DNA from: Sphingomicrobium sp.
GTDB lineage: Bacteria; Pseudomonadota; Alphaproteobacteria; Sphingomonadales; Sphingomonadaceae
Length of the DNA: 64,000 bases
Assembly: GCA_035700945.1 (NCBI GenBank)
Contig: DASSOE010000111.1
Location: forward strand, 16,603-80,602
Direction: 5' to 3'
Shown here: positions 1 through 64,000 of the stretch, piece by piece
Numbering within the stretch: the first letter of the stretch is position 1
Layout of the letters: each line of letters opens with the position of its first letter
The notes under the pieces: generated by a model
Told to the model about the DNA's origin: nothing
The model's input: only the letters and a program-made list of their open reading frames with translations
Database searches by the model: none
Translations under genes and position numbers: made by a program

Positions 1-50
1 CGATCGTCGGCGGCGGCATCGGCTATTTCACCGCCGAGCGGCGGAGATGA
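1..50 (+). CDS. 3' end of an upstream ORF (partial), hydrophobic C-terminus
   Basis: Frame from nt 3 reads IVGGGIGYFTAERRR then TGA at 48-50; converges on rppH. Confidence 0.4.
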   Translation, partial: IVGGGIGYFTAERRR

Positions 51-60
51 GTTCCGGCGT

Positions 61-534
61 TCAAAGATAGTCCGAAAATTCGTCAAGCAAGCGTCGGTAG
101 AGGTCGCGCTTGAATGGCACGATGAGTTCGGGGAGCCGCGCCGGTTCCACCCATTTCCACGCGCGGAACTCGGGGTGCCCGGTCGCGATGTTCACGTCCT
201 CGTCACGGCCAAGAAATCGGGCGAGGAACCAGTCCTGCTCCTGCCCGAGCCAATTTCCGCCCCACAGTCGCGGTCGCCATTCCTCGGGCAGCTCGTAACG
301 CAGCCGCTCCGGGCAGCAGGTGATCCGCTCCACAAGACTGGACGCGATGCCGGTCTCTTCCTCGAGCTCGCGCAGCGCGGTCGCCCACGGCTCCTCGCCC
401 GTGTCGATCCCGCCCTGCGGCATTTGCCACGCGTCCTCGGGATTATCGATCCGCGCCCCGACGAACACCTTGCCCTCGGCGTTGAGCAGCATCACGCCGA
501 CGCCGCGGCGATAAAGATGGTCGTCCGTGTTCAC
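61..534 (-). CDS. rppH: RNA pyrophosphohydrolase (Nudix)
   Basis: YRRGVGVML, WQMPQGGID, Nudix box ALRELEEETG, C-terminal VPFKRDLY; GTG start overlaps upstream stop. Confidence 0.93.
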   Translation of the reverse strand: MNTDDHLYRRGVGVMLLNAEGKVFVGARIDNPEDAWQMPQGGIDTGEEPWATALRELEEETGIASSLVERITCCPERLRYELPEEWRPRLWGGNWLGQEQDWFLARFLGRDEDVNIATGHPEFRAWKWVEPARLPELIVPFKRDLYRRLLDEFSDYL

Positions 535-1301
535 GATGCGATTGATAATTGGCGCTGCAACGCGCGCATCGGCAGAGCAAGAGTTTCTGCATTGGAGAGG
601 AATGTCGCGATCTCCGCCAGGTGCCAGCGAAGCTCGCCGGCGAGCTGCGGCTGCGCCCGCAATGCAGCGGCGGTCGCGGCGGCCTTGACGGGATCGAGCT
701 TCAGCGCACAGCTTCGTGGCAGGACGGGAAGATAGATGCCGTAATTGCTTTTCATGTTGTGGTCGCCGCAGGCCCGACGGATTTCATCCTGAATCTCGAT
801 CGGAATGATGTGCCTCACCTGTTCGCGGTAGGGCGTCGCAACGGCATTGAATTCGACCGGGCCATAGTCTGAGGTCAGCACTACCTCCAGATTTCGCCGC
901 ACATTCGGGTCTTGGATATTGCGCAGTTGCTCGCCGCCGAACGTCAGCGACCAGCTATCCGGATTGATGCCGATTCCATTGATCTGGCTCGACTGATAGA
1001 CGGCGATGACGAACTCGCTATCGGTCATTCGGCCGCCGTTCCAGCCGGCGGCCGCCTGGTCGGCGTAGCGACGGGTCGTGCGATAATAATCCTCGATGTT
1101 CGCGAAGAATTGCAGCTCCGCCTGAAGCTCGGGGACGAGTTGCAGGAGCATGCGCCGCGTCGATTGCTTCTCCAGCCGCGCCTGGTTCCAGTTGGCGACC
1201 TGCGTTCCGATGAACACGCCGAGAACGACGATGACGAATTCGATCGCGATGGCCGTCCAGTTCTGGGCACGCAGGTTCGCGGTTAGACGGCGCAGGATCA
1301 T
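531..1301 (-). CDS. hypothetical membrane-anchored protein (N-terminal TM, DUF6090-like)
   Basis: ATG at 1301 with GGGGG RBS; single TM WTAIAIEFVIVVLGVFIG; lower-GC codon usage than neighbours by eye. Confidence 0.6.
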   Translation of the reverse strand: MILRRLTANLRAQNWTAIAIEFVIVVLGVFIGTQVANWNQARLEKQSTRRMLLQLVPELQAELQFFANIEDYYRTTRRYADQAAAGWNGGRMTDSEFVIAVYQSSQINGIGINPDSWSLTFGGEQLRNIQDPNVRRNLEVVLTSDYGPVEFNAVATPYREQVRHIIPIEIQDEIRRACGDHNMKSNYGIYLPVLPRSCALKLDPVKAAATAAALRAQPQLAGELRWHLAEIATFLSNAETLALPMRALQRQLSIAS

Positions 1302-1413
1302 AGACGTTCCCCCTGCCGGCATATTGCTCCGTCGATCTGGCGATGGGAAGCGGTCGCGCGATGCAGTGACGAAGACGGTAGCGCAACACAACGCACCCGC
1401 TTAGATTGCGGCC

Positions 1414-3315
1414 ATGGCCACTGCCTCGCACCGCGTCACCGAAAACGAAGCCACCGCCCATCCGCCGATCGAAGCGGTCGTCGTCCGCTTTGCCGGCGAT
1501 AGCGGCGATGGCATGCAACTGACGGGCGGGCAGTTCACGCTTTCCACGGCGCTCGCCGGCAACGACCTGGCGACCTTCCCCGACTTTCCGGCCGAGATCC
1601 GCGCGCCGCAGGGCACGACCTTCGGGGTCTCCGCGTTCCAGATCAACTTCGGCTCGGCGGCGATCGATACCGCGGGCGACCAGCCCGACGTGCTGATCGC
1701 GATGAACCCCGCGGCGCTCAAGGTGAACGCCGAGGCGCTGCGCGACGGCGGCCTCATTATTGCCGACGAGGGCGAGTTCACCGCAAGGAACCTGTCGAAG
1801 GCGGGTTACGACGCCAGCCCGTTCGAGGACGGCAGCCTCAACAGGTGGCAGGTCGTCCACTTCAACATTTCGCAGCTGACGCTCGATGCCGTGAAGCCGT
1901 TCGGCCTCGGCAACAAGGAGGCGCTCCGCTGCAAGAACATGTGGACGCTGGGTCTGGCGCTGTGGATGTTCGATCGCGACCGCCAGCCGATCGTGGATTG
2001 GCTCGCGAAGAAATTCGCCAAGGCGCCCGAGCTCGCCGAAGCCAATATCGCCGCGCTCAACGCGGGCCACGCCTACGGCGAGACGGCCGAGATGGGCGCG
2101 CCGTTCAAGCAGCACCACATCGCCGCCGCGCCGGCGGAGCCCGGCCTCTACCGCACCGTCACCGGCGCCGAGGCGCTGGCGCTCGGGCTCGTCGCGGGTT
2201 GCCAGCTGGCCGGCCTCAACATGTTCTTCGGTTCCTACCCGATCACCCCGGCAAGCCCGCTGCTCCACCATCTGGCGCGGCTCAAGGAATTCGGGATCAC
2301 GACCTTCCAGGCGGAGGATGAGATCGCCGCGGTTTGCGCCGCGATCGGCGCGAGCTACGCCGGCCAGCTCGGGATTACCTCCTCGTCGGGACCGGGCATT
2401 GCGCTCAAGATGGAGGCAGTCGGCCTGGCGGTGATGACCGAGCTCCCGCTGGTCGTCGTCAATTCGCAGCGCGGCGGCCCGTCGACCGGCCTTCCGACGA
2501 AGACCGAGCAATCCGACCTCTATCAGGCCGTCTATGGCCGCAACGGCGATGCGCAGGTGCCGGTGATCGCCGCCCGGTCGCCGTCCGACGCGTTCGACTG
2601 CGCGATCGAGGCGTGCCGAATCGCCACCCGCTACATGACTCCCGTGATCCTGCTGACCGACGGCTACATCGCCAACGCGGCCGAGCCGTGGCGCGTGCCC
2701 GACATGAACAACTACCAACCGTTCCCGGTCAGCTTCTTCGAGACGCCGCCGGCGGAAGGCGAGGGTGTCATGCCCTATGCTCGGAACGACGACCTGGCTA
2801 GGCCGTGGATCAGGCCCGGCACGCCCGGGCTCGAGCACCGCATCGGCGGCATCGAGAAGGCGCCGGGCACCGGCAACATCGATTATTCGCCCGCGGTCCA
2901 CCAGGAGATGACGAATACGCGCATCGGCAAGGTGCTGGGCGTCGCCAACTCCATTCCCGACCAGGAAATCTGCCTCGGCCGCGAAGGCGCCGAGCTCGCG
3001 GTCGTCGGCTGGGGGTCGACCTTCGGCCCGATCCACCAAGCGGTGCGCCGCGCGCTCGCCAAGGGACAGGACGTCGCCCACGTCCACGTGCGGCACATCT
3101 GGCCGATGCCGAAAAATATGGCTGTCCTACTGAAGGGCTTCAAACATATCCTCGTGCCCGAGATGAACATGGGCCAGTTCAAGACCGTGCTGCGCGACCA
3201 GTTCCTGGTCGACGCCAAGTCGCTCACCAAGGTCAGCGGCCACCCGTTCCGCATCGCCGAAATCGAAGCCGCGATCGACGCCGCTCTGGCGTCGGACTCG
3301 CGCGCGCGCGCGTAG
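1414..3315 (+). CDS. korA: 2-oxoacid:ferredoxin oxidoreductase alpha subunit (fused gamma-alpha)
   Basis: RFAGDSGDGMQLTG, YPITPAS, QAEDEIAA, QRGGPSTGLPTKTEQSDL motifs. Confidence 0.93.
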   Translation: MATASHRVTENEATAHPPIEAVVVRFAGDSGDGMQLTGGQFTLSTALAGNDLATFPDFPAEIRAPQGTTFGVSAFQINFGSAAIDTAGDQPDVLIAMNPAALKVNAEALRDGGLIIADEGEFTARNLSKAGYDASPFEDGSLNRWQVVHFNISQLTLDAVKPFGLGNKEALRCKNMWTLGLALWMFDRDRQPIVDWLAKKFAKAPELAEANIAALNAGHAYGETAEMGAPFKQHHIAAAPAEPGLYRTVTGAEALALGLVAGCQLAGLNMFFGSYPITPASPLLHHLARLKEFGITTFQAEDEIAAVCAAIGASYAGQLGITSSSGPGIALKMEAVGLAVMTELPLVVVNSQRGGPSTGLPTKTEQSDLYQAVYGRNGDAQVPVIAARSPSDAFDCAIEACRIATRYMTPVILLTDGYIANAAEPWRVPDMNNYQPFPVSFFETPPAEGEGVMPYARNDDLARPWIRPGTPGLEHRIGGIEKAPGTGNIDYSPAVHQEMTNTRIGKVLGVANSIPDQEICLGREGAELAVVGWGSTFGPIHQAVRRALAKGQDVAHVHVRHIWPMPKNMAVLLKGFKHILVPEMNMGQFKTVLRDQFLVDAKSLTKVSGHPFRIAEIEAAIDAALASDSRARA

Positions 3316-3347
3316 GAGTGCTGCGTTTGCTGCGTTTCGCGCCACAT

Positions 3348-3431
3348 CGTCATCCCGGCCTTGAACCGGGATCCGCCTTTTCTTCAGCGGCGACGAAGAC
3401 ACGCAGGCCCCGGGTCCAGTCCGGGGTGACG
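3348..3431. repeat. REP/BIME-like palindromic element, type CGTCAYCCCGG...CCGGGRTGACG
   Basis: Two inverted hairpins with terminal IR CGTCATCCCGG / CCGGGGTGACG; second copy at 56822-56904. Confidence 0.8.
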
Positions 3432-3439
3432 GTGGCGCC

Positions 3440-3520
3440 ATGAAGCCCCTCAACGTCTTCCCGCTGGCGATCATGCTCATCGTCGTCATTCTGCTTGTGA
3501 TTTACCTGAGGCCGCACTGA
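3440..3520 (+). CDS. putative 26-aa single-TM small protein MKPLNVFPLAIMLIVVILLVIYLRPH
   Basis: Own translation; TGA 3518-3520 overlaps the korB ATG (TGATG); strongly hydrophobic; below ORF-track cutoff. Confidence 0.5.
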   Translation: MKPLNVFPLAIMLIVVILLVIYLRPH

Positions 3521-4539
3521 TGAACGACAGCACCCCGATCGCTACCACCACCGCCAAGGACTGGGCATCGGACCAGGAGGTCCGCTGGTGTCCGGGCTGC
3601 GGCGATTACGCGGTGCTCAAGGCCGTGCAGCGGACGATGCCGGATCTCGGCGTCGCGCGCGAAAAGACGGTGTTCATCAGCGGCATCGGCTGCTCGAGCC
3701 GCTTCCCTTATTACATGGCGAGCTACGGCTTCCACACCATCCACGGCCGCGCCGCGGCGATCGCCACCGGCGTCAAGCTCGCCAATCCCGGGCTCGACGT
3801 GTGGATCATCACCGGCGATGGCGACGCGCTGTCGATCGGCGGCAACCACACGATGCACGTGCTGCGCCGCAACCTCGACTGCCAGATCCTGCTGTTCAAC
3901 AACGAAATCTACGGCCTGACCAAAGGCCAATATTCTCCAACCAGCCGCGTCGGCACGCGCTCGCCGTCGACGCCCTTCGGTTCGGTCGACCGCCCGGTTA
4001 CCCCTTGCGCCTTCGCGCTCGGCTCGGGCGCGCGCTTCATCGCGCGGGGCATCGACGTCCACAAGAATCTTCCCGACGTGCTCAAGGCGGCGCACGCGCA
4101 CCGCGGCGCCAGCTTCGTCGAGATTTTCCAGAATTGCATCGTCTACAACGACGACGTCTTCGCGAGCTTCACCGAGAAGCAGGCCGCGGCGGAGAAGCAG
4201 CTTTGGCTGCAGCCGGGGGAAAAAATGCTGTTCGCCGGCGGCACCAAGGGCATCGCCCTCGACCGCGAGCGGCTCGCGCTGAAGGTCGTCGCAGGCGACG
4301 ATCCCGAGGTGCTGATCCACGACCCGGCCAACCGCTCGCTTGCCGCGATGCTGATCCTGATGCCCGTCGACGGCTATCCGATCGCGCTCGGCGTCATCTA
4401 CGAGAACCCCGCGCCGACCTACGAAAGCGTCGTGGTCGAGCAGAACAAGGCCGCCGCATCGGGCAAGACTCCCGACCTCCAGGCGCTCGTCGCCAAGGGC
4501 CAGACCTGGCAGGTCGAAAAGGAGCCGCACCGGGTTTGA
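3520..4539 (+). CDS. korB: 2-oxoacid:ferredoxin oxidoreductase beta subunit (TPP-binding)
   Basis: WCPGCGD, SGIGCSSR, HTIHGRA, GDGDALSIGGNH, NNEIYGLTKGQYSPTS. Confidence 0.93.
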   Translation: MNDSTPIATTTAKDWASDQEVRWCPGCGDYAVLKAVQRTMPDLGVAREKTVFISGIGCSSRFPYYMASYGFHTIHGRAAAIATGVKLANPGLDVWIITGDGDALSIGGNHTMHVLRRNLDCQILLFNNEIYGLTKGQYSPTSRVGTRSPSTPFGSVDRPVTPCAFALGSGARFIARGIDVHKNLPDVLKAAHAHRGASFVEIFQNCIVYNDDVFASFTEKQAAAEKQLWLQPGEKMLFAGGTKGIALDRERLALKVVAGDDPEVLIHDPANRSLAAMLILMPVDGYPIALGVIYENPAPTYESVVVEQNKAAASGKTPDLQALVAKGQTWQVEKEPHRV

Positions 4540-4547
4540 TGCGGTTT

Positions 4548-4623
4548 CGTCATTGCGAGGAGCGAATAGCGACGAGGCATTCCAGTCGCGTCAATGGATT
4601 GCGTCGCTTCGCTCGCAATGACG
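4548..4623. repeat. REP/RPE-like palindromic element, type CGTCATTGCGAG...CTCGCAATGACG
   Basis: 12-bp perfect terminal inverted repeat with internal hairpin; resembles the common alphaproteobacterial GTCATTGCGAG repeat class. Confidence 0.8.
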
Positions 4624-4633
4624 GGGGCCCCCG

Positions 4634-5572
4634 ATAGACAACCTCACCCACAGCCTCGTCGCAGCGGTGATGGGGCGCATGGGCCTCAAGCGCGTCAGCC
4701 CGCGCGCGATGCCGGCGATGATCCTCGCGGCCAACCTTCCCGACATCGACAGCTTCGTCGCAGGGGCCGCCGGCTGCGAGCCGATCGCCGCCCATCGCGG
4801 TTTCACCCATGGGCTGCTCGGATCGCCCTTGATGGCATTGTTGGCTGTTGCAATCGTTTGGCTATGGGAAAGGTTTCGTCCAGGCAAGGAAGGGCCGCTG
4901 AAGCTCGGCGGGTTGTTCCTCGCCTGCTATCTCGCTGCGCTCAGCCATCCTTTGCTCGACCTGATGAACACCTATGGCACGCGTGTGCTCGAGCCATTCT
5001 CGCACCGCTGGTTCTACGCCGACACGCTGTTCATCATGGACCCGTGGATCTGGATCGCGCTGATCCTCGGGCTGGAGATGTCATGGCGCGCCGAGCGGCT
5101 CGGGCGCGACTGGCAGCGCCCGGCTGCCTGGGCGTTCACCGCCATGCTGCTGTACATCGGCCTCAACGCCGCGATCTCGGCACGGGCGGTGGCGCTGACG
5201 CGTCCGCTCGTCGAGCGCATCGCGCCGGCGCGCATGGTCGTCGCGGGTGAGGTCCCGCTCGCCTTCTGGAAGCGAAGGATGATCTGGCGCGGCGACGACG
5301 TCGGGGGCACCGGCACCTACAATCCGCTCGCCGGGCTCAACCATGCCTCGTTCGACCCCTGGATCGTCCCGCTGCGCCTTGGCGACCCGCGGCTCGCCGC
5401 CGCGGCGAAGCGTGACGCCCATGTCCGCGCCTTCCTCTACTGGTCGCGCATGCCGATGGTCCATGTCCAGGGCCGGCGTGCCTGGCTGACCGATCAGCGC
5501 TTCTTCGATCCCGACCGCGAGGGCGGCGGCAATTTCTTCATCCGCCTCGACAATCCGGGACCGAGTTCATAA
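4634..5572 (+). CDS. metal-dependent inner-membrane hydrolase (YdjM-like); likely ATA start
   Basis: In-frame (I)DNLTHSL from ATA 4634, DIDS, HRGFTHG, SHPLLDLMNTYG; in-frame TGA at 4619-4621 excludes an upstream ATG. Confidence 0.8.
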   Translation: MDNLTHSLVAAVMGRMGLKRVSPRAMPAMILAANLPDIDSFVAGAAGCEPIAAHRGFTHGLLGSPLMALLAVAIVWLWERFRPGKEGPLKLGGLFLACYLAALSHPLLDLMNTYGTRVLEPFSHRWFYADTLFIMDPWIWIALILGLEMSWRAERLGRDWQRPAAWAFTAMLLYIGLNAAISARAVALTRPLVERIAPARMVVAGEVPLAFWKRRMIWRGDDVGGTGTYNPLAGLNHASFDPWIVPLRLGDPRLAAAAKRDAHVRAFLYWSRMPMVHVQGRRAWLTDQRFFDPDREGGGNFFIRLDNPGPSS

Positions 5573-5582
5573 CTCGCCCGTC

Positions 5583-6830
5583 ATGAGCACGCGCGGCGAG
5601 CATCTGGTGCGCGCGGACCGGCGGTTCGCCACCGGCGGCGGCCTGGTTGCGCGCCTCAGCGCGCCGGCGATCACGCGCGTGCTCGACCAGATCGACCGGC
5701 GACTTGAATGCGGCGGGCTCGAGACGATGCTCCCGGACGGGTCGAAGCGTCGCCTCGGCTTCCGCGCCAGGGGAGCCCATGCGGTCGTCCACATCTCGAG
5801 GTGGATGGCGCTCGTGCGGCTCGCGACCTCCGGCTCGGTCGGCTGGTACAAGGCGTGGGCACTCGGTGAGTGGTCGAGCCCAGATCCGGTCGCGCTGTTC
5901 GAAATCTTCTCTGCGAATGCAGCGCCGCTTGGCGACATCGGCCGTGCGAAAGGGGCGTTCCGCTGGGTCAACGCGCTCGCGCACCGGATGCGCGACAACG
6001 CCCCGCGCAAGGCGCGGCAGAACATCGCCGCCCATTACGACCTCGGCAATGACTTCTATTCCGCCTGGCTCGATGCGACCATGACCTACAGCTCGGCGCG
6101 CTTTGCGAGCCCCGACGACGGGCTGGAAGCCGCACAGCTGCGCAAGATCCACACGCTCCTCGACCGCGTCGATCTCAGGCCTGGCCACCGGCTGCTGGAC
6201 ATCGGCTGCGGCTGGGGGACGCTGGCGATCGAGGCTGCCAGGCGCGGCGCGTCGGTGGTCGGCCTCACGCTTTCCGCGGAGCAAAAGGCATGGGCGGAGC
6301 GCAAGATCGGCGAAGCGGGCCTGAGCGGCCAAATCGAAATCCGCCTCCAGGATTATCGCGACACCGCCGAGCAGTTCGACGCGGTCGCATCGGTCGAAAT
6401 GGTCGAAGCCGTCGGACAGCGCTGGTGGGGTGCCTATCTCGACAGTATCGCGCGCAATCTCAAAAGCGGCGGCCGCGCCGCGCTGCAGTTCATCAGCATC
6501 CGCCATCACATGTTCGAGGGCTACGCCCGCAACGCCGATTTCATCCAGACCTACATCTTCCCCGGTGGCTGCCTGCTCGACGAACCGCAGTTCGCCGGGC
6601 TGGCGAGCGAGCGGGGTCTGTCCTGGGAGGATCGCGACGGGTTCGGCCGCGATTATGCCGAGACGCTGAAGCTCTGGCGCGAGCGCTACAATCAGGCGGT
6701 TGCGCGCGGCGCGCTGAAAGGCTTCGCTGAGCCCTTCCACGACCTGTGGCGCTATTATCTCATGTATTGCGAAGGCGGCTTTCGCGGGGGCGCGATCGAC
6801 GTCGCCCAGGTGACGATGATCAGGAGCTAG
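5583..6830 (+). CDS. cfa: cyclopropane-fatty-acyl-phospholipid synthase family methyltransferase
   Basis: HYDLGNDFY, MTYSSA, LDIGCGWG, SVEMVEAVG, YIFPGG, WRYYLMYCEGGF. Confidence 0.85.
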   Translation: MSTRGEHLVRADRRFATGGGLVARLSAPAITRVLDQIDRRLECGGLETMLPDGSKRRLGFRARGAHAVVHISRWMALVRLATSGSVGWYKAWALGEWSSPDPVALFEIFSANAAPLGDIGRAKGAFRWVNALAHRMRDNAPRKARQNIAAHYDLGNDFYSAWLDATMTYSSARFASPDDGLEAAQLRKIHTLLDRVDLRPGHRLLDIGCGWGTLAIEAARRGASVVGLTLSAEQKAWAERKIGEAGLSGQIEIRLQDYRDTAEQFDAVASVEMVEAVGQRWWGAYLDSIARNLKSGGRAALQFISIRHHMFEGYARNADFIQTYIFPGGCLLDEPQFAGLASERGLSWEDRDGFGRDYAETLKLWRERYNQAVARGALKGFAEPFHDLWRYYLMYCEGGFRGGAIDVAQVTMIRS

Positions 6831-7530
6831 CGTCGCGCCCGGGCTCGACGTACGACCGCATCACCTGCTCGGTCAGGCGCGCGCAGTCGGCGCCTGCGAA
6901 CGGGAAGGTGCCGGTCAGCGCCGAGCGCACTTCGGGCGCGAGCGCCTGCTGCAGCTTCTTTCGGGCACGCATCAGCCGTGTCTTCACCGTGCCGGTGGGG
7001 ATATCGAGTGTGTATGCCGTATCCTCGACCGACACGCCCTCGATCTCGTGGAGCACGAACACCGTCCTGAAGCTTTCCGGCAAAGCGCCGATTGCCCGCT
7101 CGAGGATCGACCGCAGTTGCTCGCGCGCCGCTTCCGCTTCCGGGCTCGGCGCCTGCGATCCCTTGGCCAACTGCTCACGGTAGGTTTCAAGCATCTGTAC
7201 TCCTTCCGCTTCGAGATGCTTGCGCCGCCGCTCCCGGACGCGCCGCCGCGCCAGCGCTTCGTTGATCGTGATGCGAGTCAGCCAGGTGGTGAGCGTCGAC
7301 CGCGCTTCGAAGGAGCCGATCGCGCGCAGCGCGCTGGCATAAGCGGATTGCAGCACGTCCTCCGCTTCCTGCCGGTTCTTGAGGATGCTCCACGCCGTGC
7401 GAAACAGGCGCTGGTTGTTGGCGGTGACCAGGTGCCGCACGGCTTCGCCATCCCCCGCGGCGCAGCAGCGCGCCAGATCGGCGTCGCTCATGCCAGCATA
7501 ATCGAGCGCAAGTGGCCGCTTCGTGCTCAT
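6820..7530 (-). CDS. ECF RNA polymerase sigma factor with short Cys-containing C-terminal extension (ECF29-like)
   Basis: AEDVLQ, TWLTRITINEAL, region 4 GTVKTRLMRAR, tail FPFAGADCARL; ATG 7530 overlaps cupredoxin stop (ATGA). Confidence 0.85.
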   Translation of the reverse strand: MSTKRPLALDYAGMSDADLARCCAAGDGEAVRHLVTANNQRLFRTAWSILKNRQEAEDVLQSAYASALRAIGSFEARSTLTTWLTRITINEALARRRVRERRRKHLEAEGVQMLETYREQLAKGSQAPSPEAEAAREQLRSILERAIGALPESFRTVFVLHEIEGVSVEDTAYTLDIPTGTVKTRLMRARKKLQQALAPEVRSALTGTFPFAGADCARLTEQVMRSYVEPGRDASS

Positions 7531-7856
7531 TTCGCGATCATACTCCCACGCATTCCTGGATGATACTTGCAGTAAAAGTCCGCCTTGCCGGCGGAGTTGA
7601 CCGTCAGACTGCCCTTCGCGCCCGGCATCAAGTCCAGATTGAAGCGGTTCTTCGTCTCGGTGACCGTGTGCCGGAACATGTCCCTGTTGAGGAACACCAC
7701 GGTGTCGCCGACCTTCAGCGGCGGCACCGGTGCATATTTCATCTTGTCGATCACCACTACGTGCGTAGCGGCTGCTGCCGGCATCGGGGGGGCAACCGGC
7801 AGCAGCGCGCCGACGACCACGGCGCACAGGGGTAGACGCCGCGGGAACAACCTCAT
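7527..7856 (-). CDS. secreted cupredoxin (plastocyanin/azurin family)
   Basis: Signal peptide; type-1 Cu ligands H in FRHTVT and C-x2-H-x2-M in CKYHPGM. Confidence 0.85.
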   Translation of the reverse strand: MRLFPRRLPLCAVVVGALLPVAPPMPAAAATHVVVIDKMKYAPVPPLKVGDTVVFLNRDMFRHTVTETKNRFNLDLMPGAKGSLTVNSAGKADFYCKYHPGMRGSMIAK

Positions 7857-8377
7857 TTCAGCTTCGCCGCAACCTGCTCGGCATGGGCCTGGTGCTCTTT
7901 GAAGAGCGTCAGCCCGGTTTCGAGCAGCGACTTGAGCTCGGCGTTGTGCGCCGACGGGATGAGCGTCGAGGCGAGGGCGCCGTTGACCGTCTTGTGGAAA
8001 GCGACTTCGTTCCTCATGTATTCGCGATCGAAGTCCGCGCCCTTGAGCTTGCTGAGCTTAGCGCTTTCCGCATCGGCCGCCTTGGTGAGGCTGGCGCTGG
8101 TCGCGTTCGCTTCCGGCGTAACCTTGAGTTTCTTGACGAGTGCGAGAGCCTTGGCGTTCACCGCCTGGTGGTCACGCACCATTTGCTGCGCGAACTCGCG
8201 GACCGTCGCGTTGTGCGACATCTTCAGCGCCTGCTTGCCCGCTTCAACGTCGATGGTCCCGGCGGTGTAGGCGATGTGGGCGATCTGCGGGTCGGTCGGC
8301 CCGGCGGCTGCCTGCGCCGGAGCAGAAATGGCGAGCGCGCCGGCGGCGGCCGCAATGAAGAGAGCAGCTCTTGTCAT
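7853..8377 (-). CDS. DUF4142 family secreted protein
   Basis: Signal peptide; FAQQMVRDH, FDREYMRNEVAFH and C-terminal EHQAHA helical pattern. Confidence 0.85.
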   Translation of the reverse strand: MTRAALFIAAAAGALAISAPAQAAAGPTDPQIAHIAYTAGTIDVEAGKQALKMSHNATVREFAQQMVRDHQAVNAKALALVKKLKVTPEANATSASLTKAADAESAKLSKLKGADFDREYMRNEVAFHKTVNGALASTLIPSAHNAELKSLLETGLTLFKEHQAHAEQVAAKLK

Positions 8378-8405
8378 GGAAAGTCTCCCGATGTTCTACG
8401 GAGAC

Positions 8406-8435
8406 TTTGATGACACCGTCGGGAGCAAGGTTCCC
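8406..8435 (-). promoter_or_regulatory. putative ECF-type promoter GGGAACC-N16-CATCAAA for the DUF4142-cupredoxin-sigma operon
   Basis: Minus strand GGGAACC (8435-8429), 16-nt spacer, CATCAAA (8412-8406), about 30 nt upstream of ATG 8377. Confidence 0.55.
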
Positions 8436-8475
8436 GAGATTGGTCGAATTAAAAGCGACGGCGCGGGGCGACAGT

Positions 8476-8997
8476 TTACGGGACGACCGGCTGCAACGCT
8501 CTTTGTGCCGCAGCGCGTTGCTCGTCGCTGAGCCAGTTGACCTGCAGAACCTTGAAGTCGCCGGTCGTGGTGGCGAGCGCGTTGTAGCCGCCCTCCAGGC
8601 TCAGCCACTCGATCGAGCGCGTGGTGCGCGGACGCACCACCCCAGTGACTCGAAGCTCCACCGCGTCGGCCGCCGGTCCGTAATCCATTTCGTCCGAAGC
8701 CAGGCCGCAGATCCGCGGATTGTTGTTCGGGCCGGGCTCGTAGGTCAGCAAGTAAAGGAAGGCGCGGCCGGGGCCGTTCAGCCGCCACACCTGCCCAGAC
8801 GCGGGTCTGCCGAGGCTCTGCTGCAGCGCGCCCGGAAGCGCGTCGAAGCTGATTTGGGCAGCCGAGCCTGGCGACAGCTTCGCCTCGCCGTCGAGGCACG
8901 CCGCTTCGAACACTTTTGGCAATTCGGCCGCCGCCAGGTTCGCCGCGGGAAGGCTTGCACCGGCGCTCATCAGGAGCGCAGCAATTGTACCGACCAT
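8476..8997 (-). CDS. hypothetical secreted protein with two Cys
   Basis: Signal peptide MVGTIAALLMSAGA, RBS GGGGGAG; no family recognised. Confidence 0.55.
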   Translation of the reverse strand: MVGTIAALLMSAGASLPAANLAAAELPKVFEAACLDGEAKLSPGSAAQISFDALPGALQQSLGRPASGQVWRLNGPGRAFLYLLTYEPGPNNNPRICGLASDEMDYGPAADAVELRVTGVVRPRTTRSIEWLSLEGGYNALATTTGDFKVLQVNWLSDEQRAAAQRALQPVVP

Positions 8998-9065
8998 CTC
9001 ACTCCCCCTTCAGAACGAGGGCGAATCGCGCCCGCCGCAAATATAGCATAGCTGGGGGAAGGGGT

Positions 9066-9782
9066 TCAGGCGTCGACGCGCATCTTCTCGCCGGTCGGCG
9101 CGTCGGCGGTCAGGCGCTCGACGATCGCGCCTGCTACCACCTCCGGCGGTTTCACGCTCTCGGGCTCCTCGCCGGGGAAAGCGAGCGCGCGCATGCGGGT
9201 TCGCGTGGCGCCGGGGTCGATGATGTGGACGCGCAGCCGGCCGGTATATTCGGTCTCGTCGGCATAAGCACCGAGCAGCGCTTCGAGCGCGGCCTTCGAC
9301 GATCCGTATGCCCCCCAAAAGGCGCGCGGATCGGCGCCGACGGATGAGGTGAGCGCGACGACATCGGCCCTGTCGGCGCGCTTGAGCAGCGGGTCGAACG
9401 CGGCGATCAGCGCCTGGTTGGCGAGCAGGTTGAGGCTCAGCAGGCGTGAATATTCCTTGGGATCGATATCCTGCACCGGCGTCAGCGAGCCGAGCATCGC
9501 GGCATTCAGCACGAGGACGTCGAGCTTGTCCCAGCGTTCGCCGATCGCGACGGCGATCTTGCCGATGCTTTCGCCGTCGGTGAGGTCGAGCGGAGCGATC
9601 GTCGCGGTGCCGCCGGCCTGGTGAATGCGTTCCTCGACCTCCTCGAGCGCCGACGCAGTGCGCGCGACGAGAACCACGTGCGCCCCTTCGGCTGCAAGCG
9701 CTTCCGCGGTCGCGGCACCGATGCCGCGCGATGCTCCGGTGACAAGGGCGAGCTTGCCCTCGAGCGGTTTCGAATCGGTCAT
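9066..9782 (-). CDS. SDR family oxidoreductase (YciK-like)
   Basis: TGASRGIG, LNAAMLG, YGSSK; start trimmed to MTDSKPLEG; typical partner downstream of purF. Confidence 0.85.
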   Translation of the reverse strand: MTDSKPLEGKLALVTGASRGIGAATAEALAAEGAHVVLVARTASALEEVEERIHQAGGTATIAPLDLTDGESIGKIAVAIGERWDKLDVLVLNAAMLGSLTPVQDIDPKEYSRLLSLNLLANQALIAAFDPLLKRADRADVVALTSSVGADPRAFWGAYGSSKAALEALLGAYADETEYTGRLRVHIIDPGATRTRMRALAFPGEEPESVKPPEVVAGAIVERLTADAPTGEKMRVDA

Positions 9783-9801
9783 GCGCGCCGCCTGTAGCGC
9801 C

Positions 9802-11250
9802 CTAGCGGCTCGCCACCAAAGCCAGGGGCGCGCCTTTCTCCTTCTCCGACACGTCGGTGAGGGTGGTCGGATAGACGCCCGTGAAGCAGGCGTCGCAGCG
9901 CTGCGGCTGCGCCGCATCGCGCTCCTGCCCGAGCGCCCGATACAGCCCCTCGATCGAAATGAAGGCAAGGCTGTCGGCGTTGATGTAATCACGCATCTGA
10001 TCGACATTCATCTGCGCCGCGAGCAGCTTGGCCCGCTCGGGCGTGTCGACTCCATAAAAGCAGCTGTGCCTGGTCGGCGGAGAAGCGATCCGCATGTGGA
10101 CCTCGCGGGCGCCTGCGTCGCGCATCATCTGGACCAGCTTCACGCTCGTCGTGCCGCGCACGATCGAATCGTCGACCAGCACGATGCTCTTGCCGTCGAC
10201 CAGCGCTGAATTGGCATTGTGCTTGAGCTTGACGCCGAGGTGCCGGACTTCCTGGCTCGGCTGGATGAAGGTCCGCCCGACGTAGTGCGAACGGATGATC
10301 CCGAGCTCGAACGGGATTCCGCTTTCCTGCGAAAAGCCGAGCGCAGCCGGAACGCCACTGTCGGGCACCGGGACGACGTAATCGGCCTCCACCGGCGCCT
10401 CGCGCGCAAGCTCCGCGCCGATGTTCTTGCGGACTTCGTAGACCGAAACGCCCTCGGCGATGCTGTCGGGGCGCGAGAAATAGACATGCTCGAAGATGCA
10501 CGGCCGCGGCTTCATAATCTCGAACGGCCGGAAGGAGCGGATGCCGCCATCGTTGACGATTACGACCTCGCCCGGGTCGACGTCGCGCAGAAAGCTCGCG
10601 CCGATCACGTCGAGCGCCACAGTCTCGCTGGCGAAAATCGTCGCTTCGCCGAGCTTGCCCATGACCAGCGGCCGAATGCCGAGCGGATCGCGGCAGGCGA
10701 TCAGACCCTCCTCGGTCAGCACCACGAGCGAGTAAGCGCCTTCGACCTGCTTCAAAGCGTCAGTCAGCCGATCGAGCGTGTTGGTGAAGTGCGACGTGGC
10801 GACGAGATGGATGATCACTTCGGTGTCGCTGGTCGACTGGAAGATCGATCCGCGGCGGTTGAGAGTCCGCCGGAGCTTCATCGCGTTGGAGAGATTGCCG
10901 TTGTGCGCGACCGCGAACCCGCCTTCGGCGAGCTCGGCGAACAAAGGCTGCACGTTGCGCAATGCCGTTTCGCCGGTCGTGGAATAACGGACATGACCGA
11001 TGGCCGAGCGGCCGGCGAGGCGGCGGATCACATCGTCGCGGTCGAAATTCCCTGCGACGTGGCCCATCGCCCGATGCGAATGGAAATATTGGCCGTCGAA
11101 GCTGGTGATTCCCGCCGCTTCCTGGCCGCGGTGCTGCAGCGCGTGAAGCCCGAGAGCGACGAAGCTCGCCGCATTGTCGGCGCCCCAGATGCCGAACACG
11201 CCGCACTCCTCGCGCAGCTTGTCGTCATCGAACGGATTCGTGGTCAGCAT
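9802..11250 (-). CDS. purF: amidophosphoribosyltransferase
   Basis: Propeptide then CGVFG, QHRGQE, GHVRYST, PRPP motif VLVDDSIVRGTTS, CDACFTG. Confidence 0.97.
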   Translation of the reverse strand: MLTTNPFDDDKLREECGVFGIWGADNAASFVALGLHALQHRGQEAAGITSFDGQYFHSHRAMGHVAGNFDRDDVIRRLAGRSAIGHVRYSTTGETALRNVQPLFAELAEGGFAVAHNGNLSNAMKLRRTLNRRGSIFQSTSDTEVIIHLVATSHFTNTLDRLTDALKQVEGAYSLVVLTEEGLIACRDPLGIRPLVMGKLGEATIFASETVALDVIGASFLRDVDPGEVVIVNDGGIRSFRPFEIMKPRPCIFEHVYFSRPDSIAEGVSVYEVRKNIGAELAREAPVEADYVVPVPDSGVPAALGFSQESGIPFELGIIRSHYVGRTFIQPSQEVRHLGVKLKHNANSALVDGKSIVLVDDSIVRGTTSVKLVQMMRDAGAREVHMRIASPPTRHSCFYGVDTPERAKLLAAQMNVDQMRDYINADSLAFISIEGLYRALGQERDAAQPQRCDACFTGVYPTTLTDVSEKEKGAPLALVASR

Positions 11251-11278
11251 CGTCTGGGTTCCCGCTTCCCAAGAGGGC

Positions 11279-11296
11279 AGTCCCTCATGAGGGACT
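11279..11296. promoter_or_regulatory. perfect 18-bp palindrome AGTCCCTCATGAGGGACT in the purF leader
   Basis: Seen directly 29-46 nt upstream of the purF ATG. Confidence 0.45.
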
Positions 11297-11389
11297 ATCC
11301 ATGAAACTCACGCGCGCCATATAGGCGGCAGGCTCGCCTTTGTCGCCCCTCGCCTGAATAAATCGTGAAATCTTAACTGCTTAGCGGGC

Positions 11390-11998
11390 TTAGCCCTTGT
11401 AAAGAGCCGGGAATTTTTGCCGCAATGCGGCGATCTTCGGCCGGTCGTTGACGACGATATAAGGGAAGTTGGGGTGCTTCTCGGCGAAGCCCTGGTGATA
11501 GGATTCGGCGGGGTAAAAGCCGCCATGCTCGATCCGGGTGGCGATCGGCTCTCGCCAGATGCGGGCAGCGTTGAGGTGCTGGATGTACGCCCGGGCGAAC
11601 TTCTCCTGCGCGGCATTCTGCGGATAGATTGCGGAGCGATAGCTCGGCCCGGTGTCGGGCCCTTGCCGGTTCACCTGCGTCGGGTCGTGCGCGACGGTGA
11701 AATAGATCTGGAGAAGCTTGCCGTAGCTGATTTGCGACGGATCGTAGCTGATCTTTACTGCTTCGGCATGGCCGGTTCTCTCGGAGCTGACCTTGTCGTA
11801 GCGCGCATCTTTGGCGCTTCCGCCGGCATATCCCGAGGTGACTGCGGTGACGCCCTTCACATGCTCGAACACCCATTCCATGCCCCAGAAGCAGCCGCCG
11901 GCGAGCACCGCCGTCTCCGCGCGCGTCGGCGCAGCGGTCGCACCGCCGAGCGGAAGGGTCAGCAAGGCTCCGGCAAGCAAAGCGGCGGTGCGGCTCAT
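11390..11998 (-). CDS. msrA: periplasmic peptide-methionine (S)-S-oxide reductase
   Basis: Signal peptide, AGGCFWG, GHAEAV, HDPTQVNRQGPD, AESYHQ; start trimmed from a spurious 748-aa ORF. Confidence 0.93.
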   Translation of the reverse strand: MSRTAALLAGALLTLPLGGATAAPTRAETAVLAGGCFWGMEWVFEHVKGVTAVTSGYAGGSAKDARYDKVSSERTGHAEAVKISYDPSQISYGKLLQIYFTVAHDPTQVNRQGPDTGPSYRSAIYPQNAAQEKFARAYIQHLNAARIWREPIATRIEHGGFYPAESYHQGFAEKHPNFPYIVVNDRPKIAALRQKFPALYKG

Positions 11999-12112
11999 CG
12001 GTCCTCTCCTCCAAAGCGCCTCACTATGCGAAATCGGCTGAACATCGGATGCACATGCTGGACGGCGGTTGGGTTGCTCAATAGGACTATACTGACAAAG
12101 GAGTAAGTTCGC

Positions 12113-13915
12113 ATGCCGATCTACCACGCGCCCGTTCGGGAAACGCGTTTCATCCTCGACGAGGTGCTTGGGCTCAGCCGCTATTCCAACTTGCCGGGCT
12201 TCACCAATGCCTCGCCTGACGTGGTCGAAGCCATCCTCGAGGAAGCGGGCCGCTTCTGTGAGGAAGTGCTCCAGCCGCTCAACCGCGTGGGCGACGAAGT
12301 CGGCTGCAAGCGGGCGGACGACGGGTCGGTGACCACTCCGCCCGGGTTCAAGGAAGCCTACCAGCAATGGTGCGAGGCGGGCTGGCCGACGCTCACCGCC
12401 CCGGAAGAATATGGCGGCCAGGGGCTGCCGCAGGTCATCGGTACGGCGATCGGCGAATATGTCCTTTCGGCGAACCACAGCTTCGAGATGTACCAAGGGC
12501 TGACCGCGGGAGCGATCGCGTCGCTGCTCGTCAAGGCGTCCGACGAGCTCAAGCAGCGCTTCGTCCCGAACATGGTCACCGGAAAGTGGACCGGCACCAT
12601 GAACCTCACCGAGCCGCATTGCGGCACGGACCTCGGTCTGTTGAAGACGCGCGCCGACCCGAACGACGACGGCAGCTATTCGATCACGGGCACCAAGATC
12701 TTCATCTCGTCGGGCGAGCATGACCTCAGCGAGAACATCATCCACCTGGTCCTCGCGAAGCGTGCCGGAGCGCCGGACAACGTCAAGGGGATCAGCCTGT
12801 TCGTCGTGCCCAAGTTCCTCATCAACGACGACGGCAGCCTTGGCGAGCGCAACGCCGTCTCGTGCGGCGCGCTCGAGAAGAAGATGGGCATCCACGGCAA
12901 CGCGACCTGCGTGATGAACTATGACGGCGCCAGGGGCTGGCTGGTCGGCGAGGGCGAGAAGGGCCTCCAGGCGATGTTCATCATGATGAACGCGGCGCGG
13001 CTTGGCGTCGGGCTCCAAGGGCTCGCGCAGGGCGAAGTCGCCTATCAGAACGCGGTCGCCTACGCGCGCGAGCGGCGGCAGGGGAAAGCGCTCGACCCAG
13101 CCGAGCGGGAGCCCGGCGCCAAGGCCGACCCGATCATCGTCCATCCCGACGTCCGCCGCATGCTGATGGAATCGCGCGCGTGGAACGAGGCGGGGCGCGC
13201 GCTCTGCCTGTGGGGCTCGCTGCTCGTCGATCTGGTCCGCCGTTCGCCCGACGAGGCGGAGCGGCAAGAGGCGGACGACCTCCTCGGCATCGTCACCCCG
13301 GTGATCAAGGGCTATCTGACCGACAAGGGCTTCCAGGCCGCGGTCCACGCGCAGCAGGTCTTTGGCGGTCACGGCTACATCCGCGAACACGGCATCGAGC
13401 AGTTCGTCCGCGACGCCCGGATCACCCAGATTTATGAGGGCACCAACGGCATCCAGGCGATGGACCTCGTCGGCCGCAAGCTCCCGCGCGACGGCGGCCG
13501 CGGCATCCGCACATTCCTCCAGCTGGTCGGCAGCGAGATCGCCGAGTCGAAGCAGGCCGGGGACCCCGCGGCCATTGCCGCGGCACTTGAGGCCGCCCTG
13601 CAGGACCTGCAAGCGGCGACGGTGTGGCTCGCGCAAAACGCTCCTGCCGATCCCGACAATGCCGGCGCCGGCGCCTATGCCTACATGGACCTGATGGGGC
13701 TGGTGACGCTCGGCTTGATGTGGCTCAGAATGGCCCGCGCCGCGGCCGAAGCGCTCGCGGAAGGCGGCGGCAAGGAAGGCCGGGAATTCTACGAGGCGAA
13801 GCTCGTGACAGGCCGCTTCTATGCGACACGCGAGCTGCCGCTTTCGATGGCCCTGCGGCGCAAGATCGAAGCGGGTGCGGAGACCCTGATGAAAATCCCG
13901 GCGGACGCCTTCTAG
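12113..13915 (+). CDS. acyl-CoA dehydrogenase (MmgC/DmdC-like, C-terminal domain-containing)
   Basis: [57 protein letters not shown]; AAGGAG RBS. Confidence 0.9.
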
Positions 13916-13921
13916 CCGCTG

Positions 13922-14668
13922 CTACTCAGGCTTCACGAACTTCAGCGCATATTGGTCCGTGTGGCCGCGCACCTTCGGGTCGAAGATCGACAGATGGTGG
14001 TCGTCCGACGGGCGCTGAAGGAAAGTCCCTTCGCCCGCCAGCTTGAATCCGGCGGAGGTGACTTCGCGGATCACCTGTGCCTTGTCGATCCGGTGGACCT
14101 TCTCGATATCGGCGTCGGTCATTCCGGGCCAGCCTTGATGGTCGAGGATCAAGAAGATGCCGCCGGGCTTGAGCGCCTCGTAAACCGCGCGATCCAATGC
14201 GACCGTGTCGACCGGCCCATATTTCGGGATCTTCAAGTCGTGATAGTTTTGCGTGACCCACGCGATGTCGAGCGGCCTCGGGAAGGTTACGGTGCCGAAC
14301 GGCTGCACGTCCAGCGAGACATTCTTCCACTTGCCCTCGGCGAGCATTGCGCGGTCGTCCTTGACGGAATCGTTCCAGCCCTTGTTCTCAATCGCGTAAA
14401 TGTGGCCCCCCGAGCCGACCACGTCGCTCAGCATACGCGTGAAATAGCCGCCCGCAGGGTAGAATTCGCCGACCACCATGCCCGGGCGGACGCCGGCGAA
14501 AGCGAGAGTCTCGGCCGGCTTGCGGAACTCGTCGGCTGCGCGGTAGCCCGCCGGACGTGCCGGGTCGGCGACCGCCTGCGCGATGATCTCGGCCTGGCTT
14601 GGCTGCGGTCCGTGGCAGGCGGGCAGGGCGAAGACGAGCGGGGCCAGGAAGAAGGCGAAGCGGTGCAT
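13922..14668 (-). CDS. predicted exported class I SAM-dependent methyltransferase (COG4798-like), possible lipoprotein
   Basis: Signal ending LPAC; RKPAETLAFAGVRPGMVV, YHDL, LKPGG, HRID; start trimmed to MHRF. Confidence 0.75.
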   Translation of the reverse strand: MHRFAFFLAPLVFALPACHGPQPSQAEIIAQAVADPARPAGYRAADEFRKPAETLAFAGVRPGMVVGEFYPAGGYFTRMLSDVVGSGGHIYAIENKGWNDSVKDDRAMLAEGKWKNVSLDVQPFGTVTFPRPLDIAWVTQNYHDLKIPKYGPVDTVALDRAVYEALKPGGIFLILDHQGWPGMTDADIEKVHRIDKAQVIREVTSAGFKLAGEGTFLQRPSDDHHLSIFDPKVRGHTDQYALKFVKPE

Positions 14669-14806
14669 GCGGCTGCTCCTGCGTGAGGCAGCAGGTCCCA
14701 TCGTGCAGTCACCCGTGGACGCGAAGCGGTTTTCGACGAAATCGCGCCGCGGTTCTACGAGCCTGAGGTTTCGACGCTCAGGCTGCGGACGGGAGACGCC
14801 GGGCGT

Positions 14807-14902
14807 CTACAAGAAGGCGAGCGCCAGCCCCGCGCCAAGGACGACTGCCGTCAGGCCCAGCCCGACCGCCGCGCTGCGCCAGTTTCCGAACGTGCTCTCC
14901 AT
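14807..14902 (-). CDS. putative 31-aa single-TM small protein MESTFGNWRSAAVGLGLTAVVLGAGLALAFL
   Basis: Own translation; strong RBS GAGGGGAGG 5 nt before the ATG; TAG at 14809-14807. Confidence 0.55.
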   Translation of the reverse strand: MESTFGNWRSAAVGLGLTAVVLGAGLALAFL

Positions 14903-15009
14903 GAGAACCTCCCCTCTGCTCCCCGAGGAGTGACAATAACACAGAATGCAGGAACGCCGATGTGAAATGCTGACGGCTCAGCAACTTAGCGATCGGCCGG
15001 CGATGCGAT

Positions 15010-15024
15010 GTTCAACCGTGGTTC
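15010..15024 (+). promoter_or_regulatory. GTTC-N7-GTTC direct repeat (alphaproteobacterial LexA-box pattern; also fits TGA-N8-TGA on the minus strand)
   Basis: GTTC AACCGTG GTTC in the divergent intergenic region upstream of 15135. Confidence 0.4.
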
Positions 15025-15134
15025 ACCTTGCCGGGACAGGCCGCCCGGCTGGCACGACGAGCGCCGCCCCATCCGCTCTCCGAAATCGTTCTTACTGCAA
15101 AGGCTCCAACCGTATTGGAAGGAGGAAAAGAGCC

Positions 15135-15635
15135 ATGCGTATGATCACGAAAATGTTCGCCGGTGCTGCCGGTCTCGCGGCGATCGCGAGTGCGGCGCCC
15201 GCGGCGGCCCAATATTATCCTTACGGCTACAGCAACTATAACCCCTACGGCAGCGTCTATGGCGCTTATAGCGGCTACACCCCCTATGCGGTGAACCCGG
15301 CTGTTGCGGCGCAGCAGTGCACCGCCGCAGTGCAGAGCCGCCTCTACAACCGGACGAGCCTGGCCAGCATCCTCGGCTCGCTCATCGGCATCCCGACCAA
15401 CAGCTACGGGCGCGTGCTGAGCGTGAACCGCGAGGTTCGGACCCGGTCCGGCGGAATGCGCATCACCGGCCTCGCGTCCAGCGGCCGCACCGCCTACAAT
15501 AATTATGGTCCCTATGGTGTGGGCGCCTACGGATCGCTCGGCTACGGCTATGCTGCGGCGGCCGACCTGTCATTCAGGTGCGATGTCGACTCCCGCGGTT
15601 ACGTCCGTGACGTGGATATCAATCGCCGCTACTAA
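15135..15635 (+). CDS. secreted Tyr/Gly-rich low-complexity protein with two Cys
   Basis: GGAGG RBS, signal peptide ending AAA-Q, YG-rich tracts, QQCTAAV...FRCDVD. Confidence 0.7.
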   Translation: MRMITKMFAGAAGLAAIASAAPAAAQYYPYGYSNYNPYGSVYGAYSGYTPYAVNPAVAAQQCTAAVQSRLYNRTSLASILGSLIGIPTNSYGRVLSVNREVRTRSGGMRITGLASSGRTAYNNYGPYGVGAYGSLGYGYAAAADLSFRCDVDSRGYVRDVDINRRY

Positions 15636-15654
15636 CAGGCGAGATTTCGCAAGG

Positions 15655-15683
15655 AGAGCGCCGGCATCGCCGGCGCTCTTTTT
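15655..15683 (+). terminator. Rho-independent terminator
   Basis: AGAGCGCCGGC-ATC-GCCGGCGCTCT followed by TTTT. Confidence 0.8.
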
Positions 15684-15825
15684 GTGCCCACGGGCCAAGC
15701 TGCTGCGATGAAATGAGAATCGGACATTGCAGGTTCAGCAGCGGGGCGGATAAACAGTGACGCGACTTGTGCGTTCATGACGTCAGCGGATGCAAATGCC
15801 GCGTCCTCTGGAAGCGAAGGGATCA

Positions 15826-17157
15826 ATGGGTAAGCTTCTGCGCGGCGCTCAGCCGCTGAATGGGTTTCTCGCACTCGGGCTTGCCGCAGCGCTGGCGTTG
15901 CCGCTGGCGGGCGCCGCAGCGCCGACAACAGCGGCAGCGGCTTCGTCGCGCTCGTCTCAAGGCGCGGAGGTCGCAGCTTTCTATCGCGCGCGCGGCGGAG
16001 CGCCGCTGTGGTTTTCCCCGGGCGCCGGAGCCGCGGAACAGCAGCTGATCTCGCTCCTCGCGACGGCTGAGGCCGACCGGCTGAACCCGAAGCGCTACAA
16101 CCTGAAAGCGCTACGCCGCGCCGTCGAGCGGGCTCGTGGCGGAGGTCCGGGTGCCGTGCAGCGTGCCGAGACCATGCTGAGCGAGGCCTTCGTCGCATAC
16201 GCGCGCGACCAGAGGCACGATCCGGGCGGAATCATCTATGTCGATCCGCAGCTTCGGCCGACTCCGCCTTCGGCCAGCGACCTGCTCCGCGGGGCTGCGC
16301 GTGCGCGCTCGCTATCCGATTATGTCCAGAACATGGGCTGGATGAACCCGATCTATGCCAAGCTGCGCGCCGCTATCGCCAGCCGCATGTACCGAAGCGA
16401 CGCCGAGCGGCGGCTGCTCGAGCTCAACATGGAACGCGCGCGCGCTCTTCCGGCGGGCACCGGCCGCTACGTGATCGTCAACCCGCCCGCGGCGCGGCTG
16501 TACATGTACGAGAACGGGCAGGTGGTTGATTCGATGCGGGTCGTTGCCGGCCGGTCGGATGCGATCGCGCAGACGCCGATGATGAACGCGTTCATCCGCT
16601 ACGTCGCGCTGAACCCATATTGGAACTCGCCCCCGGACATCACCTCGAGGCGCCTCGCGCCCACCATCCTCACGGAAGGCCGCGCTTACTTCAAGAAGAG
16701 AGGTTACGAGGTCCTGTCCGACTGGTCGGACCACGCGCACGTGATTGATCCGATGTCGATTGACTGGCGCGCGGTCGCCGCCGGGCGGGTCGAGGTACGG
16801 ATGCGGCAGAAGCCCGGCCCGGCCAACTCAATGGGCCGGATGAAGTTCATGTTCCCGAACAAGCAGGGAATCTGGCTCCACGACACGCCCGAGAAGGAAA
16901 AGATCGAGGAAGCAGCGCGGCTGCAGAGCAACGGCTGCGTCAGGCTCGAGGATGCGCCGCGCTTTGCCCGCTGGCTGTTCAACGGCCATGCGCCCAAGGC
17001 GCAGGGCGCGAGGCCCGAGCAGAAAGTGAACCTGCCGGAGCCGGTTCCGATCTACATCACCTATCTTACCGCGGTGCCGAGCGGCACCTCGATCGTCTAT
17101 TTCGACGATTTCTACGGGAAGGACCGGGCGGAAGCGCGCCGCCTCGCGGCGCTCTAG
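15826..17157 (+). CDS. L,D-transpeptidase (YcbB/LdtD family)
   Basis: YVIVNPPAARL, LNPYWNSP, QKPGPANSMGRMKFMFPN, LHDTP...SNGCVR. Confidence 0.88.
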   Translation: MGKLLRGAQPLNGFLALGLAAALALPLAGAAAPTTAAAASSRSSQGAEVAAFYRARGGAPLWFSPGAGAAEQQLISLLATAEADRLNPKRYNLKALRRAVERARGGGPGAVQRAETMLSEAFVAYARDQRHDPGGIIYVDPQLRPTPPSASDLLRGAARARSLSDYVQNMGWMNPIYAKLRAAIASRMYRSDAERRLLELNMERARALPAGTGRYVIVNPPAARLYMYENGQVVDSMRVVAGRSDAIAQTPMMNAFIRYVALNPYWNSPPDITSRRLAPTILTEGRAYFKKRGYEVLSDWSDHAHVIDPMSIDWRAVAAGRVEVRMRQKPGPANSMGRMKFMFPNKQGIWLHDTPEKEKIEEAARLQSNGCVRLEDAPRFARWLFNGHAPKAQGARPEQKVNLPEPVPIYITYLTAVPSGTSIVYFDDFYGKDRAEARRLAAL

Positions 17158-17160
17158 CTG

Positions 17161-19848
17161 CTAGCTTGCCTGGCGCTGGCTCAGGTACGAAGGAGTCAGC
17201 ATCTGCACGTCGGGCCGCCGGTCTTTCTTTGGCGCGAGCCGCGTGAGATCGAACTGCTGCTCGAACTGGACGCCGAACTTGCCGGCCTGGGCCCAACGCA
17301 CGATCCCGCGCACCGGCCCGACGCCGAGAACGTCGATTCCCAGCTCAGTTCCCGGAGAGACCGGGAGATGGCACTCGACCAGCGCACCCATCGAGGAGAT
17401 GTTGCGCAGCTTGAGCTCGACCATGACCCCGTCGATGCAGGTGAGCGCGCGCCTCATCAGCCGATGCCGCGGCTCGCGGCTGCAGGCGAAGCCCGCCGCC
17501 TCGACCCTGACGCTGTTCGCGAGCTCGCGGGCGATGGACGATTCGCTCGGCTTCCCGAAGATGTAGCCTTGGACCATGCTGACGCCGAGTTCGCGGATCA
17601 GGTGCAGGTCGTCATGCGTCTCGACGCCCTCGGCGCAGGTGTCCATGCCGAGGGTTTCCGCCAGTGTGACGATGGCGCGGATGATCGCCGCATTGCGGAC
17701 GGTCGTCGAGGCGGCGCCGCGGACGAAGCTTTGGTCAATCTTGATCTTGTCGAATGGCGCCTTCTTCAAATAACCCAATGAACTGTAGCCAGTCCCGAAA
17801 TCATCGAGCGCGAGGCGCACTCCGAGCTTCTTGAGCTTCGCGAAGGTTTCGTCGGTCGAATCGCCTTCGGCGAGGAACACGCCTTCGGTGATCTCGAGCT
17901 CGAGCCGCTCGGGGGCAACGCCGGTTTCGCCGAGGTGCTTGCCGACCATTGCGGCGACGTTGGGGTCGTTGAACTGGAGCGGCGATAGATTGACTGCGAC
18001 GCGGACCTGATCCGGCCAGTTGGCGGCCTCCTCCAGCGCCGTGCGAAGCACCCATTCGCCGATCTTGCCGATCAGGCCCGCTTCTTCCGCAAGCGGGACG
18101 AATTTGGCCGGCGGCACGGGGCCGCGCGTCGGATGCTGCCACCGCACCAGCGCTTCGAAGCCCGAAATCTCCTCGCCGGCGGCGCGGACGATCGGCTGGT
18201 AGTGCACCGCAAGCTCGCCCCGCTCGATCGCCTGGCGGAGGTCGTTCTCGAGCAGCTGGCGCTCGGCCGCCTCGCTGTGCATCGAAGGCTCATAGATGCA
18301 ATGCTTGCCGCGGCCCGCTGCCTTGGCGGCGTAAAGAGCGAGGTCGGCATTGCGGACGAGCGCATCGGCGCTGGCCCGCCCCGGGTCGCCGATCGCAATC
18401 CCAAGCGACGCACCGATCGTCACCTTGTGTCCTTCGATCACGTACGGCCGTGAGACCTGCTCGATCAAGGTCCGCGCGAGTGATTCGAGCAGACCGATAT
18501 CGACGGCACCGGGCAGCACCGCCTGGAACTCGTCGCCCCCGAGCCGCCCTACCTGGCCGTGGTTGCCCATCACCGACTTCAACCGGTCGGCAACCTGCCG
18601 GAGCAGCGCATCGCCGATTGGGTGGCCGAGCGTGTCGTTGACGTTCTTGAACCGGTCGAGGTCGATCATGAACAGCGCAAGGCCCTTCTGGCGATGGGCC
18701 GAGTTGCGCAGCGCGTCGTCGAGCGTCTGGCGCATCATTGCGCGGTTCGGCAGGCCGGTCAGCGAATCGAAGCGGGCGAGACGGCTGATCTCGCGGTCGG
18801 CCTTGCGCTGCTCGGTGAGGTCCGTGCCGATCCCGCGAAATCCGAGGAAGCGGCCGCGCTCGTCGAAGATCGGGTTGCCCGACAGCGACCAGTGCACGTC
18901 TTCCTCGCTCGCCGGCCGGACGACCACGTCGGAAAAGGGGAAGCGCGCCGACAGATGGAAGCCGAGCGTCTTGCGCTCTTCCATCGAGTCCGAGGCGTGG
19001 TCGACCGAGAGGAGGTCTGTGAACGGCCGGCCGAGGAGTGCGTCCGGCTCGCTCTGGAAATCGTCGGCGAGCTGCTGCGAAACGTAGGAAAGCGTGCCGA
19101 GCGAATCCGTTTCCCAGAACCATCCGCGCCCGCTGTTCTCGAACTCATCGACGAAGTGGAGCGCCTTGCGTGCCTGGGCTTCGAGGTTGAGCCGGATCCT
19201 TCCCGTGGCGATGATCTGGCGCGTTCCGGCGATACTGTAGCCGACGAGGGCGAGCGAAAGGATCGCGACCCCGCTGCAAATGATGGGTGAGTTGGCTAGC
19301 ACTGCCGCGGCGATGGTGGCGACGATCGCATTGACGACTGCAAGCGGCGGCGAGCTGATCGACACGATCGTGCCTATCGAAATGCCGGCGCAGAGAATGA
19401 TCTGCGCCGCGGCGATCGGGACGAGGAAGCCGTCGTCCTGGACGGTCTGGCCGAACCAGGTCCACAGCAACCCGCTCACCGCGACATAGACGCACAACGC
19501 CCGGATCACGCTGTGGGGCGGCACATCGAACTTTCGGCGCATCAGCATCGCAACGCCGGCAGCGGCGTCGAGCAGGATCGCGAGCGCAGACGGGATCAGC
19601 GGATTGTCGAGGTTGAAGGTGCTCGGGACATCGGAGGCCAGCAGCACATAGGCAGCAAGGAAGATCAGGTGCGTGAAGCCAAGCAGGAGAGCGATGAGGT
19701 CGAGGCCGGCGAGGCGCCATTCCGCCAGCGAGAGCTCGTCACTGCTGTCAGGGCTGTGCAGGTCGAACCACAACGCGTCGCGCACTGAGGAGCGCGGGCG
19801 AAGGTCGTCCTTCGCGTCGATTGCTTTCACGAACCGTGAACGCCGCAT
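17161..19848 (-). CDS. multi-TM PAS-GGDEF-EAL-PilZ c-di-GMP signalling protein
   Basis: TM region, PAS (WFWETD...FRGIGTD), RLGGDEF, FEALVRW, DDFGTGYSS, C-terminal RNISSMG PilZ-like domain. Confidence 0.88.
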   Translation of the reverse strand: MRRSRFVKAIDAKDDLRPRSSVRDALWFDLHSPDSSDELSLAEWRLAGLDLIALLLGFTHLIFLAAYVLLASDVPSTFNLDNPLIPSALAILLDAAAGVAMLMRRKFDVPPHSVIRALCVYVAVSGLLWTWFGQTVQDDGFLVPIAAAQIILCAGISIGTIVSISSPPLAVVNAIVATIAAAVLANSPIICSGVAILSLALVGYSIAGTRQIIATGRIRLNLEAQARKALHFVDEFENSGRGWFWETDSLGTLSYVSQQLADDFQSEPDALLGRPFTDLLSVDHASDSMEERKTLGFHLSARFPFSDVVVRPASEEDVHWSLSGNPIFDERGRFLGFRGIGTDLTEQRKADREISRLARFDSLTGLPNRAMMRQTLDDALRNSAHRQKGLALFMIDLDRFKNVNDTLGHPIGDALLRQVADRLKSVMGNHGQVGRLGGDEFQAVLPGAVDIGLLESLARTLIEQVSRPYVIEGHKVTIGASLGIAIGDPGRASADALVRNADLALYAAKAAGRGKHCIYEPSMHSEAAERQLLENDLRQAIERGELAVHYQPIVRAAGEEISGFEALVRWQHPTRGPVPPAKFVPLAEEAGLIGKIGEWVLRTALEEAANWPDQVRVAVNLSPLQFNDPNVAAMVGKHLGETGVAPERLELEITEGVFLAEGDSTDETFAKLKKLGVRLALDDFGTGYSSLGYLKKAPFDKIKIDQSFVRGAASTTVRNAAIIRAIVTLAETLGMDTCAEGVETHDDLHLIRELGVSMVQGYIFGKPSESSIARELANSVRVEAAGFACSREPRHRLMRRALTCIDGVMVELKLRNISSMGALVECHLPVSPGTELGIDVLGVGPVRGIVRWAQAGKFGVQFEQQFDLTRLAPKKDRRPDVQMLTPSYLSQRQAS

Positions 19849-19941
19849 GGTACCCCGCGAACAAGGGCCGCAGCAGAATGCGGCGGTCCCGATGCGGGGA
19901 ACTTAAGGCATGCGAGTTAACCGGGCCGCGAACGAACTCGG

Positions 19942-19956
19942 TTATCGGCGGCTTAA
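19942..19956 (-). promoter_or_regulatory. putative CtrA box TTAA-N7-ATAA(CC) upstream of the GGDEF-EAL gene
   Basis: Minus strand TTAA GCCGCCG ATAACC overlapping the cysK stop; further TTAA at about 19905 and 19917. Confidence 0.3.
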
Positions 19957-20882
19957 GCTTCTTCCGGAAGGAAATCGGCGACCGACAAATAGCGCTCGCC
20001 CGTATCGTAGTTGAACGTGAGGATGCGCGGGTGATCGCCGAGCTCCGGCAGCTTCTGCGCGACTCCGGCCAGCGCCGCGCCGGACGATATCCCGATCAGC
20101 AGCCCTTCCTCTCGGGCCGCGCGGCGCGCCATCTCCTTCGCCTCGCCCGCGTCGACGTCGATGATGCCGTCGAGAATGTCGGTATTGAGAATGCTCGGAA
20201 TGAAGTTGGCGCCAAGGCCCTGGATTGGGTGCGGTCCCGCCTTGCCGCCGCTGAGCAGGGGTGCAAGCGCCGGTTCTACGGCGAAGACCTTGAGGTTGGG
20301 CCAGGCGGCCTTGAGCACTTCGGCGCAGGCGGTGATGTGCCCGCCGGTCCCGACGCCGGTGATGATCGCGTCGAGCGGCGTGTCGGCGAAGTCGCGCAGG
20401 ATCTCCGCCGCGGTGCCGCGCCGGTGCGCCTCGACGTTCGCGGGATTGTCGAACTGCTGCGGCATCCAGCTGTTTGGGGTCTGCTCGACCAGCTCCCTCG
20501 CCCGGTCGACCGCGCCCGACATGCCCTTCTCCTTGGCCGTCAGGTCGAATTTCGCGCCGTAAGCCAGCATGAGGCGGCGGCGCTCGAGGCTCATGCTCTC
20601 CGGCATGACCAGGATCAATTTATAGCCTTTGACCGCCGCGACCATCGAAAGACCGATGCCGGTGTTGCCCGAGGTCGGTTCGATGATCGTGCCGCCGGGC
20701 TTGAGCTTGCCCGTCCGTTCCGCGTCTTCGATCATCGCGAGCGCGATGCGGTCCTTGATCGATCCGCCCGGGTTCGCCCGCTCCGATTTCATCCACACTT
20801 CGGCGCGGTCGCCGAACAGGCGGTTGATCCGGATGTGCGGGGTGTTGCCGATGGTCTCGAGGACGTTGGCGGCTTTCATCAA
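19953..20882 (-). CDS. cysK: cysteine synthase A
   Basis: [16 protein letters not shown] (PLP Lys), [23 protein letters not shown]. Confidence 0.95.
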
Positions 20883-20944
20883 GCGGGCTCCTCCGGTGGT
20901 GCAGGGGGCAAATCGGATGCCTCGAAGCTTTTTGCAAGGCGGCG

Positions 20945-22258
20945 CTATACGCCGCTTGCGACCACGTCCGCTTCTTCGGGCCGGGAAGCGGCCGGCTCGA
21001 AGCTTTGCGCGTTGCGCAGTTCCGGGAACAGGCCCGCCCAGATGAGAGTGACGCAGACAGCAGCTACTCCGCCCGCGACGGTCGCCGTGATGGGCCCCAG
21101 CAAGGCGGCAACGAAGCCGCTGCGAGTCTCACCGAGCTCATTGGAAGCCGAGACAGCGAGTGTCGAGACGGCGCCGACCCGCCCGCGCATCTCGTCCGGC
21201 GTGTGCAGCTGGATTAGCGACTGGCGGATGTAGACGGAGAACATGTCGGCGGCCCCGAGCACCGCCAGCATCGCCAGCGAAAGCGGGAACCAGGTCGAAA
21301 ATCCGAACACGGCGGTTGCTGCGCCGAACAGCACGACCGCCGCGAGCATCTTCACTCCGACATGGGCTTTGAGCGGCCGGACGGAAAAGATGATGGCCGT
21401 CAGGGTCGCGCCGACCGCGGGCGCGGCGCGCAACGGGCCCAGTCCCTGCGGGCCGACGTGCAGGATGTCGCGCGCATAGATCGGCAGCATCGCGGTGACG
21501 CCGCCGAGAAGCACCGCGAACAGGTCGAGCGTAATCGCGCCGAGCACCAGCCGGTTGCGCCGCACGTAGGCAAGCCCGTCGATCATCTGGCTCAAGGGAG
21601 TGCCCGGTTTCAGCGGCGTTCGCGCGATCGGCGGAATGGTGAAGAGGCACAGCACCGATACGGCGAAAAGCAGCGCGCTCAAGCCGTAGGGCAGGTGTGG
21701 CGTCACATCGTAGAGAATGCCGCCGAGCGCGGGGCCGACGATCGCGCCGGCCTGCCACGCCGCGGAGCTGAGCGCGATAGCGTTGGGCAGCATCTCGCGC
21801 GGGACGAGGTTGGGCGCGAGCGCCCCGAGCGCGGGGCCGGCAAAGGCCCTGGCAACGCCGAGCAGCGCGGCGACCGCGAACAGGATGGGAAGGTTGATGA
21901 ACCCTTCCCAGGTCGAGACGAACAGGATCAGCGCGCAAAGCAGCTCGAGCGAGACCACGGCGCGGGCGATGTAGCGGCGATCGAGCCGGTCGGCGGTCCA
22001 GCCGCTGAATGGAGTCAGCACGAACAGCGGGATGAATTGCACGAGGCCGATGAGCCCGAGCCAGAAGGCAGCCTCGCGGATGCTCATCGTCTGCCGGGCC
22101 ATGTCGTAGACCTGCCACCCGATCACGATGACCATCGCCATCTGCGCGACGGTCGTCGCGAGGCGCGCGAGCCAGAAGTAGCGGAACGCCGGAATTCGAA
22201 GCGGTTCGGGGACCAGGCTCACGCGCGGCGAAGTAGGGGCCTCGCCGGGCAGCGGCAA
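20945..22258 (-). CDS. MFS transporter (EntS/DHA3-like)
   Basis: 12-TM pattern, ADRLDRR motif [10 protein letters not shown]. Confidence 0.85.
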
Positions 22259-22259
22259 C

Positions 22260-23459
22260 TCACTTCGCGTGCCGCTTCTCGGTGAGGCCGAAGCTTTTCA
22301 CGAGCCATGGCATCGTCAGCCCCTGCACGAAGATCGAAAAGGCGACCACCACGAAGGCCGTGATAATGATCGGCGCGCGCTCCGGAACGGACGCCGGGAC
22401 GGTGAGGGCGAGCGCCAGAGCGAGCGCTCCGCGAAGCCCGCCCCAGAAGAGCACGTGCTGGTAGGGGAAGGAGACCTTCAGCTTCGTGGCCCGGAACAAC
22501 AGCGAAAGCGGGTAGATTGCCGCCGCGCGGCCGACCAGCACCAAGAGGATCGCCGAGGCCGCGGTCACATAGCCGAGGCGATTGATGGGCACCCCGGCCT
22601 CCTGGATGCCGATCAGCAGGAAGACGAAGGAATTGGCGAGAAAGGCGAAGAACTCCCAGGCAGAGAGGACGTGGGGCCGGCCCTCGTCGGAAATGGAGCC
22701 CATGCGGCCGAGATTGCCGATCATCAGGCCGGCGGTCAGCGAAGCGAGCACGCCCGAGGCATGGACGCGTTCAGCCATCAGGAACGAGCCGTAGGCAGCG
22801 AGCGTCGTCAGCGCGATTTCAACCAGATGATCATTTGTGCGGCCGGCGAGCAGCAGGATCGCTCCGCTCACGGCGCCGCCGATCAGCGCGCCGCCGAACA
22901 GCGTCCACAGGAATGACGGGACGATGCTTCCGATCCCGGCCGATGCGCCGGTCGCAATCCCGACCAGCACGGCGAACGCGACGGCGACAACTCCGTCGTT
23001 CAGCAGGCTTTCCGATTCGACCAGCATCGACAGCCGCTCTTCCGCTTTCATTTCCTTGAACGCGGCGATGACGGCGACGGGATCCGTCGCGGCGATCAGG
23101 ACGCCGAATAGCGCGGCGCCGAGCCAGCTCCAGCCAAGGCCGAAGTGCATGCCGGCCGCGACGATCAGCGCGGCGAGCGCGACCCCGAAAAATGCGAGTG
23201 TGAGGACGATCGGCAGCTCCCTGCGGAAGCTGCGCCATGGCAGCTGGAGCGCTGCCTCGAAGACCAAAGGCGGCAGCAGGATGTTGAAAATGAGGTCGCG
23301 CGACAGCGGAAGCGTCGGCGTGTCCGGAATGAAGGCGATCGCCAGCCCTGCCGCGACCAGGCCGACGCTGTAGGGCAGGCCGATTCGCCGCGACACCATC
23401 GCAATCAGGCAGGCGACGAGCAGGAGCACGCCGATCGGCGCCAGCGAGATGCCGTTCAT
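22260..23459 (-). CDS. CPA1/NhaP-type Na+/H+ antiporter
   Basis: LLPPLVFEAA, ATDPVAV, ESLLNDG, WGGLRGA, VQGLT. Confidence 0.9.
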   Translation of the reverse strand: MNGISLAPIGVLLLVACLIAMVSRRIGLPYSVGLVAAGLAIAFIPDTPTLPLSRDLIFNILLPPLVFEAALQLPWRSFRRELPIVLTLAFFGVALAALIVAAGMHFGLGWSWLGAALFGVLIAATDPVAVIAAFKEMKAEERLSMLVESESLLNDGVVAVAFAVLVGIATGASAGIGSIVPSFLWTLFGGALIGGAVSGAILLLAGRTNDHLVEIALTTLAAYGSFLMAERVHASGVLASLTAGLMIGNLGRMGSISDEGRPHVLSAWEFFAFLANSFVFLLIGIQEAGVPINRLGYVTAASAILLVLVGRAAAIYPLSLLFRATKLKVSFPYQHVLFWGGLRGALALALALTVPASVPERAPIIITAFVVVAFSIFVQGLTMPWLVKSFGLTEKRHAK

Positions 23460-23496
23460 GCACGCTCCATATCAACCGCGCCGGACGACGCCATCA

Positions 23497-24711
23497 TCAA
23501 TGGCTCGGCGACGGATGCCAGCCGAACGCCAGGAGCATGGCGAAGAATCCCGCTGCATAAGCGATTGGAACGAACCAGCCCTCTCTCAGCCAGCGGACGA
23601 ACGAGCGGCCCTCCGGATAGTTGTTGGTCAGCGCGACGCCCGCCGACGACCCGAACCACACCATCGAACCCCCAAAGCCAACCGCGAACGCGAGCAGCGC
23701 CCAGTCGTAACCGCCCTGGCGCAGGGCCAGCGCGGTGAGCGGGATATTGTCGAATACCGACGAAAGCACACCGAGGCCGAACGCGCTCTGCCACGACGGA
23801 TCGGGAAGCGCTTTGAGCGGCATCAGCGACGCAGCCGCCACGAGCGCAACCAGAAACAGCGCGCCTTGCGCGCCGTGGCGCAGGCTGGACCAGTCCGGAC
23901 GCGCGATCGGGCTCGTCAGCAGGATCGCGCCCCACAGCGCCAGTCCCAGCCACGGCGCGCTTTCCTCGCCTTCGCTCAGCGTGTTGGCGAGGATGTTGGC
24001 ACCCACCGCGCAAGCCAGGATGAACGCCACGATCCAGATACGCCGCCACTCGAGCGCGCTCCCGGGCCGGTCATGGGCCATGATCGGCTGGTGCCGGTGC
24101 TGCGCGAGTGCCGCGAACGGTGCGATCACGACGAAAGAGGCTGCTGCACCGACATAGGCGGGGAGGACCGTCAGCGGCGAAACGCCGTGCAGCCACATGA
24201 TCGTAGTCGTGGTGTCGCCGATGACGCTTCCGGCGCCGCCCGCATTCGCCGCGGCGACGATGCCTGCCAGGAAGCCTACCGTCACCCGTCTCTCGTAGAC
24301 GTGCCGGGCGACGATGCCGCCGAGCACCGCTGCGGCGATATTGTCGAGAAAGCCCGAGAGCACGAAGACGATGCCGAGGACCGCCACGCCTCCGGTCCAG
24401 TCGTCGGGAAGCACGTTCGGCAGATGATCTGAAATCCTGCTTCGCTCGAACTGGCTCGAGAGCAGCTCGAAACCGGTGAGGAGCAGGGCCAGGTTAGCGA
24501 TGATCACCCATTCGTGCCGCGCATGGGCGAGCAGGGCGGAAGCCCCGCGGCCGGTAGGGAATTGGGTCACCAGCGCTTCGAACGCCAGGATTGCGCCGAG
24601 GCCCATCAGGCTGATCGGCAGCGCGCGCTTGTGGAACAGCGCGACGCCGAGCAGCATCGCACCGAACAGCACGAATTCCAGCGGGACAGGTAACCCGGAG
24701 AGCGCAGTCAT
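23497..24711 (-). CDS. ion-transporter superfamily permease (NhaD/CitMHS-like)
   Basis: SGFLDNIAA, AANAGGAGSVIGDTTT, FDNIPLT, GGSMVWFGSSAGVA. Confidence 0.75.
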   Translation of the reverse strand: MTALSGLPVPLEFVLFGAMLLGVALFHKRALPISLMGLGAILAFEALVTQFPTGRGASALLAHARHEWVIIANLALLLTGFELLSSQFERSRISDHLPNVLPDDWTGGVAVLGIVFVLSGFLDNIAAAVLGGIVARHVYERRVTVGFLAGIVAAANAGGAGSVIGDTTTTIMWLHGVSPLTVLPAYVGAAASFVVIAPFAALAQHRHQPIMAHDRPGSALEWRRIWIVAFILACAVGANILANTLSEGEESAPWLGLALWGAILLTSPIARPDWSSLRHGAQGALFLVALVAAASLMPLKALPDPSWQSAFGLGVLSSVFDNIPLTALALRQGGYDWALLAFAVGFGGSMVWFGSSAGVALTNNYPEGRSFVRWLREGWFVPIAYAAGFFAMLLAFGWHPSPSH

Positions 24712-24768
24712 CCGCGATTCTATATCCGCCGAAAACGCAGAGGTCTGCCCTGCTGCTGCTGATGCGAC

Positions 24769-26355
24769 TCAGGGGCGGCGGAAGTCCGGCACGGTGCCGC
24801 TTTCCTGCCAATATTGCTCGAGGCCTATGCGTTGGAGCAGCTGCGCGAAACGCGGGTCGGTCCAGGCCTTTCGCATCGAGGGCAGGAATAGCTGGCTGGT
24901 TGCGCGGTCCTCGTCGCCGGCCTCGGGTGCGACATTGTTCCACTCGCCCTCGCGGAAATAGTAACCCTGCAGGATCTCGAAGCTCGTGTTGAGGTCACCG
25001 ACGGCAGCAGCGGCCTGGGCCACGGCCAGGCCCTCAGACGGATGTGACTTCAGATAGTCGAGACTGCGGTTCACTGCCCCGCTCGGGCTGCCTCGCGCCG
25101 CCAGCGCTCGCCCGGTCGCATCGATGGCTTTCACCAGCTCCGCGGACGTGCCGGTTGGCCGTTCCGCCTCGTTCCCGAGGATCGCAAGCGCATCCAGAGG
25201 CCGTCCGCTGTACATCAGATACTCGAGCCGGGTCCGCCATACCTGCGGCTGCTGCGGCCAGTGATCGACGGCCTGCTTGAGCGCCTCGTCGGCGGCTTGG
25301 AGGTCCCCCGCCGCCCACAGGTCGACGACAATCCTGCGATCTGCACCCGGGATGATGAAATGCTTGCGGTCGGCCATGGCCGAAACCGCTGCTGCCTCCT
25401 TCCAGCGGCCGACGCTGCCCAGGGTCTCGGAGAGCAGGAACTGGAGGAGCGGCACGGGCCTCGAATTCTTGAGCGCAGCGCGATCGGCCCGCTCGGCGGC
25501 GAGCCAATGACGATACAACGGGTCGAGGAGGAGCAGCGCCGAGGTTGCACGGGGCTCACCCGGCTCGAGCTTGAATGCCCGCGCAGCGGCCGACCGGCTG
25601 CGCGAGTCCAGTCCGGGTCTTTGCGAAACCGGCGACACGCGCTTCAAACCCGCGTAGGCAAGCGCGAGCGAGCCCCAGGCCTTGGCATAATGTGGATCGG
25701 CCTGTGTCGCTTCCGTCAGCAGCGCGATCGCATTGGCGAGCGACCCCGGATTGTCCGCGGCGAAGACGTCGTTGTTTTGAAGCGCGTCGGTGCCCTTTTG
25801 AAACAGGAGCGCGGCTTGGGAGTTGGGCTGATGCTCGCGTTCGCCGCGCAGCCACAAGGCTCCTGCGGCGGCCGCGACTACCGCCGCTCCTGCCCCGATG
25901 AACAGGGTGCGCCGGGTCGTGCCGCGTTCCTGCGTCAACGACGTTCGACCCTCATCGTGCCGCTCGCCGGCGACGAGCGCATCGATGCTTTTGCGGGCCT
26001 GCGACCAGCCGGCGTGGCGCCGGGCACCGCGCCAGCCGCGAAAGTCAGCGCACTGGATCTGGTCGAAGGGCATCGGCAGGCGGGCGCCGTCGAGCCGCGC
26101 CTGGACGAGCTTGTGCAATTCGCGGGCACGGTTCGCCTCCGACCGCACCCATTCCGAGCCCGCCGCCGCCTCGGACCACAGGACAAGCACCGCCGGCGCG
26201 GATTCGAGCTCGCTCGCAATCACGTCGGCATAGGCTCGGTGGGCGGGAAGATCGCGGTCGTACCAGACCGACCAGCCCGCTTTGCCGAGCTCGCGCGCAA
26301 TGCGCTCCGCCGCAGCGGCGTCGGGCCTCGCGTAGGAGAGGAAGACGTCGGCCAA
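24769..26355 (-). CDS. TIR domain - TM - TPR-like helical repeat protein
   Basis: TTG start 26355; DVFLSY, WYDRDL, SEWVRSEA (TIR Glu); TM RRTLFIGAGAAVVAAAAGALWL; helical repeats DPHYAKAWGSLA. Confidence 0.8.
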   Translation of the reverse strand: MADVFLSYARPDAAAAERIARELGKAGWSVWYDRDLPAHRAYADVIASELESAPAVLVLWSEAAAGSEWVRSEANRARELHKLVQARLDGARLPMPFDQIQCADFRGWRGARRHAGWSQARKSIDALVAGERHDEGRTSLTQERGTTRRTLFIGAGAAVVAAAAGALWLRGEREHQPNSQAALLFQKGTDALQNNDVFAADNPGSLANAIALLTEATQADPHYAKAWGSLALAYAGLKRVSPVSQRPGLDSRSRSAAARAFKLEPGEPRATSALLLLDPLYRHWLAAERADRAALKNSRPVPLLQFLLSETLGSVGRWKEAAAVSAMADRKHFIIPGADRRIVVDLWAAGDLQAADEALKQAVDHWPQQPQVWRTRLEYLMYSGRPLDALAILGNEAERPTGTSAELVKAIDATGRALAARGSPSGAVNRSLDYLKSHPSEGLAVAQAAAAVGDLNTSFEILQGYYFREGEWNNVAPEAGDEDRATSQLFLPSMRKAWTDPRFAQLLQRIGLEQYWQESGTVPDFRRP

Positions 26356-26422
26356 GCACGCACCCCCGAATGCGCCCTTGTACCGCTTGCGAAGCGTCCC
26401 GGCGAGGCTAGGTTGCGCAGCG

Positions 26423-27802
26423 ATGCCCAAGCCCAAATCCCGATACGTGTGCCAGGCATGCGGCTCCGTCAGCAGCCGCTGGCAGGGTCAATGCCCCGAC
26501 TGCGCCGAATGGAACACGCTGGTGCAGGAAGCGGCGGAAGTGTCGAGCATCTTCGCGGCGAAGCACAATTTGCAGGGAGGCGGCCGGGTAATCCCGCTGG
26601 TCGGGCTGGAAACGCCGGCGACGCTGCCCGAGCGATTGCCCAGCGGGATCGCCGAGTTCGACCGCGCGATCGGCGGCGGGATCGTCGCGGGGTCGGCCAT
26701 GCTTGTCGGCGGCGATCCGGGGATCGGCAAGTCGACGCTTCTGCTCCAGGTCGCCGCGCGTCTGGCGAGCGAGGGCAACAAGGTCGTCTACGTCTCCGGC
26801 GAGGAATCGGCGGAGCAGGTGCGGTTGCGGGCGGTGCGGCTCGGGCTCGGGGCTGCGCCGGTGCGGCTCGCGGCCGCGACATCGGTTCGTGACATCCTGA
26901 CCACGATGGGCGCCAATGAACCGGGGGGCGAGCCGCCGGCGCTGCTCGTGATCGACTCCATCCAGACCATGCATTCCGACCTGATCGAGGGAGCGCCCGG
27001 CACAGTCAGCCAGGTCCGCGCCTCGGCGCAGGAACTGGTGCGCTTTGCGAAGGAGCATGGCACCGCCGTCGTCCTCGTCGGCCATGTCACCAAAGACGGC
27101 ACCATCGCCGGGCCGCGCGTGCTCGAGCATATGGTCGACACGGTGCTGAGCTTCGAAGGAGAGCGCAGCCACCAGTACCGGATCCTGCGCGCGATGAAGA
27201 ACCGCTTCGGCGGAACCGACGAGATCGGCGTGTTCGCGATGGAGGGCGCCGGGCTGAGCGAAGTGCCAAATCCGTCGGCGCTGTTCCTCACCCACCGCGG
27301 TGAGCCGGTCAGCGGGACGAGCGTGTTCCCGGCGATGGAAGGCACGCGTCCGGTGCTGGTCGAAATCCAGGCGCTGGTGGTGCGGCTGGCGACCGGAGCG
27401 ACTCCGCGGCGGGCTGCGGTCGGCTGGGACAGCGGCCGGCTGGCGATGGTCCTCGCGGTGCTGGAGGCACGCTGCGGCCTCAGCTTCGCGACCGCGGAAG
27501 TCTATCTGAACGTCGCCGGCGGGTATCGCCTGAGCGACCCCGCTGCGGACCTGGCAGTCGCGGCGGCACTGGTGTCGGCCCTGTCCGAGCGGCCGGTGCC
27601 GAGCGACGTCGTGGTCCTCGGCGAGATCGCTTTGTCCGGCGAAATCCGGCCGGTGGCACACGCCGGCTTGCGGCTGAAGGAGGCAGCCAAGCTCGGCTTC
27701 GACGCCGGCTGGGTGCCGAAGGACATCAAGGGCGGCGAGGGACTGAGGCTCGCCGAATTTGCGAGCCTGCGCCAGCTCGTCGAACAGCTGCTTGGCAGGT
27801 AG
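26423..27802 (+). CDS. radA: DNA repair protein RadA/Sms
   Basis: Zn finger CQAC...CPDC, Walker A GDPGIGKST, KNRFG, Lon-like C-terminus. Confidence 0.97.
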   Translation: MPKPKSRYVCQACGSVSSRWQGQCPDCAEWNTLVQEAAEVSSIFAAKHNLQGGGRVIPLVGLETPATLPERLPSGIAEFDRAIGGGIVAGSAMLVGGDPGIGKSTLLLQVAARLASEGNKVVYVSGEESAEQVRLRAVRLGLGAAPVRLAAATSVRDILTTMGANEPGGEPPALLVIDSIQTMHSDLIEGAPGTVSQVRASAQELVRFAKEHGTAVVLVGHVTKDGTIAGPRVLEHMVDTVLSFEGERSHQYRILRAMKNRFGGTDEIGVFAMEGAGLSEVPNPSALFLTHRGEPVSGTSVFPAMEGTRPVLVEIQALVVRLATGATPRRAAVGWDSGRLAMVLAVLEARCGLSFATAEVYLNVAGGYRLSDPAADLAVAAALVSALSERPVPSDVVVLGEIALSGEIRPVAHAGLRLKEAAKLGFDAGWVPKDIKGGEGLRLAEFASLRQLVEQLLGR

Positions 27803-27857
27803 TCCTTCTCACACGCATCGGAACAGCCTATTTCAGGAAGGTGGATAGGAGCGCCCG

Positions 27858-28040
27858 ATGACCGCAAAGCCCAGGAGCCGCGACCAAATGACCGACGAGG
27901 AGCGGGCAATCTGGGCCAAGTTCGATGCTGAAATCCAAAAAGGCATCGACGACATGGAGGCCGGGCGGCTCAAGAACGCTGACGAGGTGTTCGATCGTCT
28001 CGAAGCGAAGTACGCGGCAATGGCACAGCGCCGCGGGTGA
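27858..28040 (+). CDS. ParD-like antitoxin, apparently lacking the N-terminal DNA-binding domain
   Basis: EIQKGIDDMEAGR...DEVFDRLEAKY; stop overlaps the following GTG. Confidence 0.6.
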   Translation: MTAKPRSRDQMTDEERAIWAKFDAEIQKGIDDMEAGRLKNADEVFDRLEAKYAAMAQRRG

Positions 28041-28317
28041 GGGTTCGCCTCACCGCGTCGGCCGAAGCCGATCTCGAGCACATTTCAGATTATCTTGCTC
28101 AAATTGATCCGGAACGGGCGCGACTCACTGTCAGAGCATTGCGAGCAGCGACGAGGTGAGTGGGAGCGCTCCCGCGTGCATCTCGGCTGTTTTGACCTCG
28201 CCCGGTGTTCGGAAGAAGTCGGTCTCTCCCTATGTGGTGCTCTACGCAATCGTCGCAGACGAGGTCCGAGTGCTGCGCATCGCTCATGAGCGCAGCGATT
28301 GGGCATCGCTCGTCTGA
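28037..28317 (+). pseudogene. ParE/RelE-family toxin, disrupted
   Basis: MRVRLTASAEADLEHISDY... stops at TGA 28157-28159; the C-terminal half PGVRKK...YVVLY...LRIAHERSDW lies in another frame ending 28317. Confidence 0.7.
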
Positions 28318-28368
28318 AAGCGAGTAGACCGGCATCGTTTCTGAGCACGGATCGTTCGCCTCACTCGC

Positions 28369-29790
28369 ATGAACATCCAATCGTACCCGCAGCAGATCGT
28401 TGCGCAGCACGCCGAAGACGGGCTTCCCCTCCCGCGCCGGTACTGGTCGGTGGTCAGCATCTGGCTTGCGCTGACCATGGCGGTGCTCGACGGCGCGATC
28501 GCCAATGTCGCGCTGCCGGTGATCGCGCACCAACTCGGCGCTTCGCCGTCCGCGTCGGTGTGGATCATCAACGGCTACCAGCTGACGATCACCGTGCTGC
28601 TGCTGCCGCTCGCCGCGCTTGGCGACCGGATCGGCTACAAGTGCATCTACATCCCCGGCCTGGCACTGTTCACCCTCGGGTCGGTGGCATGCGCGGCGTC
28701 GGGCACCCTGCCGCTGCTGATCGCGGCACGGGTGTTCCAGGGCATTGGCGCCGCGTGCATCATGAGCATGAATGCCGCGCTGGTGCGCGCGACCTACCCG
28801 GCGAACATGCTCGGGCGCGGCATCGGCTACAACGCGATGGTCCTGTCGATGTCCGCGGCGACGGGACCGACGCTCGCGGCGCTGATCCTTAGCGTCGCCT
28901 CGTGGCACTGGCTGTTCCTCATCAACCTGCCGATAGGGGTCGCGGCGCTGGCCGTCGGCAGGAAGGCGCTTCCCGATCCGCGCGGGCACGGCGAGCCGTT
29001 CGACTGGGCATCGGCATTGCTCAGCGCGGCAATGATGGGCTGCCTTGTGTTCGGCGCCGAGATGTTCGCGCGGGAGGGCGCGGGTCTGGGCCTTGCGCTG
29101 GTACTCGCCGGACTTGGCTCCGGCGCAGCCCTGGTTTGGCGCGAGTGGGGTGTTCCCAATCCGATGATGCCGCTGGATCTGCTGCGCATCCCCATCTTCA
29201 CACTCTCGATCGCAACGTCGATCGTGAGCTTTGCTGCGCAGATGCTGGCCTATGTCGCGATCCCGTTCCTGATGCAGTCGGTGCTCGGGCGAAGCGTCTT
29301 CGCGACCGGGCTGCTGATGACTCCGTGGCCGATCGCGGTCGGGATCGCCGCGCCGTTCGCGGGTCGGCTCGCCGATCGCGTGCCCTCCGGCCTGCTCGGC
29401 GGGATCGGCCTCGCCGTCTTCGCCGTCGGCTTGTTCTTCCTCTCTCGCCTCGGCGCATCGCCGGGAAATTTCGACATCGCCTGGCGAATGGCGGTGTGCG
29501 GTCTCGGCTTCGGCCTGTTCCAGTCACCCAATAACCGCACCATGCTCAGCGCCGCGCCAAAGCCGCGCTCCGGCGCCGCCGGCGGGATGCTGGCGACGGC
29601 GCGGCTGCTCGGTCAGACCACGGGCACGGTCGCCGTCGGGCTCGCGTTCCATCTCGCCGGCGTGCGGGTCACCCCGACGCTGCTGCTCGCCGCCTCGATC
29701 GTCGCGCTCGTCGCCGCCGGGGTCAGCATGCTGCGGCTTCGCGTGGAGCCTCCGGGACGCATCGCGGTCTACCGGCCCATCCTGGACTAG
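28369..29790 (+). CDS. MFS transporter, DHA2 family (YebQ-like)
   Basis: LDGAIANVALP, LGDRIG, WLFLINLPIG, FQSPNN; 14-TM pattern. Confidence 0.88.
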   Translation: MNIQSYPQQIVAQHAEDGLPLPRRYWSVVSIWLALTMAVLDGAIANVALPVIAHQLGASPSASVWIINGYQLTITVLLLPLAALGDRIGYKCIYIPGLALFTLGSVACAASGTLPLLIAARVFQGIGAACIMSMNAALVRATYPANMLGRGIGYNAMVLSMSAATGPTLAALILSVASWHWLFLINLPIGVAALAVGRKALPDPRGHGEPFDWASALLSAAMMGCLVFGAEMFAREGAGLGLALVLAGLGSGAALVWREWGVPNPMMPLDLLRIPIFTLSIATSIVSFAAQMLAYVAIPFLMQSVLGRSVFATGLLMTPWPIAVGIAAPFAGRLADRVPSGLLGGIGLAVFAVGLFFLSRLGASPGNFDIAWRMAVCGLGFGLFQSPNNRTMLSAAPKPRSGAAGGMLATARLLGQTTGTVAVGLAFHLAGVRVTPTLLLAASIVALVAAGVSMLRLRVEPPGRIAVYRPILD

Positions 29791-30800
29791 CCGCGAGACC
29801 GCCGACGGCCGACGATCGTCAGGGCGATGGCCATAAGAGCCGCTGAGCCCGCGAGCGGCAGCCAGGGACTGCGGCGATCCTGGTGCGCGCTTTCGGGCAC
29901 CCGAGACGCGGTCCCGGTGGTAGGGGGCGGCTTTACCTCCGGTTCCCTCTCGTCATGGCCTGGCATCGGCTTGTGTGCGTCGCGCGGCCTCGCCGCGGCC
30001 GCTTGCAGCGGCTCTTTGGACTCGCGGAGGGTCAGCCGGTAGGCGGCACGGCCATCGGTCACGACGCCGCTGATCGGCTGGCCCGCGGCGGCGGTGCCGA
30101 GTCCGCTGATCACCAAGGCTCCATTGGACTGTTCAACTTGCCCGCTCGCGGTGTCGAATGCTCCAGGCTGCTCGGCGAAGAAGCGGGTGGTTTGAGCGCG
30201 TAGCCTCAGGGATCCGGGCAACAGGAGGCGAATCGAGTTGCCGTCGCGCACGAAACTTCCCCCCGACGCGGCGCGAGGCAGCTTGTCCGCCGCGCGATCC
30301 AGCGAGGCCCACTCGGCGCCCTTCGCACCTTGGCCGGCGGTCAGGTCGAGGCGCAGCCTGGCGCGGAGCGGGACGCACTGGGTGGCGGTGCACGCCGCCC
30401 AGCTCAGGTCGGCGACGAGCGGAATGGCTGTGCCTTCGGGGAGCGACTCGGGCATGCTCATCCGCGCGAGCAGGATATGGTCGCCCTCGTGAACGTAACT
30501 GTCGATTCCCTCCTCGCTCAGCAGCGAAGGCGCGGGGTGCAGGAGTGGACCGAAGCTGACGCCGCCGGGGGCGCTCCACCGGACGGTTGTCGCAATTCCG
30601 CTGTCTCCCGGGTTGCTCCAGTACCCATGCCAACCGGCGCGGGGCGTCATACGGATTCCGACCAGGACAGTGCTGCCGGGTGCGGGCTCGAGTGTCTCGG
30701 CGATCAACTCGGCGGGCATGTAGCGCGCCGGGTCGGCCGCGGCCGAAGCGATGGCGGGCGCCAGCAGCACCAGCACGAACAGGGCAAGTCGGCGCAGCAT
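29787..30800 (-). CDS. DsbD/ScsB N-terminal-like domain protein with a single C-terminal TM anchor
   Basis: GWHGYWSNPGDSG, CTATQC, Pro-rich linker, TM plus RRRSRG tail; no multi-TM DsbD core. Confidence 0.7.
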   Translation of the reverse strand: MLRRLALFVLVLLAPAIASAAADPARYMPAELIAETLEPAPGSTVLVGIRMTPRAGWHGYWSNPGDSGIATTVRWSAPGGVSFGPLLHPAPSLLSEEGIDSYVHEGDHILLARMSMPESLPEGTAIPLVADLSWAACTATQCVPLRARLRLDLTAGQGAKGAEWASLDRAADKLPRAASGGSFVRDGNSIRLLLPGSLRLRAQTTRFFAEQPGAFDTASGQVEQSNGALVISGLGTAAAGQPISGVVTDGRAAYRLTLRESKEPLQAAAARPRDAHKPMPGHDEREPEVKPPPTTGTASRVPESAHQDRRSPWLPLAGSAALMAIALTIVGRRRSRG

Positions 30801-30803
30801 CGG

Positions 30804-31472
30804 CTATTGGCCGGACCCGCTCTCCTTCGCGAGGATACCGGGGCGCGCCTCCTTCACCGACTCCCGAAGCTGGTCGAGCGTCATTCCGCCGAAGCTCTGG
30901 ACCTCGCCGATGATGAAGCCCGGCGTGCCGTCTAGGCCGAGCAGCTGCGCCTGCTGGTCGTTGCGCGCGAGCAGATCCTCGATGTCCTCGGAGTGATCGA
31001 CCATGTCCTTCTTGAGCCGCTCCCAATCCACGCCGGCCTTGCGCGCGGCGGCATCGACTTTTTCGTTGGTGAGCGGGCGCTCAGTCTCGAACAGCGCGTC
31101 GTGGACCGCGAAATACTTACCCTGGAACTTGCTTGCGATCGCGATCAGCGCCGCGTGCTCCGACGCGGCGCCGAAGATCGGCCAGTCGCGGAAAATCACG
31201 CGGACCTTCTTGTCCTCGGCGAGCAGCTTCTTGAGCGGCCCATGAGTCGCTCGGCAGGCCGGGCACTGATAGTCCATGTACTGGACGATGGTGACGTCGT
31301 AGCCTTGGGGCGCGATCATCGGCGCGTCCGGATCTTCGGTGAAATAGCGTCGGGCTTCTTCGGTGGGCACGTCGGGTCCGGGCGCCGGAACCGCCGTCGC
31401 CGCCGCTTGCGCCGAGATTGTTAGTGCGGAGACCGCAAGGACAAGCGAGCGCATGTGCCGTTTCAACTTCAT
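30804..31472 (-). CDS. DsbA/ScsC (Com1-like) periplasmic thioredoxin-fold protein
   Basis: GGAG RBS, signal peptide, DYQCPAC, RDWPIFG, cis-Pro GTPGFIIG. Confidence 0.85.
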   Translation of the reverse strand: MKLKRHMRSLVLAVSALTISAQAAATAVPAPGPDVPTEEARRYFTEDPDAPMIAPQGYDVTIVQYMDYQCPACRATHGPLKKLLAEDKKVRVIFRDWPIFGAASEHAALIAIASKFQGKYFAVHDALFETERPLTNEKVDAAARKAGVDWERLKKDMVDHSEDIEDLLARNDQQAQLLGLDGTPGFIIGEVQSFGGMTLDQLRESVKEARPGILAKESGSGQ

Positions 31473-31637
31473 TCTCCAGGGGGATGCAGGCCGGTCAGCC
31501 AACCATCTCGACAATGGCCAAGAGGCGGTGGATTGCAATTGGAAACGGATCAATGTCGACGGGCCGTGCCCTTCGGGAGGTCGCTTGCGGCGCGGCAAGG
31601 GCTTTCATCGCGTCGGCCCCTTCGCTAGCGCCTTGGC

Positions 31638-32159
31638 ATGACCGCGCTGGACGTCTTCGTGTTCCTGCTGCTGATCGGCGGCGCAGCCGTCGGCTTCGTG
31701 CGCGGCTTCGTCCATGAGGTCGTGTCGCTTCTCGCCTGGGTGGTCGGCATCGCCATGCTCAAGCTGTTCCACACCCAGCTGTGGACCGGCCTCGACAATT
31801 CGTTCGACACGAGCCCCGCCGCCGGCGCCGTGCTCGCCTTCGCGCTGCTGTTCATCCCCAGCTTCCTGCTGGTCAAGCTGCTCGCCCGCTCGATCGGTGG
31901 GCGGACGCGGCGTCATGCGGTGCTCGGGCCATTCGACCGCACGCTTGGCGGCGGGTTCGGCCTGCTCAAGGGGCTGCTCGGCGCGACGCTCTTCTTCCTC
32001 CTCGCGAACCTCGCCACGGACATGGTGTACGGGCCGCAGGCCGACCGACCGCAGTGGATGACCAAATCCCGCACCTATTCGCTGCTCAACGCCAGCGGCC
32101 GCTCGATCGTCGACTGGGTCGAGGCACGGCGTGGCCACCCCAAGGTCGAGGAGGAATGA
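31638..32159 (+). CDS. cvpA: CvpA family membrane protein
   Basis: [26 protein letters not shown]. Confidence 0.88.
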
Positions 32160-33466
32160 TCCGCCTTTACGATACGATGGCGCGCGAGAAGCGGCCGTTC
32201 GTGCCCGCCAACCGCAACCGCATCACCATGTATGTCTGTGGCCCCACGGTGTACGGCCGCGCGCACATCGGCAATGCGCGGCCGGCGGTGGTGTTCGACA
32301 CGCTTGCGCGGCTGATCCGCCACGAATTCGGCGAGAACAGCCTCGTCTATGCCCGCAACGTCACCGACGTCGACGACAAGATCATCGCCGCGGCGGAAGC
32401 GGAGGGCGTCGACCCGTCCGTGATCACGGAACGCTACGAGCGCCACTATCTCGAGGACATGGGCGCGCTCGGCGTCGCGCCGCCGACGATCGCGCCGCAT
32501 GCGACTCAGGAAATCGGCCCGATGGTCGCGATGATCGCGCGGCTGGTCGAGCTCGGCCACGCCTACGAAGCGCAGGGGCACGTGCTCTTCTCGGTGCCTA
32601 GCGATCCCGGCTACGGCGCGCTCAGCCGCCGCGACCGGGAGCAGATGATCGCCGGCGCCCGCGTCGAGGTGGCGCCGTATAAGCGCGATCCCGCCGACTT
32701 CGTGCTGTGGAAGCCGAGCGGCGAGGGGGTGATCGGCTGGGACTCGCCATGGGGGCGAGGACGGCCCGGATGGCACATCGAGTGCTCGGCGATGATCAAG
32801 GCGCATCTTGGCGAAACCATCGACATCCACGGCGGCGGGCTCGACCTGGTCTTTCCGCACCACGAGAACGAGATGGCGCAGAGCCGCTGCGCGCACGGCG
32901 GGCTGCCGCTCGCGCGCTTCTGGGTGCACAACGGCTTCGTCGACATGGGCGCCGAGAAGATGTCCAAGAGTCTCGGCAACATCGTCACGCCCGCGGAGCT
33001 GCTGGCGCAGGGGCATCGCGGCGAGACGCTCCGCCTCGCCTTGCTGTCGGCGCACTACCGTTCGCCGTTGCCCTGGACCGACGCACTGATCGAGCAATCG
33101 AAGGCGATTCTCGACCGGCTGTACCGTACCGCCGGTGATGCGGTGCCCGGACAAATCGATCCTGAAGTGATTGAAGCGCTTTCTGATGATCTCAACACCC
33201 CCGCCGCGCTTGCCCGGCTGCAGGCAATCGACGACGCCGCCACGTTGAAGGCAAGCGCGAGCCTGCTCGGCCTCTTGTCGGTGACAGCCAATGATTGGTT
33301 CCGCGGCGGCGCGGACGACGGTGCGATCGAGGATCGGATCGCCGAACGCGCCGCCGCGAAGAAGACGCGCGATTTCGCAACCGCCGATCGGATCCGTGAC
33401 GAGCTCAAGGCGGATGGCATCGTCTTGGAGGACGGGCCCGGCGGCACCACATGGCGCCGCGAATGA
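32156..33466 (+). CDS. cysS: cysteine--tRNA ligase
   Basis: [35 protein letters not shown]; start trimmed to MIRLYDT (ATGA overlap). Confidence 0.97.
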
Positions 33467-33885
33467 CGGAGCCGCTCTACACGACCGAAATTCTGCGCCT
33501 CGCCGCCTCGCTCAGCGAGCCGCGCGAGCTCGACCGGATCGACGGCTGGGCCGAGCTGCGCTCGCCGACCTGCGGCAGCCGGATAAGCACCGCCGTCCAG
33601 CTCGACGGCGAGCGCCGAATCGAGGCCGTTTCCCAGTGGGTGCATGCCTGCGCCTTCGGCCAGGCGTCCGCCGCCCTGCTCGAACGGCACGCGGTCGGCC
33701 GCGCGCACGGCGACGTCGGCAATGCGCTGATCCTGCTCAGCCGCTGGCTGGCGCGGGAGCAGGAGGAAGCCGGGGACTGGCCGGGGCTGCTTGAGCTCGC
33801 GCCCGCTCGGCATCGCAAGTCGCGGCACGGCGCCATCCTCCTGCCCTTCCGTGCACTTGCCGCGGCGATCGAGTCGGCGCGGTGA
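33463..33885 (+). CDS. NifU/IscU-like N-terminal scaffold-domain protein
   Basis: [27 protein letters not shown]. Confidence 0.8.
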
Positions 33886-35681
33886 ACCCAGCGGACGGCA
33901 CCGCACAGGCGGCCGCCGCAATCCTCCAGAGCGGCGCCATCATGCTCGGCGCCGCGCTCGTCTTCGTCACCTTGTTCCGCCGGCTGAGGCTCGGCGCGAC
34001 GCTCGGCTATATCGTCGCCGGCGCGCTGATCGGCCCGCAGGTCCTCGGCCTGATCGGCGACCCCGAGGAGCTGACCAGCGTCACCGAGATCGGAATCGCG
34101 CTGCTGCTATTCATCGTCGGGCTCGAGCTTCGGCCGGCGCGGCTTTGGCGCTTGCGGAAAGACATTTTCGGCCTCGGCCTCGCGCAGGTGGTGCTCTGTG
34201 GCCTCGCGATCAGCGCGCTTGCCTATCTGGCGCTCGGAATCTCGATCCAGGCCGCACTGGCGATCGGCTTGCCCCTGGGGCTCTCGTCGACGGCGCAGGT
34301 GTTGCCGATGCTCCGCTCGGACAACGATCTGAACACGCCCCAGGGCGAGCGCGCTTTCTCGATCCTGCTGTTCCAGGATCTCGCGATCGTGCCGATGATC
34401 ACGATCATCGCGGCGATGGCGCGCACTCCGCCCGATCCGAGCGCGCCCGTCGGCCTCGCCCTGGCGCTCTACACATTGCTGGCGGTGATCGGGCTGGTGC
34501 TGGTCGGCCGCTTCGTCCTCAATCCCCTGTTCCGGCTGGTGGGGCGTCTCGGCGAGCGCGAGCTGTTCGTCGTCGCCGGCCTGTTCACCGTGGTCGGCGC
34601 CGCGGCGGTCATGCACGCGCTTCACCTCTCGGTGCCGCTCGGCGCCTTCGTCGCCGGCGTGATGCTCGCCGAATCGCCGTATCGGCACGAGCTCGAAAGC
34701 GACGTCGAGCCGTTCCGCTCGATCCTTCTCGGGCTGTTCTTCCTCTCCGTCGGGATGTTGCTCGACCTGACCGTCGTCGCCGCTCGGCCCTTGTTCGTGA
34801 TCGGGCTCGCCGTCGCCGTCATCGCAACGAAGACGATCCTGATCACGTTGCTCAGCCGCGCCTTCAGGTCGAGCTGGACTCGGAGCTTCCGTCTCGGGCT
34901 GCTGCTCAGTCAGGCCGGCGAGTTCGGATTCGTGCTCTTCGCCCAGGCGACCGCGGCCCTGCTGATCACGCCCGAGGCCGCTGCGCTGTTCGGAGCCGTA
35001 GTCACGCTGTCGATGGCGGCAACGCCCTTCCTCATGCGCCTGACCGACTGGCTCGAGCGCCGCGAGGAACGCGGCTCGGCCGATCTCGACGGACCGGAGC
35101 TTTCGCCGGAGACCAGCGCGATCGTGGTTGGCTACGGGCGCTTCGGCCAGACCGTGACCCAAATGCTCCAGGCCAAGCGCATCGGCGTCACGATCATCGA
35201 CAAGAAGCCGAGTCAGATCGAGCTGTCGGGGGAATTCGGGACCAAGGTCTATTACGGCGACGGCTTGCGGCTCGACCTGTTGCGCGCGGCCGGTGCGGAA
35301 ACCGCCAAGGTCATCGCCTTCTGCAACGACAATGAAGGCGGCGAGCTGTCGCGGAGCGCGGTGAAGGCGGTGCTCGAAGCATTTCCCCAGGCGTCGGTGA
35401 TGGTCCGCGCCTTCGACCGGCGCCATCTGATCGAGTTGCGCGGCCTCGACCTCGTCCTCGCCGAGCGCGAGCTGTTCGAAAGCGCCGTGGTGATGGGCAA
35501 GGCTGCGCTTCGCGCGAGCGGAATCCCGGCCGCGGAGGTGGAGCGCGTCGACCACGAATACCGGATGCGCGACTGTGACCGGCTCGAGCGGCAGCGCCAG
35601 ACCGGGGACATTCGCGCCGGCTGGGAAACATCGTTCGGCGAAGAGCGGCCCTTGCCCGACAAGGAGGCGACGCCGGCCTAA
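33882..35681 (+). CDS. kefB: KefB/KefC-type CPA2 K+ efflux antiporter with KTN domain
   Basis: SSTAQVL, LLFQDLA, YRHELESDVEPF, QAGEFGFV, GYGRFGQ, YYGDGLRLDLL. Confidence 0.85.
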   Translation: MNPADGTAQAAAAILQSGAIMLGAALVFVTLFRRLRLGATLGYIVAGALIGPQVLGLIGDPEELTSVTEIGIALLLFIVGLELRPARLWRLRKDIFGLGLAQVVLCGLAISALAYLALGISIQAALAIGLPLGLSSTAQVLPMLRSDNDLNTPQGERAFSILLFQDLAIVPMITIIAAMARTPPDPSAPVGLALALYTLLAVIGLVLVGRFVLNPLFRLVGRLGERELFVVAGLFTVVGAAAVMHALHLSVPLGAFVAGVMLAESPYRHELESDVEPFRSILLGLFFLSVGMLLDLTVVAARPLFVIGLAVAVIATKTILITLLSRAFRSSWTRSFRLGLLLSQAGEFGFVLFAQATAALLITPEAAALFGAVVTLSMAATPFLMRLTDWLERREERGSADLDGPELSPETSAIVVGYGRFGQTVTQMLQAKRIGVTIIDKKPSQIELSGEFGTKVYYGDGLRLDLLRAAGAETAKVIAFCNDNEGGELSRSAVKAVLEAFPQASVMVRAFDRRHLIELRGLDLVLAERELFESAVVMGKAALRASGIPAAEVERVDHEYRMRDCDRLERQRQTGDIRAGWETSFGEERPLPDKEATPA

Positions 35682-36223
35682 GGCTTTGCTGCGAGGAAAT
35701 CGTCAAGCGCGCGGAGGATCGAATCGACGACATCCTTGTGCGCCCCGGCGCCGCTCTTCACGTGGATGTGCGCCTGCTCGTACGCCGAGCGGCGCTCGCC
35801 CGACAGCCGTTCCAGAGTCGCCTTGGGATCGCCGTTCCTGAGCTGGGCGCGCGTGTCCCGGCGCGACGTTCGTTCGGCGAGGATGTCGACCGGCGCATCG
35901 AGCCAGATGGTGATGGCCCGCTCGTTCAGCAGCTCGCGCGTGCGTGGATCGACGTAGGCGCCGCCGCCGGTGGCGATGACGCGCATATTTCCCTCATCGA
36001 CCAGGCGCGCCACCAGCCGCCGCTCACCGTCGCGGAAATCGTGCTCGCCGTAGCGCTCGAACACCTCGGCGGGCGTGAGGCCGGCGGCGTCCTGGATAGC
36101 GGCGTCGCTGTCGACGAACGGCAGCCCGAGCCGCCGCGCGAGGCGCCGTCCGACCGTCGACTTGCCAACTCCCATCAGCCCGACCAGCACGATCGGCCGG
36201 TCGAGACGTTTCGCCAGATCCAT
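35678..36223 (-). CDS. aroK: shikimate kinase
   Basis: GLMGVGKST, DSDAAI, FRDGE, IATGGG. Confidence 0.93.
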   Translation of the reverse strand: MDLAKRLDRPIVLVGLMGVGKSTVGRRLARRLGLPFVDSDAAIQDAAGLTPAEVFERYGEHDFRDGERRLVARLVDEGNMRVIATGGGAYVDPRTRELLNERAITIWLDAPVDILAERTSRRDTRAQLRNGDPKATLERLSGERRSAYEQAHIHVKSGAGAHKDVVDSILRALDDFLAAKP

Positions 36224-36272
36224 ACGCTTAAGGGGCTATACAGCGGCGCACCCGCTCGGCAAAAGCGGCCGC

Positions 36273-36416
36273 ATGTCGCGGTTAGTGGTGCTCATCATCC
36301 TGCTCGTCGTCATCGTCGGCGCGCTCTTCTATCTTTCTACCGTTCCCGAGGAACAGCCGACCCACACGATCGAGGTCGCGGTGCCCCAAGGGACGACGGG
36401 AGGCAATGCGCATTAA
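36273..36416 (+). CDS. 47-aa single-TM small protein
   Basis: MSRLVVLIILLVVIVGALFYLS...; overlaps the next start by 11 nt; start trimmed from the 113-aa ORF. Confidence 0.65.
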   Translation: MSRLVVLIILLVVIVGALFYLSTVPEEQPTHTIEVAVPQGTTGGNAH

Positions 36417-38184
36417 GACCCTGCTGATTGCCTCGGCTGCCGTCGCGATCGCGCTGCCCGCTATCGCGCAGCAGCTGGCGCAGACGCAACCGCCGCCGTC
36501 CAACCAATACCCCGGTGGCGGAATCGGCGCGGCCCAGCCTCAGGCGCAGCCTTCCTCTCAGCCGGGCGCATCGACTGTCGACCTTGGGGGCGGCGCCGAC
36601 GAGAGCGCGGTGGAGGTGGTCACGCCGACCAACCTGCTGCCGGCGCGGCCGATCGAGCCACCGATCGAATATCCGGGATGGGCACGACGCGACCCGTGGG
36701 TGGTCGGGAAGCTCAAACCGGCCGAGTATGGGCTCGGCGCCGATCCGTGGGGCGACACGAGCGGCGCATTCCTTTCGACGCTGATGCGGCGGATGGACAC
36801 GCCGATGGCGTCGCGCTGGGCGCATATCGCGCTTCGCAACGCGCTCCTCGCAAAGGCGCGCGCGCCGCGCGACGTACACCCGGTCGACTGGGTGGCGGAG
36901 CGCTCGTGGCTGCTCCTGCGCATGGGCGAAGCCGATGCGGCGCGAATGCTGGTCGACGCCGTCGACACCGACCGCTTCACGCCCAAGATGGTGCAGGTCG
37001 CGGTCCAGTCCGCGCTCGCCAATGCCGACGCGGCGGCGCTGTGCCCGCTGCAGAGCGGCATCAGGAAGTCCGATCCAGCGATCCGCCAGCTCGTGCAGGC
37101 GATGTGCGCATCGCTCGCTGGCGACCCCGACAGCGCCTCGGCCCAGATCGACAATGCGCGCCGTTACGGCCGCATCGGCGGGGTTGATCTCGCGCTCGCC
37201 GAGAAGGTGGTCGGAGCGGGCGGAAGCGGGCGCGCGGCCACGATCGAGTGGGAGCCGGTCGAAAGTCTCAGCGCGTGGCGCTTCGGACTTTCGGTCGGCA
37301 CCGGCATGGTCCCGCCGGACCGGCTGATCAAGGCGGCGTCGCCCCAGCTTCGCGCGTTCCAGGCGCGGGCGCCGCTGCTGTCGCCGCAGCAACGGCTGGA
37401 CTCCGCGCTGATCGCGGCGGGGCTCGGCGTTTTCTCCTCACAGAGCCTCGTCGATCTCTATTCTGCGATCTACGAAACGACCGACCCGGCCGATCTCCCT
37501 TCGACCGACGCATGGCAGCTCCGCGAGGCCTTCCTCGGTAAGGACGAAGCGACGCGGCTTGCCGCCATCCGTCACCTGCTTGGTACCGGCAAGGATGGCC
37601 TGCGCAAAGAGGCGGCGAGGGCGCTCGTCGCGCGTGCGGCGACTCTCATCACTCCCGATGCCGCGCTCGCCAAGGATGCGCCGGACCTCATCTCGGCCAT
37701 GCTTGCCGCCGGGTACGACCGCGCCGCGGCGCGCTGGATCCCTGCCGTCGGTGGGATGGACGACGAGAATGGCGACCGCTGCTGGGCGATGCTGGCGCTT
37801 GCGGCGCCGAACATCGCCGACGTCGGCAGCGGCCGGATCAACGCCTTCATTCGCCGCGACAAGAGCCCGAACAAGGTGCGCAGTGCATTGCTGGTGGCGG
37901 GGCTTGCCGGCTTGGGGCGCATCAGCACCGACACCGCGAACTCGATCAATCAGCGCCACGGGCTCGGCCTCGGGCGCACGAGCAGCTGGACGCGGATCAT
38001 CGATGCGTCAGCCGGGCGCGGCCAGGCGGGCACGGTGCTCGTGCTCGCCGGATCGGGCTTCCAGACGCCGAGCTGGAACAGGGTGCCGTCCGCCCACCTC
38101 TATCACGCGATCACCGCGCTCGAGCGCACCGGTCAAGGTTTCACCGCGCGGATGATCGCGGCCGAGGCGCTGTCGCGGACGTGA
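36406..38184 (+). CDS. conserved exported hypothetical protein (Pro/Gln-rich N-terminus, helical-repeat body)
   Basis: Signal peptide; stop overlaps xerD start (GTGA); lies in the alphaproteobacterial aroK/xerD/accA neighbourhood. Confidence 0.7.
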   Translation: MRIKTLLIASAAVAIALPAIAQQLAQTQPPPSNQYPGGGIGAAQPQAQPSSQPGASTVDLGGGADESAVEVVTPTNLLPARPIEPPIEYPGWARRDPWVVGKLKPAEYGLGADPWGDTSGAFLSTLMRRMDTPMASRWAHIALRNALLAKARAPRDVHPVDWVAERSWLLLRMGEADAARMLVDAVDTDRFTPKMVQVAVQSALANADAAALCPLQSGIRKSDPAIRQLVQAMCASLAGDPDSASAQIDNARRYGRIGGVDLALAEKVVGAGGSGRAATIEWEPVESLSAWRFGLSVGTGMVPPDRLIKAASPQLRAFQARAPLLSPQQRLDSALIAAGLGVFSSQSLVDLYSAIYETTDPADLPSTDAWQLREAFLGKDEATRLAAIRHLLGTGKDGLRKEAARALVARAATLITPDAALAKDAPDLISAMLAAGYDRAAARWIPAVGGMDDENGDRCWAMLALAAPNIADVGSGRINAFIRRDKSPNKVRSALLVAGLAGLGRISTDTANSINQRHGLGLGRTSSWTRIIDASAGRGQAGTVLVLAGSGFQTPSWNRVPSAHLYHAITALERTGQGFTARMIAAEALSRT

Positions 38185-39065
38185 TCGCCGACGATCGCGC
38201 GCTCGTCGATCGTTTCCTCGACATGCTTTCGGCAGAAGCCGGCGCGTCAAAACACACGATCGCTGCCTATCGCAACGACCTCGAGCGGGCGGCGGAAACG
38301 CTCGGTGGGCTCGGCTCGGCGTCCGCCGGAGATGTTTCGCGCCTCGGGAGCAGCTGGGCGGAGCTCGCCCCGTCGACGGTCGCTCGGCGCTCGGCCGCGC
38401 TCAGGCGCTTCTTCGGCTTCCTGGTCGACGAAGGCCTGCGCCGGGACGATCCGTCGTCGGCCCTGCCGCGCCCGCGTTTCGAGCGGCCGCTGCCGCGAAT
38501 CCTCGACGAGGAAGAGGTCCGGCGCATGTTCGAGGCGGCGGAAGACCGCGCCGCGAGCGGCGAGGCAAACGCACTTCGCAACCTTGCCTTGCTGGAGCTG
38601 CTCTACGGTTCCGGCCTGCGCGCGAGCGAACTCGTCGGGCTGCCGCGCGGCGCCGTCCGCCCCGAGCAGCCGTTCCTGATGGTCCGTGGCAAAGGCGACA
38701 AGGATCGGCTCGTGCCCATCTCGACCCGGGCGCAGGCGGCCGTGGGCAAGTGGATGGAGCAAGTGCCGCGCGCCGCATTGTGGCTGTTCCCGAGCGGCAA
38801 ATCGCATTTGAGCCGCGTTCGGCTGTTCCAGATCGTGCGCGCGATGGCGACCGATGCGGGGTTGGCGCCCGAGCGCGTGAGCCCGCACGTGCTGCGCCAC
38901 GCCTTCGCGACGCACTTGCTGTCCGGCGGCGCGGACTTGCGGGTGCTGCAGTCGCTGCTCGGCCATGCCGATATCGCCACCACACAGATCTACACGCATG
39001 TCGACAGCGCGCGCTTGGTCGAGCTGGTGAACGCCCGCCACCCGCTGGCGACGCGCGGTCGTTGA
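38181..39065 (+). CDS. xerD: tyrosine recombinase XerD
   Basis: LLYGSGLRASE, GKGDK, HVLRHAFATHLL, LGHADIATTQIYTH (R-K-H-R-H-Y). Confidence 0.9.
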   Translation: MIADDRALVDRFLDMLSAEAGASKHTIAAYRNDLERAAETLGGLGSASAGDVSRLGSSWAELAPSTVARRSAALRRFFGFLVDEGLRRDDPSSALPRPRFERPLPRILDEEEVRRMFEAAEDRAASGEANALRNLALLELLYGSGLRASELVGLPRGAVRPEQPFLMVRGKGDKDRLVPISTRAQAAVGKWMEQVPRAALWLFPSGKSHLSRVRLFQIVRAMATDAGLAPERVSPHVLRHAFATHLLSGGADLRVLQSLLGHADIATTQIYTHVDSARLVELVNARHPLATRGR

Positions 39066-39100
39066 CCTCAACAGCAGCTTCGGCCTAGGCGCCGGCCTGG

Positions 39101-40042
39101 ATGTTGACGTACCTCGATTTCGAAAAGCCCATTGCCGAGCTCGAGGCCAAAGTTGCCGAGCTTCGCGAGACGGCGAGCGGCACGGACATCGATATCGAAG
39201 CCGAAGTCGGGCGGCTCGAGACCAAGGCCAACAAGCTGCTGCGCGACACCTACGCGAGGCTGACGCCGTGGCAGAAGGCCCAGGTCGCGCGGCATCCCGA
39301 GCGGCCGCACTTCAAGGATTATGTCGCCGGCATCGTCGACGATTTCCTCCCGCTTGCCGGCGACCGGTCGTTTGCGGACGATCCGGCAATCGTCGGCGGG
39401 CTCGGCCGGATCGACGGTCGCCGGGTCATGCTGATCGGCCACGAAAAGGGCGCTGATACGGCCTCCCGCCTGAGGCACAATTTCGGGATGGCCAAGCCGG
39501 AAGGCTATCGCAAGGCGATCCGCCTGATGAAGCTGGCGGATGAGTTCGGAATCCCGGTGGTGACGCTGGTCGACACTCCGGGCGCTTTCCCCGGCGTCGA
39601 GGCCGAAGAGCGGGGACAGGCCGAGGCGATCGCCCGGTCGACCGCGGAGTGCCTCGCGCTCAACGTGCCGATTGTCGCGGCCATCGTCGGGGAAGGCGGC
39701 TCCGGCGGTGCGGTTGCGATCGCGACTGCCAACCGCGTGCTGATGTTCGAGCATGCCGTCTATTCGGTCATCTCGCCGGAGGGCTGCGCTTCGATATTGT
39801 GGCGGACGGCGGACAAAGCGGCGGAAGCGGCGGAGGCGATGAAGATCACCGCGGCCGACCTGCAGGCGCTGGGCGTCGTCGATCGCATGGTCGAGGAGCC
39901 GCTCGGCGGAGCGCATCGCGATCCCGACGCCGCAATCGGTGCGCTGAAAGGGGCGCTGGTCGAGGAACTCGACGGCTGCGGGAAGCTTGGGCCGAAGGAA
40001 CTCCGCGCGCAGCGCCGCGCGAAGTACCTCGCGATCGGCTGA
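39101..40042 (+). CDS. accA: acetyl-CoA carboxylase carboxyltransferase alpha
   Basis: [43 protein letters not shown]. Confidence 0.97.
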
Positions 40043-40127
40043 AGCGGCTTCGCAACCGCATCAGTCATTCTCCGTTCAAATGCCGGGGCCATTGTTCTCG
40101 CCGCGATACGGAGGATTGAGGCAGAAA

Positions 40128-41588
40128 ATGCGAAATCGCGTCCTATTGCTGTTCGCCGGTGCTCTGGCGCTCACGCCCGCCGCCGCGCAGCAGGCCCGCT
40201 ATCTCGACCCGCGGGACGTCGCCGAAGCGCAACGGGACAATGCGCAGATCGTCGAAGAGCTTGGCGGAGCCGAAACCGGCCCGCGCGCCGCTTATGTCGA
40301 ATCGGTCGGCCGCCGCGTCGGCGCGTATTCGGGCATCGCGAGGCCGGGCCAGGCGTTGCATTTCACGACGCTCAACTCGGCGGTCGAGAACGCTTTCTCG
40401 GTGCCCGGCGGGTACGTCTACATCACGCGCCAGCTGATGACGCTCATGGACGACGAATCGCAGCTCGCCTTCGCGCTCGGCCACGAGGTCGGACATATCG
40501 CCGCAGACCATGCCCATCAGCGCGAGGCGGTCGAACGCGAGCTGACCTGGCGCGCGCTTCCCGAGATCCTGCTCGGCCAGATGATGGGCGGGTTCGGCAA
40601 CCAGATCGCGCTTCGGCGCGCGCTCGCGGTCAAGCTGCAGACGCTGAGCTTCTCGCGCGAGCAGGAATATGAGGCCGACACGCTCGGGATGCGCTACATG
40701 ATCGCCGCCGGCTACGATCCGGCCGGGGCGGCGCAGCTGCTGCAGTCGCTGAGCCGCGAAACGGCGCTTCAGTCGCGGGTCCAGGGACGCAAGAACCGGC
40801 GCATCCCGGAATGGGCGCTAACCCATCCGCTGAGCGAAAACCGCATGCAGCGCGCCATCCGGGAGGCGCGCGCCCTGGGCCGCCTCGGCACGGGACTTCA
40901 CAACCGCGACAGGTTCCTGAGCCAGCTCGAGGGCGTCTACGTCGACGACGATCCGGCACAGGGAATCATCGACGGGCCGGTGTTCACGCACCCGGATCTG
41001 CGCATTCAGTTCCGCGTCCCGGCCGGCTATCTGATGTCGAACGGCACTTATGCGGTGACGATCTCGGGCTCGGCGGGGAAGGCGCAGTTCAGCGGCGGGC
41101 GCGCCTCCGGATCGCTCGACGATTACGTGCTCAAGGTACTCCAGCAACTCATCCGCGGTCAGGGCGAGATCGCGGTTCCGCGGCCGCGGCACATCGATGT
41201 AAACGGCATGCCTGCCAGATATACCACGGCACGCGTCAACACCCAGTCGGGTGCGGTCGACGTCAGCGTGATGGCCTATCGCTGGGATCCGCAGCACATC
41301 TATCATTTCGCGATGCTGACGAAGGCGGGGACAGGGTTCGGGCCCTTCACGCCGATGGTCAATTCACTGCGCAAGCTTACGCGAGCGCAAGCGGCGGAGA
41401 TCCGTCCGCGGGTCATCCATGTGGTGACGGTCGCGCCCGGCGACACCCCGCAATCGCTGGCGAGCCGGATGGCCTATCGCAATTTCCAGCTGGAGCGCTT
41501 CCTCACGCTGAACAACCTTTCGGCCAACAGCAGGCTGCTGCCCGGCCGAAAGGTCAAGCTGGTGGTTTACGGCCCGCGGCGGGCCTGA
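40128..41588 (+). CDS. M48 (BepA/YfgC-like) metalloprotease with C-terminal LysM-like domain
   Basis: Signal peptide; NAFSVPGG, HEVGH, EYEAD, THP; VVTVAPGDTPQSLA. Confidence 0.85.
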   Translation: MRNRVLLLFAGALALTPAAAQQARYLDPRDVAEAQRDNAQIVEELGGAETGPRAAYVESVGRRVGAYSGIARPGQALHFTTLNSAVENAFSVPGGYVYITRQLMTLMDDESQLAFALGHEVGHIAADHAHQREAVERELTWRALPEILLGQMMGGFGNQIALRRALAVKLQTLSFSREQEYEADTLGMRYMIAAGYDPAGAAQLLQSLSRETALQSRVQGRKNRRIPEWALTHPLSENRMQRAIREARALGRLGTGLHNRDRFLSQLEGVYVDDDPAQGIIDGPVFTHPDLRIQFRVPAGYLMSNGTYAVTISGSAGKAQFSGGRASGSLDDYVLKVLQQLIRGQGEIAVPRPRHIDVNGMPARYTTARVNTQSGAVDVSVMAYRWDPQHIYHFAMLTKAGTGFGPFTPMVNSLRKLTRAQAAEIRPRVIHVVTVAPGDTPQSLASRMAYRNFQLERFLTLNNLSANSRLLPGRKVKLVVYGPRRA

Positions 41589-41598
41589 GCGGCGCGGC

Positions 41599-41781
41599 TC
41601 ACATCACGGAGCCGACGTTCGAGTTGATTCTGCCCCACATTCCGTTGGCGCCGCCGCCGAGCGCCTGAAGGCCGCCCATCATCGCAATGATGATGAGGGC
41701 GGCGATCAGCCCGTATTCGATAGCAGTTGCCCCGCGCTCGCTCGTGCCGAGCATGCGCAAGCACTTTCGGATAGCGACCAC
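41599..41781 (-). CDS. flp: Flp/PilA type IVb pilin
   Basis: G/ATAIEYGLIAALI prepilin motif; GTG start with GAGGAGG RBS. Confidence 0.9.
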   Translation of the reverse strand: MVAIRKCLRMLGTSERGATAIEYGLIAALIIIAMMGGLQALGGGANGMWGRINSNVGSVM

Positions 41782-41830
41782 GCCACCCTCCTCTGGTCCA
41801 CGTCCACGCGGCGGGTGTAAAGCGAGGCCG

Positions 41831-41860
41831 GTTAACAACTCTTACCCGCGCACAGTTAAC
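41831..41860 (-). promoter_or_regulatory. TTAA-rich pilin promoter, possible degenerate CtrA sites
   Basis: Two GTTAAC palindromes (41831-41836, 41855-41860); minus strand GGTA-N7-TTAACC. Confidence 0.3.
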
Positions 41861-41866
41861 GCGGCG

Positions 41867-42643
41867 TCATCTCTGTGCCGGCGTCCAGGCGGCGAAGTGG
41901 AGGATTTCGAAAGTTTCGATGGTCCGGCCATCTTCGGCGGCTTCTCCGAAGGCGCGAGCGGCAGCATCGCGCTGCGCGCGGGTGAGCGGCGGCGCCGCGG
42001 CAGCAAGGATGCTGGTCGCCCCCATCGCGCGCAGATCCGCGACGAGCCGCTCGAGCGACCGATAGGAAACCCGCGCGCGCTCGACGTCGACCACCGGCCT
42101 TGTGAAGCCCGCATGTTCGAGCAACGGCGCCAGCGCCGAGGCTTCGATGCGCGGATGGACGTGGGGCGCCGCAACGCCCGCGGCGGCGTCTGCGGCGCGC
42201 ATCGCTGCACGCAATCGCGGGAGCGTGTCACCGCCCGACATCGCTCCGATGAACAGTCCATCGGCGAGCATCGCATGGCGGACCAGCCGGAGCGCGAGCG
42301 GGAGCTCGTTGACGGTGTCGAGCGTGCCAATCGCCAGGACCAGGTCATAGGCTTGCGCGGGCGGCTCCCAGGCATCTTCCACGAGCGGTGAGCCTCCGCT
42401 CAGGGAGGCGAACAGCGGCCCCGGCTCGCGTACGTCGACGTGCTCGGCCAGGCCGCGGAGCCGCCGCGGCCACTCGGGGTCGGGACAGCCGATCAGCAGC
42501 GCTTTCCCGAAGCGCCGATCGTTCAGCGCGATCCGCTCGAGGGCATCGGCGAACACCCGTTCGAACAGGAAGAGCTCCGGTCCGGCGCGAGCCGCGCGGT
42601 CGCGGCGCATCGCGCGACGCGTTATGTCGAACAGTTCGGGCAT
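41867..42643 (-). CDS. SAM-dependent methyltransferase (NDUFAF5/BioC-like)
   Basis: LHTVN-like LDTVNELP, GGDTLPRLR, PHVHP, LVADLRAMG, ETFEILHFAAW; divergent from comF. Confidence 0.8.
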   Translation of the reverse strand: MPELFDITRRAMRRDRAARAGPELFLFERVFADALERIALNDRRFGKALLIGCPDPEWPRRLRGLAEHVDVREPGPLFASLSGGSPLVEDAWEPPAQAYDLVLAIGTLDTVNELPLALRLVRHAMLADGLFIGAMSGGDTLPRLRAAMRAADAAAGVAAPHVHPRIEASALAPLLEHAGFTRPVVDVERARVSYRSLERLVADLRAMGATSILAAAAPPLTRAQRDAAARAFGEAAEDGRTIETFEILHFAAWTPAQR

Positions 42644-42686
42644 CGGAGCGGCTTGTGCGATGCGCCGGGCCAAGCGACAAGAAGCA

Positions 42687-43427
42687 ATGGACCGGATTGG
42701 AGCCATTCTCAGGACCTGCGCGCATTCGGCGCTCGATTTCGCGCTGCCGCCGCGCTGCGCCGGATGCGGCACGATCGTCCCCCATGTCCACAGCTTCTGC
42801 GCCGAATGCTGGAAGACCATTCAATTCCTCGGCGACGGCGGCTGCGACACCTGCGGGCTCCCGCTCCAGGCGACCGAGCAGACGACCTGCGCGCGCTGCC
42901 TGGCGAGCCCGCCGCGGGTCGAGCGCAGCCGCGCCGCGGTCGCATATGACGAGCTGTCGCGCATGCTCGCGATTCGCCTCAAATACGGACGCAAGGTCGC
43001 GATCGCGAGGACCATGGCGCATTATATGGCGCCGCTGGTGAACCCACAGCCTGACTCGATCCTTGTTCCCGTCCCGCTCCATCGCACGCGGTTGTGGACG
43101 CGCGGCTTCAACCAGTCGGCGCTGGTCGCGCGCGAGCTGTCGCGGCGGCTGAAGATCGATGCCGATCCGATGCTCCTGCGGCGCACCCGGCGCACCCCGC
43201 CGCTCAAGGGGATGAGTCCGCTGCAGCGCCGCAAGACCGTGGCGGGCGCCTTTCAGGTCAAGGACAAGGCGTCGGTCGCCGGGAAGACGGTCATCCTGGT
43301 GGACGACGTGCTCACCACCGGCAGCACCGCCGAGGCCTGCGCCCGGGCGTTGAAACGGGCCGGCGCAGCCCGCGTCGAGCTCGTCAGCTGGGCGCGGGTG
43401 GTGAAACCTTCCCAATTGATGCGTTGA
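42687..43427 (+). CDS. comF: ComF family protein (double Zn ribbon + PRTase)
   Basis: CAGC/CAEC/CDTC/CARC, RGFNQS, ILVDDVLTTGST. Confidence 0.88.
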   Translation: MDRIGAILRTCAHSALDFALPPRCAGCGTIVPHVHSFCAECWKTIQFLGDGGCDTCGLPLQATEQTTCARCLASPPRVERSRAAVAYDELSRMLAIRLKYGRKVAIARTMAHYMAPLVNPQPDSILVPVPLHRTRLWTRGFNQSALVARELSRRLKIDADPMLLRRTRRTPPLKGMSPLQRRKTVAGAFQVKDKASVAGKTVILVDDVLTTGSTAEACARALKRAGAARVELVSWARVVKPSQLMR

Positions 43428-43464
43428 GCCGCATGCCTAAATATCGGTCTCACAGGAGCGGTCG

Positions 43465-43716
43465 GTGTCGATCGAAATCTATACCAAGACCTTTTGTCCC
43501 TATTGCTGGCGGGCCAAGGCGCTGCTCGAGGCCAAGGGCATCGCGTATCGCGAAATTTCAGTCGATTATGGCGGCGAGCTGCGCGAGCAGATGATCCAGC
43601 GCGCACGCGGCCGAACCACGGTCCCGCAAATCTTCATTCGTGAGCACCATGTCGGCGGCTGCGACGACCTCTTCGCCCTCGAACGCGACGGCCGGCTGGA
43701 TGATTTGATCTCATGA
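43465..43716 (+). CDS. grxC: glutaredoxin 3
   Basis: CPYC, TVPQIFI, GGCDDL. Confidence 0.93.
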   Translation: MSIEIYTKTFCPYCWRAKALLEAKGIAYREISVDYGGELREQMIQRARGRTTVPQIFIREHHVGGCDDLFALERDGRLDDLIS

Positions 43717-44540
43717 CCCGCATCGCGCTTTTCCAGTCGACCACCGGCATCGACCCGGCGGCCAGCCGCGCCGCGCTCGAACAGGCGATCGCCGCCGCGG
43801 CGCAGGGCGGCGCGGAAATGCTGTTCACGCCGGAGATGTCGGGCCTGCTCGACCGCGATTCGGCGCGCGCGGCGGCAAGCCTGCGCGATGAGGACGAGGA
43901 CGAGGTGCTGGCCGCGTGCCGCGAAGCCGCGCGGCGCCACCGCATCTGGCTTCACCTCGGCTCGCTCGCGGTGCTGGCCGAGGACGGCAAGGTCGCGAAC
44001 CGCGGCTTCGTGATTGACCGCGAAGGCGAGATTCGCGCCCGCTACGACAAGCTCCATCTGTTCGACGTCGACTTGCCGACCGGGGAAAGCTGGCGCGAAT
44101 CGAACGTCTATTCGGCCGGAAGCGGCGTCGTGCTGGTCAACGGCACGCCGGTCGGCAAGCTCGGTCTCACCATTTGCTATGACCTGCGCTTCCCCGGATT
44201 GTTCGCGCGGCTCGCTGAGGCGGACGCCGACATTATCGCGGTGCCGGCGGCGTTTACCGTCCCCACCGGCAAGGCGCATTGGCACATCCTCTTGCGTGCC
44301 CGGGCGATCGAGGCGGGGCTGTTCGTTGCCGCCGCCGCGCAGGTCGGGCGCCACGAGGATGGGCGACAGACCTTCGGTCATTCGCTGGTGGTGGACCCGT
44401 GGGGCGAGGTGCTTCTCGACATGGGCGAGGAGCGCGGCGTTGGATTTGCGGATATCGACCTCAGGCGAATCTCCGACGTGCGCGGGCGCATACCGGCGCT
44501 TAACCACCGCCGGCCTATTCCCGACGCCGTGATCCTATGA
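43713..44540 (+). CDS. carbon-nitrogen hydrolase (Nit1-like deaminated glutathione amidase)
   Basis: Triad E (FTPEM), K (YDKLHLFD), C (ICYDLRFP); ARAIE. Confidence 0.9.
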   Translation: MTRIALFQSTTGIDPAASRAALEQAIAAAAQGGAEMLFTPEMSGLLDRDSARAAASLRDEDEDEVLAACREAARRHRIWLHLGSLAVLAEDGKVANRGFVIDREGEIRARYDKLHLFDVDLPTGESWRESNVYSAGSGVVLVNGTPVGKLGLTICYDLRFPGLFARLAEADADIIAVPAAFTVPTGKAHWHILLRARAIEAGLFVAAAAQVGRHEDGRQTFGHSLVVDPWGEVLLDMGEERGVGFADIDLRRISDVRGRIPALNHRRPIPDAVIL

Positions 44541-44938
44541 TTGTTTTCGACCTGCAATGCCGCGACGGCGGCGAGACGTTCGAGGCCTGGTTCCGGTCCA
44601 ACGCCGACTATGAGGAGCAGAGCGGGGCCGGGCTGGTCGAATGTCCGTTCTGCCAGTCCGCGAACGTCGCCAAGGCGCCGATGGCGCCGCGCGTTCCGAG
44701 AAAGGGATCGGACAACCCGCTCGCGCGCCTCGCCGCGATGCAGGGGGAAATGCTCAAGGATTCGCGCTGGGTCGGGGACCGCTTCGCCGACACCGCGCGC
44801 GCCATCCACAGCGGCGAGATGGCGCCGCAGCAGGTGCACGGCAGCGCCACGCTGGAGCAGGCGAAATCGCTCGTCGAGGACGGCGTGCCCGTCGCCCCGC
44901 TGCCGCTGCCGGTGACGCCGCCGAACCAGGTCAATTGA
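44537..44938 (+). CDS. DUF1178 family protein
   Basis: IVFDLQC, FEAWF, CPFC, KAPMAP, VGDRFA. Confidence 0.85.
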   Translation: MIVFDLQCRDGGETFEAWFRSNADYEEQSGAGLVECPFCQSANVAKAPMAPRVPRKGSDNPLARLAAMQGEMLKDSRWVGDRFADTARAIHSGEMAPQQVHGSATLEQAKSLVEDGVPVAPLPLPVTPPNQVN

Positions 44939-44943
44939 GGCTG

Positions 44944-45030
44944 AAAACGTGATGCCCGGCATAGCCTAGCGCCGGGAGTGGGGCATTCGGCCGGGGAACG
45001 CTGCCGGGCATCACGCACGTCGACGATGGA
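44944..45030 (-). ncRNA. candidate small RNA (long hairpin with C-rich loop and U-tail)
   Basis: Minus strand TATAAT at 45042-45037; 14-bp perfect IR 44948-44961 / 45002-45015 followed by TTTT on the minus strand. Confidence 0.35.
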
Positions 45031-45185
45031 GCTGACATTATACTCTAGTGTTAAACTAGAGAATAGGATAGCCGTTCGACTCGCCTCGGAATTGCTGCGC
45101 TCTGCCGCCGCCGTTCCGGCGCGAAGCCAAGCCGGCTGCGGCGAATTGATTGGCGGAGACGCAGCCTCTATTCGGGACAAGGAGC

Positions 45186-45262
45186 GACCCCGTAGCTCAG
45201 CAGGATAGAGCATCAGATTCCTAATCTGAGGGCCACTGGTTCGAATCCAGTCGGGGTCGCCA
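45186..45262 (+). tRNA. tRNA-Arg (anticodon CCU)
   Basis: Acceptor GACCCCG/CGGGGTC, TAGCTCAG, anticodon arm TCAGA-TTCCTAA-TCTGA, GGTTCGAATCC, encoded CCA. Confidence 0.97.
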
Positions 45263-45281
45263 ACTTTGAAAGGGCAGGGAC

Positions 45282-45566
45282 ATGGCGACGATGCAGCCGC
45301 GGACGCAGGGCAATCCTGGCCTGATCGGCCGGCTGTTCGTCGAGCACCCCCGCTCGCTTGGGATGAGCTGGGCGGAGCACGGGATCGGCGCGGTCGCCAT
45401 CGGCGCGACGCTCGTCGCGGCGGGGATCGCCTGCCTCGTCCACGCGCTGGTGCCGGGCTGGTTCACGCAGACCGCCGGCAAGACCGTCACGCGCATCTAC
45501 GACCACATCCAGCAGCGCAAAGCCGGCGCGGCTAACCCGGAGAAGTGGCCTGACTACGAAATCTGA
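45282..45566 (+). CDS. DUF6356-like small membrane protein
   Basis: FVEHPRSLGMSWAEH...ACLVHALVPGWF pattern. Confidence 0.7.
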   Translation: MATMQPRTQGNPGLIGRLFVEHPRSLGMSWAEHGIGAVAIGATLVAAGIACLVHALVPGWFTQTAGKTVTRIYDHIQQRKAGAANPEKWPDYEI

Positions 45567-46875
45567 CCGGGCACTCCCGGTCGCGATTGTCGGAGGCGGC
45601 GCATCGGGCACGATCCTTGCCGTGCAGCTGGCACGCCGCGGCATCGGCTCCATGCTGATCGACGGCAGCGGCCGCGTCGGCCGCGGGGTCGCTTATTCAA
45701 CGACCGAGCCGGTGCACCTCCTCAATGTCCGCGCCGAAGGGATGAGCGCGGTGGCCGGGGAGCCGGACCATTTCGCAAACCGCTTCGCGGCCGAGGGCGG
45801 CGAGCCGCGCGGCTTTGCGCAGCGGCGGCTCTTCGGCCGCTATCTCGGCGAGCTCCTGAAGGATGCTGAAGCATCGGGGCACACGCATGTGGTGCATGCG
45901 TCGGCAGTCGGCGCCGAGCGCTCGGACGGAAGGTGGCGCATCGCGCTGAACGATGGTTCGGTAATCGACGCCGCCGCGGTTGCACTGGCGACCGGCAACC
46001 AGGAACCAGGCGGGCTGAGGGCATTCGAGGCGGCGGGTAAGCGGTACATCGCGAATCCGTGGGGCGGCGACGCCCGCGCGGCGGTCGAAGATCTGGCGGC
46101 GAGCGGCGGCGATGCCTTGCTCGTCGGCACCGGCCTGACCATGGTCGATCTTGTCCTGTCGCTCGACTCGGCCGGGCACCAGGGCACGATTCTCGCGCTA
46201 TCGCGGCGCGGGCAGGCGCCTCGGGCCCATGCGGACTTCGTGCCGGCACCGGTCGAAGCAAACGAGGTGCCGCAGGCGAGCCTGCGGGCGATGTGGCGCT
46301 GGCTTCGCCGGCGAAGCGCCGAAGTGGGCTGGCGCGCTGCCGTGGACAGCCTGCGGCCCTACAGCCACGCGCTGTGGCAAAGCCTCGACACGGGCGAGCA
46401 GGAACGGTTCCTGCGACATGCGCGGCCCTGGTGGGACGTCCACCGCCACCGGATCGCGCCCGAAGTGGCCGCAACTGTTGCCCGAACGATCGGCGAAGGG
46501 CGGCTGCGCGTGATGGCCGGACGGATAGTAGGCGCCGCCGAAACGCCCGACGGCATCGAGGTCGAGCTACGCAGCCGCGGCGCCGACGCATCCCGGCGCA
46601 TGACCTTCGCTTACGCGTTCAACTGCACCGGTCCGCTCCATTCGATCGGTCGGACGCGCGATCCGTTGCTGCGCTCTTTGCTCGAGAAAGGCGAGGCGCG
46701 GCCTGACCAGCTCGGCATTGGCCTCCAGGTCGATGCGCAGTCGCGGGCCGGGGAACGTTTGTGGGCGCTCGGGCCTCTAACCAAAGGACGATATTGGGAA
46801 ATCGTTGCGGTTCCCGATATCCGGGAGCAGGCGGCAGCGGTCGCCGCAGACATGGCGCGGGAGCTGGAGGCATGA
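45550..46875 (+). CDS. FAD/NAD(P)-binding oxidoreductase (COG4529-like); likely CTG start
   Basis: Rossmann [10 protein letters not shown] lies upstream of the first GTG; [36 protein letters not shown]. Confidence 0.8.
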
Positions 46876-47495
46876 CTTCAACGGACCAGGGCGATCCCGA
46901 GAACGGGGACCTCGTCGAGGCCCCCGCCGATTACGAGATTCCGCCCGAAGTTGCCGAAGCCGTTCGGACGCTGATCCGCTGGGCGGGCGACGATCCCGAG
47001 CGGGAAGGCCTGCTCGATACCCCGCGCCGGGTCGCTCGCGCGTGGAAGGAATATGCCCACGGCTATCAGGAGGATCCGGCCCACCACCTCAGCCGCACGT
47101 TCGAGGAGGTCGGCGGCTATGACGAAATCGTGCTTCTGAAGGACATCCCGTTCCAGTCGCATTGCGAGCACCACATGGCGCCGATCATCGGCAAGGCCGC
47201 GATCGCCTACCTCCCGCGCGACAAGGTGGTCGGAATCAGCAAGCTCGCGCGCGTGCTCCACGGCTTTGCGCGGCGGCTACAGGTTCAGGAGCGGCTGACC
47301 GCGCAGGTCGCCGACACCATCTGGGAGCATCTGCAGCCGAAGGCGGTCGCCGTCGTGATCGAAGCGACTCACGCCTGCATGACGGCGCGCGGCGTGCGCA
47401 CCCCGGGCGTCATGATGACCACCAGCCGGATGATGGGCACCTTCCGCGAGGACGAACGAAGCCGCCGCGAAGTGCTCGCGCTGATGGGCTATTGA
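46872..47495 (+). CDS. folE: GTP cyclohydrolase I
   Basis: [35 protein letters not shown]; ATGA overlap. Confidence 0.95.
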
Positions 47496-47503
47496 TCGGG
47501 TAG

Positions 47504-47539
47504 AAAAGGGACAGTCCCTGGATGGGGACTGTCCCTTTT
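47504..47539. terminator. bidirectional terminator hairpin AAAAGGGACAGTCCC...GGGACTGTCCCTTTT
   Basis: 15-bp perfect IR between convergent folE and PA2169-like genes. Confidence 0.8.
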
Positions 47540-47547
47540 GGTTCTCG

Positions 47548-48012
47548 TTACGCGTGGGTTTCCATGCCGTGCTTGAGCTGGCTGATCTGGTCGTGGCCCT
47601 GGCGGACCGATTGATAGCAACGCTCGACGACCGAGCGGGAGTCGCCGCTCAGCGTGTCTGAGTTCAGCGCCGTCTCGAATTTCTCCTTGAGATAATCCTC
47701 GCCGCGCTCGACCTCGTTGATGATCGACTTGTCGTCGCCACCGGTGACCGCGGATTTGAGATCCTCGAAGCGCTGGTGGGTCTTGCCCATGAAGGAGCCG
47801 TCATCCTCGGGGTTGCCGCCGAGCCGGCGGACTTCGCTGCGCAGCTGCTCGACGACCTGCTGGCGCTCGTCGGCGCGCTGGCGGAAGATTTCGCGGAAGC
47901 GCTCGCTTTCGATGTCCTTGGCCGAATTCTCATAGCCGGTGATGCTGTCGATGGTGGTCGCGATCAGCGTGTTCAGCGTGCTGATCTCGGCCGAATGTTC
48001 ATGGTCAGTCAT
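47548..48012 (-). CDS. PA2169/DUF2383 ferritin-like four-helix stress protein
   Basis: LNTLIATTIDSITGY, VERGEDYLKEKF; start trimmed to MTDHEH with GGAG RBS. Confidence 0.85.
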   Translation of the reverse strand: MTDHEHSAEISTLNTLIATTIDSITGYENSAKDIESERFREIFRQRADERQQVVEQLRSEVRRLGGNPEDDGSFMGKTHQRFEDLKSAVTGGDDKSIINEVERGEDYLKEKFETALNSDTLSGDSRSVVERCYQSVRQGHDQISQLKHGMETHA

Positions 48013-48164
48013 AGTTCTTGCTCCATTTTTCCAGGGGGTTCGGTTCAAGAACGCTTGAGCCGTGGAGCCGATGCGTGCGGTTGAAAATTTGCAGGCGCTG
48101 GCCGCGAATTGCTGTCAGTCTGCCGCGCGGCCGGCGCGAGTCGGCGCCGCAGGGGGGAAAAGCG

Positions 48165-49757
48165 ATGGCACTCACGCGCCGCGCACTGCTCGAACAGGTC
48201 GGTCGGGCCGGGGGGCTCGGCGCCGCCTACATGGCGATGGAGACGCTTGGGCTGGCGATCCCGACGCCGGCCGGGGCCGAGAATTTCAAGCTGCCGCCGT
48301 CGAGCGGGCGCGGACGCTCGGTCGTCATCCTCGGCGCCGGGATCGCGGGGCTGATCTCCGCCTATGAGCTCCAGGAGGCCGGGTACCGCGTGACCGTCCT
48401 CGAAGCGCGCGACCGTATCGGCGGCCGTTCGTGGACGATCCGCGGCGGCGACCGCATCGTCCAGACCGGGCGTCCAGACCAGCTCGCGACATTCACTCCG
48501 GGCCAATATTTCAACGCCGGCCCTGCCCGCATCCCGAGCACCCACCGGGTCATCCTCGGCTATGCCCGGAAGTTCGCAGTCCCGCTCGAGCCGTTCATCA
48601 ACGTCAACCGCAACGCCGGCTGGGACTTCGGCGGCAAGGTCCAGCCGGAGCGGCGAATGGTCGAGGACATGCGGGGCCACCTCGCCGAGCTGCTCGCCAA
48701 GGCCATCGACCGCAAGGCGCTCGACGGGGTGGTGCCGAAGGACGAGATCGATGCCGTCAGGCAATTCCTTGCGCCTTATGCGAACGTCGGCCGCGACGGC
48801 GTGTATCGGCCCACCGGCCGGTCGGGCTATTCGGTCGACGGCGGCGGCTACGACCACCCTCCCGTGCCGCTTCCGGCGCTGGGCACGAAAGACCTCGCTC
48901 CTTCGGATGCGATCGTCCTGCCGTACCTGTTCGAGCATATTTGGGACATGCAATCGACCATGCTCCAGCCGGTCGGCGGCATGGATAGGATCGCGCACGC
49001 AATCTACGACAAGGTGAGGCCGGCGGTGCGGCTGAGCACTCCAGTGTCGGCGATTCGGCGGGCCGGCGACCGCGTGCGCATCGAGCATGGCCCCGGCAAT
49101 CGGGCTACGGAGGCCGACTATTGTCTCTGCACCATCCCGCTGCCTGTGCTCGCGCGAATTCCCAGCGACTTCTCGCCGGCGAAGAAGGCCGCGATCGCCG
49201 CCGCGCCGGCCTACCTCCACAGTGTCAAGCTCGCGTTCGAGGCGCCGCGCTTCTGGGAAACCGACGACAATATCTTTGGCGGGCTCGCCTGGACCGATCG
49301 CGCCAATGAAAACGTGATGTATCCGTCGGGCGGGATCGGCACCGCGAAAGGCGTGATTGTCGGCGCTTATTGTGCCGGCTGGACGCGGCAGGAAAATCCT
49401 GACGCTTTCGCCGCTCTCTCTCATGAAGAGCGCTTCCGGATCAGCCGCGACTCGATCGAGGCGCTGCATTCCGGCCGCTCACGCCTGTTGGGCAAGGGCG
49501 TGACGGTCGCCTGGGGTATCACCCCTTACTCCGAAGGTGTCGGTCCCTTGTGGGGCGACGCCGATTTCGGCGGCAATCTCGACCGGGGCAGCGTGTACCG
49601 CGAGCTGATCAGGCCCGAAGGCCCGATCCTCTTCGCGGGCGAGCATCTGAGTTATCAGCAAACCTGGCAGGAAGGCGCCGCCACGTCCGCTCACGAAGCG
49701 CTCAAGCTGCTCGAGTCGATGGCGAAAGAGAGGGCACTCGCGGGCGCGGCCGCGTGA
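48165..49757 (+). CDS. Tat-exported flavin-dependent L-amino-acid/amine oxidase
   Basis: MALTRRALL Tat motif, GAGIAGL, EARDRIGGR, NAGPARIP, FAGEHLS...WQEGA. Confidence 0.85.
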   Translation: MALTRRALLEQVGRAGGLGAAYMAMETLGLAIPTPAGAENFKLPPSSGRGRSVVILGAGIAGLISAYELQEAGYRVTVLEARDRIGGRSWTIRGGDRIVQTGRPDQLATFTPGQYFNAGPARIPSTHRVILGYARKFAVPLEPFINVNRNAGWDFGGKVQPERRMVEDMRGHLAELLAKAIDRKALDGVVPKDEIDAVRQFLAPYANVGRDGVYRPTGRSGYSVDGGGYDHPPVPLPALGTKDLAPSDAIVLPYLFEHIWDMQSTMLQPVGGMDRIAHAIYDKVRPAVRLSTPVSAIRRAGDRVRIEHGPGNRATEADYCLCTIPLPVLARIPSDFSPAKKAAIAAAPAYLHSVKLAFEAPRFWETDDNIFGGLAWTDRANENVMYPSGGIGTAKGVIVGAYCAGWTRQENPDAFAALSHEERFRISRDSIEALHSGRSRLLGKGVTVAWGITPYSEGVGPLWGDADFGGNLDRGSVYRELIRPEGPILFAGEHLSYQQTWQEGAATSAHEALKLLESMAKERALAGAAA

Positions 49758-50218
49758 GCCGCGAGGGCGGATGCGCGTGTGGTGCGGTTCGCTACCGCCT
49801 GAACCGCGAGCCGATGTTCGTTCATTGCTGCCACTGCACCTCGTGCCAGACGGAGACCGGCACCGCGTTCGTGATCAACGCGCTCGTTGAAAGCGACCAG
49901 GTCGAGACGCTGAAGGGCTCGCCCGAGCCGGTGATGACCCCGTCGGAAAGCGGACGCGGCCAGCAGGTCTGGCGCTGCCCGGAATGCCAGGTCGCCCTGT
50001 GGAGCAATTACGGCGGAGCGAACGACGTCCTCCGCTTCGTCCGCGTGGGCACGCTCGATTCCCCGGGCGAGGTCGAGCCTGACATCCATATCTACACGCG
50101 CTCGAAGCTGCCGTGGGTGCGGCTGCCCGAGGGCGCGCTTGCGGTCGCGGCCTATTACGACAGCAAGGAGATCTGGCCGCCCGAAAGCCTCGAACGGCGC
50201 AAAGCGCTGTTCGGTTAG
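49754..50218 (+). CDS. GFA (glutathione-dependent formaldehyde-activating) family Zn protein
   Basis: GGCACG, CHCTSCQ, CPEC; GTGA overlap with the oxidase stop. Confidence 0.88.
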   Translation: MSREGGCACGAVRYRLNREPMFVHCCHCTSCQTETGTAFVINALVESDQVETLKGSPEPVMTPSESGRGQQVWRCPECQVALWSNYGGANDVLRFVRVGTLDSPGEVEPDIHIYTRSKLPWVRLPEGALAVAAYYDSKEIWPPESLERRKALFG

Positions 50219-50967
50219 GCGCCGACGCCGGGCAGCTGCGCGGCGACCTTCGACCAGGGCAGGTTCAGCCAGAAGACGGCGAGCGGGATAGCAACGCTGA
50301 TCGCCGCCATGCCGAAGCCGAGCCGTGTCGCCGGATGCGTGTGGCCGACGATCTTGCGGTCCCACACGAACAGCGGGATGAACAAGGCGAGGCCGAGCAG
50401 CAGCTGGAATGTTATTCCGCCCATCGTCGGCGGAGCGATCGGCAATCGTCCGATTGCTGGCCCCATCATCACCATGATCGCCGCGCTCAGCATCAGCCGT
50501 TTGTGGGACTGGACGTCGCGGCGCTTGTTCCACCCACTCCAAACGACGATCGCGAACGGGACGATCACCGACAGCGGCACGATCGTCCAGGTCAGGGGGT
50601 CGGTGAACGGCGGCTGGTTCGCGCGTGCGACCTGCCACACGGCGGTCAGATACATTACGGGGACGATCAGGATCGCAAGCAGCATGCCGAGCCTGCCGAG
50701 TTGCATGTGCACCGCGTGCCTGCGCGCGGCGATGAGCTGCGTCTGGACCACGATCAGCGCCATCCATGACGTGAACACCAGACCGTGAAAAACCACGGCC
50801 GGCGGAAGCGTCGGGTTCGGCCGCGGATAAGCGGGGACGATGCCTCTCAGGTAGAAGCTCGGCCCGAAGCCGAGCAGGACTACGAACACGAGGAACAGCG
50901 CCATGCGCGAATAGAATTTGCGCTCGGACGCCTTGCGGTCCGTGCCCGACATCACGACAGTTGCCAT
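50215..50967 (-). CDS. hypothetical multi-TM membrane protein with conserved His residues
   Basis: About 6 TM; VFHGLVF, HMQLG, HKRLMLSA, HPAT. Confidence 0.7.
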   Translation of the reverse strand: MATVVMSGTDRKASERKFYSRMALFLVFVVLLGFGPSFYLRGIVPAYPRPNPTLPPAVVFHGLVFTSWMALIVVQTQLIAARRHAVHMQLGRLGMLLAILIVPVMYLTAVWQVARANQPPFTDPLTWTIVPLSVIVPFAIVVWSGWNKRRDVQSHKRLMLSAAIMVMMGPAIGRLPIAPPTMGGITFQLLLGLALFIPLFVWDRKIVGHTHPATRLGFGMAAISVAIPLAVFWLNLPWSKVAAQLPGVGA

Positions 50968-51105
50968 TTTTCCGTCCCCGGCAAATGCTGCTGGGCTGCA
51001 TCTTGGTCGAAACCTTATGGCCGATCAACGACCGTCACGTGACGCTGGCGCAACTTGTTTCGCATCAATAGAACCGCCGACGTTCCGGCCAAGGGGAGAC
51101 CGACG

Positions 51106-51870
51106 ATGCGCCACCTGACCATGCTTGCAGCCGCGTTGGCGCTTTGCGCCTCCACTGCTCCAGTCATTGCGGCGGCCAAGCCGCCGACGATCGCCGCTGC
51201 GGTGGCGGCGCCGGACCGCACGGCGGACAACGTCAAGCTCGACGCCGGCCGCAAACCCGCGCAGCTGCTGCAGTTTCTCGGGCTCAAACCGGGGATGCAG
51301 GTGCTCGACCTGTTCGGCGCCAATGCCTACTGGGCCGAAATCGAGGCGCCGGTGGTCGGACCCAAGGGCCACGTGACAGTCTGGCAGCCGACCCAATTCT
51401 ATCGCGAGAAGACCAAGGCCTCGTTCGAGGCCTTCGCCGCCCGGCATCCGAACGTGTCGATCGTCACCTCGCCGTTCGAAGCTCCGGCGCTGCCCAGCAG
51501 TTACGCCGACTTCGTGATCCTCAATGACAATTATCACGACACCTACTGGCAGAACGAAAAATACGGCATCCCGCAAATGGACCCGAGCGCCTTCCTGAAG
51601 GCGGTCTACGCGGCGATGAAGCCCGGTGCAGTGATCGGGGTGATCGACCATGTCGCGTTGCCGAACGACGACGTGCGCGCCACCGTCGAGAAGTACCACC
51701 GGATCGATCCCGAAGTGGTCAAGGCAGACTTCAAGCGCGCCGGGTTCGTTTTCGCCGGAAGCAGTGACATGCTGCGCAATCCGGCCGACCCGCACAGCGC
51801 CGACCCGTTCGACGAAAGCATCCGCGGCAAGACCGATCGTTTCGTGTTCAAGTTCCGGAAGCCTCATTGA
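51106..51870 (+). CDS. predicted exported class I SAM-dependent methyltransferase (COG4798-like), paralogue of 13922-14668
   Basis: Signal peptide; RKPAQLLQFLGLKPGMQV, NYHD, MKPGA, HRIDP, DRFVFKF. Confidence 0.75.
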   Translation: MRHLTMLAAALALCASTAPVIAAAKPPTIAAAVAAPDRTADNVKLDAGRKPAQLLQFLGLKPGMQVLDLFGANAYWAEIEAPVVGPKGHVTVWQPTQFYREKTKASFEAFAARHPNVSIVTSPFEAPALPSSYADFVILNDNYHDTYWQNEKYGIPQMDPSAFLKAVYAAMKPGAVIGVIDHVALPNDDVRATVEKYHRIDPEVVKADFKRAGFVFAGSSDMLRNPADPHSADPFDESIRGKTDRFVFKFRKPH

Positions 51871-53156
51871 GCGAGACGACCGCCGCATCGACCGAGAAGG
51901 CGGCAAGAAGCTTCCGCGCTTACTGGGCTCTCGCGGCGCTCGTCCTCGGCCTGCTGCTCGGGCTTTTTGCCGACGCATGGCCCGCAAGTGCGCACGATCC
52001 GGCGCTGTCCGTCGCTTCGTTCGTCGGCACCTTGTGGCTGAACGGCCTCAAGATGACCGTCATCCCGCTGGTCGTCACCTTGCTCGTCACGGGAGTCGCC
52101 AGGAGCGCGGAAGCGGCGCGCGCCGGAAAGGTCGCGGCACGCTCGGTGATGTGGATCGTCATCGTCTGCACCGTCTCGGCCGTTTTCGGGGCGATCGTCA
52201 TGCTGCTGCTGACGAATGTCTTCCCGCTTGCGCCCTCGACCGCCGAGGCGCTGCGGAGCGCGCTCGGCGGCATAGAGCCTAAGCCGACGGGACCGCTGCC
52301 GGGCGCCGCCGATTTCTTCAAGAACGTGATCCCGCCGAACGTGATCGCCGCCGCATCGAACGGGGACGTGCTTCCGCTCGTGGTGTTCGCGCTGCTGTTC
52401 GCGCTTGCGCTGACCCGCATCGGCGAGGCGTCGCGCCGGACCGTCGTCATCTTGTTCGAAGCGATTGCGGAAGCCCTGCTCGTGATCATCCGCTGGGTGC
52501 TCTGGATCGCTCCGGTCGGCGTCTTCGCGCTTGCCTTCGCGGTCGGGTCCGAGGCCGGAGGCGCCGCGTTCGCCGGTCTTGGCCATTATATTGCGCTCGT
52601 GTCGGCCGTCGGGTTCCTGTGGATGATCCTCGGCGCCTATCCGCTCGGCATCATCGGGGGCGCCAGGCGGCCGCGAGCGTTCGCGAAAGCGATGATCGGC
52701 CCCCAGACGGTCGCGGTTTCGACCCGTTCTTCGCTGGCGTCGCTGCCGGCGATGCTGACAGCCGCCCAGTCGCTCGGTATTCGTCCGCGCGTCGCCGATG
52801 TGTCGCTTCCGCTCGCCGTCGCACTGTTCCGGTCGACAGGCCCCGGAATGAACGTCGGAGTAGCCTTTTACATCGCGCACTGGCTTGGTCTGGAGCCAAC
52901 TCCGGCGCAGATGTTGGCGGCGGTCGCCGTCGGCGCAGTGATGAGCTACGGCTCGATCAGCCTGCCCGGCGAAATCACCTACATCAGCTCGATCGCACCG
53001 GTGGCGATGGCGTTGGGCGTCCCCATCGCCCCGCTGGCGCTCCTGGTTGCGGTGGAGATGGTGCCGGATATCTTCCGCACGCTCGGCAACGTCACGTTCG
53101 ACGTCGCGCTCGCCGCGGTCGTCGATCGGCGCACGCCGGAGCGGCCCGAAAGCTGA
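51867..53156 (+). CDS. dicarboxylate/amino acid:cation symporter (DAACS)
   Basis: LKMTVIPLV, FFKNVIPPN, STRSSLASLP, RTLGNVTFD; TTG start overlapping upstream stop. Confidence 0.85.
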   Translation: MSETTAASTEKAARSFRAYWALAALVLGLLLGLFADAWPASAHDPALSVASFVGTLWLNGLKMTVIPLVVTLLVTGVARSAEAARAGKVAARSVMWIVIVCTVSAVFGAIVMLLLTNVFPLAPSTAEALRSALGGIEPKPTGPLPGAADFFKNVIPPNVIAAASNGDVLPLVVFALLFALALTRIGEASRRTVVILFEAIAEALLVIIRWVLWIAPVGVFALAFAVGSEAGGAAFAGLGHYIALVSAVGFLWMILGAYPLGIIGGARRPRAFAKAMIGPQTVAVSTRSSLASLPAMLTAAQSLGIRPRVADVSLPLAVALFRSTGPGMNVGVAFYIAHWLGLEPTPAQMLAAVAVGAVMSYGSISLPGEITYISSIAPVAMALGVPIAPLALLVAVEMVPDIFRTLGNVTFDVALAAVVDRRTPERPES

Positions 53157-53348
53157 ACGCCGGCTGACCGCCGTTCGTCGATTCGGCGACACACGAAAGC
53201 CCTCTGTCGCGCTGCCGACAATCCGCTCACGGTCATCGACGCGCAAGTGAACTGGCCCTTGGCGTGCGGCACAAGGAGGCTGCGACGCGGGGCCGAGTCA
53301 GTCCCAATCTTCCCCAGCCGTCCCGCGTCGCAAAAAAGGAGACGCGAG

Positions 53349-53696
53349 ATGTTGAAGACCATTCCGGCCGTTGCCGCGCTTCTCGTCGCCGGTACGCTCG
53401 TCCTGCCGACGGTCAGCCTGGCAGCGGAATCCAATTCCGTCAGGGTGTCCTATGCCGATCTCAATCTCGCATCGGACGCGGGGGCGAACGTTCTTCAGCG
53501 GCGCATCGCCTTCGCAGCGCGCGTGGTCTGCGAATTCGAGGATTCGCGGCAGATCCCGCTGGAGAAGGCGGCCAATCTCTGCCGCAACGATGCGATCCAG
53601 GGCGCCACGCCGGCCTACGAGCAGGCAGTCGCGGCCGCGAGGCACGGGACCGTGACCGTCGGCGGCGCGGCGGCGCTGATCGTCACCGCCCGGTGA
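53349..53696 (+). CDS. UrcA family small secreted protein
   Basis: Signal peptide, VSYADLNLASDAG, two Cys (VCE, LCR); AAGGAG RBS. Confidence 0.85.
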   Translation: MLKTIPAVAALLVAGTLVLPTVSLAAESNSVRVSYADLNLASDAGANVLQRRIAFAARVVCEFEDSRQIPLEKAANLCRNDAIQGATPAYEQAVAAARHGTVTVGGAAALIVTAR

Positions 53697-53712
53697 GTAG
53701 CGGGCCTTCAAG

Positions 53713-53749
53713 CCGCCGCGCGTCTCCCCACGCGCGGCGGTTTTCTTTT
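53713..53749 (+). terminator. Rho-independent terminator after the UrcA gene
   Basis: CCGCCGCGCGT / ACGCGCGGCGG stem followed by TTTTCTTTT. Confidence 0.8.
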
Positions 53750-53750
53750 G

Positions 53751-54497
53751 TCAGCGGCCGGCGATCGCCCGGACCCTGTCCGAATAGAGGCGGCCGACCG
53801 GCTGCTCGGTGCCATCGCCGAGCCGGGCGATCCAGCGTCCCGACTGGTTGCGGGTGAAGCCGGTGATGAAGTCCCTGCGCACGATTGCCGAGCGGTGCAA
53901 GCGCACGAACAACTCGGGGTTGAGCCCTTCCTCGAGCGCCGCCATCGAATGGTGGATCAGCCAGCTGCGCCGCCCGACGTGGAGCCGCATGTAATCGCGC
54001 TCCGCCGAGACCCGGTCGACGTCCTGGGCGGCGATGCGCACCAGGCCCGACAGGTCGGACGCCCAGAATTCCTCGAGCCATTGCGAGCTCTTTCCCGGCT
54101 GCGGTTGACCGGTCCGTTGACGCAAATAAGCCCGGGCGCGGTCGAGCGCGCGTTGCAGCCGCGCCGGCTCGACCGGCTTCATCAGATAATCGACCGCTTC
54201 GACCTCGAACGCCGCCACCGCGAACTGGTCGAATGCGGTCACGAACACCACGGCGGGGGAGGGCTCCTGGGCGGCGAGCGCGCGCGCCACGCCGATGCCG
54301 TCGAGACCGGGCATCGCGATATCGAGCAGCAGCACGTCGGGGTGCAAAGCGTCGGTGAGATTGATCGCGGAATCGCCGTCGCTTGCGGTGCCGACGAGCT
54401 GGGCGCCCTCGGCGCGCGCGAGCAGCAGCTGCAGCCGTTCCGCGGCGAGCGGCTCGTCATCGGCGATCAGGACGCGGAGCGGGGCTTCCTCAGGCAT
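53751..54497 (-). CDS. LytR/AlgR family response regulator (REC-LytTR)
   Basis: IADDE, LLDIAMP, FVTA, YLMKP, FVRLHRSAIV. Confidence 0.92.
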   Translation of the reverse strand: MPEEAPLRVLIADDEPLAAERLQLLLARAEGAQLVGTASDGDSAINLTDALHPDVLLLDIAMPGLDGIGVARALAAQEPSPAVVFVTAFDQFAVAAFEVEAVDYLMKPVEPARLQRALDRARAYLRQRTGQPQPGKSSQWLEEFWASDLSGLVRIAAQDVDRVSAERDYMRLHVGRRSWLIHHSMAALEEGLNPELFVRLHRSAIVRRDFITGFTRNQSGRWIARLGDGTEQPVGRLYSDRVRAIAGR

Positions 54498-55716
54498 TGG
54501 TCTCGACCGGCATCGTCAGGGAAACCTTGTAACCGCCGCCGCTCATCGGCCCGAAGCGGCAGCTCGAGCGGCTTCCGAAGCGCGCGTCGAGCCGCTGGCA
54601 GACATTGGCGAGGCCGAGGCCCGTCCCCTCGTGCGTGGCGGCGGGATGGTCCTCTTTTCCGCCGTTCTTCAGCCGGTTGCTGATTTCGACCACCATCCGG
54701 TGATCGTCGAGGTGGCGCGCCTCGATCCGGATCACCACCGCCTTGCGGCTCTTCGATACCCCGTACTTGATCGCGTTCTCGACGATCGGCTGCAGCAGCA
54801 GCGCCGGAAGCCGCGCCTGCTCCAGCTCCTGCGGCACGTCGATCTCGACGTGAAGCCGGTCCGGGAAGCGCGCCTTCTCGATGTCGAGGTAGAGGCGCTG
54901 GAGGTCGATCTCCTCGGCCAGCGTGACGTTGGCGCCCGGGTCGAGCGACAGGCTCGTGCGGAAGAAGGTGGAGAGCGCGAGCAGCATCGCTTCGGCGCGG
55001 TCGGTGCGGTTCGTCATCACCAGTGACGACAGCGAGTTGAGCGTGTTGAACAGGAAGTGCGGGTTGATCTGGTAGCGGAGCGCGCGGACCTGGGCGACCT
55101 GGGCCGCGGCCTCGGCGTCCGCCGCGCGCCGCTCGGCGCCGTGCGCTTCGGACTGCGCGACCATCGCGATGTAGAAGGCGCTCCATGCGGCGAAGAAGAA
55201 CAGCCACACGACCATGATGTCGGCCAGCGAGCGGAACTGCTCGTAAGGCGCCAGCTCGGTCGCGCGCGGCCAGGTAATCACCACCGGCTCGGCATTCGGC
55301 CGGTCGATGATCGTCTGGTTGCCGAGGTCGGTGACGTGATAACCCTCGCGCGACACGTAGTGGATTTCGTCCTGCGGCTTGTCCTGGAAGCGATCCGCCC
55401 AGATCGCCAGTCCGGACAGGATCGCCGCCGCAATGACCGATGCGGCCCCGGCGATGACCGCCTTGCGGCGCAGGCTCGCCGCCGGCGCGAGGAAATCCAC
55501 CGCGAGGTAGATGCCGAAGGTCAGCACGATGCCGCAGCCGACGGTGAACGATCGGTTGTAGATCACCGTCCACGGGTCCGAGCCCAGAAACGCCCTCGCG
55601 ACAACCGTGAGGGCGTAGAAGAGCCAGAAGCCGAGAATGGATTTGACGGCGAGCGGCCAGTCGCCAAGCCGCGTTCGGGCCGCCGGATGGGGCATCATGA
55701 GCATTGGCTCCGTCAT
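54490..55716 (-). CDS. LytS/YehU-type membrane sensor histidine kinase
   Basis: LRYQINPHFLFNTLN, YLDIEKARF, LQPIVENAIKYG, GLGLANV. Confidence 0.9.
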   Translation of the reverse strand: MTEPMLMMPHPAARTRLGDWPLAVKSILGFWLFYALTVVARAFLGSDPWTVIYNRSFTVGCGIVLTFGIYLAVDFLAPAASLRRKAVIAGAASVIAAAILSGLAIWADRFQDKPQDEIHYVSREGYHVTDLGNQTIIDRPNAEPVVITWPRATELAPYEQFRSLADIMVVWLFFFAAWSAFYIAMVAQSEAHGAERRAADAEAAAQVAQVRALRYQINPHFLFNTLNSLSSLVMTNRTDRAEAMLLALSTFFRTSLSLDPGANVTLAEEIDLQRLYLDIEKARFPDRLHVEIDVPQELEQARLPALLLQPIVENAIKYGVSKSRKAVVIRIEARHLDDHRMVVEISNRLKNGGKEDHPAATHEGTGLGLANVCQRLDARFGSRSSCRFGPMSGGGYKVSLTMPVETNA

Positions 55717-55797
55717 GTCGCAAAATCCGCTTCGCGCAAACCGCCCCTTGCCCGTTGGCAGAAGCGCCAGCGCACCCCGTCGAAAGGGACGGTTTGC

Positions 55798-55823
55798 GGA
55801 ACGCCTCGCGCGCCCTGCTCGTT
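55798..55823 (+). promoter_or_regulatory. EcfG/SigT general-stress promoter GGAAC-N17-CGTT
   Basis: GGAAC 55798-55802, 17-nt spacer, CGTT 55820-55823, about 35 nt upstream of GTG 55859. Confidence 0.7.
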
Positions 55824-55858
55824 ACACGCGGGCAATGTTAAGCCATGGAGATGCTCCT

Positions 55859-56068
55859 GTGAACGACCGCAAGAAGGGCAAGCCGCCGCCGGCCGTGCAT
55901 TCGGCCGCGCCGGAGAAGGATCTGGAGCAAAAGCTGAAGCTCAACCCGAACGACCCTAACCTCAAGGCGGACGTCGGGAGCGATGAATCGATGGACGCGT
56001 CCGATCCGTCGTCGGCAGCGCAACCCGGTTCACAAGAACCGGCGCCCTCGTCGGGATTCCCGGAATAG
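55859..56068 (+). CDS. small hydrophilic, disordered putative stress protein (69 aa)
   Basis: GGAG RBS then GTG; ...KADVGSDESMDASDPSS...; downstream of an EcfG-type promoter. Confidence 0.55.
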   Translation: MNDRKKGKPPPAVHSAAPEKDLEQKLKLNPNDPNLKADVGSDESMDASDPSSAAQPGSQEPAPSSGFPE

Positions 56069-56160
56069 GTACGGCAGCGTTACAAAAAAGCACTGGCGTT
56101 GCAATAAATCAACAATCCACAGTTTTGAGCCCGCGGGTCAATTTCTGGCCTAGACGCGGT

Positions 56161-56256
56161 GACTCCCCTCTGATTCAATCTGAACGGGGGGTGGGACTGT
56201 GGTTAAGTATCTCGCAACCATATCGGCCGCATGATCCCGCCCGGGCAAAAGGAGTC
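56161..56256 (+). promoter_or_regulatory. promoter region with three GANTC sites and a CtrA-like TTAA-N7-GCAACC
   Basis: GACTC 56161, GATTC 56172, GAGTC 56252; TTAA 56203-56206, GCAA 56214-56217. Confidence 0.35.
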
Positions 56257-56262
56257 GGGTTC

Positions 56263-56814
56263 ATGATTACGCGGACCAGCCAGCCGGCAAGCGGGGCGAT
56301 GCTGATCTCCGAAATGAAGGAGTTCGCAGGCTTCCCGAAAGCGACGCAGCGCTACATCCGCCGCTCGCTCGACGTCGCCTACGGCCGCCGCGATGCCATC
56401 GAATGCTGGGCGCGCGACGAAGGCGAAGCCGCGTCGATCCGCGGCCAGGCCCGCCTCTACAAGCAGCTCGACCATCTGCGGATGCAGGTGCCGGACGACA
56501 GCGGCCTCGACATGATCGAGCCCTTCCTGGGCATGCTGATCACCATTTCCGCTTTCGACCTCGGCCAGGACCGCCTGCCGAACTTCGCTGCCTATCGTTT
56601 TCTCTACGAGCGGCTGATCGGCGCAGCCTCGCGGCCATGGCTGCCCGCGGCTTTCTGCGCCGCCGCCGCGCTCCCGCACCTTCACCCGGACCGCCGCCGC
56701 ATCCTGCTCCAGTCAATCAGCGAGAGCGCCGCGACCGCGCCCGGCTGGTCGAGCCGCGAGCCGGTGTTCTGGCCCGAGTGGGTCGAGAAAGTCGATCTGA
56801 AGGCGGCGGCTTAA
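56263..56814 (+). CDS. conserved hypothetical cytoplasmic protein
   Basis: AAAGGAG RBS; core-type codon usage; EMKEFAGFPKATQRYIRRSLD, YRFLYERL, FWPEWVE. Confidence 0.75.
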   Translation: MITRTSQPASGAMLISEMKEFAGFPKATQRYIRRSLDVAYGRRDAIECWARDEGEAASIRGQARLYKQLDHLRMQVPDDSGLDMIEPFLGMLITISAFDLGQDRLPNFAAYRFLYERLIGAASRPWLPAAFCAAAALPHLHPDRRRILLQSISESAATAPGWSSREPVFWPEWVEKVDLKAAA

Positions 56815-56821
56815 GCTGTTG

Positions 56822-56904
56822 CGTCATCCCGGAGTTGATCCGGGACCCGCCGCTTCTTCTGCGGCCGTCAGACAGGCAGACCCCGGCTCAAGGCCGGGGT
56901 GACG
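56822..56904. repeat. REP/BIME-like element, second copy of the 3348-3431 type
   Basis: Ends CGTCATCCCGG / CCGGGGTGACG; minus-strand arm CGTCACCCCGGCCTTGAGCCGGG nearly identical to the first copy. Confidence 0.8.
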
Positions 56905-57391
56905 GCTGAGCCACCTTCACCGACGGGAAAATTTCCGCCAGCTGCCTCAGGCTGTCCTCGGCATTCTTGTGGTGCACGAAGATCACGCCCGCTGTTTCGT
57001 ACGCGGCGCGGTGGTTTTCCCGGTCGTCGACCAGCACGTCGCCGGCATGCATGTGCTTGTGCTTGTCGCGCGCCATGCAGGTGATGATCGGAACTCCGGG
57101 GAAATGCTCAGCCGCCCACTCGACCTTCTGCGGCGCGGCCCATTTGCCGAGCGGAAGCCCGGTGAGGATCGTCGGATCGAGGTGTTTCACCGAGTCGAAC
57201 AGCACCCGGGCGTCCGGCATTTCCGGCAGCGTGCCGTAGAAGTTCTTCGCCTGCGCCAGCCGCTTCCAGAAGGCGCCGCGGCCGTGCTTCCGCTCATATT
57301 CGCGCGGACTCATGCCGAGCAGCCGCCGCACACCCTCATCGAAATCGGCAAGCACCCCATCCGCGTCGAGGAACAGGCGTGGCTCGGGCAT
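56888..57391 (-). CDS. HAD-superfamily phosphatase, NT5C / 5'(3')-deoxyribonucleotidase-like
   Basis: Motif I FLDADGV, motif II ILTG, Lys in QKVEW, motif IV LVDD; start trimmed to MPEPRL. Confidence 0.8.
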   Translation of the reverse strand: MPEPRLFLDADGVLADFDEGVRRLLGMSPREYERKHGRGAFWKRLAQAKNFYGTLPEMPDARVLFDSVKHLDPTILTGLPLGKWAAPQKVEWAAEHFPGVPIITCMARDKHKHMHAGDVLVDDRENHRAAYETAGVIFVHHKNAEDSLRQLAEIFPSVKVAQPSPRP

Positions 57392-57771
57392 CAGAAGCGC
57401 GCGGGCTCCAGTTCGACAGGGATCGGCGCTTCGATGAACTCCCACCCCTGGTCGCGAAGCACGTCGTTGCTCTCCCGGGCCCGGCGGCCGGGCCCGAGCG
57501 ACCACGTGATGTGATAGGTCGATCCGTCCGGCCGGCCGGTGGTGCCGTCGAGCTCGACGACGAGGCATTCGAGGCTCTCGCCATCGTCGGCGCGCCCGAC
57601 GATCTTCGCGCTCTCCGGCTCGTTTGGCAGCGGCGTGTCAGGCGCCGCGCCAACCCGCAGGGTGACGTGATCGGCCACGACATTCTCATATTTCGGCGGG
57701 AAGCGCCGGAGCAGCAGCTCGCGCTCGGTCTCCGGCAGCTTCCAGCCGGTTACGGTTCCAGGTTTGGCCAT
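57391..57771 (-). CDS. minimal 2H phosphoesterase-like protein
   Basis: Two H-x-T motifs, DHVTL and YHITWS; TGA overlaps the HAD ATG (TGATG). Confidence 0.65.
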   Translation of the reverse strand: MAKPGTVTGWKLPETERELLLRRFPPKYENVVADHVTLRVGAAPDTPLPNEPESAKIVGRADDGESLECLVVELDGTTGRPDGSTYHITWSLGPGRRARESNDVLRDQGWEFIEAPIPVELEPARF

Positions 57772-57796
57772 GTTCGCCCGACGCGGCAGCGGGCAA

Positions 57797-59194
57797 TCAG
57801 TTCCGCGCGGCCAGCCGCTCCACCAGCTCGCGCGCCAAGTCGATCAACGTGTCGTCGCGCGCACCCATGATCAGAATGCGGTCGCCGGTCTTCGCTTCCT
57901 CGACAATGGCGTCGCCGACCATCGCCCGTTCGGCAATGTGGACCGCGTCGCACCCGCGCTCCTTCACCTGCTCCGCCAGCCAGTCGCTGCCGCGGGTGCG
58001 CTCCACCGTTCCCCCCTGGTAGACCGGGTCCGGAAGATAGAGGCGGTCGCCCGCCGCCATGCCGGCCGCGAACGCGTCCGCGAGCTGGTCGCCCATCTTC
58101 GTCAGCGGGCCGAAGCCGTGCGGCTGGAACATGATCAGCAGCCTTCCCGGGTGCGCGCGCAGAGTCGCCAGCGTGGCGGCGATCTTGTCGGGGTTGTGCG
58201 CGAAATCGTCGATGACTCTGACGCCCCCCGCTTCGCCCACCGTCTCGAGCCTGCGCCGGAGCCCCTCGAAGCGCCCCATCGCGGAAGCAGAATCCTCGAC
58301 CGCCACGCCGACCGCGCGCGCCGCGGCGATCGCCGCAAGCGCGTTCGAGGCATTGTGCCGGCCCGGCACCGGAAGCTTCACCTCGTGGCGCTCGCCCTCG
58401 GCCTCGACGGCGAAGCTCACCCCGTCGGCCTCGAGCCGAAGTCCCTTGCCCATGAAATCCGCGCCCGGGCTGTCGAAGCCGTAGCCGATCACCTTGTCGC
58501 CCGGCACCGTCGCCGACAGCGCCCGCGTTTCGGGATCGTCGAGGTTGAGCACCGCCTTGCGCGATGCGTTGAGGAAGTGGGCGAACAGCTGCCGAAGCTC
58601 GTCCATCTCCTTGTGGTCGAGGCTGATGTTGGTCAGCACCGCGATCTCGGGCCGGTAGAGCGCGATCGAGCCGTCGCTCTCGTCGACCTCGCTGACGAAC
58701 AGTTCGGGATCGCCGACGAGCGCGCTCGCGAACGGCGCGGACGGGGTCACGAAATTCTTCATCACCGCGCCGTTCATCACCGTCGGCTGGCGATGGCAGG
58801 CGTGGAGGATCCAGCCGATCATGCCGGTCACCGTCGACTTGCCGCTGGTGCCGCCGACGGCGATGCTGCGCTGGGCGCCGTTGAGCAGCTTGGCCAGGAA
58901 TTGGGGCCGGGTGAGATGCGTCAGCCTGAGCTCGCGCGCCCGGACGACGTCGGGGACCGTGTCTTCGACCGCCGCCGAGGTGACGAGCGTCATGCCCTCC
59001 TGAAGCCCGGAGCCGTCCTGCGGGAACAGCTGGATCCCGAGCGAGCGCAGGTAATCGAACTTGTGCGGCGTCCGCCCCGCATCGAGCGAACGGTCGGAGC
59101 CCGCGACCTTCGCGCCGGACGCGCGGACGATGCTCGCCAGCGGAAGCATCCCGCTGCCGCCGATGCCGCTGAAGAAAACCGGAGAATCGATCAT
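57797..59194 (-). CDS. MurC/Mpl-like Mur ligase
   Basis: GIGGSGM, GTSGKSTV, EVDESDG, NISLDH, DDFAHNP; not in a dcw cluster. Confidence 0.8.
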   Translation of the reverse strand: MIDSPVFFSGIGGSGMLPLASIVRASGAKVAGSDRSLDAGRTPHKFDYLRSLGIQLFPQDGSGLQEGMTLVTSAAVEDTVPDVVRARELRLTHLTRPQFLAKLLNGAQRSIAVGGTSGKSTVTGMIGWILHACHRQPTVMNGAVMKNFVTPSAPFASALVGDPELFVSEVDESDGSIALYRPEIAVLTNISLDHKEMDELRQLFAHFLNASRKAVLNLDDPETRALSATVPGDKVIGYGFDSPGADFMGKGLRLEADGVSFAVEAEGERHEVKLPVPGRHNASNALAAIAAARAVGVAVEDSASAMGRFEGLRRRLETVGEAGGVRVIDDFAHNPDKIAATLATLRAHPGRLLIMFQPHGFGPLTKMGDQLADAFAAGMAAGDRLYLPDPVYQGGTVERTRGSDWLAEQVKERGCDAVHIAERAMVGDAIVEEAKTGDRILIMGARDDTLIDLARELVERLAARN

Positions 59195-59237
59195 GGCCGC
59201 GCCCTATTGGCGACTGCCCGCCTTGGCTAGTCCGCCT

Positions 59238-59795
59238 TCAGCAGCCGAACGCGCCGTCGAGCTCGATTTGCGCCAGCTTCGGCGGCATCGCCAATGCGAC
59301 GAAACGCGCCGAATAGAAGGGGCTGTAGTCGCAGCCGAAATCCGCGGCGTAGTCATCGACCGTGATGGTGATGTGCCCGCGGACGTCGGCAAGTCTACCC
59401 GAAAGCAGCGCAGCCTTTTGCCGCCGCCCGATAACGGAAGAGGTGAGCCGAGCTGCCCCGTCGATGTAGACGGCCATGCGGTCGCCGCGTTCTTGCCAGT
59501 GCGGCAGCCGTTCCGCCAGTGCCTGGTCCGGCACCAGCTCAAGCGAGAGCTCATTCTCGCTGACCGGCCCTTCGCAATCATGTTCGCAGCCGTAGGTGAA
59601 GGCGCCGCTCAGCTCGAAGCGGCCGCTGAAATGCGCCGCGCCATCCTTGTCGAACCCTGTGAATCGAACGGGGCTGTCGCTCGGAACGACGAGCGCAGGT
59701 CCTCCGCCCGGATGCGGGATCACCCTGGGAGCGGGCGCGGCGCCCAGCAAAGTGAATGCCAGCAGCGCAGTGGCGGTTCGATAGTGGCCGATCAC
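59238..59795 (-). CDS. hypothetical secreted protein with four Cys
   Basis: GTG start overlapping the deacylase stop; signal peptide; ends in GC; trimmed from the 436-aa ORF. Confidence 0.55.
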   Translation of the reverse strand: MIGHYRTATALLAFTLLGAAPAPRVIPHPGGGPALVVPSDSPVRFTGFDKDGAAHFSGRFELSGAFTYGCEHDCEGPVSENELSLELVPDQALAERLPHWQERGDRMAVYIDGAARLTSSVIGRRQKAALLSGRLADVRGHITITVDDYAADFGCDYSPFYSARFVALAMPPKLAQIELDGAFGC

Positions 59796-61498
59796 GCCTT
59801 GCACGCCCCGCCGCCCGGCCATCCGCTCCAGCCCGGGCCGCGAACGAAGCGGCCCGGCGTCGCGCCGGTGTGCTTGCCGTCCTTGAGCACCTGCACGCCG
59901 TTGATGAACACTTGGCTGACCCCGCTCGCGAGCTGCTGCGGCTTTTCGTAGGTGGCGTTGTCGCGGATCGTGGCGGGGTCGAATACCACCACGTCCGCAT
60001 AAAATCCGGGCTTGAGCGAGCCGCGCTGCTTGAGCGCGAGGTTGGTCGCGGGGAGGGAGGTCAGCCGGCGGATCGCGTCCTGCAGCGTCGTCGCGCGCTC
60101 GTCGCGCACGTAATGGCCGAGCAGCCGCGCGACATTGCCGTACGCGCGCGGGTGCGTGCTCGACTTCAGGAACACCCCCTCGGGCCCCTGGCTGCCGGCG
60201 TCGGAGCCGAAGCTCATCCACGGCAGGCCGACCTCGCGCTTCACGTTCTCCGGGTCCATCGAGAAATAGACCAGCTGGATGCGGGTGCCGTCGGCGACGA
60301 TGAGGTCGGCGGCGACTTCGCCGGGCGGCTTGCCGCGGGCGCGCGCCACCTCGCCGAGTGTCTTGCCCGTCAGCGGCTTGAGCTTCGCGGTCTTGAAGCC
60401 GACCAGGAGCACCTTGTCGGGATCGTCGACGACCAGCTTGGCGTTCTCCGTGCCCTTCGGCCCCTTCATTTCGGCGATCGCCTTCGCACGAAGGGCAGGG
60501 TCCTTGAGGCGCTTCACCCAGGCCTCCAGGCCGCCGTCCTGCATCCACGACGGGAACGCGGCGTCGAAGCCCGTCGAGCTCGCGGCATAGGTGTACATGT
60601 CCGCGGTGATCCTGAGCCCGGACGCGCGCGCCTCGTTCACCCGCGCGATCGCCGCGTCGATCTTGCCCCAGTTTGCCTTGCCCGCCTGCTTGTAATGGTA
60701 GATTTCCGCCGGCGCGCCCGATTCGCGCGAAATGGCGATCAGCTCGTCGATCGCCTCGAGCAGCTTCGGCCCCTCGTCGCGGATGTGGCTGATGTACATG
60801 CCGCCGCAGCGCGCCGCCTCGTGCGCGAGCGCGACCAGCTCGGGCGTTTCCGCATAGGTCGCCGGCGCGTAGATCATCGACGAGCCGACGCCGACTGCGC
60901 CTTCCTTCATCGCCTGCCGAACCAGCGCGCGCATCCGGGTCAGCTGCGCCGGCGTCGGGTCCACGTCCTTCTCGCCGAGCTCATGGGCGCGCACCGTCGT
61001 GGCACCGACGAACGAGGTAACGTTCGGCGTGATGCCCTTCTTCGTCAGCCATTCGAGATATTCGCCGAGCGTGGTCCATTTGATCGGATAGCGGATGTCC
61101 GCCTGGCGCTTGAGCTCGAGCTTTTTCATTGCGGGGTTCCACGGACCCATCGAATTGCCTTCGCCCATCACCTCGAGCGTGACGCCCTGGTAGGTGTCGC
61201 TCATCCCGCGCGGATCGGCGATCAAATCCTCGTTCGCCCAGCTCAGCATATTGATGAAGCCAGGAGAGACTGCCTTGCCCCGCGCATTGATCGTCCGCAC
61301 GGCGCGGCCGGGCGCATGCGGACCGACGAAGACGATCTTGTCGCCTTTCACCGCGACGTCGCCGACATAAGGCGCGCCGCCCGAGCCGTCATAGATCGTC
61401 CCGCCGCTGATCAGCACGCTGTAGCTCGCCGGCAGCGGCGCCGCCGAGGTCACGAAAAGCCCGGCAACCGCCAGGCCGAGCGCAATCCTTCTGTTCAT
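59792..61498 (-). CDS. secreted N-acyl-D-amino-acid deacylase family amidohydrolase
   Basis: Signal peptide; PGFIN, SHIRDE, IYHYK, FGSDAG, HPRAYGN, LKPGFYADVVVFDP. Confidence 0.85.
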   Translation of the reverse strand: MNRRIALGLAVAGLFVTSAAPLPASYSVLISGGTIYDGSGGAPYVGDVAVKGDKIVFVGPHAPGRAVRTINARGKAVSPGFINMLSWANEDLIADPRGMSDTYQGVTLEVMGEGNSMGPWNPAMKKLELKRQADIRYPIKWTTLGEYLEWLTKKGITPNVTSFVGATTVRAHELGEKDVDPTPAQLTRMRALVRQAMKEGAVGVGSSMIYAPATYAETPELVALAHEAARCGGMYISHIRDEGPKLLEAIDELIAISRESGAPAEIYHYKQAGKANWGKIDAAIARVNEARASGLRITADMYTYAASSTGFDAAFPSWMQDGGLEAWVKRLKDPALRAKAIAEMKGPKGTENAKLVVDDPDKVLLVGFKTAKLKPLTGKTLGEVARARGKPPGEVAADLIVADGTRIQLVYFSMDPENVKREVGLPWMSFGSDAGSQGPEGVFLKSSTHPRAYGNVARLLGHYVRDERATTLQDAIRRLTSLPATNLALKQRGSLKPGFYADVVVFDPATIRDNATYEKPQQLASGVSQVFINGVQVLKDGKHTGATPGRFVRGPGWSGWPGGGACKA

Positions 61499-61568
61499 CG
61501 CTTTCCCCCAAATCGCAGGGGTAAGCTGCACCATCGGGCCCGGAGGCGCTACCCGGAAGGCCGTCGGT

Positions 61569-62087
61569 TCAGTTCGCCGGCTTCTCCGAATGGTCGAGCG
61601 TCAGCGGCGCGTCGAAGGCGAGGCCGACAAGGCCGTCCTCGGCCCATTTGACGACGGCCGGAACGACGATGCCGCCTTCGAAGCGGACGTGGACCCTGGC
61701 GCCGGGCGGGAGGTCGGCGACATTGTCGCCCATCGCCCCGCCTTCGGAGATGTTATGGAGCGCAAAGCTGCTCGGCGAGCCGTCGATCAGCAATTGCAGC
61801 TTGCGGTCCTTGGCAGCGACCCGCGGGTGTCGGCGCTGGTCGGCGGAGCGGACTGCCGGGCGCCGCCGCACCGGTGCTACCGTCTCGTCGTGCCGGGCCT
61901 CGGCGAGCGGGATTGCGGTGCCGCAGAAGCCGCACTCGGCGCTCACCCGGCCGATGTACCAGTGCGAACGGCCGCAGCCCGGGCAGTGGTTCGACGAGTT
62001 CGCGCGATAGACGATATGATGGCCGCGCTGCGCGAGCCCCGCCGCGAACGAGGCTGGCGCCCGCTCATAGACCAGGACGTCCGACAT
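61569..62087 (-). CDS. Zn-ribbon - PilZ fusion protein
   Basis: CPGC...CGFC N-terminal ribbon; PilZ RRHPR and NISEGG; start trimmed to MSDVLVY. Confidence 0.75.
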   Translation of the reverse strand: MSDVLVYERAPASFAAGLAQRGHHIVYRANSSNHCPGCGRSHWYIGRVSAECGFCGTAIPLAEARHDETVAPVRRRPAVRSADQRRHPRVAAKDRKLQLLIDGSPSSFALHNISEGGAMGDNVADLPPGARVHVRFEGGIVVPAVVKWAEDGLVGLAFDAPLTLDHSEKPAN

Positions 62088-62169
62088 TGATCCGCTCCCG
62101 TTGATTGAGCCTCCGCGAGGGTAAGCGGCAGTGCTTGCGAAGTGATTACCGAGCGGGTCTAAAGCGCCG

Positions 62170-62982
62170 ATGCGCATCGCCGTCGTCGCTCCCAGTTGCC
62201 CGCTCAAGGCCGAGGCCGCCGAGCGTGTGCAGGCCCTGGTCGCCGGACGCGGCGACTGCGAGCTTGTCATCCATCCCCAATGCTTTTTGTCCGACGGGCA
62301 TTTCGCGGGGCCGGACGAGGCGCGGCTCGCGGCGCTCAGCGAGGTGATGGCCGACCCCGCCGTCGACGCGGTCTGGTTCGCACGCGGCGGCTACGGCTCC
62401 AATCGCATCGTCGAGGCGGCGCTTGCCGATGTGGCTGACGCCGCGCGCGGCAAGACCTACATGGGCTACAGCGACGCGGGCTTCCTCCTGGCCGGCTTCT
62501 GCAAGGCGGGACTGGAGGTCGCGTGGGGACCGATGCCGCAGGACGTGCTGCGCAGCGGCGGCGAGGCGGCCGTGGCGCGCGCGCTCGACTGGCTGGTCCG
62601 GCGCGATGCTGCCGCGCTGGAGCCCGCGCTCGAAGCGCCGGCGATGGCGTTCAACCTGACCGTGCTGTCAACCCTCCTCGGGACTGCGCTGGAGCCGGAC
62701 TTCACGGGCGCCGACCTGTTGATCGAGGAGGTCAGCGAGCAGCTCTACCGGATCGACCGCACGATGTTCCATGTGACCGCGAGCGAGAACGTCCGCCGGG
62801 TCCGCAGACTCCGTCTTGGCCGCGTCTCCGATGTGCTTGAAAACGACCCCGCTTTCGGGAGCGACGAAGCGGCGATCGTCGAGCATTGGTGCGCGCGCTC
62901 CGGCATCCCCTTCGGCGGCCGCGCCGACATCGGTCACGACGCCCGGAATCGCGTCGTTCCGTTCGGCACGGGAAATCGCTGA
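62170..62982 (+). CDS. ldcA: LD-carboxypeptidase (peptidase S66)
   Basis: ARGGYG, GYSDA (Ser), LIEEV (Glu), IGHD (His). Confidence 0.85.
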   Translation: MRIAVVAPSCPLKAEAAERVQALVAGRGDCELVIHPQCFLSDGHFAGPDEARLAALSEVMADPAVDAVWFARGGYGSNRIVEAALADVADAARGKTYMGYSDAGFLLAGFCKAGLEVAWGPMPQDVLRSGGEAAVARALDWLVRRDAAALEPALEAPAMAFNLTVLSTLLGTALEPDFTGADLLIEEVSEQLYRIDRTMFHVTASENVRRVRRLRLGRVSDVLENDPAFGSDEAAIVEHWCARSGIPFGGRADIGHDARNRVVPFGTGNR

Positions 62983-63055
62983 TTTCCCCTCTGCAACGGC
63001 ATTGCAAAGAGCCGCGCTTTGCGCTCTACCAAGAGAGGAACAACAGGAGGGCCTG

Positions 63056-63325
63056 ATGGCACAAGGTACTGGTCGTAAAGCGGGGGGCGGGCTGGCCCGT
63101 CCGGTTCAACCTTCAGCGGATCTCGCTGCAATCACGGGCAGCGCCCCGCTTCCGCGCAGCCAAGTGGTTTCCAAGATCTGGGACCACATCCGCAAGAATA
63201 ACCTGCAAAATCCTCAAAACAAACGGGAAATCGTGGCTGATGACAAGCTGAAGAAGGTCTTCGGGGGCAAGGACCGGGTCAGCATGTTCGAGATGAACAA
63301 GCATCTGTCGAACCACCTGAAGTAG
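63056..63325 (+). CDS. stand-alone SWIB/MDM2 domain protein
   Basis: PSADLAAITG, RSQVVSKIWDHIRKNNLQNP, SMFEMNKHLSNHL; AGGAGG RBS. Confidence 0.88.
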   Translation: MAQGTGRKAGGGLARPVQPSADLAAITGSAPLPRSQVVSKIWDHIRKNNLQNPQNKREIVADDKLKKVFGGKDRVSMFEMNKHLSNHLK

Positions 63326-63348
63326 GCTCGGACCTTCGGGGGATCAGG

Positions 63349-63378
63349 AGGGGATCCGCTCCGGCGGGTCCCCTTTTT
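63349..63378 (+). terminator. Rho-independent terminator
   Basis: AGGGGATCCGC-TCCG-GCGGGTCCCCT then TTTT. Confidence 0.75.
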
Positions 63379-63410
63379 CGTATGTGGCGGCGCGACTCGG
63401 TAGAGAGGAA

Positions 63411-64000
63411 TCAGCCGCGCCACAGGCCGTCGAGCCTCTCCTGAGTCACCGGGAAGCCGAGATCGGCCGGGATGGTGATGAATTTCTCGCCATCGCGCTC
63501 CTCGACCCAGGGTGTCACCGGCTCGATCCTGTGCGCGAGCGCGTCGGACCGGATCGCCTCGAAGCTGGCGTGCAGCGCCAGCCGTTCGAGCGTACGGCGG
63601 GTCGGGAAGATCAGCCGCGCCTCGCCACGCCGCTCGAGCTCGAGCACGTCCGCGGCCGTCATCCATGCCGCGCCCGCACATTCGCCTTCGATGACCTGCG
63701 GGCGCCATTCGCCGGCCGGACAGCGCGCGACGAAGAACAAAGTGTCGAAGCGGCGCACGGCGTGGAACTGGGGGACCCAGCGTGCAAACGGCGTGAGGGA
63801 GGCAGCGTCGATGGAAAGTGAGCCGGCGCTCAGCAGCCCGCCGAAAGGCTCGTCGGCGATCAGCGCGCGCTGAAGCTTGGCCGCGGTTGTCCCGGAGGGG
63901 ACGGGTGCAAGGCCGACCGGGATCGCTGTCTCCTCGATGGTTTCGCGCACGGCAGCGACGGCAGTCGCATCGGTCCCGAACTCGCGCGCCAGCGCGCGAT
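63411..64000 (-). CDS. Nudix hydrolase (NUDT19-like), 5' end outside the window
   Basis: VRETIEETAI, FARWVP, RRFDTLFF, LIFPT. Confidence 0.75.
   Translation of the reverse strand, partial: RALAREFGTDATAVAAVRETIEETAIPVGLAPVPSGTTAAKLQRALIADEPFGGLLSAGSLSIDAASLTPFARWVPQFHAVRRFDTLFFVARCPAGEWRPQVIEGECAGAAWMTAADVLELERRGEARLIFPTRRTLERLALHASFEAIRSDALAHRIEPVTPWVEERDGEKFITIPADLGFPVTQERLDGLWRG

Follow-up and report, generated by a model that had tools for sequence, protein, structure and literature searches.

The gene at positions 24,769 to 26,355 of the window, by which we mean the whole 64,000-nucleotide stretch of DNA analysed, encodes a protein that is best explained as a single-pass inner-membrane one-component receptor. 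According to this explanation, to which we assign a probability of roughly 0.55, clustering of a periplasmic sensor would assemble the cytoplasmic TIR domains and thereby lead to the cleavage of NAD+. The features of the gene are collected in Table 1.

Table 1. Features of the TIR gene and its divergent neighbour, in window coordinates.
Feature	Position	Strand	Basis
Whole gene, 528-aa TIR / RR-anchored TM / TPR-like protein	24769..26355	(-)	TTG start at 26355; stop included
Predicted cytoplasmic TIR domain, residues 1-136: flavodoxin-like core and long last helix 115-136	25948..26355	(-)	Pfam TIR_2, AF2, Foldseek
Glu73 codon, catalytic position of NADase TIRs; motif S67-x-W69-V-R-S-E73	26137..26139	(-)	alignment and conservation
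Variable low-confidence linker, residues 137-147	25915..25947	(-)	conservation 0.47; low pLDDT
Invariant twin arginine R148-R149 in motif [S/T/D/N]-R-R-x-[L/V]-L-x-G	25909..25914	(-)	109/109 orthologues
Single Ala/Gly-rich hydrophobic helix, residues 151-169, putative membrane anchor	25849..25905	(-)	hydropathy and conservation
Predicted extracytoplasmic TPR-like helical solenoid, residues 176-528, sensor module	24772..25830	(-)	Pfam, AF2, Foldseek
C-terminal module signature T486..LF.P....DPRF..L..R.GL..YW...G..PDFR	24778..24900	(-)	near-invariant columns
radA, divergent, context only	26423..27802	(+)	ATG at 26423, 67 bp from gene

The open reading frame 24769..26436 on the minus strand is open throughout, and the in-frame TTG start is preceded by GGGGG. 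The product starts with MADVFLSY, and its N-terminus and length agree with those of more than 100 homologues (about 525–530 aa), which supports the start at 26355 given in the initial annotation. As the whole architecture is conserved at 55–90% identity in more than 100 cluster representatives, the TIR, twin-arginine, TM and TPR features are not a product of chance. Judged by its sequence, the gene codes for a genuine bacterial membrane protein of 528 residues, with the placement in the membrane being predicted. The promoter and terminator scan of the locus gave nothing informative.

The N-terminal domain was identified as a TIR domain by both sequence and structure. Residues 4–108 match Pfam TIR_2 (PF13676) with 73.4 bits (E 3e-20), well over the curated cut-off of 28 bits, and the AF2 model of the TIR domain alone has a pLDDT of 93.7. 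Foldseek placed this model in the TIR (flavodoxin-like) fold with TM scores of 0.64–0.79 to the TIR structures of SARM1, SPARTA, AbTir and MyD88, at only 15–23% sequence identity between this TIR and the solved TIR domains, and the scaffold TIRs (MyD88, TLR1/2/6/10) were matched about as well as the enzyme TIRs. The Glu of S-E-W-V-R-S-E-A is Glu73, whose codon position was verified. In the alignment, Glu73 falls exactly in the column where the RUN1 chains 7s2z and 6o0w (wild type) differ, which we take to be that of the catalytic Glu of RUN1, and it is also aligned to the Glu of PdTIR. Both Glu73 and its S-x-W-V-x-x-E context are invariant in the orthologues (109/109) and in the genomic paralogues (20/20), and among the 109 orthologues the TIR domain has the highest mean column conservation (0.82; sensor 0.70, linker 0.47). 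The proposal that the EWVRSEA motif carries the catalytic-position Glu was thus borne out. A Glu at this position marks NADase TIR domains and is not known to be retained in the scaffold TIRs of TLR and MyD88; to our knowledge, all bacterial TIRs characterised to date that retain it are enzymes. The TIR domain is therefore probably an NAD-cleaving domain, as far as can be judged from these residues.

The TIR domain and the linker are followed by R148–R149 and the hydrophobic helix LFIGAGAAVVAAAAGALWL (19 residues, Kyte–Doolittle mean 2.07), as the initial annotation had described. The wider wHTH/TIR family conserves the twin arginine to at least 90%, and it was present in 97/99 and 79/80 of the anchors scanned, with K hardly ever in place of R. 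Trp168, at least 90% conserved, closes the helix at its outer end, and K+R (2.9 before the helix vs 1.9 after it) shows a modest positive-inside bias. The AF2 pLDDT is below 50 over residues 133–171, the hydrophobic helix included. The motif, with the Ala/Gly-rich h-region that follows it, compares with the Tat consensus S/T-R-R-x-F-L-K and is internal, at residue 148, not N-terminal. Among ten segments, UCR_Fe-S_N (the Rieske Tat signal) matched five and TAT_signal one, all under the Pfam cut-offs, and no conserved A-x-A cleavage motif was found in the orthologue alignment. TatC was not found in the source assembly, itself 91% complete, and is present in 23 of the 25 genomes of the genus, including those with the orthologue. 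Taken from its sequence pattern, the juxtamembrane motif resembles an uncleaved Tat signal-anchor.

From these data we infer a topology with the TIR domain inside and the repeats outside. The predicted layout, in which the N-terminal TIR is cytoplasmic and a single membrane pass leads to extracytoplasmic repeats, agrees with that proposed initially. It gains strength from the fusion partners of the RR/TM/TPR module, most of which are DNA-binding domains of the CadC/ToxR type and as such must face the cytoplasm. A C-x8-9-C pair occurs at the C-terminus of distant TM-bearing paralogues (C43, C52, C109, C123 and C127), is lacking in the TM-less paralogues, and is absent from the subfamily of the protein itself; being confined to distant paralogues, it gives weak support as a marker of the periplasm.

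The C-terminal region of about 350 aa consists of helical repeats, as anticipated: TPR_19 (32.4 bits, cut-off 25) and TPR_14 (25.4 bits, cut-off 23.5) both pass, and AF2 predicts residues 176–528 to be all-helical with a pLDDT of 89, mostly over 90. Comparison of the full model with the PDB by Foldseek returned only generic TPR solenoids (Tom71, OGT, consensus-TPR designs and APC6; E 3e-5 to 1e-3) with low TM scores, and therefore the region is a divergent TPR-like domain; the same comparison yielded no clue to a ligand. The C-terminal module is shared by 1521 cluster representatives, and its signature motif is also found in wHTH and TIR paralogues. The output domains were surveyed in the best 150 of these 1521 representatives, 114 of them full-length, and by local jackhmmer with TIR and wHTH probes. 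A wHTH of CadC/ToxR type is found in 103 of these 114 and a TIR in five, and the other six have BTAD, XRE-HTH or class III cyclase domains, with one cyclase among them. Within the source genome, the paralogues C31, C78, C91 and C127 have a wHTH at the N-terminus, where our protein has the TIR, and C31 consists of Trans_reg_C, "TRRTLLVGAAGALAAVGGGAFLY" and the same module, 31% identical over residues 145–527. Since the module is shared across wHTH, TIR and cyclase fusions, it appears to behave as a widespread sensor (input) cassette with TIR as one of several outputs, and the TIR of our protein would occupy the output slot of a ToxR-like receptor.

The divergent orientation relative to radA was confirmed, and the other neighbours are a membrane protein without a family match, a Na+/H+ exchanger, an MFS transporter and cysK; the gene sits among housekeeping genes and not in a defence island. 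The order radA / TIR gene / MFS / cysK is retained in G121 and G141 and in the P0003 contigs. The parDE relic reported nearby was recovered in part: positions 28156–28317 match ParE, only at profile positions 55–89 of 89, and the presumed ParD is a 60-aa ORF with no family match. This relic is incidental, because it is missing from the locus of a 90%-identical relative. All-against-all BLAST of the ORFs lying up to 4 kb from each of the 20 TIR paralogues revealed no conserved partner gene, and the sole recurring "families" were alternative-frame ORFs of tandem TIR genes. The neighbourhoods of the orthologues comprise either the radA/MFS/cysK locus or something unrelated, and the two results together rule out a conserved cassette at this locus. 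Neither SIR2_2 nor Macro, the two effector domains covered by this search, was found anywhere in the genome, so that the canonical Thoeris effectors were discarded. The stand-alone character suggested for the gene is thus supported by its own surroundings, those of its orthologues and 20 paralogues, and the genome-wide lack of SIR2_2 and Macro.

The 2.56-Mb source genome encodes 20–21 TIR proteins; genomes within the genus have between 0 and 21, and 0–3 is usual in the other genera of the family. Ten of the TIR paralogues have TPR repeats and no TM helix. We also observed a short TIR-FHA protein, a TolB-N-like insert in several paralogues, and tandem duplicates among the TIR genes of this genome. 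An orthologue of our gene is present in only 4–5 of 24 congeners, and the possibility that it is a core gene beside radA was rejected, as it is missing there in the two closest congeners (radA identity 90–91%) and in three more distant ones. About 21 NAD+-depleting enzymes per cell look hazardous, which argues for tight control or for a signalling product over depletion.

Based on the receptor explanation, the TIR domain at the N-terminus would remain in the cytoplasm, and the twin arginine and the Ala/Gly-rich helix would fix the protein in the membrane, where they probably act as an uncleaved signal-anchor that Tat may insert, with the 350-residue TPR-like solenoid serving as the input domain in the periplasm. 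A ligand or partner protein that binds in the periplasm may alter the self-association of the sensor, which would bring the cytoplasmic TIRs together. The active site containing Glu73 could then be completed across the TIR–TIR interface, as in SARM1, AbTir and SPARTA, and NAD+ would be cleaved, resulting in lowered NAD+ or in an ADP-ribose-derived signal. Clustering as the mode of activation, an enzymatic output and the kind of cue are all inferred steps. Counting against the receptor model are the Ala/Gly-rich composition and low AF2 confidence of the anchor helix, the modest charge bias around it, the sub-threshold scores of the Tat models and the missing TatC of the source assembly, the hazard of some 21 NAD+-depleting enzymes in one cell, the TM-less TIR-TPR paralogues, which show that repeat modules of this kind can also function in the cytoplasm, and the failure to find a receptor for a TIR-made signal in the search for SIR2_2 and Macro.

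Concerning the structure itself, it is improbable that the hydrophobic stretch forms no stable span, with the whole protein being cytoplasmic or a cleavable Tat signal freeing the TPR part into the periplasm. The composition of the helix, its low model confidence, the ten TM-less paralogues and the likeness of the RR motif and h-region to a Tat signal peptide are in line with this proposal; however, the hydropathy mean over 19 residues exceeds the usual TM threshold, and in place of a conserved A-x-A the outer end has Trp168, as in membrane anchors. Moreover, hundreds of wHTH and TIR relatives retain output, anchor and sensor as one fusion, which would be hard to understand if these parts were separated, and the C-x8-9-C pair of distant TM-bearing paralogues, absent from the subfamily of our protein, fits an oxidising compartment. 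A non-catalytic TIR, acting in assembly or as an adaptor as in animal TLR/MyD88, is somewhat easier to accept and still unlikely. In such a case, the ~21 TIRs would signal by TIR–TIR contacts and without NAD+ turnover, one example being recruitment of the TIR-FHA protein. The presence of many TIR proteins in one cell, a short adaptor-like TIR-FHA protein among them, is compatible with this, as are the nearly equal Foldseek scores for MyD88, TLR1/2/6/10 and the enzymes and the negative search for a receptor or effector of a TIR-made nucleotide, which covered the paralogue neighbourhoods and, for SIR2_2 and Macro, the whole genome. What speaks against an adaptor is the invariance of the Glu and its context in all orthologues and paralogues, since by general family knowledge this Glu goes with enzymes and not with the TLR/MyD88 scaffolds.

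The purpose of the protein is a separate matter, and here an anti-phage role overlaps with the receptor model. As an abortive-infection protein, it would detect a phage protein or envelope damage through the periplasmic TPR part and deplete NAD+ through the TIR domain, so that the infected cell is stopped; it would then be a membrane-spanning cousin of the E. coli single-gene TIR+TPR systems. We regard this role as a tentative possibility, the most credible of the alternatives. The E. coli single-protein systems protect from phages and require their TIR active-site residues (PMC11350192), and a Myxococcus defence island is controlled by the periplasmic TPR-containing sensor DdvA (PMC11506125). 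The variation of TIR copy number from 0 to 21 in one genus, together with tandem duplicates, recalls immune receptor families; in addition, close relatives differ in whether they have the orthologue at this radA junction, and the sensor evolves faster than the TIR. Set against this role are the housekeeping flanks (radA, cysK, MFS and Na+/H+ exchanger) with no defence island, and the PADLOC results, which comprise weak TIR-domain matches and none at the system level. The sensor module occurs for the most part in transcription regulators and once in a cyclase, a distribution in keeping with ordinary environmental sensing, and the TIR-FHA paralogue suggests links to kinase signalling.

A joint reading of these data, which is speculative and which we hold to be a little less probable than the anti-phage role, is a genus-wide TIR network, in which up to ~21 sensor-TIRs feed a common NAD+-derived messenger or build TIR–TIR assemblies with the TIR-FHA adaptor. 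In such a network, membrane-spanning and cytosolic sensor-TIRs would take different periplasmic and cytoplasmic cues, like the many GGDEF sensors feeding c-di-GMP, and the periplasmic sensors might be delivered already folded via the internal uncleaved Tat signal-anchor.

Work on bacterial TIRs has so far centred on cytoplasmic anti-phage enzymes and secreted virulence factors, and our literature search turned up no publication on TIR-TM-TPR proteins or their wHTH-TM-TPR relatives. The significance of the present protein lies in a TIR that appears to take the place of the output domain in a ToxR-like transmembrane sensor, the input module of which otherwise serves DNA-binding or cyclase outputs, and in the growth of the TIR family to ~21 copies in a free-living bacterium with a genome of this size. 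If the TIR is active, the protein would directly couple a cue in the periplasm to NAD+ chemistry on the other side of the membrane and would be, by convergence, a bacterial equivalent of Toll-like receptors. The RR anchor, invariant and internal, would in addition make a natural test case for the Tat insertion of a bitopic protein with a large folded cytoplasmic N-terminal domain. If the network reading is true, TIR would be a general bacterial signal-transduction output, beyond an immune effector alone.

Among known systems, the ToxR-like receptors (CadC, ToxR and TcpP) share the predicted plan of our protein, namely one polypeptide in which a single TM helix links a cytoplasmic output domain at the N-terminus to a periplasmic sensor at the C-terminus, and many wHTH (Trans_reg_C) proteins, some of them paralogues from the source genome, have a module homologous to its RR/TM/TPR part. 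Our protein differs in having a TIR instead of a winged-helix DNA-binding domain as output, in a TPR-like solenoid unrelated to the CadC/ToxR sensor domains, and in the invariant juxtamembrane RR. With the catalytic bacterial TIRs (AbTir, PdTIR, BtpA, SPARTA TIR and ThsB), it has in common the TIR_2 fold and the Glu in S-x-W-x-x-x-E context, and activation through TIR self-association may be expected by analogy; unlike them, its TIR is predicted to be tethered to the membrane and joined to an outside sensor, with no adjacent effector. Membership in Thoeris was rejected, as the ThsB_TIR model gave 15.8 bits, under the cut-off of 21.2, and no effector gene is adjacent; PADLOC gave a ThsB match of E 0.004 only and ThcB4 at 26.8 bits vs a cut-off of 220.

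The E. coli single-gene anti-phage proteins named "TIR-II" also combine TIR and TPR in one protein without a partner, are cytoplasmic as far as described, and carry an ATPase in about 30% of cases (PMC11350192). The likeness is one of domain content, whereas the TM anchor of our protein is predicted to put its repeats outside the cell. As for animal Toll-like receptors, the Toll-receptor-like topology suggested in the initial annotation holds for the repeat solenoid, the TM helix and, by analogy, the cytoplasmic TIR, and fails for the domain order and the type of repeat. A repeat-solenoid ectodomain, one TM helix and a cytoplasmic TIR are likewise predicted for our protein, and both belong to a lineage-specific multigene family, but our protein has the reverse order, with the TIR at the N-terminus and a type II orientation, its ectodomain is TPR with no LRR, and the enzymatic Glu is retained; the likeness to Toll-like receptors is an analogy and not orthology.

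The TIR-transmembrane-TPR protein is encoded in an open reading frame (24769..26436, minus strand) with an in-frame TTG start codon at 26355, 6 bases downstream of a Shine-Dalgarno-like GGGGGT run. Since the N-terminus of the product (MADVFLSY) is shared by one identical 528-aa protein and by over 100 homologues that are 523-535 aa long, the nearest named ones from Sphingomicrobium and Sphingomonas MAGs, the gene coordinates in the initial annotation are right. The gene is real, and the structure proposed for it (a TIR domain, then an RR pair with one hydrophobic helix, then helical repeats) is also right: TIR_2 is followed by R148-R149, one hydrophobic stretch (residues 151-169, LFIGAGAAVVAAAAGALWL; mean Kyte-Doolittle score 2.07), and residues 176-528 that are all helical in the full-length AlphaFold2 model (109-sequence alignment, mean pLDDT 89.2), where low confidence is confined to the linker and helix (residues 133-171). 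Pfam placed TPR_19 and TPR_14 in the C-terminal half, marginally over their cut-offs, and the NCBIfam and PADLOC scans gave only weak, domain-level TIR matches. The features are collected in the table.

Features of the TIR gene, its surroundings and related loci (C numbers, contigs of the same genome; C111 carries the window; G129, a congener)
Feature	Location	Strand	Basis or remark
TIR/RR/TM/TPR-like gene, 528 aa	24769-26355	-	Pfam, AlphaFold2, homologue lengths
Polytopic membrane protein, 404 aa	23497-24711	-	Directly downstream of the TIR gene; no Pfam match
parDE remnant	27858-28317	+	53-aa ORF with the last 35 ParE profile positions only
ParE fragment	28156-28317	+	Profile positions 55-89 of 89
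TIR genes	C65:4307-9638		
TIR gene pair	C111:12796-16327		Just upstream of the window (start C111:16603)
TIR gene location	C111:84667-86502		
TIR gene location	C6:11398-15560		Others elsewhere in the genome
TIR-FHA protein, 323 aa	C153:14535-15536		TIR_2 E 7e-22, FHA E 2e-18
Stretch between Na+/H+ exchanger gene and radA	G129:C97 ~5624-7689		~2 kb; not a TIR orthologue

The protein belongs to the TIR_2 family by profile (residues 4-108, E 3e-20, 73.4 bits vs a cut-off of 28), by fold and by its catalytic-position Glu. Residues 1-138, modelled from an alignment of the 20 genomic TIR paralogues, reached a pLDDT of 93.7, and the best PDB matches of this model were all TIR domains, namely SARM1, the SPARTA TIR-APAZ subunit, AbTir, MyD88 and TLRs (TM 0.64-0.79, identity 15-23%). 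In a sequence alignment to solved structures, the Glu singled out in the initial annotation, Glu73 (S67-E-W-V-R-S-E73), aligned with the Glu of RUN1 (SRWCLDEL) and with that of Paracoccus PdTIR (KEWPQKEL); the RUN1 chain of 7s2z reads SRWCLDAL, its sole change from the wild-type motif falling in this very column. Glu73 is invariant, with S67, W69, V70, R71 and S72, across 109 orthologues (55-90% identity) and is one of only 9 invariant columns among all 20 paralogues. Mean column conservation was highest in the TIR domain (0.82 vs 0.70 in the repeat domain and 0.47 in the linker). As a whole, the TIR domain shows the pattern that would be expected of an enzyme and not of a scaffold.

Despite the hypervariable linker just before it, the R148-R149 pair is invariant in the 109 orthologues, and it is at least 90% conserved over the wider wHTH/TIR family (RR in 97/99 and 79/80 scanned anchors). 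The anchor consensus reads [S/T/D/N]-R-R-x-[L/V]-L-[I/A/V]-G and runs on into an Ala/Gly-rich stretch closed by a conserved Trp; it closely resembles the Tat consensus, in which S/T-R-R-x-F-L-K precedes a weakly hydrophobic h-region. Scanned on their own, 5 of 10 anchors matched the Pfam Rieske uncleaved Tat signal-anchor model (best E 1e-4) and 1 of 10 matched TAT_signal (E 0.009), all below the curated cut-offs. TatC was not found in the 91%-complete assembly, probably owing to an assembly gap; 23 of 25 further genomes of the genus have it, orthologue carriers included. The orthologue alignment contained no conserved A-x-A cleavage motif at the anchor, and the K+R excess N-terminal of the helix was modest (2.9 vs 1.9). 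The segment is likely a signal-anchor, for which, judged from its motif, a Tat route is plausible. Five TM-bearing paralogues (C43, C52, C109, C123 and C127) end in PDFC-x8-9-C, likely a disulfide pair, which is missing from TM-less paralogues and from the query's own subfamily.

The strongest computational support for the transmembrane receptor suggested in the initial annotation came from the C-terminal module. When residues 176-528 were used as a phmmer query on 1.84 billion cluster representatives, 1521 proteins matched at E <= 1e-3, of which 148 reached E <= 1e-30; almost all measure about 500-540 aa and match at roughly residues 180-520. The consensus of these relatives begins with a CadC/OmpR-type winged helix, LEPRVMQVLVALA...GRIVG.DAINRVISR.R.LA...ETI.KVGYRL, followed by RR..L.G..A.......G...W and the module. 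Among the top 150 matches, 114 were full-length, of which 103 carried an N-terminal winged helix (wHTH), 5 a TIR domain and 6 other domains (BTAD/SARP-type, one XRE HTH and one class III nucleotide cyclase); one further TIR match was truncated. A 521-aa paralogue on C31 of the same genome consists of Trans_reg_C (E 9e-9), STRRTLLVGAAGALAAVGGGAFLY and the module, 31% identical to query residues 145-527 and ending in DARFEPLVAEIGLDRYWRESGVQPDYRR; the C78, C91 and C127 proteins resemble it. Together with C133, these loci account for one BTAD-type protein and several wHTH proteins of ToxR/CadC type, all with the RR-anchored TM helix and TPR sensor of the TIR proteins; public sequence data contain more than 1500 cluster representatives of this uncharacterised receptor family. 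Since DNA-binding domains have to lie in the cytoplasm, the module family is predicted to follow the ToxR/CadC plan of output inside, one TM helix and sensor outside; by domain composition, TIR appears to take the place of the wHTH as output in the query. Foldseek with the full model found generic TPR solenoids only (Tom71, TTC7B, OGT, designed consensus TPRs and APC6; E 3e-5 to 1e-3, modest TM scores), which gave no clue to a ligand.

The genome (2.56 Mb, 164 contigs, a sphingomonad) contains 20-21 TIR_2 ORFs, several in tandem, which answers the paralogue count proposed earlier. The query, C43, C52, C109 and C123 are TIR-TM-TPR proteins ending in DPRF...GL..YW...PDF; C44, C56 and two on C6 are TIR-TM-VLPF.NLSGD..YFSDGI-TPR proteins; and ten TM-less proteins have the architecture TIR-CVLPFxNMSGDxEQEYFSDGI-TPR and a length of about 585 aa, some of them forming tandems (three on C65, two on C111). 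From its domains, the TIR-FHA protein could be an adaptor from TIR proteins to Ser/Thr-kinase signalling. Of 120 other genomes sampled from the family, 54 had a TIR_2 match; these usually carried 1-3 and never more than 7, apart from the single same-genus genome in this sample, which had 14; within the genus, the count runs from zero, in one 100%-complete genome, to the 21 found here.

The gene is indeed divergent from radA, the starts lying 67 bp apart. Orthologues lie between radA and MFS/cysK in two other genomes, G121 (55% identity) and G141 (52%), and on metagenomic contigs (90%), while the radA junction lacks one in the two closest congeners (radA 90-91% identity) and three more distant ones; a 57%-identical homologue has an unrelated neighbourhood. 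In G129, the ~2-kb stretch occupies the place of the TIR gene. The orthologue diverges faster than the genes beside it (50-55% identity vs 76-84% for radA and cysK). No gene family recurs beside the 20 TIR paralogues, and SIR2_2 and Macro domains are absent from the whole genome, which extends the earlier remark that no ThsA or cyclase partner is seen in the window. Owing to the missing partner, the patchy orthologue and the 0-21 copies, the protein is considered an autonomous, accessory member of a rapidly expanding and contracting family. As to the parDE relic noted nearby, the ParE fragment was recovered, but the 60-aa ORF upstream of it matched no family. The 90%-identical relative lacks the parDE stretch wholly (radA to the MFS gene ~67 bp) and keeps a 408-aa counterpart of the 404-aa membrane protein, also without a Pfam match; G121 and G141 lack that gene, and the MFS gene directly follows the TIR gene.

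A one-component transmembrane receptor is the reading with the best support. In it, a ligand or partner in the periplasm would alter TPR self-association and thereby bring the tethered cytoplasmic TIR domains together, the Glu73 active site would become competent as in other TIR NADases, and NAD+ would be consumed or turned into a signal. In SARM1, AbTir and SPARTA, TIR sites are completed across TIR-TIR interfaces. The functional reading of the initial annotation, now sharper, is plausible. A TIR domain acting purely as a scaffold is less likely, since the catalytic-position Glu is invariant, and so are repeats that are cytoplasmic or cleaved off, given that the three-part fusion is conserved and the helix has an aromatic cap.

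As to the purpose of such a receptor, some points favour phage defence: single-gene TIR+TPR proteins act in defence in E. coli (PMC11350192), a TPR-containing periplasmic sensor controls a defence island (PMC11506125), and the TIR family has immune-receptor-like copy-number dynamics. Other points favour environmental signalling, namely the housekeeping gene context, the coupling of the same sensor to transcription factors in most cases and to a cyclase in one, and the TIR-FHA paralogue.

No experimental paper on the TIR-TM-TPR architecture was found in our literature searches; new here are the exchange of the wHTH output for TIR, the growth of the TIR set to ~21 proteins and an internal twin-arginine anchor that is invariant. 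Membership in Thoeris was rejected, as the ThsB model scored below its cut-off and neither an adjacent effector gene nor a SIR2_2 or Macro domain was found. The likeness to Toll receptors described earlier is convergent, and the domain order is inverted relative to Toll-like receptors. The predicted working plan is like that of ToxR-like receptors, although the wHTH that defines that family is missing.

Follow-up and report, generated by a model that had tools for sequence, protein, structure and literature searches.

A predicted 2H phosphoesterase and an NT5C-type HAD phosphatase form a conserved gene pair in phages and Sphingomonadaceae

The locus in Sphingomicrobium

The window analysed here, a stretch of 64,000 nucleotides from Sphingomicrobium sp., contains two overlapping minus-strand genes that encode a small protein with two HxT motifs and a phosphatase of the HAD superfamily. 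The pair and its neighbours are arranged as follows:

57797..59194, minus strand: Mur ligase paralogue, MurC/Mpl-like, 25 nt upstream of the 2H gene
57391..57771, minus strand: 2H phosphoesterase gene, 126 aa, HxT motifs at residues 35-37 and 87-89, predicted minimal 2H fold
57389..57393, minus strand: stop/start overlap TGATG, one base, read directly from the sequence
56888..57391, minus strand: HAD phosphatase gene, 167 aa, NT5C or 5'(3')-deoxyribonucleotidase type, helical C1 cap at about residues 17-47
56260..56814, plus strand: gene for a 184-aa protein, family unknown, convergent, marking the downstream border of the pair

An earlier note on this DNA had described a 126-aa protein with the motifs HVT and HIT whose stop codon overlaps the start of a DxD HAD phosphatase with all four motifs. 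The coordinates proved exact, with HVT at residues 35-37 and HIT at 87-89, and all four HAD motifs were located (D9-x-D11, T77, K110 and D122-D123). The TGA of the 2H gene (57393-57391) and the ATG of the HAD gene (57391-57389) have base 57391 in common, an overlap suggesting that translation of the HAD gene is coupled to that of the 2H gene.

The upstream Mur ligase paralogue, in which family scans recognized three Mur ligase domains, scores below the cut-offs for both murC (285.7 bits against 335.1) and mpl (181.5 against 388.7). It is probably co-transcribed with the pair, and it adjoins the pair in all 88 loci of the window's own clade. We considered it as a cassette member and rejected it, since five other genera and all of the phages carry the pair without a Mur ligase; it is a genus-specific neighbour. 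The convergent 184-aa protein, which had no match in family scans, is 88-98% identical across loci (dN/dS 0.05) and also lies outside the cassette. No defence genes flank the pair in the window, and the bacterial flanks consist of housekeeping genes.

The absence of an adjacent ligase, kinase or RtcB, also pointed out in the earlier note, holds for the whole window, which contains neither a polynucleotide 5'-kinase nor an RNA ligase or RtcB. It extends to the genome (91% complete), in which RtcB, Rnl1 and Rnl2 had no match. A search of 25 related genomes turned up no KptA, and one of 16 genomes of the genus no RNase T2/RNase I. The host genome does carry three canonical LigT/ThpR-type 2H genes besides the gene in the window.

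Two protein families and their predicted folds

No Pfam, NCBIfam or PADLOC model matches the 126-aa protein, and no 2H family from Pfam or NCBIfam was returned even at E values up to 1. Searches of PDB sequences with the protein and with its 57-sequence profile yielded noise (eS21 and actin-like proteins) and no 2H protein; the 2H assignment therefore rests on structure rather than on sequence. When the 2H profile was aligned by hhalign with the LigT-type proteins of the same genome, the match (E 0.11) spanned 33 columns and covered the second HxT region only.

In the AlphaFold2 model (pLDDT 96.2, pTM 0.89), the two HxT motifs, H35-V-T37 and H87-I-T89, are placed on strands 35-42 and 87-92. 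All meaningful, high-probability Foldseek matches are 2H enzymes, with modest E values from 1e-4 to 1e-1. They include the kinase-CPD structure of Trl1 (6u05; probability 1.0, TMq 0.62), the phage phosphodiesterase 9q2y/9q2g, the LigT-like 2fyh, 4wcc, CNPase and AKAP18. In a viral library the model matched RNA-ligase CPD domains, among them RNA-ligase proteins of CroV and Marseillevirus (E about 1e-4), as well as a torovirus polyprotein, rotavirus VP3 and, weakly, Acb1 (E 0.03-0.5, TM about 0.5). The protein is thus predicted to adopt the two-lobed alpha+beta 2H fold with its motifs on the central strands, as the earlier note had proposed from the motifs.

Among 57 diverse relatives (33-63% identity) H87 never varies, and H35, T37, T89, S91, R80, G83 and S101 each reach at least 90% conservation, so the HxT motifs are not a matter of chance. 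The family (phrog_36523) comprises 942 clusters at 50% identity (E <= 0.001) and about 5,000 at 90%. The named records that were inspected read "hypothetical" or carry the label of a fused domain only. The 2H domain is also fused to Nudix, cREC, ART and MuF domains, and in polyvalent, MuF-linked proteins it stands beside ART-PolyVal, Nudix and cREC; 2H-HAD fusions were absent from the 27 long representatives. Members come from jumbo phages and T4-like phages, from injected polyvalent proteins and from a clade of soil sphingomonads, among them homologues in Sinorhizobium phage Phosso and Ralstonia phage RsoM2USA, and the family was present in 2 of 401 Pseudomonadota genomes; it is mainly phage-borne.

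The HAD partner matches PF06941 (38.1 bits, gathering score 24.8) and phrog_2643, and phmmer aligned it with mdN/cdN (E 2e-4) at about 24% identity. Its motifs comprise D9/D11 (I), T77 (II), K110 (III, with K89 also invariant) and D122/D123 (IV). Among 21 partners from phages and bacteria, the motif Asp and Lys residues are invariant and position 77 is T or S; the full invariant set is D9, D11, F17, W42, K89, K110, D122 and D123. The AlphaFold2 model (pLDDT 93.8) places three helices (17-25, 29-36 and 38-47) between motifs I and II. The 13 best PDB matches in Foldseek (E 3e-7 to 1e-5, TM 0.61-0.66) comprise mdN, cdN, a deoxyribonucleotidase-like protein from a bacterium and designed proteins to which the HAD protein is similar by sequence as well. 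Human cdN and mdN are the best folds, and T4 Pnkp is absent from the top 50. The aromatic residues F17, W42 and F51/Y52 fall, in the alignment, on the part of mdN that we take to hold the base-stacking residues. mdN and cdN hydrolyse 2'-, 3'- and 5'-monophosphates, and C1-capped HADs act on small-molecule substrates. By homology and modelled fold, we assign the protein as an NT5C-type capped mononucleotidase, which agrees with one of the options named for it earlier, a 5'(3')-nucleotidase. Its cap is shorter than those of mdN and the phage HADs, and could admit larger substrates.

Both genes are under purifying selection, the median dN/dS across 88 orthologous loci being 0.20 (2H) and 0.16 (HAD).

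Linkage and gene neighbourhoods in phages and bacteria

The 80 genome loci recovered with a narrower 2H alignment all belong to one sphingomonad clade with identical synteny. This reflects vertical inheritance and therefore provides no independent evidence of linkage, for which we relied on viral contigs and on a family-level search with the HAD protein. Of 44 distinct phage loci, 18 have the two genes side by side, in one order or the other and with varying flanks, and in most of these the genes overlap or are separated by a few bases. The genes also adjoin each other in 8 of the 10 Sphingomonadaceae genomes that bear the HAD gene, where the chromosomal contexts are unrelated. Carriers of the pair include the cultured strain Sphingomonas agri LMG 29563 (locus L056). 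Five of the eight genomes have no match to the Mur ligase or to hyp229, and in the four of them whose flanks were scanned the pair lies among unrelated housekeeping genes. Within the window's own clade adjacency is complete (88 of 88 loci). The co-occurrence that the earlier note had set as a test of its idea is thus far above chance, and the distances among 2H proteins track those among their HAD partners (Mantel r 0.73, 0 of 2000 permutations). We conclude that the pair is a conserved unit whose linkage has been kept through inversion of gene order and change of flanks. Its presence at several unrelated chromosomal sites in Sphingomonadaceae suggests exchange with phages, in one direction or the other.

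Each gene also occurs alone. The 2H gene lacks a HAD neighbour in 26 of the 44 phage loci and in one bacterial genome (G438), and several sphingomonads have the HAD gene without a 2H gene. In a further genome (G019) the 2H gene has been deleted to a 17-codon stub and the HAD gene retained, in keeping with a general nucleotidase whose upstream supplier is optional.

In phages, nucleotide-metabolism genes are frequent neighbours, namely those for the large and small RNR subunits and glutaredoxin, although the proximity to RNR may reflect mere plasticity of the nrdC-like region in T4-like genomes. In one T4-like phage clade (L102, L117, L122, L123 and L129) the pair lies in an operon with the order RlaP-type nucleotidyltransferase, c7, calcineurin-like phosphoesterase, in some cases an AAA gene, c3, HAD, 2H and Rnl1. 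The Rnl1 assignment is based on PF09511 (72.6 bits) and T4_Rnl1_C (73.6 bits), and in L117 the gap between the 2H gene and Rnl1 is 40 nt. An Rnl1-like gene lies within 5 kb in 7 of the 18 HAD-paired phage loci and in 0 of the 26 2H-only loci (hypergeometric p about 8e-4, but from only about 3 independent lineages); in the remaining 11 paired loci there is no ligase within 5 kb. No polynucleotide kinase was found beside the pair, and AAA_33 kinases lie elsewhere in the phage contigs. Macro-domain genes lie near the 2H gene in four phage loci and NMNAT-Nudix genes in three. A PADLOC scan gave 0 hits.

Possible reactions and relation to known systems

The pair probably acts on 2',3'-cyclic phosphates, either of nucleotides or of RNA ends. 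We tentatively favour the view that it is a self-contained two-gene cassette for removing a 2',3'-cyclic phosphate in two steps, with mononucleotides as the preferred substrates in the bacterium; the order of the reactions, the substrate and the physiological role are inferred. The two HxT histidines of the 2H protein would open the cyclic phosphodiester without a metal to give a 2'- or 3'-monoester, which the HAD protein would then hydrolyse with Asp9 as nucleophile and Mg2+ to a free hydroxyl and phosphate. In the bacterium, 2',3'-cyclic NMPs would pass through 2'(3')-NMPs to nucleosides and Pi, possibly together with very short oligonucleotides ending in a cyclic phosphate, and the outcome would be the clearance or salvage of nucleotides from RNA breakdown. 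The similarity of the HAD protein to the capped mononucleotidases mdN and cdN and the RNR and glutaredoxin neighbours in phages speak for mononucleotides. Several observations speak against this reading: the nearest structural kin of the 2H protein are RNA-end enzymes (the tRNA-ligase CPD domains); one T4-like phage clade has the HAD, 2H and Rnl1 genes in one operon; RNase T2/RNase I, the classical source of 2',3'-cNMPs, was not found in the genus genomes searched; and the three LigT/ThpR-type 2H genes already present leave a fourth without an obvious purpose.

The same structural kinship and operon are what recommend RNA 3'-end healing, ligase-independent or ligase-assisted, which we regard as a serious rival, if a less likely one. 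Here the 2H protein would open a cyclic end made on tRNA or rRNA by a metal-independent ribotoxin and the HAD protein would remove the 2' or 3' phosphate to leave a 3'-OH, which Rnl1 would seal in phages and which RlaP or the CCA-adding enzyme would extend where there is no ligase. RlaP adds one to two NMPs to the 3'-OH of damaged RNA (bioRxiv 10.64898/2025.12.29.696909), and the fusion partners of the 2H domain, cREC, Nudix and ART, have a predicted role in the processing of RNA ends and ADPr>p (PMC9503650). The excess of Rnl1-like genes near HAD-paired over 2H-only loci points the same way. However, the HAD protein is predicted to be a capped NT5C mononucleotidase, neither the capless Pnkp type nor the "Swiss-army-knife" HAD of known RNA repair, no polynucleotide kinase was found beside the pair, and most paired phage loci are without a nearby ligase. 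In this bacterium the sealing of healed ends is unlikely because RtcB, Rnl1 and Rnl2 had no match, and KptA had none either. It is similarly conceivable, if on the unlikely side, that the pair is a portable, ligase-independent RNA 3'-end healer spread by phages, in which an NT5C-type HAD has shifted from mononucleotides to the termini of polynucleotides and the resulting 3'-OH ends pass to RlaP or CCA-adding nucleotidyltransferases, or to Rnl1 where there is one.

We consider it quite improbable that the pair degrades nucleotide-derived signals or NAD/ADP-ribose derivatives, which in phages would amount to counter-defence, the 2H protein cleaving cyclic oligonucleotides or opening ADP-ribose 1'',2''-cyclic phosphate and the HAD protein removing the phosphate. 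The overwhelmingly phage-borne distribution of the family, the presence of Acb1 and 9q2y/9q2g among the fold matches, the polyvalent MuF-linked architectures and the nearby macro-domain and NMNAT-Nudix genes would all suit such a role. The Acb1 matches are weak, however, defence genes are absent from the PADLOC results and from the flanks of the window's pair, and the bacterial copies sit among housekeeping genes, are vertically inherited and are under purifying selection. The ADPr>p version is further down-weighted for the bacterium because none of 25 related genomes yielded KptA, from which ADPr>p is known to arise. Least probable, to the point of being very hard to sustain, is that the proteins have no common pathway, either as independent house-cleaning hydrolases that hitch-hike together or with the 2H-fold protein as a non-catalytic partner. 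The loci where one gene occurs without the other would be expected in that case, but the adjacency survives order inversion and changing flanks in both phages and bacteria, stop/start overlaps recur, and both HxT motifs are nearly invariant.

Among known systems, the best structural match of the 2H protein is to the CPD domain of the fungal and plant tRNA ligase Trl1 (6u05) and of giant-virus RNA ligases (probability 1.0, TMq 0.54-0.62). Trl1 CPD likewise has two HxT motifs on central strands, and its presumed chemistry converts a 2',3'-cyclic phosphate to a 2'-phosphate. In contrast, the protein in the window is free-standing rather than part of a ligase-kinase-CPD polypeptide, is about a third shorter, has no detectable sequence similarity to Trl1 CPD, and has no ligase or kinase partner that we could find in the genome. 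LigT/ThpR proteins (PF13563, PF02834) share the superfamily fold and the HxT-x-hydrophobic motifs, and hhalign pairs the second HxT motifs, but this profile-profile match is non-significant, Pfam gives no hit and the canonical proteins are about 180 aa long. Acb1 is also a small phage-borne 2H enzyme (about 150 aa); it acts on cyclic oligonucleotides, whereas for the pair described here we found no link to defence, and we know of no pairing of Acb1 with a HAD protein.

For the HAD protein, cdN and mdN (NT5C, PF06941) and the bacterial 3bwv provide the same four motifs, C1 cap and aligned aromatic residues. The differences lie in the low identity, the shorter cap and the operon with a 2H enzyme, an arrangement that to our knowledge has not been described for NT5C. 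The T4 Pnkp-Rnl1, Pnkp-Hen1 and RtcAB systems follow the same logic, in which a cyclic or 3' phosphate is removed to give a 3'-OH. The cassette differs from the Pnkp systems by the absence of a kinase domain, by a capped NT5C in place of the capless DxDxT phosphatase of Pnkp, by the opening of the cyclic phosphate by a separate 2H protein and by the bacterium's lack of a ligase match. The earlier remark that the pair does not correspond to Pnkp-Hen1 or Rtc systems was borne out, as the associated kinase and ligase are missing and Rnl1 lies directly downstream only in the one T4-like phage clade. The two-step outcome that we propose is the same as that of E. coli CpdB, a periplasmic enzyme that converts 2',3'-cNMPs to 3'-NMPs and then to nucleosides and Pi. 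CpdB is a single, secreted, metal-dependent protein with calcineurin-like and 5'-nucleotidase C domains, whereas the cassette would act in the cytoplasm through two unrelated folds.

The opening of a cyclic phosphate by a 2H protein followed by removal of the monoester by a HAD protein has already been proposed for RNA repair in jumbo phages, with other HAD families (PMC7824862). Our literature searches found neither a description of a 2H-NT5C pair nor a publication about the phage BCSR5 phosphodiesterase. The pair is a new family and a new pairing of a familiar enzymatic kind.

With these results a large orphan family gains a fold assignment and a probable chemistry. The recurrent NT5C partner offers a concrete hypothesis for many phage "5'-3' deoxyribonucleotidase" genes, for whose role we found no description in the literature searched. 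If it acts on RNA ends, the pair would be a new split end-healing module, and as a healer spread by phages it would do the work of the Pnkp phosphatase with two proteins of different fold. If it acts on 2',3'-cNMP, the cassette would provide cytoplasmic clearance of RNA-decay nucleotides in bacteria without RNase I and CpdB-type systems.

The 2H and HAD genes and their products

An earlier note had proposed that a 2H phosphoesterase gene and the adjoining HAD phosphatase gene form a module for RNA-end healing or cyclic-nucleotide disposal; its coordinates and its description of both ORFs, including the HxT motifs, the overlap and the HAD motifs, proved exact on the sequence. The pair and its immediate neighbours are arranged as follows.

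56260-56814, plus strand: conserved hypothetical gene (184 aa), convergent on the HAD gene
56888-57391, minus strand: HAD gene (167 aa), with HAD motifs I to IV
57391-57771, minus strand: 2H gene (126 aa), with HVT at residues 35-37 and HIT at 87-89
57797-59194, minus strand: Mur ligase paralogue, MurC/Mpl-like, upstream of the 2H gene and under both curated cut-offs

The TGA stop of the 2H gene and the ATG of the HAD gene have base 57391 in common (TGATG). A GC-rich hairpin (56881-56899; CCCCGGC, 5-nt loop, GCCGGGG) lies where the two convergent genes meet and overlaps the HAD stop codon; it is not followed by a T-run and was not called in the terminator scan. The Mur ligase paralogue, a genus-specific neighbour, scores 285.7 against the murC model (cut-off 335.1) and 181.5 against mpl (cut-off 388.7), and upstream of it are genes for an exported-looking 220-aa protein and a D-aminoacylase-like amidohydrolase. 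The 184-aa convergent protein has no Pfam or NCBIfam match and retains 88-98% amino-acid identity over 80+ genomes (dN/dS about 0.05), its neighbours being far less conserved; genome G021 encodes a paralogue that is 54% identical.

Library scans of the 2H protein returned no Pfam, NCBIfam or PADLOC match, and a match to phrog_36523 (E 6.5e-25), a family of unknown function. Its family comprises 5,153 clusters at 90% identity and 942 representatives at 50% identity (E <= 0.001), and all source names encountered for single-domain relatives were "hypothetical protein", including those in the isolated jumbo phages Phosso, SCTP-2, RsoM2USA and Atu_ph07. H87 never varies in an alignment of 57 diverse members, and H35, T37, T89, S91, R80, G83 and S101 are conserved in >= 90%. 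The AlphaFold2 model built from this alignment (pLDDT 96.2, pTM 0.89) places both HxT motifs on beta-strands, and its weighty Foldseek matches are essentially all 2H phosphoesterases. In the PDB these include the Trl1 kinase-CPD (6u05; prob 1.0, TMq 0.62), phage phosphodiesterase 9q2y/9q2g, Pyrococcus LigT-like 2fyh, CNPase and AKAP18; in the viral library they include CroV and Marseillevirus RNA-ligase proteins (E about 1e-4), the walleye dermal sarcoma virus envelope polyprotein, Acb1, and torovirus, coronavirus and rotavirus proteins. Sequence and profile searches did not reach known 2H proteins, and in hhalign comparisons with the LigT-type proteins of this genome the second motif alone aligned (E 0.11). 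Because fold and motifs match where these methods do not reach, we read the protein as a compact 2H-superfamily branch that is an orphan by sequence, a placement that depends on the predicted fold and the motifs.

The HAD protein (motifs D9-x-D11, T77, K110 and D122-D123) matches PF06941 (NT5C; 38.1 bits, cut-off 24.8) and phrog_2643, annotated as "5'-3' deoxyribonucleotidase", and human mdN and cdN were retrieved by phmmer. In its AF2 model (pLDDT 93.8), three helices that form the cap separate motif I from motif II. The 13 best PDB fold matches (E 3e-7 to 1e-5) are mdN, cdN, a bacterial deoxyribonucleotidase-like protein or designs, the designs being those that also match by sequence, whereas T4 Pnkp is absent from the top 50. 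From these sequence and fold matches, the cap helices and the absence of T4 Pnkp, it is a capped HAD of the mononucleotidase type.

Linkage of the two genes

The order Mur ligase, 2H, HAD and convergent hypothetical gene is constant at 88/88 loci of the window's clade, which reflects vertical inheritance; independent evidence of linkage was drawn from a further three sources, namely phages, a sample of Sphingomonadaceae, and co-evolution and selection. An NT5C-like HAD adjoins the 2H gene at 18 of 44 distinct 2H-bearing viral loci, in either gene order, with varying neighbours and, in most of the 18, with a gap of few bases or an overlap. Among 201 sampled Sphingomonadaceae genomes, 10 carry the HAD (7/112 genera), and in eight of these the 2H gene lies directly upstream. 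Neither a Mur ligase nor a conserved-hypothetical match lies near five of these eight pairs; genes in the scanned flanks of four of them include those for a cation efflux protein, PurT, a glycerol-3-phosphate oxidase-like FAD oxidoreductase, PCMT, a PAS-domain protein and a YfiO-family lipoprotein. Distances of the 2H and HAD proteins co-vary (Mantel r 0.73), and both genes are under purifying selection (dN/dS 0.20 for 2H and 0.16 for HAD; Mur ligase, for comparison, 0.155).

The pairing is not obligate. The 2H gene lacks a HAD partner at 26/44 phage loci, and some members of the genus have the HAD directly after the Mur ligase or have neither gene. Where the 2H gene is missing in the genus, the Mur ligase stop adjoins the HAD start or lies a few bases off. 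Genome G019 retains a 17-codon 5'-end 2H stub (locus L151, about 2646-2696; E 0.003) between Mur ligase and HAD, in the expected position and strand, so the 2H gene was lost there by secondary deletion and the HAD kept. Since the 2H family is rare in cells (2/401 sampled Pseudomonadota genomes) and frequent in large phages, the pair is essentially phage-associated, with chromosomal copies in a few sphingomonad lineages.

Phage contexts of the 2H family

Five loci of a T4-like clade (L102, L117, L122, L123 and L129) share an operon in the order RlaP/NrdC.11-type NTase, c7 (lysine-rich, 171 aa), calcineurin-like phosphoesterase, in some cases an AAA ATPase, c3 (acidic, 81 aa), HAD, 2H and Rnl1. 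The Rnl1-type ligase scores 72.6 bits against PF09511 and 73.6 bits against T4_Rnl1_C. At L129, 2H and Rnl1 are separated by a 290-aa minus-strand ORF that, by its sequence, looks like a GIY-YIG homing endonuclease. Rnl1-like genes occur within 5 kb of 7/18 HAD-paired loci versus 0/26 2H-only loci, in about three lineages in all. RlaP was recently shown to add 1-2 NMPs onto the 3'-OH of damaged RNA (bioRxiv 10.64898/2025.12.29.696909). The operon as a whole looks like an undescribed RNA-repair cassette.

The 2H domain is also fused to Nudix (twice), cREC, ART-PolyVal, MuF, GNAT and DUF6968, in part within polyvalent proteins (2,362 and 2,831 aa); comparative genomics has assigned 2H, cREC, Nudix and ART to networks processing RNA cyclic ends and ADP-ribose cyclic phosphate (PMC9503650, PMC7824862). 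Recurring phage neighbours include both RNR subunits, glutaredoxin, topoisomerase II, ClpX, Macro, NMNAT-Nudix and AdoMet decarboxylase. In Atu_ph07-like jumbo phages (Phosso 380146-380946; L109, L125, L127 and L136), 2H is flanked by topoisomerase II and an S-adenosylmethionine decarboxylase-like gene, then by a membrane coiled-coil protein and ClpX, with the HAD partner absent. Other HAD-less phages (L090-L095) have two families of unknown function upstream of 2H: one of about 250 aa with no match, and one matching phrog_11975, a ~300-aa module in a single or two tandem copies with short motifs in common by eye (e.g., R.N/SSIFA and F.YTN), which might have an ART-like fold.

Proposed function and novelty

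What all lines of evidence share is two-step removal of a cyclic phosphate: the 2H enzyme would open the cyclic phosphate and the HAD would remove the resulting monoester. The analysis shows the folds, the motifs, the linkage and the selection; we infer the order of the reactions, the substrate and the role of the pair. Mononucleotides rank first (2',3'-cNMP to 2'(3')-NMP to nucleoside), a reading we hold at slightly below even chances, because the HAD is a member of a family of capped mononucleotidases and no RNA ligase was seen in the bacterium (RtcB, Rnl1 and Rnl2 had no match in its own genome). RNase T2 was found in 0/16 genomes of the genus and KptA in 0/25 related genomes. The bacterium's genome, a metagenome-assembled genome (G000), has three canonical LigT/ThpR-type 2H genes at other sites; two LigT/ThpR genes on separate contigs of it (C109:4832-5602 and C56:812-1351; 81% identical) may be true paralogues, strain heterogeneity or bin contamination.

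Healing of RNA 3' ends, to which the CPD-like fold of the 2H protein and the phage operon with Rnl1 and RlaP point, comes second on those grounds, a serious rival though at well below even chances. Degradation of signals or ADP-ribose derivatives is third and improbable, and mere co-location of the two genes, ranked last, is very improbable.

A 2H enzyme acting with a HAD, though one from other HAD families, is a published proposal for RNA repair in phages (PMC7824862), and the enzymatic logic of the pair is already known. What is new, and was found described nowhere in the libraries and literature searched, is the minimal orphan 2H family, the way it pairs with an NT5C-type HAD to form a mobile unit, and the distribution of the pair.
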